Shown in pieces: positions 1 through 35,418 of a stretch of DNA of 35,418 nucleotides. A program made the position numbers and the translations under genes. Origin of the DNA: Fonticula alba ATCC 38817. Its lineage: Eukaryota; Protista; Nucleariida. Location of the stretch: assembly GCA_000388065.2 (NCBI GenBank), contig KB932202.1, one strand, 5' to 3'. The notes beneath the pieces are model-generated. The model worked only from the letters and a program-made list of their open reading frames with translations. It was not told the origin of the DNA and made no database searches. Each line of letters starts with the position of its first letter. The first letter of the stretch is position 1.

Positions 1-1210
1 CGCCATTCGCTTGGTCGCTCACAGAGGCCGAGGCCTGATTCAAAGCCGCGTGTCTTACGCCCCGCTGCTACTGGCTACACTGGTCCTGATGGGCGGCGTG
101 GGTCTGGCCACTTGGGCCACACTCCACCTGATCTTCCCCGATCGATTGCTCGATGTCCTTTTGACCGGGCCCTCGCATCAGGAGCTTCCCCTGTCACTGC
201 GCATGGCTACCCTCTTTGCGGCGGCCACCTGCACCCCGGCCGCCGGGTTCCAGACGACCCCGATTTATGGCGCAGCGCGGCCGCTGGCCGCTCGGGACTT
301 CTACTCCTTCCTGCTGGGGCTCCTGTCAACCGACTGCCCGCGCGACGATGCCTTTCCCTTGTGCGTGCCGATGGCAAGCCCCCTCGTCGCCTCCTTTGGT
401 TGTTGTGGACCTGGCTGGCGCCCCCCTTCTTGCTTCTTCCCTCGCAAAGCGCTGACCCCCGGCGCCTCCCCCCCCCGCCCCCCCCGCCCTGGCTCTGCGC
501 TTCCTCCGGCTCTCAGTTCCACCCTGCCGCCGGTGATCACCATCCTCTCGTGGTTCATCACGGTGGCCCTGTGTGTGTTTGTGGTGGCAGCAGCCCGACT
601 GTACCAGCGCTGGCGCCTCCGTCTGTCGGTCAAGTCCTCCTCTCGGGACTGGTCCACCTTGCCGGATGTCGTGTGCCAGATCGCCACCAATACCGCCCTG
701 CGGTCGGTCTTCTATCTCGGGGCTCTGCTCTTCGTTCAGATCATCTTTTCCGGCCCCCTCTGTACGTGCCACCCCTCGTCGTCGAGCTTGCGTCCGCCTC
801 CGCTGGCTTTTGGGCCTCCCCAACTGACCTCTCACCCATCCGCCCCTTCGTCACCCCTCGCAGACTTCTCCCTGCCCTACATTCTTATGATCTACGGGTT
901 CAGCTTCACGGTCATCCGCACGGTGGCCTACATCGTCGAGAGCAACCCCTACTCGAACATCGAGTGGGTTGGGTCCGTCTTCGTGGAGCATGCCATCTTC
1001 TGTAACCGAGCCCTGCTCATGATGGTCGGCTTCTGGGGGGTGGCCACGTCGCGCGGCTTCATCGGCCTGGCTCCATACCTCTCCTCGGAGCTGCACGCCG
1101 TCATCCTCGGCAAGTCGGCCATCGTCTGGATGTGCTTGTCACTCGTGCTGTCACCGCTGCTGGCCATCGCGCCGAACATCCTACGCCTGATCCTGGTTGG
1201 CGAAGTTTAA
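1..1210 (+). CDS. Multipass membrane protein, 3' part of gene (start lies upstream of window); family not recognised
   Basis: Frame is open from the window edge to TAA at 1208-1210. Several hydrophobic ~20-aa segments (LLLATLVLMGGVGLATWATL; VITILSWFITVALCVFVVAAA; SVFYLGALLFVQIIF; IVWMCLSLVLSPLLAIA). Two Pro-rich inserts are introns with good signals: 361-516 (GTGCGT..CTCAG) and 762-863 (GTACGT..CGCAG), both frame-preserving. Exons <1-360, 517-761, 864-1210. Confidence 0.75.
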   Translation, partial: AIRLVAHRGRGLIQSRVSYAPLLLATLVLMGGVGLATWATLHLIFPDRLLDVLLTGPSHQELPLSLRMATLFAAATCTPAAGFQTTPIYGAARPLAARDFYSFLLGLLSTDCPRDDAFPLCVPMASPLVASFGCCGPGWRPPSCFFPRKALTPGASPPRPPRPGSALPPALSSTLPPVITILSWFITVALCVFVVAAARLYQRWRLRLSVKSSSRDWSTLPDVVCQIATNTALRSVFYLGALLFVQIIFSGPLCTCHPSSSSLRPPPLAFGPPQLTSHPSAPSSPLADFSLPYILMIYGFSFTVIRTVAYIVESNPYSNIEWVGSVFVEHAIFCNRALLMMVGFWGVATSRGFIGLAPYLSSELHAVILGKSAIVWMCLSLVLSPLLAIAPNILRLILVGEV

Positions 1211-1673
1211 TCGCGGTCCCTCCCCCCCCCCCCCCCCCCCCCGCCCCCTTTCCTTCCCCGTCCTTGTGCCTCCATCAATACCAAAAACCAACAACAGACA
1301 TTGCCCCATGCGCAGGAGCAGGCTATGAGCCGGGATTCGAGCCCAGGGGTGCTCCCTCCCCCCCCCCCCCCCCCCAACCCCACGGAACGAGAAAACGTCC
1401 AAGCCAGAGCCCCCCTCGGATGGCGAAGTGGAGAATGGGTGAGTGTATTCTCGGTGTCCCCACGCACACACACACACACGCACATAAGTCAGGCGGATGG
1501 GCTGTGTGTCCCTGTTTGTGCCTCCCTCGTGCCAAGCAGGGGGATCTCCTTGTGCATGGGGAGGGAAAGGGGAGGGGCGGGGCGGGGTGGCAGAGATCGG
1601 GCAGGGCGAGGAGGAAGGGGGGGGAGGAGGGGCCGCCGCGCCGAGGGTGTAGGGGGGGGGGGACAATGGGGGA

Positions 1674-1692
1674 AATAAAAAGAGGAAATAAA
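1674..1692 (+). terminator. Tandem AATAAA polyadenylation signals (1674-1679, 1687-1692), probably for the upstream membrane-protein gene
   Basis: Two canonical hexamers in a GGAAATAAAA tandem about 470 nt after the stop at 1210, in otherwise A-poor sequence. Confidence 0.4.
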
Positions 1693-2624
1693 AGTATTCT
1701 ATGACCGGGCACTCACCGATCCTGGCCGCCGCTGGTCTCCGCTGGCCACAAGAGCCAGGGAGGCGAGAGGGCGGACGGACAAGTGGGGCCGGGGCTTTTG
1801 TGGGTTTTTTTCTTTTGAAAAACGAGAGGAAACAAGGACCATTTTTTCTGATTTTTCCGTTCAGACCGATGTGCAAATATGAAGACGCGCAAGGGGGTTT
1901 GTCTGTCCCGCTTGTGGCCGGGCCTTTCCCTCCTGGCCCGAGCCCTGCGCCCTAGGTGCACCGACGGCGGGGGAGCTGGGTGGAAAAGCACGAGAGCAAT
2001 CGGGTCATAAGCACACATGGCCCGGGCCCCCTTGCCCCATTGATGCGTCATTCTTCCGCTCATGCGAGCACTACTGTGCAAGCGCATGCGCGGGCGAGAT
2101 CGGCGGCAACGGGGAATAGGGCGCCTGCGCGCATGGTATACGCCCCAACTTGATCGTCACTGTGCCTGCAGCCACCAGTGTCCGCGCTCGGGACACAGGG
2201 CGCCGGAGAGGGAAGGGAAGGGCTGGAGGAGGAGGAGGAGGCCGGCCGGAGTGGATGGACCGATGGCCAGACATATGCCCGGGGCGAATTCTTTTTTCTA
2301 AGTTTAAGACTTTTCTCTGGCTTTTCGCGTGGCTGCCCAGATGATGGGAGGTGCGCCGGCTGCGCGTGACGAAAGCACGCACGGACAGACGGCAGTCTGG
2401 GCGCATGTATGCAGGAGCATGCGTTTTTTTTCTCAAGAGGCGTACAAACCGGCGCCGACCGGTCCCTATCCAACCATACTTGCCCCGAGTGCCACGAGCC
2501 GCGCCTCTTCTCCTCCTGCACTACCGGGGGGAGGGAGGTGGCGTTCGTGGGCGATTTCGGTGTAAGTAGGCGACCCGGGAATCAGGGGGGATGGGCAGGG
2601 GGGAAGGGGGACCGCAAGCGAGAA

Positions 2625-2627
<3 letters not shown>

Positions 2628-2657
<30 letters not shown>
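2628..2657. repeat. (CAG)10 trinucleotide microsatellite, intergenic
   Basis: Read directly. No convincing coding context around it. Confidence 0.9.
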
Positions 2658-2659
<2 letters not shown>

Positions 2660-3956
2660 GTGACAATGCGGCGGCAGAATGCCCGCCCGCTGAGGCCAGC
2701 TAGCAGTCCCCGCTTCATCTGGCCCTGCCCAGCCTCGCACAACGTTGCCTAATGGCAGCCCTCGCCTGCCCGCCTCAGGGGAGGATGTCGCCCGGAGCCC
2801 GCATCGGCTCCCACTTTCCCTTCCCAGGGAGGCGCGGGGCACCAAGATGTGGCGCGGCCTCGCGGCAAGGCCGCCCCCCATCACCAGGGGGAGGCGTGCG
2901 GGAAAGGCGGACGAGGGCTAGACGGCCCGAAGCCGGGGCGCAGGCGGGGACCGGGCCCACTGGACCGGGGAGTGTTGTGGGCCACATATCCCGGTCCGGG
3001 GAGCTCTTTCCGCCTCCTGACGCACGCAAACCGGGGCACGATCTGTGAGTCTCTTGGAGGAGGACGCACGCGTCGATGTGCGCGCATGCGCGCACGGATA
3101 TGGGCAGCGTGTGTTGTGAAGATAACTTTTCTCTGGTGATTGGTTTCCAATATGCGACGAACATTCTTTCCCGCAGAGCAGGCCCCTATCTCGCGCACTC
3201 TCTCTCTCTCTCTCTCTCTATCGTCTTTTCCCTCTCTCTTCTTGACTCTTCTCGGTCTCTCTCGCTGTGTGTGTGNNNNNNNNNNNNNNNNNNNNNNNNN
3301 NNNNNNNCTGCTTTGCGTGCCCGAGGATGTCGCGCGGCTCACTGCCCCGACAGAGCCTGCGGCAGGGAAGGAGAAGGAGAAGGGGGCCGAGTCGGGTGCT
3401 GCCGAGCCGTGTTTCATGCAGGAATGGGGCAGTGGGGAAGGATGTGGAGGGGGGGAGGGAGAGAGAGGCCAGGGGAGAGATCCACATGCCGGAGCTGGGG
3501 TCCAGCCTGTCAGACCCGCCCTTGCCGACGCCCTCCGGTCCCGGGCCTGAATGGCCCATTTCCCACGCGGTTTGCCAGTCCCCAAGCCATCCACTCCCGC
3601 GTCTGCTGCTTGCAAGCAGGCCCCCTCCCCCCCGGGAGGGGGGGGGGGGGGGGAGGCGCCGCCGACGCGAGTGCATGTGCCCTGTGGCGTCCCTGCCTCT
3701 GCGGCTTTCTCGCACCAGCGGGAACATGGCACAGGCGGACACGCACAAGCACAAACACAGACACACGCACACACCCACTCACCCCCACCCCCCCCCACAC
3801 ACACATACAGGCCGTGCTGTTCCCCGAATCGAGGAGCCCGAGGCCCCATCTTCCTCGACCCAATCGGGAGAGGGCAGACAGGGGCAGGAGGGCAGCAGGA
3901 GGGGCAGAACAGCACAGCCGCGAGACCGAGTGGCCGGCCGACCCGCAGGAGGGCCG

Positions 3957-6900
3957 CTAGACCAGCATCCAGCCGTCCACCTCGCTCATAGGCTCCGAGT
4001 GGTGGGGCAGGATGCCGCCGCCGGCGTTGATCAGGTCGCTGGTCGCCTCGTCAACGGGCTTCGACACCAGGAGATACTCGCCGGAGCAGGAGGACCCCAA
4101 GGGCGAGGGGGGCGCCGTGGCGCGGGCCGGGGCCCCGGCCGTGGCCAAGCCCGGCACAGGCGATGCCACCAGTGCCAGCGTCGAGGCCGAGGAGGAGACC
4201 ACCGGGCCACTCGTGGCCGCCGGCCCGGCCGGAGACTCTTCCGGGCCACCGACCACCGGCAGGGCGGCCGTGGCCGGGCGCACGATCACCGGCATCCAGC
4301 AAATCAGCGGGTAAAGACTGTTGCCGGCCTCGGGCCGGCCATATGCATCCGGGGGGTGGAGCTTCTGCGGGTTCTTGGCAAAGGCCTTGCCGGTGGCCCA
4401 GCGCGTCATGCAGTGATAGAAGTCCTGCTCGGCCGGCCGGAGGTTGGTCATGATGTCCATCGTTTGGAAGGCGGGCACGGTGGACTGCTGGCTCTCGGCA
4501 AAGCGCGTGATCCGCCGCCGGTTGAGGACCATCCCGCCGAGGGACAGAAACCCGGGGGGGGTGTACGTGCGAAGCATCTGCCGGAAGTCCTCATCCGGTG
4601 CCGGCCGACCGGCCGGCGACCAAGGCCCCGACTCCGGCTCACTGGGGTCCTGGTCACCGGGGGCCGAGCTGGCGAGGGCGCCGTCAGCCAGGCCGCCGGC
4701 CATCGCCAGAGGGTCCGACGAGTCGGAGCCGGCGTCGGTGGCGACGCCGGCCTTCGCGGCGGCCGGCACCCCCGGCAGCATGGCCAGCACCTCCCCCGGC
4801 AGGGGGAACTCCTTGAGGTAGAAATAGCCGCGGGCCGCGCCGCCGGCCGGGGCGAACTCCGCCAGGCTGGTCTGCTCCAGGGCCCGGGCCAGGGCATGGA
4901 GAAGCCGCTGGCAAAGGGCCAGCTTGATGGCCGGATCGCCGGGAGGGCAGATCCCCGGGGCCCCCACCCCGGGGAAGTACTCCAGCGGCTGGGTAAACAG
5001 CTGCTCCAAGCGAGGGCGAATGTCGGCCCACGCGCGCCGACGGAAGGCCGTCCACACCTGGGCATGATCGGCCTCGAAGGTGGGAGCACCGTCGGCCTCC
5101 AGCGAAGACCCCTCCGGGCGGTGGTGCACCAGGCGCACGGATCCACTCAGCCGACGCCCGGGAGCCGGGGCCTGGGCCAGCACATGCAGGAAGGACCCCC
5201 GCAGGAGGTGCACCAGCCGCGGGTGGTCCAGCAGGTAGGATGGATTCGGCCGGCGGAAGGCCGGGTGAACGACCACCTCCAGGACATTTTGCGCCACGGC
5301 AAAGCGCAGCAGCACCGCCTCCAGGACCTGGTACAGCTTGCTCACTCGATCGCCCAGGAGCTTCCAGCCGGTCAGGGCGAAGTCCGCCGGCAGGGCCATG
5401 CTGGTGAGCAATCGACACAGGTAGTCCACCTCGAAGACAGCACGCTCGCGCGGCCACAGCCCCCCGGGCAGGGGCTGCGGCAGGATCTCCGCCTGCGGGG
5501 CCGGCACCAGCCGGGCGAAGTCCTCGGCGCCGAAGCACCCGCGGAGCTCCGCCAGCAGGGTCCCCTGCACCAGACGCGACCAGGCACGCGAGGACCACCA
5601 CAAGCAGGAGGTGGTCGGCGGCAGCTCGGGTGCCGGGGCGCCGGTCGGAGCACCGGCCCCCCCGTCGGCCGGCCAGAAGGACGGCGAGAGGAGCAGCAGT
5701 CGCAGCAGACTCAGCTCATCGGCGTTGGCCTGCTGGCTGGCGAAGCTGGTCACCCCGAAGAGGGCAGACTCGGCCACCTTGTCCAGGATGCGTGTGCTAA
5801 GGGGGATCTGGTTGAGAAAGGCCCCGAGCCGGGCGAGACTGGCCAGGCCGCCGGTGTCCGGGGCGTCGGCCTGCGACCCGGGGTGGGGACCCCCGGCGGG
5901 GGCCAACTGCCCGAGGGCCAGCCGCAGGTCCCGCTCATCGACGGCCGCCAGCCGGGCATAATGCTCTCGGAATTGGTCCATACTCTGGCTGAAGGAGGGG
6001 GCCCCGGTCGTGGGCCCGCCTACGCGCAGGCGAGGAGAGGGGGGGGGGGGAGGGGGGGCATGGCAGAGAAGGACGGGCCGTGCGAGCAGCGGGTGAGCGA
6101 TGGCTCATGGCGTGGCTGGCTGCCCGAGTCACAGGCAAGAGGGGCGGGGCAAGGGGGCGAAGAGGAGGTGGCACGTACCGGGGGCCCGGAACCGAGTAGC
6201 ATGGTGAAAGAAAGCGCTGTGCCAGTAGAAGCAGGGGGTGGCCGACTGGGGATTGTCTGCTCCCCGGAGGCGGGATCGGGGGGGAGGGGCGGCGAAGCAC
6301 ATGGGATCATGGAGGAAGAGGGCGTGTGGGGGGTGAGAAGATGATGGAGAGGGGGAAAAATCCCCCGGCGGGGATGGGCCATCGGGGATGCGCAATGGCG
6401 TGAAAGACACGGGCAGGCATACCCATGATGATGATTTCGCTGAGTTGGGGGAGGGCGCCAGCGGTGAGGAGCTTCTGCAGATGCTTGCGATCCATGGTGG
6501 CTCCGGTGAAGGAGAGGTCCAGCAGCGTGAGGGACTTGTGTTCGGCAAGGCGCACGGGGCCGCCTGCGAGCGGGACACCGGTGAAGATGGCATCGTGCAC
6601 ATCGGCGAACCAGGGCCGGAAGAGGAGCCCGATGTTTTTCTCATGGATGTATGCAACTGTGCCAGGGGGGGGGGGGGGCGGAAGGCGTCGGGCAGGCTGG
6701 GTGAGGAAGGGGGGGGGGGGGGGGGGGAAAAAGGGGGGGTAAGGGGGGGGGGGGGGGGGGGGGGATTTTTTCGGGGGGGGGGGGGGGGAGGGGGGCAAAA
6801 AGTGGGGGATTACGAGACGGATGTCGATGGTGGGACTTTTCTCGACGGCGTTGCGATGCGTACGGGAGAAATCCATGCGAATGACCTGGGTGCGCTTTTT

Positions 6901-7561
6901 CGGGAGCTTGGTCGTCTTGATCGTACAACCTATCACCAGGGCAGGCCCGGTGAAGGAGGGAAGGGGCACAGGGAGCGAAGAAAAAGAGGCAGAGAGAGAG
7001 AGAGAGAGCCAGCCGGGGTGAGTGCACAGGAAGGTGGCGGGTTTTTCGGGCGAGATTCCGGCGGAGGAAGGCGATCGAGACGCGGAAACCGGTTGGGTAG
7101 GTGGCACGAAATGGTGCACATATGGTGGCAGCAGGAACAGCAGAAAAAATATATATATGTGTGTGTGTGTGTGCAAGAGAGAGAGGTGCGTTTCTGCACG
7201 CCAAGTGCACTCGCGTCGGGCAACACACGCACCGACCGGCTGGAACTGGTTGATGGATGGCTGGTAGTGCTGCCACTCCAGGGGGGCGTCATCGGGGACG
7301 GGGTCCTCATCATCGCGGATGCCAGCGATTGCCAGGCGGTCGATGAACGAGGCTGAGTTCCGCGGTGCGACCATGAAGGGGCATCGACATGTCAGCAGTC
7401 GGAACGTAGACAGGGAGGCGATGACGAGCGAGGTAGGAGAGCAGGTCCCGGAGGCAGGGGGCAGGCCTCCGGGCACGCGGCGCACCCAGGGTCTGCTCCT
7501 CCAGGACGGCGGAGTGCTTCTTCCGGTAGTCATCCAGCGCCTTGGACACTGGCTGGTCCAT
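3957..7561 (-). CDS. 878-aa hypothetical protein with two LRR-like motifs in the N-terminal part; 6 exons
   Basis: Exons 7561-7486, 7352-7233, 6929-6864, 6656-6423, 6256-6179, 6019-3957 total 2637 nt = 879 codons. Donors GTGCGC, GTGCGT, GTACGC, GTATGC, GTACGT and YAG acceptors give one continuous frame that joins the 674-aa ORF 3957-5981. Start context is AACCATGG. LRR-like SLTLLDLSFTG and LPQLSEIIIMDNP. Extra upstream exons inside the gap at 7595-7794 cannot be excluded. Confidence 0.75.
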
Positions 7562-8141
7562 GGTTAGGTGGATGGCGTGTGGTCGCGAGCGCAGNNNNNN
7601 NNNNNNNNNNNNNNNNNNNNNNNNNNNNNNNNNNNNNNNNNNNNNNNNNNNNNNNNNNNNNNNNNNNNNNNNNNNNNNNNNNNNNNNNNNNNNNNNNNNN
7701 NNNNNNNNNNNNNNNNNNNNNNNNNNNNNNNNNNNNNNNNNNNNNNNNNNNNNNNNNNNNNNNNNNNNNNNNNNNNNNNNNNNNNNNNNNNNNNAGAGAG
7801 AGAGAGAGAGAGGGCTGGGAGGAGGGAGGTGAGGGATCTGGGAGAGGGGGTGGAGAATGAAGATAGGCTGCACAGGGTGGTGAGGTGCTCTCTCCCGTCG
7901 GGAGACGCCGGGTGTGTCGGCCCGGCCGCCGATGAATGCAGGCTAGCAGCCACTCGGGAGTGGCCGCGGCACGAGCCCCGAAGGCTCGGCCCTGCCAGGG
8001 CGGCGTTGGGGGATGTAGTGGCGATGAAGGCGCACAGCCGGACCCAGCATTCCCCTGAGCATTCTCCTCTGCTTGGCAGGCGGCGGAGGCACGTTCCAAT
8101 CAGTTCCCGCCGTGCTGGCCGTGTCCCTGAGGGAGGGGCGG

Positions 8142-8175
<34 letters not shown>

Positions 8176-11100
8176 GAGTGTGTGTGTGTGTGTGTCCTCA
8201 TGCGTGTGCTATACGCGTATGCCATGCAAGGAGGGAGATACCGAGCCCGACGGGCTTACGAAGGGGGCAAATGGGCGGCTTGTGGGCGCGATCGCGAGAT
8301 CCGGGGACCGGATCTCGGTTGGACCTGGCCGAGATCGCGAGATCGAGCCGCGGACGCCGATCACCCCAGGGCAGGGGGGCGGGAGGGGGCCGGACAAGGG
8401 GCGGCGGCCCGCGCACTTATCCCCCGGGGGCGGCGATCTCGGCTCGCAAGCGGCGACCTCCATGGGGCAAGGCACAAATTCCCGGAGGACGGGGGCGGGG
8501 GGGGNNNNNNNNNNNNNNNNNNNNNNNNNNNNNNNNNNNNNNNNNNNNNNNNNNNNNNNNNNNNNNNNNNNNNNNNNNNNNNNNNNNNNNNNNNNNNNNN
8601 NNNNNNNNNNNNNNNNNNNNNNNNNNNNNNNNNNNNNNNNNNNNNNNNNNNNNNNNNNNNNNNNNNNNNNNNNNNNNNNNNNNNNNNNNNNNNNNNNNNN
8701 NNNNNNNNNNNNNNNNNNNNNNNNNNNNNNNNNNNNNNNNNNNNNNNNNNNNNNNNNNNNNNNNNNNNNNNNNNNNNNNNNNNNNNNNNNNNNNNNNNNN
8801 NNNNNNNNNNNNNNNNNNNNNNNNNNNNNNNNNNNNNNNNNNNNNNNNNNNNNNNNNNNNNNNNNNNNNNNNNNNNNNNNNNNNNNNNNNNNNNNNNNNN
8901 NNNNNNNNNNNNNNNNNNNNNNNNNNNNNNNNNNNNNNNNNNNNNNNNNNNNNNNNNNNNNNNNNNNNNNNNNNNNNNNNNNNNNNNNNNNNNNNNNNNN
9001 NNNNNNNNNNNNNNNNNNNNNNNNNNNNNNNNNNNNNNNNNNNNNNNNNNNNNNNNNNNNNNNNNNNNNNNNNNNNNNNNNNNNNNNNNNNNNNNNNNNN
9101 NNNNNNNNNNNNNNNNNNNNNNNNNNNNNNNNNNNNNNNNNNNNNNNNNNNNNNNNNNNNNNNNNNNNNNNNNNNNNNNNNNNNNNNNNNNNNNNNNNNN
9201 NNNNNNNNNNNNNNNNNNNNNNNNNNNNNNNNNNNNNNNNNNNNNNNNNNNNNNNNNNNNNNNNNNNNNNNNNNNNNNNNNNNNNNNNNNNNNNGGCGTG
9301 GCAGCGCGGGAATCAACCATGGCCGGAAGTGTCACCTCCCGGCACCAGGAAGAAAGAGGCCGAGATCGGGGGCGGGGCGGGGGCCTGGTGATCGGAGCTG
9401 TGCCGTGGGGGGGGGGGGGGGGGGGTGAGCCGGCCACCAGCCAGCTGGCTGACGGACGATGATACGCGTTACCCCGACCGGCAAGATGACATGCGCGGCC
9501 ATGAATTAAGCACTCCACCGGCAGGGCATTCCCCCGTCCCCGCCCCCGCGCCCCCCCTGGATGGGTGACGGAGCAACAATCGGGCAGGCCGGTGGGCAGC
9601 AGAGCAGCCGCGGGAGCGAGCAAGATGCGGCATGGGATACGAGGGGCATTGCCAGGCAGCCCGGCATTCGGTCTGCCTGCCCTGACCGGCCAGACGGACG
9701 ACGTCATGAGGAGGGGGCACCCGGGGCGCGGCGGGCCCCGTTTCCGGGGGCCTATCTCGCTGTTCCCGGGGCCCACGCCCCTCGGCGCAAAAGACGACCC
9801 AGTCATCTCGCGGCCGAGCACCTGACCGCACCTTCTTACGAAGCCCCAGCCCCCGGCCGTGGGGCGAGGGGGGGGGGGGGAGGGGGAGTGTGCTCTTCGG
9901 CTGGACCCTCTCTCTGGCTTGGCTGCTCGACCGTACCTCCCCCTCGGTGACCGGCCGTGCTTTACTTCACGTGCGGGGCCAAAAGGGCCAAATGTCGGCC
10001 CCGGTGGCTGTATTCACCTCTGGAGGCTCACCCGAGCCGGGAGTTCGAGCCGGCCAGAAGAGGGGCCAAGGGGGCGCGAGCAGGCAGTGCAAGGGAACAT
10101 CTGCATACTTGGCGGGGTCTTGTCGCGACGGAAGCCAAAGAAGGGCCTGCGCACCTGGCCTGCCCGACTGCAGCCTGGCCCGAAGTCAGCCTCAGTGCGA
10201 TGCCCAGCCGGGGCGATCGTGACCACAGGAGACGCCGTGCCTCCCCCCCGCCCCCGCCCCNNNNNNNNNNNNNNNNNNNNNNNNNNNNNNNNNNNNNNNN
10301 NNNNNNNNNNNNNNNNNNNNNNNNNNNNNNNNNNNNNNNNNNNNNNNNNNNNNNNNNNNNNNNNNNNNNNNNNNNNNNNNNNNNNNNNNNNNNNNNNNNN
10401 NNNNNNNNNNNNNNNNNNNNNNNNNNNNNNNNNNNNNNNNNNNNNNNNNNNNNNNNNNNNNNNNNNNNNNNNNNNNNNNNNNNNNNNNNNNNNNNNNNNN
10501 NNNNNNNNNNNNNNNNNNNNNNNNNNNNNNNNNNNNNNNNNNNNNNNNNNNNNNNNNNNNNNNNNNNNNNNNNNNNNNNNNNNNNNNNNNNNNNNNNNNN
10601 NNNNNNNNNNNNNNNNNNNNNNNNNNNNNNNNNNNNNNNNNNNNNNNNNNNNNNNNNNNNNNNNNNNNGCCGGGGCGATCGTGACCACAGGAGACGCCGT
10701 GCCTCCCCCCCCCCCCCGCCCCCCCCCCCCCCCCCCTCCCACACACATACATAGACTTCTCTGTTGCCAGCGATGTCCCCGGGCAAAAAAAAAAGCAGTC
10801 ATCTTCCACGCAATTGCACACAGAGTTCACAGAAAGTGCCGCACAAGACCTGACGGCACACGTCCTGATGGTCTGCCTGTGCACATGAAGCAGCTTGGAT
10901 GAGTAGGAGCGCCGTGCGTTGGATGGGGGAGAGGGAGGGGGAGGGGGGGTGGAGAGAGAAAGACGTCGATACACTCAAAACCGCATCCAAGGGGCCATTA
11001 TTCCGGTCAGGCTCTCGTCTCTCGCCCTCCCTCCTCGTCGGCCTGGGGGGAAGAGTGGCTCCTCGGGAACGCTGTAGGCCCCCCTTTTTGGGCTCTCGTA

Positions 11101-14100
11101 GTTTCTCCCTCTCTGTGCCCCTCTCTCTCTCTCACACACACACACAATCGTCATTATTGTCCCCCTCCCGTGCACTGGTGTGAGGCGGCGCCCGGCTGCT
11201 TGCTCCTGGACGCCAGGCGTTTTGACTCCGGCCCACAGGGGCAGGGGAGCCTGAGAAGCCCCCTCTCCGCCCCCCCCCCCCCCCGATGCCCCTTGACAGC
11301 GCGGCCTGCCGGTCCTCCCCCCCTCCCCCCCCCCCAAAATGGTCTTGGGGGGCCACCGGGGAAGTAAACAAACGTTTCTCGAACCCCTCCTCCAAGCGTG
11401 TGCTGCTGTCCTGCCCCCCTCCCCCACACTCGACCCCAGAGGGGGGAGAGGCCGGCAGGCACTCCAGCGCGATCAGTGAGGACGGAGGGTGGGGACAGCC
11501 GGGCGCGGGCATCATGTGTCTAAGGGCGCCATACACCTCAGAGCGATACGCGCCAAGTTGCCCCCCCAGCAACCACCTCGGCCCGGCCCCATTCGCTGGC
11601 CATCGGAGAGGGGGGGGCGGGGGGGGGGGGGGAGAAGAAACACCCGGCCACTGTGTTATTGTTATTTCCACTGCCTGCGGCGTGGCGCGCCACGGAAATG
11701 TCTTCTCACGCCGGGGGCGGTGATGGGGCCGAGATTCCCACCGCCTCAAAACGGACGCCCGGGGACATGGGCAGGGGCGAGATGCGCCCCGTCCCCGTCC
11801 TCGGCCCCCCCCCCCCCCCCCCCCCCCCCCCACCAAAAAACGAAGAGTATGAGAAGAAAAACAAAAAACCCCCCAAACCAAAAACAAAAGAAAAACGAAA
11901 AAACACCAACAAACCCCAACCCCGCCGGGGGAGAGAGAGAGGGAGAGAGCATCCCNNNNNNNNNNNNNNNNNNNNNNNNNNNNNNNNNNNNNNNNNNNNN
12001 NNNNNNNNNNNNNNNNNNNNNNNNNNNNNNNNNNNNNNNNNNNNNNNNNNNNNNNNNNNNCCCCGTCCCCGTCCTCGGCCCCCCCCCCCCCCCCTGCCCC
12101 CGCTCGACCAAGGGACGAGGAGTGTCGGGAGAAGGGCAATGTACCCCCCAAGCCAATGGCACTTGGCGGGCGACGCTTCTCCAGCCATCCTCGCCCCCGC
12201 CGGGGGAGAGAGAGAGGGAGAGAGCATCCCTCCGCGCCTCTGTGTGGCAGACCCCAGCCCACCGAAAAGCAGCATGTACACATGCAGGCAGACACACACA
12301 CACACACACACACGCGCGCGCTCACACGCACACGCGCATGCAAATAGCTTCCCCGCATTCAGGAATGCATCGGTCCCCGGGCTCCTCCGGTGATCCGCAT
12401 CAGCCCGGGCAAGTCAGGTGCTTCCGGCGCCGCTTCCGCCAAGAAGGAATGTCAGATCACATGCTGACCAGGCCTAAAGGGTCTATCAGCCGGGCTGGCT
12501 GGAGCTGGTCACACGAGGCATCGACGGGGCCGAAACGCGACCTGCACTCCTCTTGTCAAGTATGATATGTCCAAATGGACGCGCAGCTTACCGGGAAACC
12601 ACTCATCTGCATTGGTTGCCAGTCCACCGGCGGGGCCACGAGTGCACACGCTTCTTTGAGAGGTGGGCCCCCTCTCCCCTTTGGCCAAGACAAAATGGTC
12701 ACCGATCCCCCGCCAATACTCCTCCGCCCTGGCAAGCGCGCCATGGGACCACGGGGCCACCCTGGCTCTTGGCCCGTGGCAACGGCCCGCGCAGATGGGC
12801 CCCAGCTTGTCGCGTTACCCAGGCGGGCGGTGGTCCCCTGCGGCAAATGCCGAGGCTTGGGCATGTTGCGGGGGGGGGGGGGGGGGTGCGCACAGACAAC
12901 ACACGGGCCAGCCGAGTTGCACCCCCACCAGGCTGGCCGGCTCGGTTCTCCGGCACTCCGGGCACTCCGGGCACCCGCCCGCCCGCCCGCCCGCGGGTCG
13001 TACTCGCGAAAAGGGAACTTGCCCGGATGCGGCGGGCTACGAGAGGGAGAATGTTCCCAGGCCCTCCTCGCGGCGGCGGCGGCCCCCCCCCCCCCTCGGC
13101 GCCTCCGTTCTCCCTCGGGGACCATTCTGGATAACCGCCCCGGGGTTGCGAATCGCATTAGCGTCTATTGGCGGCTGCCGGGGGGAGGTTAATGCCTGGC
13201 GCTCGGCCTTCGCTCGCCGTTGGACCTTGTGCCGGTCGATCGGCCGACAAGATCGGCAGGGCGCGGTCGATCCCCCTGGGGGCAACAGGGGGTCTCTTCG
13301 GGGCCGGGCAGACCGGCTGACCCGAGGTCGGCCGTTGGACGCGGCCGTTTCCAGTCCCTCGCCGGCTTCCACTTGGTCGAGGGGGGCGCCTCCCCAGGGC
13401 CATCGCCCGGCCAGTTATTACGGGGCTCACACGAGGCCCAAGAAGCCAGAGGGGGTATGCCGCCCGGCCTCGCTCAACCGGAGGGGGGGGGGGGGAGGGG
13501 GAGGGGGGTCCGGCCGGGGCCTTCACCGGCACATGCCTGCCTGGGGCGCCGGCCAAAGCGTCGAGCCGTCCAGCCCGCCTTTGTCGGTCGGCGTGCAGGC
13601 TGTGCGTGCGTACCCAGGCCCCTTTTGAGGGCACGCTGGTTGGTGGGTCCTTCGTGCAGCGCGGGGCCTTTGTGTGTGCATTCGGAGGGCCAGAGTGTGA
13701 ACCACAGGAGCCTCTCCGCAGGGCAGCCCCCCCCCCCCCCCCCCCCCCCGGGAGCCGACCTTCTCCTTGTTCGCCCGCCGGCTACGCGGCCGCCCCCGCG
13801 CAATGGCCACCCCGTCCCCGCGTACTGCAGACCGGGGGGGGGGGGGGGAGATAGCTTGGTAGAGCCCCCCCCGCTAGACAGGCCGGGATGGCTCGGTTCC
13901 CCCAGGCTTGCACCCCACAAGTATCCTCCCCCGGCTCACGGGCTCGGCCTCGAGGATCGGCCAGGCCGGGCCCGGGCGGTTCGAGGGGGGGAGGGACTCT
14001 TCAGTGGGGTTCTACAAGCCAGTTCTCCGGATTATTCGCCACCCGTCACTCCTGCATCCCCCTTACGCACGCACACACGCACACCCCCCTCCCCCCTCCC

Positions 14101-14276
14101 CCGACCATACACACGCACACGCACACGCACACACGAAGCAGAAGAAACGGAAAGAGACCCCGCCGCCCACTGTTTCCGAACCACAAGACAAACAGCCCGA
14201 GCGAGAGAGCGAGAGAGAGAGAGAGAGAGAGAAAGCAACAGCGAGGCGCGAGTGAGCGACACAAAGCCACATCCGA

Positions 14277-14984
14277 ATGCACGGGCCACCAACTGAGTCA
14301 CTGTCCGAGAACATTCCTCCTCACGGGCACGCCGCCAGCTCCCCACCGCCGTCGCTTCTGTCGCCGCTGAAGCCCCGGGTCCTGATGACCCAGTGCGTGC
14401 CCCCTTCGCCCCCTCTCCGTCGGTCCATCTGCCCGCTGTCGGTCGCGGCTTTCCCACGTCGCTTTCGATCACTGACCCGCATCTCCATACTTCCCCCCCC
14501 CCCCNNNNNNNNNNNNNNNNNNNNNNNNNNNNNNNNNNNNNNNNNNNNNNNNNNNNNNNNNNNNNNNNNNNNNNNNNNNNNNNNNNNNNNNNNNNNNNNN
14601 NNNNNNNNNNNNNNNNNNNNNNNNNNNNNNNNNNNNNNNNNNNNNNNNNNNNNNNNNNNNNNNNNNNCTGGCAGTGGCGCACCATCCGGCCCGGCCGATA
14701 CAGCCAACTCCTCGCCATGGTCGTCCATCAAAATGGCCCACGGATCGTGGCCATTTGGCGCCGGGGGATCTCCCCATGGCAGCCCAGCTCGCTCTCGGCC
14801 CGGGCTCTCTTCGGTTCCGGAGAAGCGCGCCGCCAAGTCCCTGGCCTCCACCAACTCCCCCTCGCGGCTGCATTGCTCCTCGCTGGTGAACTCCCCCTCC
14901 GGAGGGATGATCTTCGGGAGCTCGGCCAGTGGGGATCTCTTCTCCTCCATGTCACTCCTTGAGTCGGCGCCCGCCTCCTCCCCT

Positions 14985-15016
<32 letters not shown>

Positions 15017-17589
15017 GGGGGGCGAGCCCAAAGACTTGTGCCTGATCGCGGCCGGCCCCGCCTCCTGTCCCGGGGGTGGGCTGATGGCCGAGCAGCCCCC
15101 TTCGGCGCCCCTGCTCGGGCCGCTGGACGCCGGGGACTGGGATCCCTGGCAGCCGGGGCCGCCATCGGCCTGCTCCTCCTCGTCCCCGCTGCCGGGAAGC
15201 GGGCCTGACCCGGACGCCGGGACCGACGCCGTGGTGGTCACCCTCCGGTCTTTCGGCCTGTACAGCTCGCAGATGGGCCCTTCGCGCATGTCGTCGCTGA
15301 ATGTGGCCGGCTCGGCCGGCCGCCCAGGGCCGCGCTACGTGACCGGGTCTCGTGTGGCCGGCCGCTACCACCACCAGCCCGGGGCCACGCCCACGCACGC
15401 GGTGTCCTTCGCCCCGCAGCGCGTGCCCTTCACACCGACGGCCCCGAATAGCCCGGCCCTGGGGGGTCGGGTCGTGGCCACGCCCATTCCCGTCAGCCCG
15501 CATGCCAGCCGCTCTCCGAGTGTCGGCCTTCGCAGTCCCACAGCCCCGCACAGTGTCCCGGCCAGCCATGTGGAGGGCTCCCCCTCGACCGGGGCTTCAC
15601 CTTCTTTGCCCCCTGCCCGGGACTCCGGCGCCCGGGTGGTCACCTTCTCCGGGCAGCAGCCATGGGCTCCGCCGGCTCTCGGTGCCGGCCGGCCTGGAGC
15701 TCCGCTATCAAGTCCCCCCCCCATCGGCGGCCCCGGCCAGCCTGGCACTCCCACCCTCTCGCCATCAACCTCCCGGCCAATGGACTTGGACTTGCAGGCA
15801 GGCGATGCGGCCATGGGACAGGCGGCCGCCTCTTCCGAGGCACCCCCCCGGCCAACGGGCATCTTCACCAGCGTCACTTTCCTCGGGCCGGGCGGCAGCA
15901 CAACCGGCACCAGCGGTCCCGGTGCCGAGCAGAGCTTCGGCTTCACGAGCGGCGCATGGCCCCTGGCCGCCGAGTCGGCCCCCTCGCTGGACCACCTGCC
16001 CATCGAGCTGCCGGCCTGGTCGCTTGCCCCGTCGGCCTCCTCTTCGACGTCCTCCCTGCCGGGGGCGGCCGGGTTTTCCCTTTCCTCCTCCTTCTCCTTT
16101 GATGACCCCTCCCCGGCGTCGAATTCCGAGTCGCCGGCTCACGCCTTCGAGCCTCCTGGCGCCGCTGCCTTCACATCCTTCCTCAGTCCGCGGTCCGCCA
16201 CTCGCGAGGGGCCTCCCTTCCCCCAGGGCCCGACCTTCGTGCCGCTGACCACCCCGCACGACCGGACCCCGGGCCCGGGGGCCGCGCCTCTGGCTGGCCC
16301 TGCGTCCATCGATGGGACGACCATCGTCCGGCCCTCCTCGCCCGGGGGGGCAGCCGATGGCCGGCTTTTCCTGGATGCCAGCCCTAGCCTGCAGCTGTGG
16401 CGTCACCAGCCTGCCGGCTCTGCCACCGCCGAGGGAGGGCTCCTGGCGCAAACCCCCCGACCCGGGTCGGCCAGGGCCCTTTGCTCTCGGGGCCTGGCGT
16501 TGCTTTGCACGCCGGCCCCGGCGGGCACTCCTGCCTCGCCGGACAGCATGCGCCTCCGGGCACCGCTGATCCTGGACACCCCGGCCACCAGCACCACGGA
16601 CAGGGCCCGGTCGCGGCGCTGCCGGCGGCCATCACCCCGGCATGAGGCCATCCTCCTGCGCCAAGTGGCCAAGGCCCGCATGCGCGCTGGACGGCCGCCG
16701 GCCGCGGCTTCGCCAAGCCGATACCACTCCCCCATGCTGGCCGTCGAACAGCCGGCCCTCGGTGTGGCCGACATCGTGGCCCTTCTGCGGGCTGGCGCCG
16801 TGGCCACCAGCCTGACGCTGCTCCTCGGCCTGACCCTGGCCACAGTGCCCGGGGCCGGTGCCCCTGCCCGGGCGGCCGAAATCCAGGAGCTCGTCGAACT
16901 GACAGCCCTGGCCCAGCCGCTGATGTCTCCTGCGGCCGGCGATGGGCCTGCTTCGGCTCGGCCGGCCGACACCCCCATCCGGTCGGGGCACGTGCGCCGG
17001 GCGTGTGTTCACGCGCGTCGCCTCTTCCAGGAGGCCCGCCAGCAGGACCTGTTGCCGCAGGCGCTCCCCGGGCATGCGGCCAACGCCGAGGCCGCATGGG
17101 TCCTGCTTTGTCTGGTGCAGGCCTTCCTCCTGCGCCGGCCGCTGCTGGCACTACGTGTTTTGAATGGCGCCCCCGCTGAGGCCATGTCGGTACGTTCAAC
17201 AGACACCCTCCGTGCCCGGGCTGACGCCGGTGCCATTGCCGGCCCCCCTTTCTTGCTGATGCAAAGGCTGACGTGTGCGTGGGTGTGCCCGCCCTTCTCT
17301 CCCTCTCTCGCTCTCTCTCTCTCTCTTTCCCGGCTGCGAACAGCCTCCCGCCCGTGCATTGGTTTTCGACGCGGCGGTGGGCGTCCTGCTGGCCCAGTAC
17401 CGTGGCCTGCACCATGAGACCAGCAAGCCCGTGCTTGACGCGCACTTCTGGCAGATCATCGGCCGGTACTCGGATGAGCCGGACCGGCCGGCCCTCACTC
17501 CGAGCTCCCTGCCCCGGTCTGGGCCCGAGACCGGAGCCGAGGCTGGAGCCGCCTCCGAGGAGGGGCCGCCCCCTGGCAAGCATTTTTAA
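14277..17589 (+). CDS. Long Ser/Pro/Ala-rich hypothetical protein with a helical C-terminal region; spans an assembly gap
   Basis: Probable exon 1 at 14277-14392 (donor GTGCGT at 14393, CACTGAC branch-like motif and poly-C before the gap). Long open frame 14669-17189, intron 17190-17343 (GTACGT..CAG), last exon 17344-17589 in frame. High GC3. The frame across the gap 14505-14668 cannot be verified, so the 5' end is uncertain. Confidence 0.65.
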
Positions 17590-17805
17590 GGCGGCCATGT
17601 CCCCTCTCTCGCCCCACCTCCCCCTTCCCCTGTATTTTTAGTAGTTTCTGGAGCCCGCCTCCAACTGGGCCACCCCCCCCCGCTGGGAGGCCTGCCACCC
17701 CGGCCCCGAGCGGCCACTGCGGCGAATGGCTCCCGACTTCGGCTAACCCTCTGTTTCTTGTGACCCCCCCCTCCCGGCGCCGGGCTCCGGCCTCTGTCAG
17801 TGAAC

Positions 17806-18420
17806 ATGGTCGGCGTCATGGACGAGGAGGACATCAGCTACCTGGACTCGATCGAGTCCACTCGGCGGCAGGCGGCCTGGAAGCGCGAGGACGAGGAGCG
17901 CCGCCAGGTGGAGGCCTTTCGACAGAAGGCCACCGAGGCGGCGGTCATGTCGGCCCGCGTGAGCGCCGGCCTGGCGGGAGCTGAGGATCCCTTTGAGGAG
18001 CTGCTGCCGGCCGACGCCAGCCAGGTTCTCCAGCCGCTGGGCGGCGAGACGCCCCCGGCGGCGGCGGCGACGGCGACGGCAACGCCAGGCGACAAGCCCA
18101 CGGTGCGGCGCCCGGCCGCCGGGAAGGCCCGCGCGCTGGCCGGCGTGCGGGTCAAGCGCTCCAACGGACCGGCCGACGTCCTGGAGGACCGGCCGACCGC
18201 CGGGTGCAAGCGCCCGCGCTCCGACGACCCGGCGCCGGAGGGGGCCGACCCCGCGCCCAGGCCCGGGGGCCACGATGTCGCCACAAAGGCGGCGGATTCG
18301 GCCCCGAAGGCGGTCGAGCCTGGGCCGGCTGCCGGCGCCCTGGCCGGGCTCCTGGCCCAATATGAGTCGAGTTCCTCGTCGTCGTCGTCGTCGTCGTCGG
18401 AGGAGGAGGATGGGGATTAG
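17806..18420 (+). CDS. FAM192A: FAM192A/NIP30 (PSME3IP1, Fyv6-like) family protein, apparently lacking the family N-terminus
   Basis: NMVGVMDEEDISYLDSIESTRRQAAWKREDEERRQVEAFRQ resembles, from memory, the NIP30 N-terminal domain motif (NMVRGLDEDExxFLD...ExxxExxxFR). C-terminus is acidic/Ser-rich. ATG in AACATGG context just after a strong acceptor (GCTAAC at 17742, CAG ending 17800). Confidence 0.6.
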   Translation: MVGVMDEEDISYLDSIESTRRQAAWKREDEERRQVEAFRQKATEAAVMSARVSAGLAGAEDPFEELLPADASQVLQPLGGETPPAAAATATATPGDKPTVRRPAAGKARALAGVRVKRSNGPADVLEDRPTAGCKRPRSDDPAPEGADPAPRPGGHDVATKAADSAPKAVEPGPAAGALAGLLAQYESSSSSSSSSSSEEEDGD

Positions 18421-18618
18421 GCCCGGGCATGCTCTGCTCCTGTGCCTCCCCCTCGCCTCCTCTCTGTGTCCTCCTCCCTGGGCGAGCGGGGGGGGGGGNN
18501 NNNNNNNNCCCACCCCACTAATACATGCGAACCGCGCATCGGTCCGCCTCTCGATCGACGTTTTGTTTGTCTTTTCTTTTGGAATCCTACAAGCACACAC
18601 ATACGCCCTACGCCGCGC

Positions 18619-20855
18619 CTAGCAGACCAGCCATACCAGGGTCTGCACCGCCAGGACTATCAGCCACACCACAAGGAAGACCCGGAGGATGATAAAGTGC
18701 CAAAAGCTGCACTCGGTGAAGCCCACCTCCAGCGCAAGGCCCGCATGGCCCAGGGGCTGCTGGAGGATCGCCGCCGGGGACAGCGCCCCGGGGAGAAGAC
18801 GCCGCACAGCGGCCACTTTCTGCCCGAGGGGGTGCGGCGGCGAGGGCAGTGCCGGGCCTTCCGATGCTTTGGCCGCCGGCCGGTCGGCGGGAGCCTTGTC
18901 CTCCGGCACCAGGCGCAAACTCAGCAAGCCAATGCTGCCGGAGTAGTCGGACATGATCGACCGAGCGGTGAACTCAGGCGCCACTGCCGGGTCGCTGCCA
19001 CTCCGATGCCCGGCGGTGGGAGCGCCCCCATTAGGGGCGTCCCAGCCGCCCTCTGGCAAGTGGTGTACAAAACGACACCCCTCGTGATCGTGGCCGGCCA
19101 CGATCGCCAGCGGCCGAAGGAGGCCGAGCAGTCGGCTGCTTGTGTCCTCGGAGAGGAAATTTTGCACCGCGACATCGCCGGTATGCGAACTGTGGCCGGG
19201 AGGGGGAGAGCAGGGGGGGGGGGGGAGGGGGGGAAGGGTCAGCGGTTGGCGAAGCCCCCGGGGAGGGGCGTACAAAATCGGAAACGAGCAAGACCGAGCA
19301 CCGGCTGGCCCGAGGACAAACACGCACAAAGTCCGCATATGTGGCGCGTCGGTGCAATGGCCGGCCGCTTTGTGGAGAGGGATATGCGTCAGGAGAATCG
19401 CGCGCCAGGGCCGGTGGCCGCCCTTCGGCCCGTCATCCGGCCAATCACTCGGCGCCGGAAGTGCAAAGAGAGCCTCCGGGAAGGGCTCCAGCAGGGGGGC
19501 CACCGCCGGATCGGCAAACAGGCGTCGCGTGTCCGGGGTCCCATACCGGACCAGGGCCGCCGCACGCAAAACCGTCAGCCAAGCTTGGTACTTGTGATGG
19601 CCAGGGACAAGGGTCCGATTACAAGCGCGAGCCCGGCCAGCCGTCGGGGGCCTCGGGTGGAACCCCTGAGCCAGGTCGATGGGGACCAGCGGGGGGGCCT
19701 GCTCGATCGGCAGCCGGGTGCACCGGACACTCCGTGGGGCCAGGCAGTCGGCCGTGTCGGCCGCGACTCGGGTCGGGTCCAGTCCCCCGCATACCGTGCA
19801 TCCGGAGCCCCAAGGCCCTGCAGGCGGAGCCGGGGGAGGCATCTCGGCCAGCAGCTCGTCATACTGGTGGCAGGGCCCGGCGCCATCGAGCACCAGGGCA
19901 TTGACCGACACCAGGAGCAGGCGCACCGGGAATTGCGAACCCGCCGGGGGGGAGGGAGCGCCGGCCGTGGCCCGGGGCCCGGAGCTCGAGGGCACGGGGC
20001 CGGGCCAGGCCGTCCGAAGGAGAGCCCCAAAAAAGGCCAACGGATGCCGGCCCGGCCGGCCAGGAGACGAGGGGACCCGGGGGCCGGACTCGGGCCCGGC
20101 CCGCAGCTCGATCAGCCGGTTGACCGCGCCATAGTGCCGCTCAAAGGCCTTGAGCATGGGGTCCGACAGGGTCCCGGCATAGCCCACATCATGATTGCCC
20201 ACCATGTAGAGCGTCCGCCCGGACCGAAGACCGCCATCGGTCTCGAGGACAGCCGCCGTGGACCATGCGGGCGCCAGCACAGCCGGGTCCCCGGGGCCGA
20301 AGATCTGCATGATACGCTGGGCCCGCGCGGCGAAGTCCCTGGTGGAAATGTGCTCCGAGCTGTGGAGATCCCCCACAACCAGCTGGTGGGTGGGAGCCGC
20401 GGCGGCCAGGCCGGCTCGCGTTACGAAGACCATGTACTGGTCGTTCAGGCGCTGGTCCAGAAGTGCCAAGCCCGGGTGATCAGCACGAGCCGCCTGCGAC
20501 TCGCCGGGGATCTGCGGATCGCCGACCACCAAAATCCGCAAGGCTGGAAAGGGAGGCGCGAGGACCGCACGGCCACGATGGCCGCAAAAGTGCACGGGGC
20601 ACAGGGCGGTTAGTCCATTTGCAGGCGATCCGCGGAGGAAGAAGGCAGGGACCACGCACCGGGCGTGCCCCCGGCCCCGGGGGCCTGGCCGAGGGTGAAG
20701 AAGTCCCCGCAAAAGGCCGGCATGTAGAGCAACACCAGCAAGCCGGCCATCGCAGTCAGGGCTCCGGCTAGCAGGGCCAGCGCGCGCCGCGGCGCTGCCC
20801 GCGCCCGCGGCTTGACCGGCACCGGCGGCGAAGGCGGAGTCAGGGCGACCGTCAT
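18619..20855 (-). CDS. TED1: Ted1-type (PGAP5/MPPE1/Cdc1 family) calcineurin-like metallophosphoesterase, GPI-anchor remodelling; 660 aa, 3 exons
   Basis: Exons 20855-20660, 20543-19328, 19189-18619 = 1983 nt. N-terminal and C-terminal TM helices. Motifs LVVGDPQI, NDQYM, GDLHSS, GNHDVGY, THIPLHK, GHDHEGC, RSIMSDYSG match the Ted1 pattern (GDPQ, GDLFSS, GNHDIGY, GHDHEGC, RSMMG). Both introns have GTGCGT donors and CAG acceptors. Confidence 0.88.
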
Positions 20856-21745
20856 TTCATGGGTGTAAATGAGGCAAGGCTGATGGAGAGGAGGGAGGCG
20901 GAGATGGCAATACGTAGAGAAGAGGGATACATGCGCGATCGGGGGGAGCCCCTTCTCGGGCCAGTTGCCGGCCCAAGAACCGGCCCACCGGCCTCGGGGC
21001 TTGGAAGAGCATTTCCAGCCCCCGCCAAGGGCTGCCGCACCTGTGCGCCCTCCTCCCGGGGAGGGGGGGGGGGGACCTGCCCAGAGGGTGGGATCGCCGT
21101 CTGCCCTCTGATGTCCGGCGCCACCGCGTTCAGGCCGGCCTCGGCCCCGGATTCAAAATTGAAAGAAAAAAAACACCCCACCTCGCGGCTAATTCGCTCC
21201 CGCCCCGGGAGATTCTGTAGACTGCCCCGCCTCCCTGCCCGCCCCGGGGGGGGGGGGGGAGAAGCCAGGGCGGGCGGCGGAAGACTCCCACCGAAAAAGC
21301 TACAGCGTGCTGGGTCTTCTGCCGGGGTCAGCCCGAGTCGTGGGCCTCCCTGGGTCCGTTGGCAGAAGGCCCACGCAACCCAGATGCCCACGGATCCGCC
21401 GATCGCCCCCGCTCGATCTCCTTTTTGAGGGCCGGCGCGCGGGGAAGCTGCATGGCGGTGCTCGCTCGGGGTGGGGGGGCCAGGCCGAGCGAGGCGAGGA
21501 GGGAGGGCAAAAATGAGAGACGCTTGTCCCGAAAACCCAGCATCATACCCGAGCCCCCTCCCCCCCCCCCNNNNNNNNNNNNNNNNNNNNNNNNNNNNNN
21601 NNNNNNNNNNNNNNNNNNNNNNNNNNNNNNNNNNNNNNNNNNNNNNNNNNNNNNNNNNNNNNNNNNNNNNNNNNNNNNNNNNNNNNNNNNNNNNNNNNNN
21701 NNNNNNNNNNNNNNNNNNNNCCCCACCCCACCCCCCTCGTCTGCC

Positions 21746-24432
21746 ATGATCCTCCCACGGGGGATTGTCGCCCTCGGAAGAGGTGCCCTCGGCGGCTCCC
21801 GCGACCGGCCGGTCGCACGTGCCGCCCTGGCCGCACAGGTGGTGGCCACCCGTGCAGCCTCGACTACCGCACACCCGGGCCCCGGGCCGGCCGGGCCCGC
21901 TTCAGTCATCGGGGCTTTCCCCCGGGGTGGTGCCGACACCCTGTCCGAGGGCCAACTCCGCTTTCTCCGTACCCCGGACACGAGCAGTCCAGTGGCCCCG
22001 GTGAAGATCGGCTCCTTTGTCCGCCTCGCACGGCGGATCCTCTCGCAACAGGCCCGCGCCGCGCGGCTCGACGGGCAGGGGCATCCGGCAGAGGCGGCGG
22101 CTGCGCGCCAGGCCGCCGAGCACCTGCGCCAGACTCTCATCACCTGCCCCGAGGCCGGCCCCGCCCTGCGAGAGCTCCAGCGCTCGACGTCTCCCTACTT
22201 CCGGGATGTCGGGCCGCTGGCCGAGCTGCGGCCCTGGTCCGTGAACCGGGTCAACCAGCTGGCCGAGGCGCGGCACCTGGCCGGCACACATTATGGCCTG
22301 GCGGTGGCGGCTCTGTGCAGCTCGCTTGTGTCCAGTCCCGAGTGCATCCTCCGGGAGCTGGGCCTGCCAACCATCCCCCCGGATGCCATCCTCCCGGAAC
22401 ACTTGGATCTGGAGGACCCGGCCGCCGGCCTGGTCCTGTCCAGCCTGTCGCCCATGCCCCCTGCGGCCGTGGCCCACATGCATCACATCGTGGAAAGTAC
22501 GCGCTGTCGGCTTGGAAGCATTCCCCCCCCCCCTTCCCTCCCCCCCCATCTGCCCTCCTCTTCCACATGGCCCGGGTCCCACCATGCCTCTAACCGCCGG
22601 GTGCTGCCGCTACTGTGGCGATGGACACGATTGCCATGTAGATTTCCCCCAAATGATTGATGAGGCATGTAGGCTGCCCTTTGTCGTGGACCGCACGCAC
22701 CAAACTTTCATGGTGGTCGACGACATCACGACCGTGGACCATGATGATGCCATTTCTGTCGAGTGCGTGCCCGGTCCAAGGCAACATGGCTCTTGCCTTT
22801 TGCCGGCGCGCTGGCCAGCGCCCCGACAAACAGTCCGATGCTTGCGCCTGACAAATGTCCCCCCCCCCCCCCCCCCCCCCCCTCGACCATGGCATGCAGA
22901 TACGATGCCGCCAGTGGCCACACGACGATTTTCGCACACATCGCCAGTCCGAGCCTCTTTATTCCCTTCGACTCGCCGCTGGAGCAGCATCTCCGCGCGC
23001 GGGGATCATCCATCTACCTCTCCAAGTCACGGGTGCCCATGCTGCCGCCGGAACTTACGCGCCTGCTCTCGGTCCTGCCCATCCCCGGGCTCGCCGAGGA
23101 TCGTGCCCTTGCCCTGACCATGGCAGCTACCATCGACCAGGAGGGGGCCATCCTGGACACCGGACTCTCGGTGTCGGTGCTGCGCCGCTCCCAGGGCCGG
23201 CGGCTGACCTACAATGCGCTGGATGCGCTGCTGGCCCGTGAGAGTGGTGTTCAGGACTCGGGCCCCGAGCCGGCCCTGCTCCCCGAGGAGGAGACCCTGC
23301 TTCAGGACCTGGGCTCGGACGCCACGCGGGTAGCCCTCCTCCAGGATGCATCCCGGCTGCTGGCAGCCACGCGCACCTTCCGCGCGCACCGACAGCAGGC
23401 CACGCCGACTGTTTCCATGGGCCGGGTGTCTTTGCGCCGCGGGGAGGCCGAGCTTCGGGTGAACGGGGTGTTGGCCCGGCAGGAGGCGCTGATCCCGACG
23501 CGCGATGGGACAACCACCTCGCCGGCCGACGAGCTGGTCAGTGAGTCGATGATCCTCGGCAACTTCGTGGCCGCTACCTGGGCCCGGGGCCAGGGGATTC
23601 CCTTTGTCTTCCAGAGCCAACGGTCGCAGCCTGGGCTCCTGCCGGCGGCTTTGCGCGAGCAGGTTGCTCGGTCCTCTGCCGCCGGGCCCTTGGACCTCAC
23701 TTTTTCCGAGCGCCAGTACGTGCAAGAGCTTCTCCCGCTCCTCCTCCTCCTCCTCCTCCTCCTCCTCCTCCTCCTCCTCCTTTCCGTGGCCCCGTGGCCC
23801 TCCTTCTTCTCGGGCTGAGCTTCCCTACAAGCATCCTCCTCTCCCCTGTACTGACGATGTGTCTCCCCTTGCATGTGCGCATGAAGGCTATTCTTCCAGG
23901 CCCAAGACGCCGGCACCTATGGCTTGACCCCGATGCGCCACTCGCTTCTCGGTTTGAAGACCTATGCCCAGGTGACCTCCCCCCTTCGGCGGTATATGGA
24001 TGCCCTGTGTCACTACCAGGTATGGCCCCTTTTCTCTCTCCCTTTCTCTTTCTTCTCTCTCTCTCTCTCTCTCTCTCTGGCTTCTCTTTGGCCTCTCTGC
24101 CGCTGGTGGAGAGCATGGGAGGGAGACGCCGATGCATGCGCTCCGTGCTTTGGCCCTGCCTAACAACGAACCTCCCCTCTTTGGCGGAATGACAGATTCT
24201 CAGCCATCTCGCCGGGCGCTCGCCCCTCTCGGAGGATGAGCTTCAGCCCCTTATGGCTCATGGCTCTCTGAAACAACGTGCGGCTCGCACTGCCAGTACC
24301 ACCTCTGAGCGATACTACACCGCCAAGTTTTTCGGTACGCTCCCTCTCGTATCACACGGCCGCCTACATCTCCACACACGTATACACACACGTATACACA
24401 CACGTATACACACACGTATACACACACGTATA

Positions 24433-24498
<66 letters not shown>

Positions 24499-25010
24499 TG
24501 CATGCATGCATGCGCACGCATCATTCACTCACACAATCTCGAATGATGCCAGATGGCTGGCCACGCGAGAGGCCCATCTCCGCTCGAGTGATGACCGTGC
24601 AGCCTGCCTCCGATGTGTCACCTCCTTTGGACCAGCTCTGGCTTGCGGACCCGGCGCGTAACCCAGCTCTGGCCCCGGGCGGCTATGCCACCTCTCCGAC
24701 CTACAATGTCACAGCCACTCCGGCCAGCCCCCAAGCCCCGGACTACCTGGTCAATATGGCGGCCTTCCGCCGGCCCCCCCGTCAGATGGCCGAGATCACC
24801 GCCCAGCTGGAGCCCTTTGGCTTGGAAGTGACGGTTCTCAGCGGCCCGGCCGATGCGAGTACCGGTCCGGCGTCTCTGCCCAAACCTGGTGACACTATCC
24901 AGCTGTACGTCAGCGGGGTCAACCTGCAGAGCATGCGGGTGTCCTTTGTGTTGGCTGCACCGGCGGCCGGCGCGCCGGGCATTGCCTCTTCCCTTTCCTC
25001 CTCCCCCTGA
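21746..25010 (+). CDS. DSS1: RNB-domain (RNase II family) 3'-5' exoribonuclease with predicted mitochondrial presequence, Dss1-like; 805 aa, 6 exons
   Basis: Exons 21746-22496, 22642-22762, 22900-23715, 23887-24019, 24196-24334, 24553-25010 = 2418 nt in one frame. Catalytic [67 protein letters not shown], and an S1-like C-terminal [16 protein letters not shown]-terminus [30 protein letters not shown] is Arg-rich. The family call is firm; the orthologue name is less certain. Confidence 0.85.
24373..24521. repeat. 149-bp perfectly alternating purine-pyrimidine compound microsatellite: (CACACACGTATA)5-(CA)n-(CG)n-(CA)n-(CATG)n, in intron 5 of the RNB gene
   Basis: Read directly. The five 12-nt units span 24373-24432. 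Confidence 0.92.
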
Positions 25011-25448
25011 ATTTAGAATGCCACGTCCTCTCCCGGGCACCAAAAGGCACAGGGGGAACCCGACGCACAAGGCCCCCCCTCCCCCCTCCCGAGCAGAAGG
25101 TGCACGGCACGATCACCCCGGTCACGGCGGCGATCGAGCTAACCACGTGCCCGGTGCATTATGCCTAAACGGTGTTCTCATATCTCTGATTAAACATCAC
25201 TGAGTAGGTGCCCACGAATGTCCCGTACATCATTGGCACTCGGGGACGCGCACCGCCGCGGCGCTCCGAACCCACAATCCCTAGACGCGCCCACGCTGGC
25301 CCGGGTGCCGCGGGGGCGAGGCAAGACGGATGATCGAGCCCGCTTCGTCAGTCCCTCTTTGCTTTCCTCCGTCCCTGTCAAGAGCATCGCTGTTCACCAC
25401 CACTGCCTGGAGGGGGGAGGCGGTAAGTGCCCCCTGGAGTTGCCCTCA

Positions 25449-25859
25449 CCCCCCCCCCCCATCCCCTCTACCCATTCCAATAAAGCTCCTTTTGAACTGC
25501 CCATTCTGCTTGGGGTGGGGAACAATTTCCGACATCGGTGCTTTTGTGCGTGTCCCCCACCCCGCGGTCATCAGAGGGGAAGCGCCGCAGAGAGCTTGTG
25601 CGCGCGCGCGCGCGCTTGCGCGTACACACGCGCGCTCGCGCGCACCAGGCTGGCACCATCATCCGGTGAACCCGTTGCACGTCTGAAAAGCCATCACTAT
25701 CTGGCAAATACAGTCAGAGGACCGACCCGGAGCTGCCGACTGCATGCTATCGATGAGTCCCAGGCTGCTGTGACGCTCGTCACACCCCTGGCCCTGTGGC
25801 ATCAGACGTTGGGCCCGAGAGGAGGGGGGGAGAGCGAGGGAACCGCCGGGATTCCCCCC
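25449..25859 (+). repeat. 411-bp direct repeat, copy 1 (identical to 28462-28872)
   Basis: Matches copy 2 base for base at offset 3013. Bounded by poly-C at both ends and contains AATAAA near its 5' end. Confidence 0.9.
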
Positions 25860-26285
25860 TCCCCCCCCCCCCGCTCCAGGTGCAACAGGAGAATGAGTAT
25901 GTCCTGCGAACATGGCAGGCACACATATATCCTACACAGAGAGTGGCTCCCTGCACAGACACGCGAGCACAGGGGCACAGGCGCATACACTTCCACATAC
26001 ACATCTCTGCCTTTGCAGCCACACCTGCCGAACGGCCGCAGGCGAAATGCAGCAAGTGGACGGCCTGAGGAGATGAGACTCCTGGATGTCTCCTGCGGAT
26101 TGGTCTCTGACACGGAAGCACAGCGGTGTGCCCAGGAAGGCTCGATCCATGGCTCTAGGCCAATATGCAAGGGCATGCCTTTGTGAGATCGCAGGGAAGA
26201 GGGGGAGGCCGGGAGATTGGGACCGAGAGAGAGAGAGAGAGAGGGGGGGGGGGGAGGGGGGGAGTCCGGACTTTGCCTAGAGAAT

Positions 26286-26495
26286 TCAGGATATCCTGAC
26301 GATGCCGGCCTGCCATACCAGGGTCCAGCCCAATGGTGATCGTACAGCACGCTACCCCCATAGGGGGCGGATATGTCCTGATCTCTCGCCTCCTCCTTCT
26401 TTCCCCCCCCCCCCCCCCCCCCCCCTCCGTACCCTCCTCCGTCCGGGCATTGGACACGGCGGGAGCTCGGAACCCCCCGCGCCGGGCTATAAAAG
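26286..26495 (+). promoter_or_regulatory. Promoter of the His-rich secreted protein gene: 14-bp palindrome, CCAAT, GC box, TATA box
   Basis: TCAGGATATCCTGA at 26286-26299, CCAAT at 26330-26334, GGGGCGG at 26364-26370 and TATAAAAG at 26488-26495, in canonical order about 260 nt upstream of the ATG at 26752. Confidence 0.6.
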
Positions 26496-26751
26496 AGGCC
26501 CCGCCTCGCACCTCCAACGGTTTGAGATCCAGACAAGCAATCCGCCTCCCGCCCCTCAGCCCAGCCAGTCTGAACTGAGAAAAACCGCCCCCTCGCGCTC
26601 CTCTTTCCCTCGCCTCTTTGCCTTTCCTCAAATCCGAGAAAATCCCCAGTCGCATCGTCGGTCGCTCCTCGCCGCACACCCTTCCTAGTTTAGGTCCTTT
26701 AGATTAGGCCTCATAGCTCCTAGAACTTCAGCCTTAGACCTCCCGTAGACC

Positions 26752-28158
26752 ATGTCGTACCTTCTTCGTGCCACCATCCTGGCCCTGCTGGCCGTGGTCC
26801 TGCTCCAGGCGGAGGCCACCATCGCTGGGGACCCCAAGGGCACTGCCTCTCCGCCGAATAAGAAGCCGGGCCATGGCCACCACCACGGCCACCACCACGG
26901 CCATCACCACGGCCACCACCACGGCCACCACCACGGCCACCACCATGTCCACCACGGCCACCACGGCCACCCCGAGCACCATCACGGCCACCCCGAGCAC
27001 CACCACGGCCACCCCGAGCACCACCACGGCCACCCCGAGCACAAGAATGGCCGCCAGCCCCGCCACGACTACACCTCCATCCACGCGGCCGGTGCCAAGA
27101 CCAAGACCAAGACCAAGACCAAGACCAAGAACCGCACTGGGCAGTTCCTGCTGAAGCACATCCACCCGGTTGGCTCGAAGCCCTCCGGGCCGAAGCCCCC
27201 GCAGCATCGCGAGTGCGAGTGCCCCGCTGACACCGCGCTCTACTGCTTCGAGGATGCCAAGACCTGCCAGAAGATCAAGTTCCCCCCGGGCCCGGGGCAG
27301 TTCCACTCGGCCACCAGCGTGTCCAAGTGCCTGGCCAACGGCTGGGCGGTGTACGCTTGCTCCAGCGAGCCGAATGTCTGCCGCAACGCCAAGACCTGCA
27401 AGGTCATCGGCGAGGGCACCGGGTCCCAGGACCCCCACTTCAAGGGCTTCAACGGCGCGGACTACTATGTGGAGGGCCTGCCCGGGCGCACGTACAACAT
27501 CCTCACCGACACCGACCTGCAAGTGAACGCCCAGTTCACCCGGCTCACCGGCCTGGCCGGCACCTACATGGGCCGTGTGGGCATTCTCCTTGGTGCCCAT
27601 GCCATCGGCTTCGACCCGGCCTTCGGGGCCTTCCTCAACGGCACCCACATGGCGGACGGCCTTTCGCTCGAGCTGCCCGAGGGCGATGTCGTGTACGAGG
27701 TGGTGGACGCCCGCCCGCGGCTGACCGTCCGCAGCGATGCCTACCAGCTGGTGGCCCGCGCGGTGGTTGAGCGCAACCTCCTGGAGGAGGCCTACGTCAA
27801 CCTCCATGCCAGCCTCATCGGGACTCCCCACCGGCCGCATGGCATCCTCGGCCAGACTGCCCAGTTCCTGGTGGCCCCGCCAACCGCCGGTGCTCAGGAC
27901 ACTCGCCGCAAGCCCAAGCGCCCGCACATCAACGGCCCCGCCTCCGAGGACACTGGCCGCGCCGCCGGCAATGACGGCGCTGCCTTCCACATCGAGGGTA
28001 CCGATGCCGACTACGAGGTGAAGGATGGCCTCTTCGGGTATGACTTCGTCTTCAACAGCTACAACCTGGACCAGGCCCGTGCCTTGCCTCAGGATGGCGG
28101 GTCCCAGCGCCGCGCCAACGCCCGGTCTCTCTTCGAGGCCTCGGTCGACATGAACTAG
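26752..28158 (+). CDS. Secreted 468-aa protein: signal peptide, His-rich repeats, (KT)5, 8-Cys domain, C-terminal DPH-initiated VWD/ITIH-C/root-cap-like domain; intronless
   Basis: Clean ORF with very strong C/G-ending codon bias and ACCATG start. Signal peptide MSYLLRATILALLAVVLLQAEA. C-terminal domain motifs DPHFKGFNG..YYVEG.PG..YNILTD..LQVNAQF, TYMGRVGI, PHGILGQT, IEGTDADYEV..GLF..DF.F. Confidence 0.92.
   Translation: MSYLLRATILALLAVVLLQAEATIAGDPKGTASPPNKKPGHGHHHGHHHGHHHGHHHGHHHGHHHVHHGHHGHPEHHHGHPEHHHGHPEHHHGHPEHKNGRQPRHDYTSIHAAGAKTKTKTKTKTKNRTGQFLLKHIHPVGSKPSGPKPPQHRECECPADTALYCFEDAKTCQKIKFPPGPGQFHSATSVSKCLANGWAVYACSSEPNVCRNAKTCKVIGEGTGSQDPHFKGFNGADYYVEGLPGRTYNILTDTDLQVNAQFTRLTGLAGTYMGRVGILLGAHAIGFDPAFGAFLNGTHMADGLSLELPEGDVVYEVVDARPRLTVRSDAYQLVARAVVERNLLEEAYVNLHASLIGTPHRPHGILGQTAQFLVAPPTAGAQDTRRKPKRPHINGPASEDTGRAAGNDGAAFHIEGTDADYEVKDGLFGYDFVFNSYNLDQARALPQDGGSQRRANARSLFEASVDMN
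26869..27042 (+). repeat. Coding tandem repeats: 6 x 12-nt GHHH units, then ~4 x 21-nt GHPEHHH units
   Basis: GGCCACCACCAC x6 (26875-26946) and GGCCACCCCGAGCACCAYCAC units from 26965. 37 His in 58 residues. Confidence 0.95.
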
Positions 28159-28461
28159 CGCGGCCGCTGGCCCTGGTGCGGCAGGCATATCGGAGAGTGT
28201 GGCGCCTGTGGGCGTGTGCCGCTGGAGCTTTCGTCCGCCCCGCCCCCCTCCTGCACCTCCTCCGTGCGCGTCTTTCCCGAATCCGGCGATGGTCGCCGGG
28301 GGTAGCCCATGCGGATCGAGCAATCTCCGCCATCGCTACCTCCCCCTCCACTTCCTGTGGGCCACAGAGCCCCTGGCGATGTTCATATTCCCGCCGGCTG
28401 CCGGCCGTGGCCCAGCATTCACCCCAGCCCAACACCCCCCCCCCCCCCCCCNNNNNNNNNN

Positions 28462-28872
28462 CCCCCCCCCCCCATCCCCTCTACCCATTCCAATAAAGCT
28501 CCTTTTGAACTGCCCATTCTGCTTGGGGTGGGGAACAATTTCCGACATCGGTGCTTTTGTGCGTGTCCCCCACCCCGCGGTCATCAGAGGGGAAGCGCCG
28601 CAGAGAGCTTGTGCGCGCGCGCGCGCGCTTGCGCGTACACACGCGCGCTCGCGCGCACCAGGCTGGCACCATCATCCGGTGAACCCGTTGCACGTCTGAA
28701 AAGCCATCACTATCTGGCAAATACAGTCAGAGGACCGACCCGGAGCTGCCGACTGCATGCTATCGATGAGTCCCAGGCTGCTGTGACGCTCGTCACACCC
28801 CTGGCCCTGTGGCATCAGACGTTGGGCCCGAGAGGAGGGGGGGAGAGCGAGGGAACCGCCGGGATTCCCCCC
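28462..28872 (+). repeat. 411-bp direct repeat, copy 2 (possibly an assembly duplicate)
   Basis: Identical to 25449-25859. Starts immediately after a 10-N gap and is followed by C-degraded sequence. Confidence 0.85.
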
Positions 28873-28954
28873 CCCCCCCCCCCCCCCCCCCCGTGGGCCC
28901 CCGGCGCCCCTGGGTGTTTTCAATCCCCCCCCCCCCCCCCCCCGGGCCCCCCCA

Positions 28955-28992
<38 letters not shown>

Positions 28993-29374
28993 CCCCTCCT
29001 CCCTGTTCCCTGGTCGTCTTTTGCTTGGGGAGATGGCGCCAGCTGTTAGCCTCCTTGAAGGGGACAGTATCCGATGGCGGTGCCACAGCCTCTCCCCCCT
29101 GAGACGGAAAGGGGCAAGGGAACTTAGATTAGTGTAAAATAGATTAGGACCCTCTTTAAGGCCAGCCATGCGCTGTATGCTCTCCAGCAGGGAGGGGGAG
29201 CACTTGGACATTGGCGAGGGAACAAAAGAAGAGGGATGTCGGCGCGCAAGGCCAGGCACGGGCATGCGAGGAACGGCGCTGAGGAAAGAGGGAACGGGGG
29301 AGGGGAGAGAGAGAGAGAGACCGAAGGAGGGGCCATGGCCAGCGAGACGGAGACAAAAAAGGCGGGGGGGGGGC

Positions 29375-31861
29375 TCAGCTAGACGCCTCTGGAGCAGTGC
29401 CCTTGGCAGCGTCAATGCCGGCAGAGGCAGGCTCGTCGGCGGTCAGGTGCGCCTGGTCCCACACGTAGCTCATAAGGATCGAGTGCCGGTCGACATAGTC
29501 CAGGAACTCGGCAAACTGGTCCTCCTGCTCGGCCTCCACCATGCTGGGGTAGATCTGCGACTGCTTGAATGCCGCAATGGTCTCCTGGTGCGTGATGTTC
29601 CAGTCCAGGGGCGGCTGCTCGGAGTTGATGCTGATCAACCGGCGCGAGTAGGACTCGAAGAGGATCTGCGGGGGGGACAGGCCGACGGGGGAGGCTGTCA
29701 GATGTGGCGAGGAGGGGGAGGAGGAGGAGGAGGAGGGGGGGGGGAGGCCTAAAATAAAGCACAAGACACCAAGGGGGCCCCTCGAGACCGTACCTGATCC
29801 AGGAAGAGACCAGCCCCCGGGGCGCGGGGGACAAAGCACGCCTTGGAGCCCAGGGTCAGGCTGATGCAGCCTTCGGGCGCGCCGACACGCAGCAGAGCCA
29901 CCACCAACCCCACCATCCGACGGATCTGATGCATCATGAAGCTCTGGCCCTTCACCTGCAGGGGCACCCACTCCACGCCGTCGATGATGCGCGGCTCGGC
30001 ACACTGCGGCCGAAAGGCGATCGCAGAAAGGGCAGAGAAAAAGGCAGGCAGAAGCAGTCAAGCAGGCCAGGGTGGGGGGGGGGGGGGGGCGGGGGGACGT
30101 CAGAATACAACCCGGCGACCGGGAAATCCGAGGAACAATGACCGTGTCCCGGCGATGCGGGCTATTGGACGCACCCGGAACCAGTGGATGATGCGCTTGG
30201 CCGACGGGTCGGTCGGCAGCTTGCCAGAGGTGTAGTTGTGGAAGTTCTTGGTCCCCTCATACTGCCGAAGGAAGAGGCGGACACGGTCCAATAGAGCCGC
30301 ATCGATGCGGAAGGCGGCCCGGTCGGCCGGCGAGATGAACGGGCTGTTCTCCAAGTCCCGCGGAGGGATGTACTTAATGTCGGCGAAGGCGCCGAGGTCG
30401 GTGGCGACATCCTCCGTCCCGAGCTCGGAGTCCGACTCGGGGCCGCTGTCATCGTCGCCATCGCGATTTCCGCCGCGACGCTTGGCGGCCCGGCGCTTGG
30501 GGGGAGCCGCGGCAGCCGGAGCCGCCTCGACTTCGGTGGCCGCCGGGGCCGCCGGCTCCGAGCCGGGGGCCGGCTGCGCGGCATGCATCGCTTGCAGGGC
30601 TCGCGCCGCGGTCAAGGCCCGCTCGGCCGACTCCGGATTCGGGGCAAACATGTACGTCGGGATGAGGTACTCATAGACACGCGCATCGCAGTGATTCTTC
30701 GCATGGAAGGAGTTGATGGTCCGGCGAATGTCGATCACGGCGATGTCGGCCGGCAGGAGCTCATTAAGCTTGCGGATCGTCTCGCCAATGACCTCCGGCT
30801 GGAAGACCATCTTCAGCGAGACCACCATTCCAGCCGCATGGACGCCACGATCGGTGCGCGCGGCTCGCATAAACTTGAACTTCTGCGGGCAGTCCAGGTT
30901 CCCGGCCGGCACGAGGTTGGCCCCGACCAGCGCCTGGAACAGCTCCTTCTCAATGGTGGGAAGCTCCTTGTTGCTGCAGGTCGATTGCGGATATTCATTC
31001 GCGTGTGTGTCCGTGTGTGTGTGTGTCCGTGTGTTTGTGTGCGTGTGCGTGTGTGTGCGTCAGAGGGGGAGGGAGGGAGGGAGGGAGGGAGAAGAAGCAC
31101 GGATGTGTGTTTGGGTGCCGGAAAAGGGGCGCTCAAGCAGGAGAGGGTCGGCCGGGACCAACTCAACAGGGCGAACGTACATCTGCATGCCATGGTAGTT
31201 GCGCCCGGAGAAGGCCACCAGCATGGCCACCTTCCGACGGGGAAGGCGTCGGCCCTCGGCATCACGCGGGATATCGGTGTCGATGTCATCGTCACTGTCG
31301 TTCGGGTCCCGGGAGAAGGCGCGCTTCCGGTTGTTGGACATCTTCTTCTTGCGGGCACTGTGCATGGAGGAGCAAGGGGGAGTTGAGTGTGTCAGCCGAC
31401 GAGGCCGAAGTCCCGCAGAGGGGAGGAAGGCGCGCGCATGGAGGAAAAGGTGATCGAAGTACATACGGCTTGCCGGTGCTGTCGGTGTCGGACTCGGTGT
31501 CATCCAAAGGGCGCTTGGTGCCGGTGGTGGTGACATCATCATCGGCCATGGTGGCACTCACAACGCCAGCCACGGTGGATGACATCGGGGCATCAGTCAT
31601 GACAGGGCTCTGGGCAAGCGACTCGTCGGTGGACATGCTCTTGTGGCTGCTGCTGGAGAAGAAGGCGGCAGGGGCCCGGAAGGGGGAGGGAAGTGAAAAG
31701 ACGTGAGGGGCCGACTGGGGGCCGTTCAGATTCGAGCGCTGGGAGAGGTGGAGGCGGCGCCGGTGAAGAAGCGGCAGGATGGCCGGCGGAAGTGGAGCAG
31801 CGAAGGAGGGCAGGCGGCAGATGAGTCGAGACGGTGGGAGAGCGCGAATCGTCGAGAGCAT
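29375..31861 (-). CDS. PUS1: tRNA pseudouridine synthase 1 (TruA family); 623 aa from the first ATG, 548 aa from the second; 5 exons
   Basis: Exons 31861-31467, 31357-31181, 30973-30175, 30003-29794, 29665-29375 = 1872 nt. Motifs RRKVAMLVAFSGRNYHGMQ, catalytic RAARTDRGVHA, FHAKNHCDARVYEYLIP, YEGTKNFHNYT, VKGQSFMMHQIRRMVG, PRAPGAGLFL. All junctions are GT-AG and frame-consistent. Confidence 0.93.
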
Positions 31862-32546
31862 AGGGCCGTGATCGAACAGGCTGGAGCAGTGGGTTCTCCG
31901 GGTGCGGGCGCGGGGGGAGGGGCAAGGAGGGGCGGGGGGAGGGGCAAGGACGGGCGGGGGGAGAGGGGCGGGAGGCGAGGCGGGAAGAGGGGAAATACGC
32001 CAGGTGGAGGGAGACGCGAGCACGGGAGGGTGTGCCTGACGTCCCCTGTGACCAAGCAGGACAGGGGCAGAAAGCCGATCTGTCCCCCCCCCCCACCTCG
32101 GCCCTTCGGGGAGGGGGGAGATCGTGGGATGGGTGTGTTTGCGCACACGCGCGACCACCCCACGGAGAGATGCATGAAGGCAGAGGTAGGCGCCCCGCGA
32201 GGGACAAGCAGATCGCAGCATGGTGGGATGACAACGCACGGGGCGTGATTTGACGGCCATCGGGCTGCGCTGATTTCATGTGCACGGGATGTGTCATCGG
32301 GGTCGGAACTCTGGCGAGGGCGCCCGATCGCGCCGGGTCTGGCGAGCATACCGAAGGGGGGGGCGGTCTTCCAGCCATGTTGTGCGCACATAGCCAGCCT
32401 GTCTCGTGCACATACCTCTGGGCGCAAGGAACGGGTTTGTAAGCCAATCGAACCCACACATAGGCCCCAAATCCGGACTGGTGTGTCCTCAGAGGGCGGG
32501 CCCACCAACATTCGGGGAGTAGGCAGCGGCCCCTGTCCCGCGCAGC

Positions 32547-32668
<122 letters not shown>

Positions 32669-33006
32669 TGATCCTCTGGTGACTCGGTGCCTTCAGCAAT
32701 CGTCCCCCCTCGGATCTCATAGACAGAAGGAAGCAGCGACGGTGGGGGGCGGAACGTGGGGGCACACCACGGGCCGTCGTGCATACGAAGGGGGGAAAGG
32801 CCGGAACTGGCCATGCTCCGTACCACCAAACATGCTGATGGAGTAAGCTGTGCCACAGGGGAGCCCGCCGGGCACTGCACGCATATATTCCCCCCTCCTC
32901 GGCCCGCCAGCCCTGTCCTGTCCTCCCACCAATCTCCGCCCCAGCCCCCCCACCCTACTGAGGTCCCACTTTTCTGTCGCTCACTCCCTTGTGAAACGCG
33001 CTCGTT

Positions 33007-33009
<3 letters not shown>

Positions 33010-33070
<61 letters not shown>
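33010..33070. repeat. (CA)30 microsatellite
   Basis: Read directly. Confidence 0.92.
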
Positions 33071-33072
<2 letters not shown>

Positions 33073-34234
33073 GGAGGAGCCCCTGCGGTGGAGAGGGAGA
33101 GGAATGAGGCTGCCCACCCTGCCGCGTCTCTGCCTCGCCCCCTCTACTAGACACGCATCGACCGACCCACGCGAACCAGGGTCGCACATTCCCTGTGCAA
33201 AGAGTAGCCCCCCTCAGAAAAGTGGAAACCCAAACGCGAGACGGAGCCTTAGAGGCTGGCGCTTGGCCCCCCCCCCNNNNNNNNNNNNNNNNNNNNNNNN
33301 NNNNNNNNNNNNNNNNNNNNNNNNNNNNNNNCCCCCCCGGCCGCACAACCAACTGTGGCCGCCAGCAAAAAAACGAGAAAAGGGAGAAAAAGGGAGAATG
33401 CGTCGATTGGGCCTAAAAAATGTGACATAGTTTAAGGGAGGAGGGTGAGGGAGGGTGCTATGCACGCCCAGCATGCGAGGAGCATAGGCCGACGCAGGGG
33501 CGGCAAGCACCCACACACTCACCCACACACACGCATGAGCCACTCCGGCCCAGGGGGAGGAAACAAGAACGGAATGCCCGGCATTGCACGTTCTCGCAGG
33601 CTCATTTTTGAGGGGGGGGGGGAAGAAGGTCGAAAAGCGGAGAGGAGAGGGAGAGGGGGGGAGGGGGGAGGGGGGAAAGCAGCCTGGAGAGAATAATGCC
33701 ACCTGCAGGGGGGCACGTATCGGCCTTGACGCGTGTGTCCCCACACGTCCCGGAATCCCGAACGGCGGGAATGGGCCAGAGAGAAAGAAGGAGGAGGGGA
33801 GGCTGAAAGGCTCAGGTTTGTGGGACAGAGAAAACCACCAAGTTCCACCCTGGAGGGTCCTGGATCCTGTGTGCTGGCCGCCCGTGCCTCACACACACAC
33901 ACGCACACACGCGGAGTGGGATCGAAGGCCTTGCACGCGCAGCGTGAAAGGAGATCCGCCCAATGGACGTGGCGAGCGCGCGGTCGCTCCTCCCTGCAGG
34001 GAGAGAGAGAGTGGAGGAGAGGGGCGGGCGAGAGGAGAAAGGGATGCAGGTGTGGAAGGGGCATGACGACGACAACTGGCACATTCATTCCCGGCAGGGA
34101 AGATGGCCTCGCTCCTACTTGCTCGAGGCACATGTACACCGAGAGGGGAAGCAGGGAGAGGGGGAGCAGCACGCGTGGGTGTACGAGAGGAGGTAGGCAT
34201 ACACGACCGGCGACTTGCCCGCTCGTCGAGCCGC

Positions 34235-35138
34235 TTAGTAAGAGTCCTTGCGGGCCGAGACGGCGACGATGATGGTGAAGATGAGGCCGATGACCTGTGG
34301 GAGGAGGAGGGAGGGAGGAGAGCGAGAAAGGCCCAGAGTCAGCACGGTCAGCAGCAGGCGCGGGAGGGGGGAGGAGCATGCAACAGCGCAGCCACCAGGC
34401 GACATCTCCCGGGGGCAGAAGGGGGCGCCGGGGCCAGGGAGAAAAAGAAAGGGGGGAGGGACGAACCTGGAAGCCGACGAGGACGAAGCCGGCGATGTAG
34501 ACGTAGGTGCTGTAGGCAACGAAGGTGTCATACATCTGGTCACCGCAGCCGTTGTCGACCGGGCAGCCGGGCTCGTTGTGCTGGAAGCCGCAGCACTCGA
34601 ACTGCGCGAAGAGCGGGGCATCAGGGAGGCGGCAAGGGCAAGGGGGGCAAGTGGGATGTCAGGCAGGCGAAACACGTGCAGGGGGGAGGGGAGAAAGCCC
34701 ATTGGGGAAAGGGAAAGGGCCAGTGGAGGAGGCGGGGGAGGGGGGGGGGACACGCACGGTGTCCTGAATGTAGTCACGAGTCTCCTGGCTGGCCTTGTCC
34801 CAACCGTACTCCTCGAGCCACTCCATGGACTGGTCGGAGAAGAAGTAGGCAACAACAGCGACAGCGATCTGGGCGAGGAGGACAAGCAGGCAGAGGGTGA
34901 AGTAGAACCAGAGGAGGCCGGCCTTCTTGCGAGAAGCGCCGATGAGACCAACGAGAGACATGAGGAAGACCAGGGAGCCGGTGACAATGATACCGATGCA
35001 GATGGAAGAGGGGATACCCAGGCGGTTGGACTCAACCAGGGTGTAGATACCTCCTCCCAGGACACCGAGACCGGCGACGAGGAAGAAGATGTTGATCAGG
35101 ATCAGCATGGCCCTGGAGAAGCGGCTGCAGCACGACAT
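34235..35138 (-). CDS. Tetraspanin, 191 aa, 3 exons
   Basis: Exons 35138-34758, 34601-34467, 34294-34235 = 576 nt. Four TM helices, N-terminal MSCC, and a large extracellular loop with the CCG motif and 4 Cys (FECCGFQHNEPGCPVDNGC). Confidence 0.92.
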
Positions 35139-35418
35139 GGTGGCGGGTGGGGGAGGGGATCTGCGCGGGGGTGATCAACGGTGTTAGGGGGATAAGATGG
35201 GCATGAGAGGGGCAGAGAGAGAGAGAGAGGGGGGGGGCGGCGCGGGGGACATACGTGTATCAGTCAACCAAAAAGAGAGAGGGATACAAAAACCGGGTGA
35301 TCCGGAGCTGGGCTCTGGGAAGCCCAGTGGGGGCTTTTCAATGGCAGCGCCCCGGAGAGGGGCCCTTGCCGGGCTCATGTGTGCGTGTGCCACGGACCCA
35401 GCCCTGACTCTTCCCCCC

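What the first reader, a model, noticed from the sequence alone, without database searches (positions are those of the whole stretch)
26752..28158. Secreted His-rich protein with a probable self-cleaving Asp-Pro domain: candidate self-crosslinking, metal-hardened extracellular matrix component
Seen: signal peptide (aa 1-22), 37 His in 58 aa, (KT)5 followed by an NRT sequon, an 8-Cys module, then D227-P228-H-F opening a ~240-aa domain with HGILGQ and EG..ADYEV..LF motifs. Established: GDPH/DPH motifs at the start of VWD-type domains autocleave in mucins, RGMs and inter-alpha-inhibitor heavy chains, and in ITIH the freed Asp is esterified to a glycosaminoglycan. His-rich proteins harden invertebrate biomaterials through Zn/Cu binding or pH-triggered condensation. 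Inference: cleavage could attach the His/Lys/Thr-rich half to wall or stalk polysaccharide, giving an undescribed matrix-assembly system. This would be especially notable if the host is a fruiting-body-forming amoeba.
Basis: partly seen in the sequence, partly recalled or inferred. Interest (0 to 1): 0.8.

Follow-up and report, generated by a model that had tools for sequence, protein, structure and literature searches.

The report
Secreted His-rich protein with self-cleaving-type domain
This is a real, expressed gene of the slime mould Fonticula alba for a secreted protein: a histidine-rich, pH-switchable front half is joined to a C-terminal domain of the von Willebrand D / plant root-cap type, whose Asp-Pro bond sits exactly where related animal proteins cut themselves, but neither the cut nor any matrix role has been tested.

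Summary
The ORF is 26752-28158(+), 468 aa, with a signal peptide, 37 His in 58 aa, (KT)5, an NRT sequon, 8 Cys at 155-216, and D227-P228-H-F opening the C-terminal domain.

The organism is Fonticula alba, a fruiting-body-forming amoeba. Pfam does not recognise the query. A full-database search found 432 relatives, and 139 of the best 150 carry DPH at the same place.

An alignment-based AlphaFold model (pLDDT 82) matches VWD domains only (Z 10-16, then a drop to 4). Model P228 lands on the first residue of the post-cleavage chains of FCGBP D10 (P4081) and RGMB (P169). The best Swiss-Prot match is the ITIH1 C-terminal region.

Structurally the nearest family is the plant root-cap "DPH domain". 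That domain is nearly always C-terminal, follows variable extracellular cargo, and usually has no Cys after DPH, as here.

So the fold and the motif are supported. Autocleavage is a reasonable inference at about 0.55. ITIH-like covalent attachment and metal hardening remain speculation.

The protein belongs to a Fonticula-specific expansion, and its sister paralogue shares the His-rich and K/T-repeat cargo. First readers of this scan had already noted two other VWD/root-cap-like genes elsewhere in this genome.

The parts
26752..28158 (+). Complete single-exon CDS, 468 aa plus stop
   Evidence: Transcript contigs are colinear on 26983-28189 without joints. The ESM Atlas holds the same protein letter for letter.
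26752..26817 (+). Signal peptide, aa 1-22 (R6, hydrophobic core 7-20, AEA|T)
   Evidence: Hydropathy maximum at aa 4-20. The cleavage site is inferred from the -3/-1 rule. No dedicated predictor was available.
26866..27045 (+). His-rich tract, aa 39-98: (GHHH)n followed by (HGHPEHH)4
   Evidence: 37 His in aa 41-98. Tandem DNA repeats of period 12 and 21. Computed charge is +25 at pH 5.5 and -2 at pH 7.5.
27097..27138 (+). (KT)5-K repeat, aa 116-126, and the N127-R-T sequon
   Evidence: 6-nt repeat, 6 copies, 100% matches. The sister paralogue P0001 has a KSKTKSKTKTKT tract.
27214..27399 (+). 8-Cys module, aa 155-216 (C-x-C-x7-C-x6-C-x20-C-x9-C-x6-C-x5-C)
   Evidence: It occurs once or twice in relatives of the Fonticula clade. 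AF2 pLDDT is 70-90. No relatives were found outside that clade.
27430..27438 (+). D227-P228-H229, candidate autocleavage site between strands beta1 and beta2
   Evidence: D is kept in 58/59, P in 58/59 and H in 56/59 sequences of alignment A1. DPH is at this place in 139/150 hits. Model residue 79 (P228) aligns to the first residue of the cleaved chains 8qci_B (4081) and RGMB (169).
27412..27876 (+). VWD-type beta-sandwich, about aa 221-375, including HGILGQ at 363-368 (nt 27838-27855)
   Evidence: AF2 pLDDT is mostly above 90. VIA Z is 15.8 to VWF and 15.4 to MUC2 and MUC5AC. Foldseek probability is 1.00. The profile of A1 hits FCGBP at 3.4e-23. H363 is kept in 57/59; G364, G367 and Q368 in 59/59.
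27877..27978 (+). Low-confidence basic/Pro-rich insert, about aa 376-409
   Evidence: pLDDT is about 50 for model residues 231-260. Homologues are poorly conserved here.
27979..28071 (+). Root-cap-like C-terminal element, aa 410-440 (EG..DYEV.DGLF..F.FN.Y)
   Evidence: pLDDT is 86-97 for model residues 261-290. G416 and Y421 are invariant, and D420, F432 and N435 are kept in at least 93%. In homologue P0066 this region gives a sub-threshold Pfam Root_cap hit. Plant root-cap models align across it.
28072..28155 (+). C-terminal tail, aa 441-468, ending R..SLFEASVDMN
   Evidence: A similar end (R..[LF]FEA.VD) is present in P0001, P0002, P0004 and P0151. pLDDT is low. Its role is unknown.
25449..25872 (.). 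Upstream copy of a 424-bp direct repeat that brackets the gene
   Evidence: 99.8% identical to 28462-28885.
28462..28885 (.). Downstream copy of the 424-bp repeat, directly after the assembly gap at 28452-28461

Best explanation
The gene encodes a secreted, modular extracellular protein of Fonticula alba. It belongs to the DPH / root-cap branch of the von Willebrand D (VWD) superfamily.

Shown: the C-terminal 240 aa form a VWD-type beta-sandwich plus a root-cap-like closing element. D227-P228-H229 occupies the beta1-beta2 turn, where GDPH-bearing VWD domains cleave themselves.

Inferred mechanism:
1. The signal peptide is removed and the 8-Cys module forms disulfides.
2. The folded domain strains the Asp227-Pro228 bond. 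The Asp side chain attacks its own peptide carbonyl, most readily in acidic late-secretory compartments. This gives an Asp-anhydride C-terminus on the front half and a new Pro228 N-terminus.
3. No Cys lies after residue 216, so no disulfide can tie the halves together. In this the protein differs from mucins, FCGBP and RGMs and resembles the ITIH heavy chain and its propeptide. The basic front half (22.5 kDa, pI 9.3) can therefore part from the acidic domain (26 kDa, pI 5.4).
4. The front half carries 41 His, computed as about +43 at pH 5.5 and +10 at pH 7.5. It would act outside the cell as a pH-switchable or metal-switchable polycation that sticks to anionic matrix or wall material.

Whether the anhydride is simply hydrolysed or is captured by a sugar hydroxyl or a Lys amine is open.
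For: Secretion signal and composition:
- Both are read directly from the sequence.

Expression:
- Two runs of only 11 million letters each give depth 4-6 contigs over the CDS and nothing on the flanks.

Family:
- 432 homologues were found. 36 of 59 aligned homologues hit Pfam VWD.
- The profile of A1 hits FCGBP at 3.4e-23 and MUC5AC at 9e-8, with DPHF in register with GDPHY.

Fold:
- The AF2 model has pLDDT 82 and pTM 0.77.
- VIA Z is 10-16 for VWF, MUC2, MUC5AC, FCGBP and RGMB, and the next unrelated fold scores Z 4.
- The ITIH1 C-terminal region is the top Swiss-Prot match at 23% identity.
- Root-cap proteins align across the whole domain.

Site equivalence:
- P228 aligns to the first residue of the post-cleavage chains of FCGBP D10 and RGMB.
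- D4080 is the cleaved Asp of FCGBP D10.

Selection on the motif:
- D, P and H are each kept in at least 95% of A1.
- D and H are the residues whose mutation abolishes cleavage in FCGBP.

No interfragment disulfide is possible:
- This protein has 0 Cys after D227, as do 84 of 139 homologues.

C-terminal module behind varied extracellular cargo:
- The domain ends within 32 aa of the C-terminus in 54 of 58 full-domain hits.
- Cargo includes RTX, cadherin-like, collagen, discoidin, LamG and CBM96 domains.

Cargo under selection:
- The sister paralogue H696_01757 keeps the His-rich and K/S/T-repeat tracts in a different order.
Against: - No experiment on this protein or on any DPH/root-cap protein shows cleavage.
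- The residue before Asp is Gln, not Gly. It is G in 112 and Q in 10 of 139 hits. In FCGBP the Gly-Asp bond is cis.
- Position +14 is Glu. Q4094E at that position in FCGBP gave only partial cleavage.
- The Ancylonema ice-binding protein with a DPH domain ran at about 55 kDa, the full-length size. The spot was not identified by mass spectrometry.
- Grass root-cap proteins have DPR, so the family tolerates loss of His.
- FCGBP cleaves but only hydrolyses, without cross-linking.
- After cleavage, strand beta1 could still hold the halves together non-covalently.
- Localisation and metal binding are untested.
Confidence: 0.55

Rival explanations
1. ITIH-like covalent transfer. The Asp227 anhydride is captured by a hydroxyl of a stalk, spore-wall or cyst polysaccharide, or by a Lys amine of the KT repeat of a neighbouring molecule. 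This would ester-link or isopeptide-link the His-rich half into the matrix, where His-metal or pH-driven condensation hardens it. The C-terminal domain would be a leaving propeptide.
For: - The top Swiss-Prot structural match is ITIH1 666-835 against model 72-221. If the start of that alignment has no gaps, D227 lands on ITIH1 Asp672. By my recollection of UniProt P19827, not checked here, that is the chondroitin-esterified residue.
- No interfragment disulfide is possible.
- The domain is terminal behind diverse extracellular cargo.
- The ITIH3 ester to GalNAc C6 and the anhydride chemistry are described in PMC8267560.
- F. alba builds a secreted extracellular-matrix stalk (PMC9097593).
Against: - Among GDPH proteins, transfer is documented only for ITIH heavy chains. 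FCGBP hydrolyses and does not cross-link.
- No acceptor is known in Fonticula.
- No localisation, proteomic or metal data exist.
- The available RNA comes from one sample with no stage information.
Confidence: 0.18
2. There is no functional cleavage. The DPH domain is a stable adhesion, oligomerisation or carbohydrate-binding module. The intact protein is a soluble or surface-bound His-rich metal binder, either a zincophore-like scavenger or a metal buffer.
For: - The G-to-Q and Q-to-E deviations around the motif.
- The 55-kDa, apparently full-length DPH-domain ice-binding protein.
- MUC2 D1, a VWD assembly, has been crystallised with Cu(II) (7prl).
- Dense GHHH and HGHPEHH repeats are typical of metal-binding tracts (my own knowledge).
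Against: - D-P-H is kept in at least 95% of homologues across very distant lineages. A purely structural turn would not easily explain this.
- The residues kept are the catalytic ones defined in FCGBP.
Confidence: 0.25
3. The released His/Lys-rich cationic half acts on prey bacteria, as a histatin-like antimicrobial or agglutinating agent, rather than on the amoeba's own matrix.
For: - F. alba feeds collectively on bacteria (PMC9097593).
- The fragment is strongly cationic at acidic pH.
Against: - This rests on composition alone.
- Cargo in homologues is adhesion or matrix-type, not antimicrobial.
- No supporting data were found.
Confidence: 0.07

Closest known systems
Plant and algal root-cap proteins, the "DPH domain" (Pfam PF06830 Root_cap covers only its last ~57 aa; Prochazkova et al. 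2024, PMC10796529; Raymond 2024, bioRxiv 10.1101/2024.01.29.577848)
   Same: - Signal peptide, then a variable N-terminal region, then a C-terminal domain of about 250-280 aa that starts with DPH.
- A beta-sandwich followed by an HG.LGQT ... EG...DY.V...F.F closing element.
- AFDB root-cap models align over model residues 61-310 at E about 1e-10 to 1e-11.
- The top feature and structure clusters in the ESM Atlas carry Root_cap.
   Different: - The query gives no Pfam Root_cap hit even at E<=10.
- Only 2 of 59 relatives hit it, and the one inspected (P0066, 21.5 bits) is below the gathering score of 27.
- Sequence identity to the plant models is 16-17%.
- The host is an opisthokont amoeba, not a streptophyte.
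- The His-rich/KT/8-Cys cargo is unique to Fonticula.
[quoted passage not shown]
   Same: - The best Swiss-Prot structural match (ITIH1, E 1.6e-7, 23% identity).
- DPHF at the start of a VWD-like sandwich that lies C-terminal to the functional part.
- The two halves are not disulfide-linked, so the C-terminal domain can leave.
   Different: - No VIT or VWA domains.
- The only ITI_HC_C Pfam signal is a non-significant hit in one relative (P0044, E 0.15).
- Transfer to a glycosaminoglycan is untested here, and bikunin-type acceptors are unknown in Fonticula.
GDPH-bearing VWD domains of FCGBP, MUC2/MUC5AC, RGMa/b/c, SUSD2, BMPER and MUC4
   Same: - Same fold (Z 10-16).
- Same position of the Asp-Pro bond: P228 aligns to FCGBP P4081 and RGMB P169.
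- The D and H required for cleavage are present.
   Different: - No cysteine in the domain, so no interfragment disulfide and no C8/TIL/E partners.
- Gln instead of Gly before Asp.
- An extra root-cap-type C-terminal element and a 35-aa insert.
His-rich extracellular proteins (vertebrate histidine-rich glycoprotein GHHPH repeats, Nereis jaw protein Nvjp-1, histatins); named from my own knowledge
   Same: Tandem Gly/His/Pro-rich repeats in a secreted protein. A charge switch near pH 6-7 is expected, and so is Zn/Cu/Ni binding.
   Different: The resemblance is in composition only and no homology was detected. Single-sequence PDB hits to the tract were His-tags of recombinant proteins.

Membership tests
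VWD superfamily (Pfam PF00094 / PROSITE VWFD) | Sequence model of the family matches | tested here: inconclusive
   The query itself gives no Pfam hit. However, 36 of 59 aligned homologues hit VWD at E<0.01, several above the 22.9-bit cut-off. The profile of A1 hits FCGBP at 3.4e-23. Four paralogues are named VWFD domain-containing in UniRef.
VWD superfamily (Pfam PF00094 / PROSITE VWFD) | VWD beta-sandwich fold | tested here: met
   The AF2 model has pLDDT 82. Foldseek probability is 1.00 with E down to 8e-7. VIA Z is 15.8 to 9.9 for 38 VWD entries, then drops to 4.0.
VWD superfamily (Pfam PF00094 / PROSITE VWFD) | Conserved intradomain cysteines, including the disulfide that ties beta1 to the rest | tested here: not met
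   There is no Cys after residue 216. The same holds in 84 of 139 homologues.
Autocleaving GDPH VWD domains | G-D-P-H in the beta1-beta2 turn, with D and H essential | tested here: met
   D227, P228 and H229 are present and in structural register with the FCGBP and RGMB cleavage sites. The preceding residue is Q rather than G. D and H are the essential residues.
Autocleaving GDPH VWD domains | Actual cleavage of the Asp-Pro bond | not testable with these tools
   This needs protein expression and MS or Edman sequencing. No proteomic data were available.
Root_cap / DPH-domain proteins (PF06830) | Pfam Root_cap model matches the C-terminal ~57 aa at the gathering score (27 bits) | tested here: not met
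   The whole protein gives no hit at E<=1. The domain alone (aa 223-468) and its C-terminal element alone give none at E<=10. Homologue P0066 scores 21.5 bits.
Root_cap / DPH-domain proteins (PF06830) | C-terminal domain of ~250-280 aa starting with DPH, made of a beta-sandwich plus a closing element, behind a signal peptide and a variable N-terminus (definition in PMC10796529) | tested here: met
   Root-cap AFDB models align to model residues 61-310. The domain is terminal in 54 of 58 relatives.
ITIH-type propeptide (PF06668 ITI_HC_C) | Sequence model matches | tested here: not met
   The query gives no hit. The only signal is a non-significant hit in one relative, P0044, at E 0.15. The relationship is structural only.
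ITIH-type propeptide (PF06668 ITI_HC_C) | Transfer of the new C-terminal Asp to a glycan (ester bond) | not testable with these tools
   No biochemical data. The chemistry is known for ITIH3 (PMC8267560).

The most novel reading that the evidence does not exclude
The Cys-free, C-terminal DPH/root-cap domain may be a widespread module that works like the ITIH propeptide. It occurs here in an opisthokont slime mould and in streptophytes, and probably in haptophytes, a ciliate and bacteria. On this reading it cuts itself at Asp-Pro and uses the resulting Asp anhydride to ester-link whatever cargo precedes it to extracellular polysaccharide.

In Fonticula this would graft a pH- and metal-switchable His-rich polycation into stalk, spore-wall or cyst matrix. 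It would also give the more than 2000 plant root-cap proteins of unknown function a mechanism.
Probability: 0.15. Interest if true: 0.8.

Novelty: new variant of a known kind. Interest (0 to 1): 0.5.

Why it matters
Fonticula alba builds its fruiting body by secreting a matrix stalk, and none of the papers found here describes what that matrix is made of. A small family of secreted proteins specific to this lineage is therefore a concrete, testable entry point into matrix assembly in an independent origin of aggregative multicellularity next to fungi.

The family's conserved Asp-Pro-His site sits exactly where animal VWD proteins cleave. The chemistry allows covalent grafting, as in ITIH.

More broadly, two things suggest a mechanism for a large plant and protist family whose function is unknown. 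The plant root-cap "DPH domain" is a VWD-type domain with a conserved cleavage motif, and most members cannot hold their halves together by a disulfide. In the searchable literature no paper links "root cap" with GDPH.

If the site does not cleave, this is simply one more divergent VWD protein with a low-complexity His tract.

Tried and rejected
- Pfam on the whole protein, on aa 223-468 and on the C-terminal element gave nothing, even at E<=10 for the two fragments.
- Single-sequence phmmer against PDB gave only artefacts: His-tags of recombinant spike proteins matching the His tract.
- AF2 without an alignment was useless (pLDDT 36.6). It was repeated with the 59-sequence alignment A1.
- The word-indexed homologue search found only 4-10 relatives. 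The exhaustive search was needed.
- The 8-Cys module has no relatives outside the Fonticula clade in the word-indexed sequence search. Atlas scores were at most 0.55, and the structural rows were unrelated bacterial folds. It stays unassigned.
- Runs X10 and X15, carrying another organism label, laid no reads and are no test. Stage-specific expression could not be examined.
- Pfam on ten large neighbouring ORFs gave only an RNB domain at 22763-23815, so the neighbourhood gives no functional context.
- The minus-strand ORF at 26734-28323 (529 aa) is treated as a GC-rich shadow frame, because all homology lies on the + frame.
- A pseudogene or an assembly artefact is rejected: the frame is intact, there is transcript support, and the motifs are conserved. 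The flanking repeat and the gap do leave copy number uncertain.
Full report
**Observation**

The window belongs to Fonticula alba.

The frame at 26752-28158(+) is an uninterrupted 468-codon ORF.
- A hydrophobic N-terminus, with its maximum at aa 4-20, followed by AEA|T.
- 37 His within aa 41-98, and 51 His in all.
- KTKTKTKTKT at 116-125, followed by K-N127-R-T.
- Eight Cys at 155-216 and none later.
- D227-P228-H-F.
- HGILGQ at 363-368 and EG..DYEV.DGLF at 415-428.

The His and KT tracts are coded by tandem DNA repeats of period 12/21 and 6. GC3 is 0.89.

Two small runs from 2012, which the tool marks as probably RNA, give contigs colinear with 26983-28189. There are no joints, and nothing lies on the flanks at 26300-26875 or 28244-28440. 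Each run holds only 11 million letters. By my recollection the genome is roughly three times that size. Depth 4-6 confined to the CDS therefore means transcript, not contaminating DNA. The gene is real, expressed and single-exon over at least the covered part.

**What the C-terminal half is**

Pfam does not recognise the query. An exhaustive phmmer of aa 155-468 against 1.84 billion representatives found 432 relatives at E<=1e-3.

A 59-sequence alignment (A1) gave this consensus: GDPHF.GFDG..YDF.G.PG ... PHG.LGQTA ... IEG...DY.V.DGLFG..F.FNRF. Column conservation was counted:
- D227 is kept in 58/59, P228 in 58/59 and H229 in 56/59.
- G364, G367, Q368, G416 and Y421 are invariant.

Thirty-six of the 59 members hit Pfam VWD and two hit Root_cap. 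One of these, P0066, hits Root_cap over the closing element at 21.5 bits, below the 27-bit cut-off. The profile of A1 hits FCGBP at 3.4e-23 and MUC5AC at 9e-8 in PDB, with DPHF in register with GDPHY.

AF2 with this alignment gave pLDDT 82 and pTM 0.77. Foldseek against PDB returned only VWD assemblies and RGMB at probability 1.00.

VIA-align gave Z 15.8 for VWF, 15.4 for MUC2 and MUC5AC, 13.2 for FCGBP D10 and 10-11.7 for RGMB. The next, unrelated fold scored Z 4.0.

The alignment ranges are the key result. Model residue 79, which is P228, pairs with residue 4081 of chain 8qci_B and with residue 169 of the RGMB C-terminal chains. Those chains begin at the proline created by autocleavage. D4080 is the cleaved Asp of FCGBP D10. 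The Asp227-Pro228 bond is therefore structurally the same bond that cleaves in those proteins.

Against Swiss-Prot models the best match is ITIH1 666-835 at 23% identity, and several other ITIH chains follow.

Against AFDB clusters, two further VWFD domain-containing proteins come first at 39-41% identity. I take them for Fonticula from their accession range, which I did not verify. Plant root-cap proteins and haptophyte and other protist proteins follow, aligned over model residues 61-310, which is the whole domain including the closing element.

**Relation to what is published**

- The plant "DPH domain" was defined in 2024 as a ~280-aa C-terminal domain that starts with DPH and consists of a beta-sandwich plus the Pfam root-cap piece (PMC10796529).
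- Neither text mentions VWD, GDPH or cleavage. No searchable paper combines "GDPH" with "root cap".
- The chemistry of GDPH is described in PMC10880436 and PMC8267560. Asp and His are required. The Gln 14 residues downstream matters partly. The product is a C-terminal Asp anhydride that water, hydroxyls or amines can open. In ITIH3 it ends as an ester on GalNAc of chondroitin sulfate.

**Family-wide anatomy**

These counts come from the 150 best hits.
- DPH is at the expected place in 139. The preceding residue is G in 112 and Q in 10, the Q cases including the Fonticula clade. Position +14 is Q in 62 and E in 4.
- In 54 of 58 hits with a complete domain, the domain ends within 32 residues of the C-terminus. 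This includes proteins of 2439, 3676 and 6967 aa.
- Eighty-four of 139 have no Cys after the Asp. In most members an interfragment disulfide, the feature that keeps FCGBP, mucin and RGM fragments together, is therefore impossible.
- The cargo in front is mostly unrecognisable. Where Pfam sees something it is extracellular: RTX repeats, bacterial Ig, cadherin-like, LamG, collagen, discoidin and CBM96 domains.
- AFDB adds subtilisin, DUF305 and a PPM phosphatase as named cargo. The published case carries a DUF3494 ice-binding domain.

**The Fonticula family**

- H696_01757, H696_05825, H696_05826 and H696_05827 are paralogues. The last three are consecutively numbered on one contig.
- A maximum-likelihood tree of the first 30 rows of A1 puts them in one clade with two environmental sequences (support 100/99). 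The window protein is sister to H696_01757 (93/84). Rows 31-59 of A1 were left out of the tree.
- That sister also has a K/S/T dipeptide repeat and a His-rich tract, but in the opposite order. The composition of the cargo has therefore been kept while its sequence was reshuffled.
- An unrelated metagenomic member, P0070, also has a His/Gly-rich front half before GDPHF.
- The 8-Cys module occurs once or twice in this clade and has no detectable relatives elsewhere.

**Mechanism proposed**

Shown:
- The secretory signal.
- The VWD/DPH fold.
- The catalytic D and H in the cleavage turn.
- The absence of any possible interfragment disulfide.

Inferred:
- Autocleavage at D227|P228, favoured by acidic secretory compartments. 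It would yield a 22.5-kDa basic front half (pI 9.3, computed charge +43 at pH 5.5 and +10 at pH 7.5) and a 26-kDa acidic domain (pI 5.4).
- The front half would then behave as a pH- or metal-switchable polycation in the extracellular space.

I put cleavage at about 0.55. Gln replaces Gly before the Asp, and Glu replaces the helper Gln; Q4094E in FCGBP cleaved only partly. A DPH-domain ice-binding protein appeared full-length on a gel, although it was not identified by MS. Grasses have DPR in place of DPH.

Covalent transfer to matrix polysaccharide, as in ITIH, fits the architecture well. It has precedent only in ITIH, whereas FCGBP merely hydrolyses. I give it about 0.15-0.2.

Metal hardening and stalk localisation have no evidence beyond composition and the biology of the organism, which secretes an extracellular-matrix stalk.

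**Verdict**

The protein is a new variant within a known kind: a Cys-free, C-terminal DPH/VWD domain with a novel His-rich/KT/8-Cys cargo.

First readers of this scan had flagged two other VWD/root-cap-like genes of the same genome, which fits the paralogue family found here.

Noticed in passing
window 25449-25872 and 28462-28885; gap at 28452-28461: A 424-bp direct repeat at 99.8% identity brackets the gene at a spacing of 3013 bp. The second copy starts right after a 10-N assembly gap. The 3-kb unit may be tandemly repeated and collapsed in the assembly, or the repeat may be a gap-closing artefact, so copy number is uncertain.
   Followed up: partly
window 27648: Both transcript assemblies read G where the genome has C. 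This changes codon 299 from CAC (His) to CAG (Gln), just after the N296-G-T sequon. It could be a strain difference or an assembly error; there is no DNA run to tell.
   Followed up: no
window 27613-27624 (aa 288-291, DPAF); P0001, P0002, P0007, P0151: Inside the sandwich the Fonticula-clade relatives carry a second FDPHFG motif. In the window protein it reads FDPAFG, with the His lost. This may be an echo of an internal repeat or a second labile Asp-Pro site in the paralogues.
   Followed up: no
window 28120-28155 (aa 457-468): The extreme C-terminus (R..SLFEASVDMN) is conserved in P0001, P0002, P0004 and P0151 but modelled with low confidence. It may be a sorting or interaction tail specific to the Fonticula clade.
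   Followed up: no
window 26896-26971: An abundant transcript contig of 3.2-3.4 kb (word depth 37-39) from the same RNA runs shares only 22-24-nt stretches of His-codon repeat with this gene. Another highly expressed gene in this organism therefore has similar His-coding repeats.
   Followed up: no
P0070 (metagenomic protein, 405 aa): This protein is an independent case of a His/Gly-rich N-terminal half placed directly before a GDPHF domain. It lies outside the Fonticula clade and has no obvious signal peptide.
   Followed up: partly
window 22763-23815 (+): An ORF here has an RNB (RNase II-type) domain at E 1.7e-27. The other nine large ORFs tested in the window had no Pfam match.
   Followed up: no
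window 7595-10668: This region has low GC (0.34-0.50) and is interrupted by long N runs at 7595-7794, 8505-9294 and 10261-10668. This part of the assembly is a draft, and the many overlapping ORFs listed there are not trustworthy.
   Followed up: no
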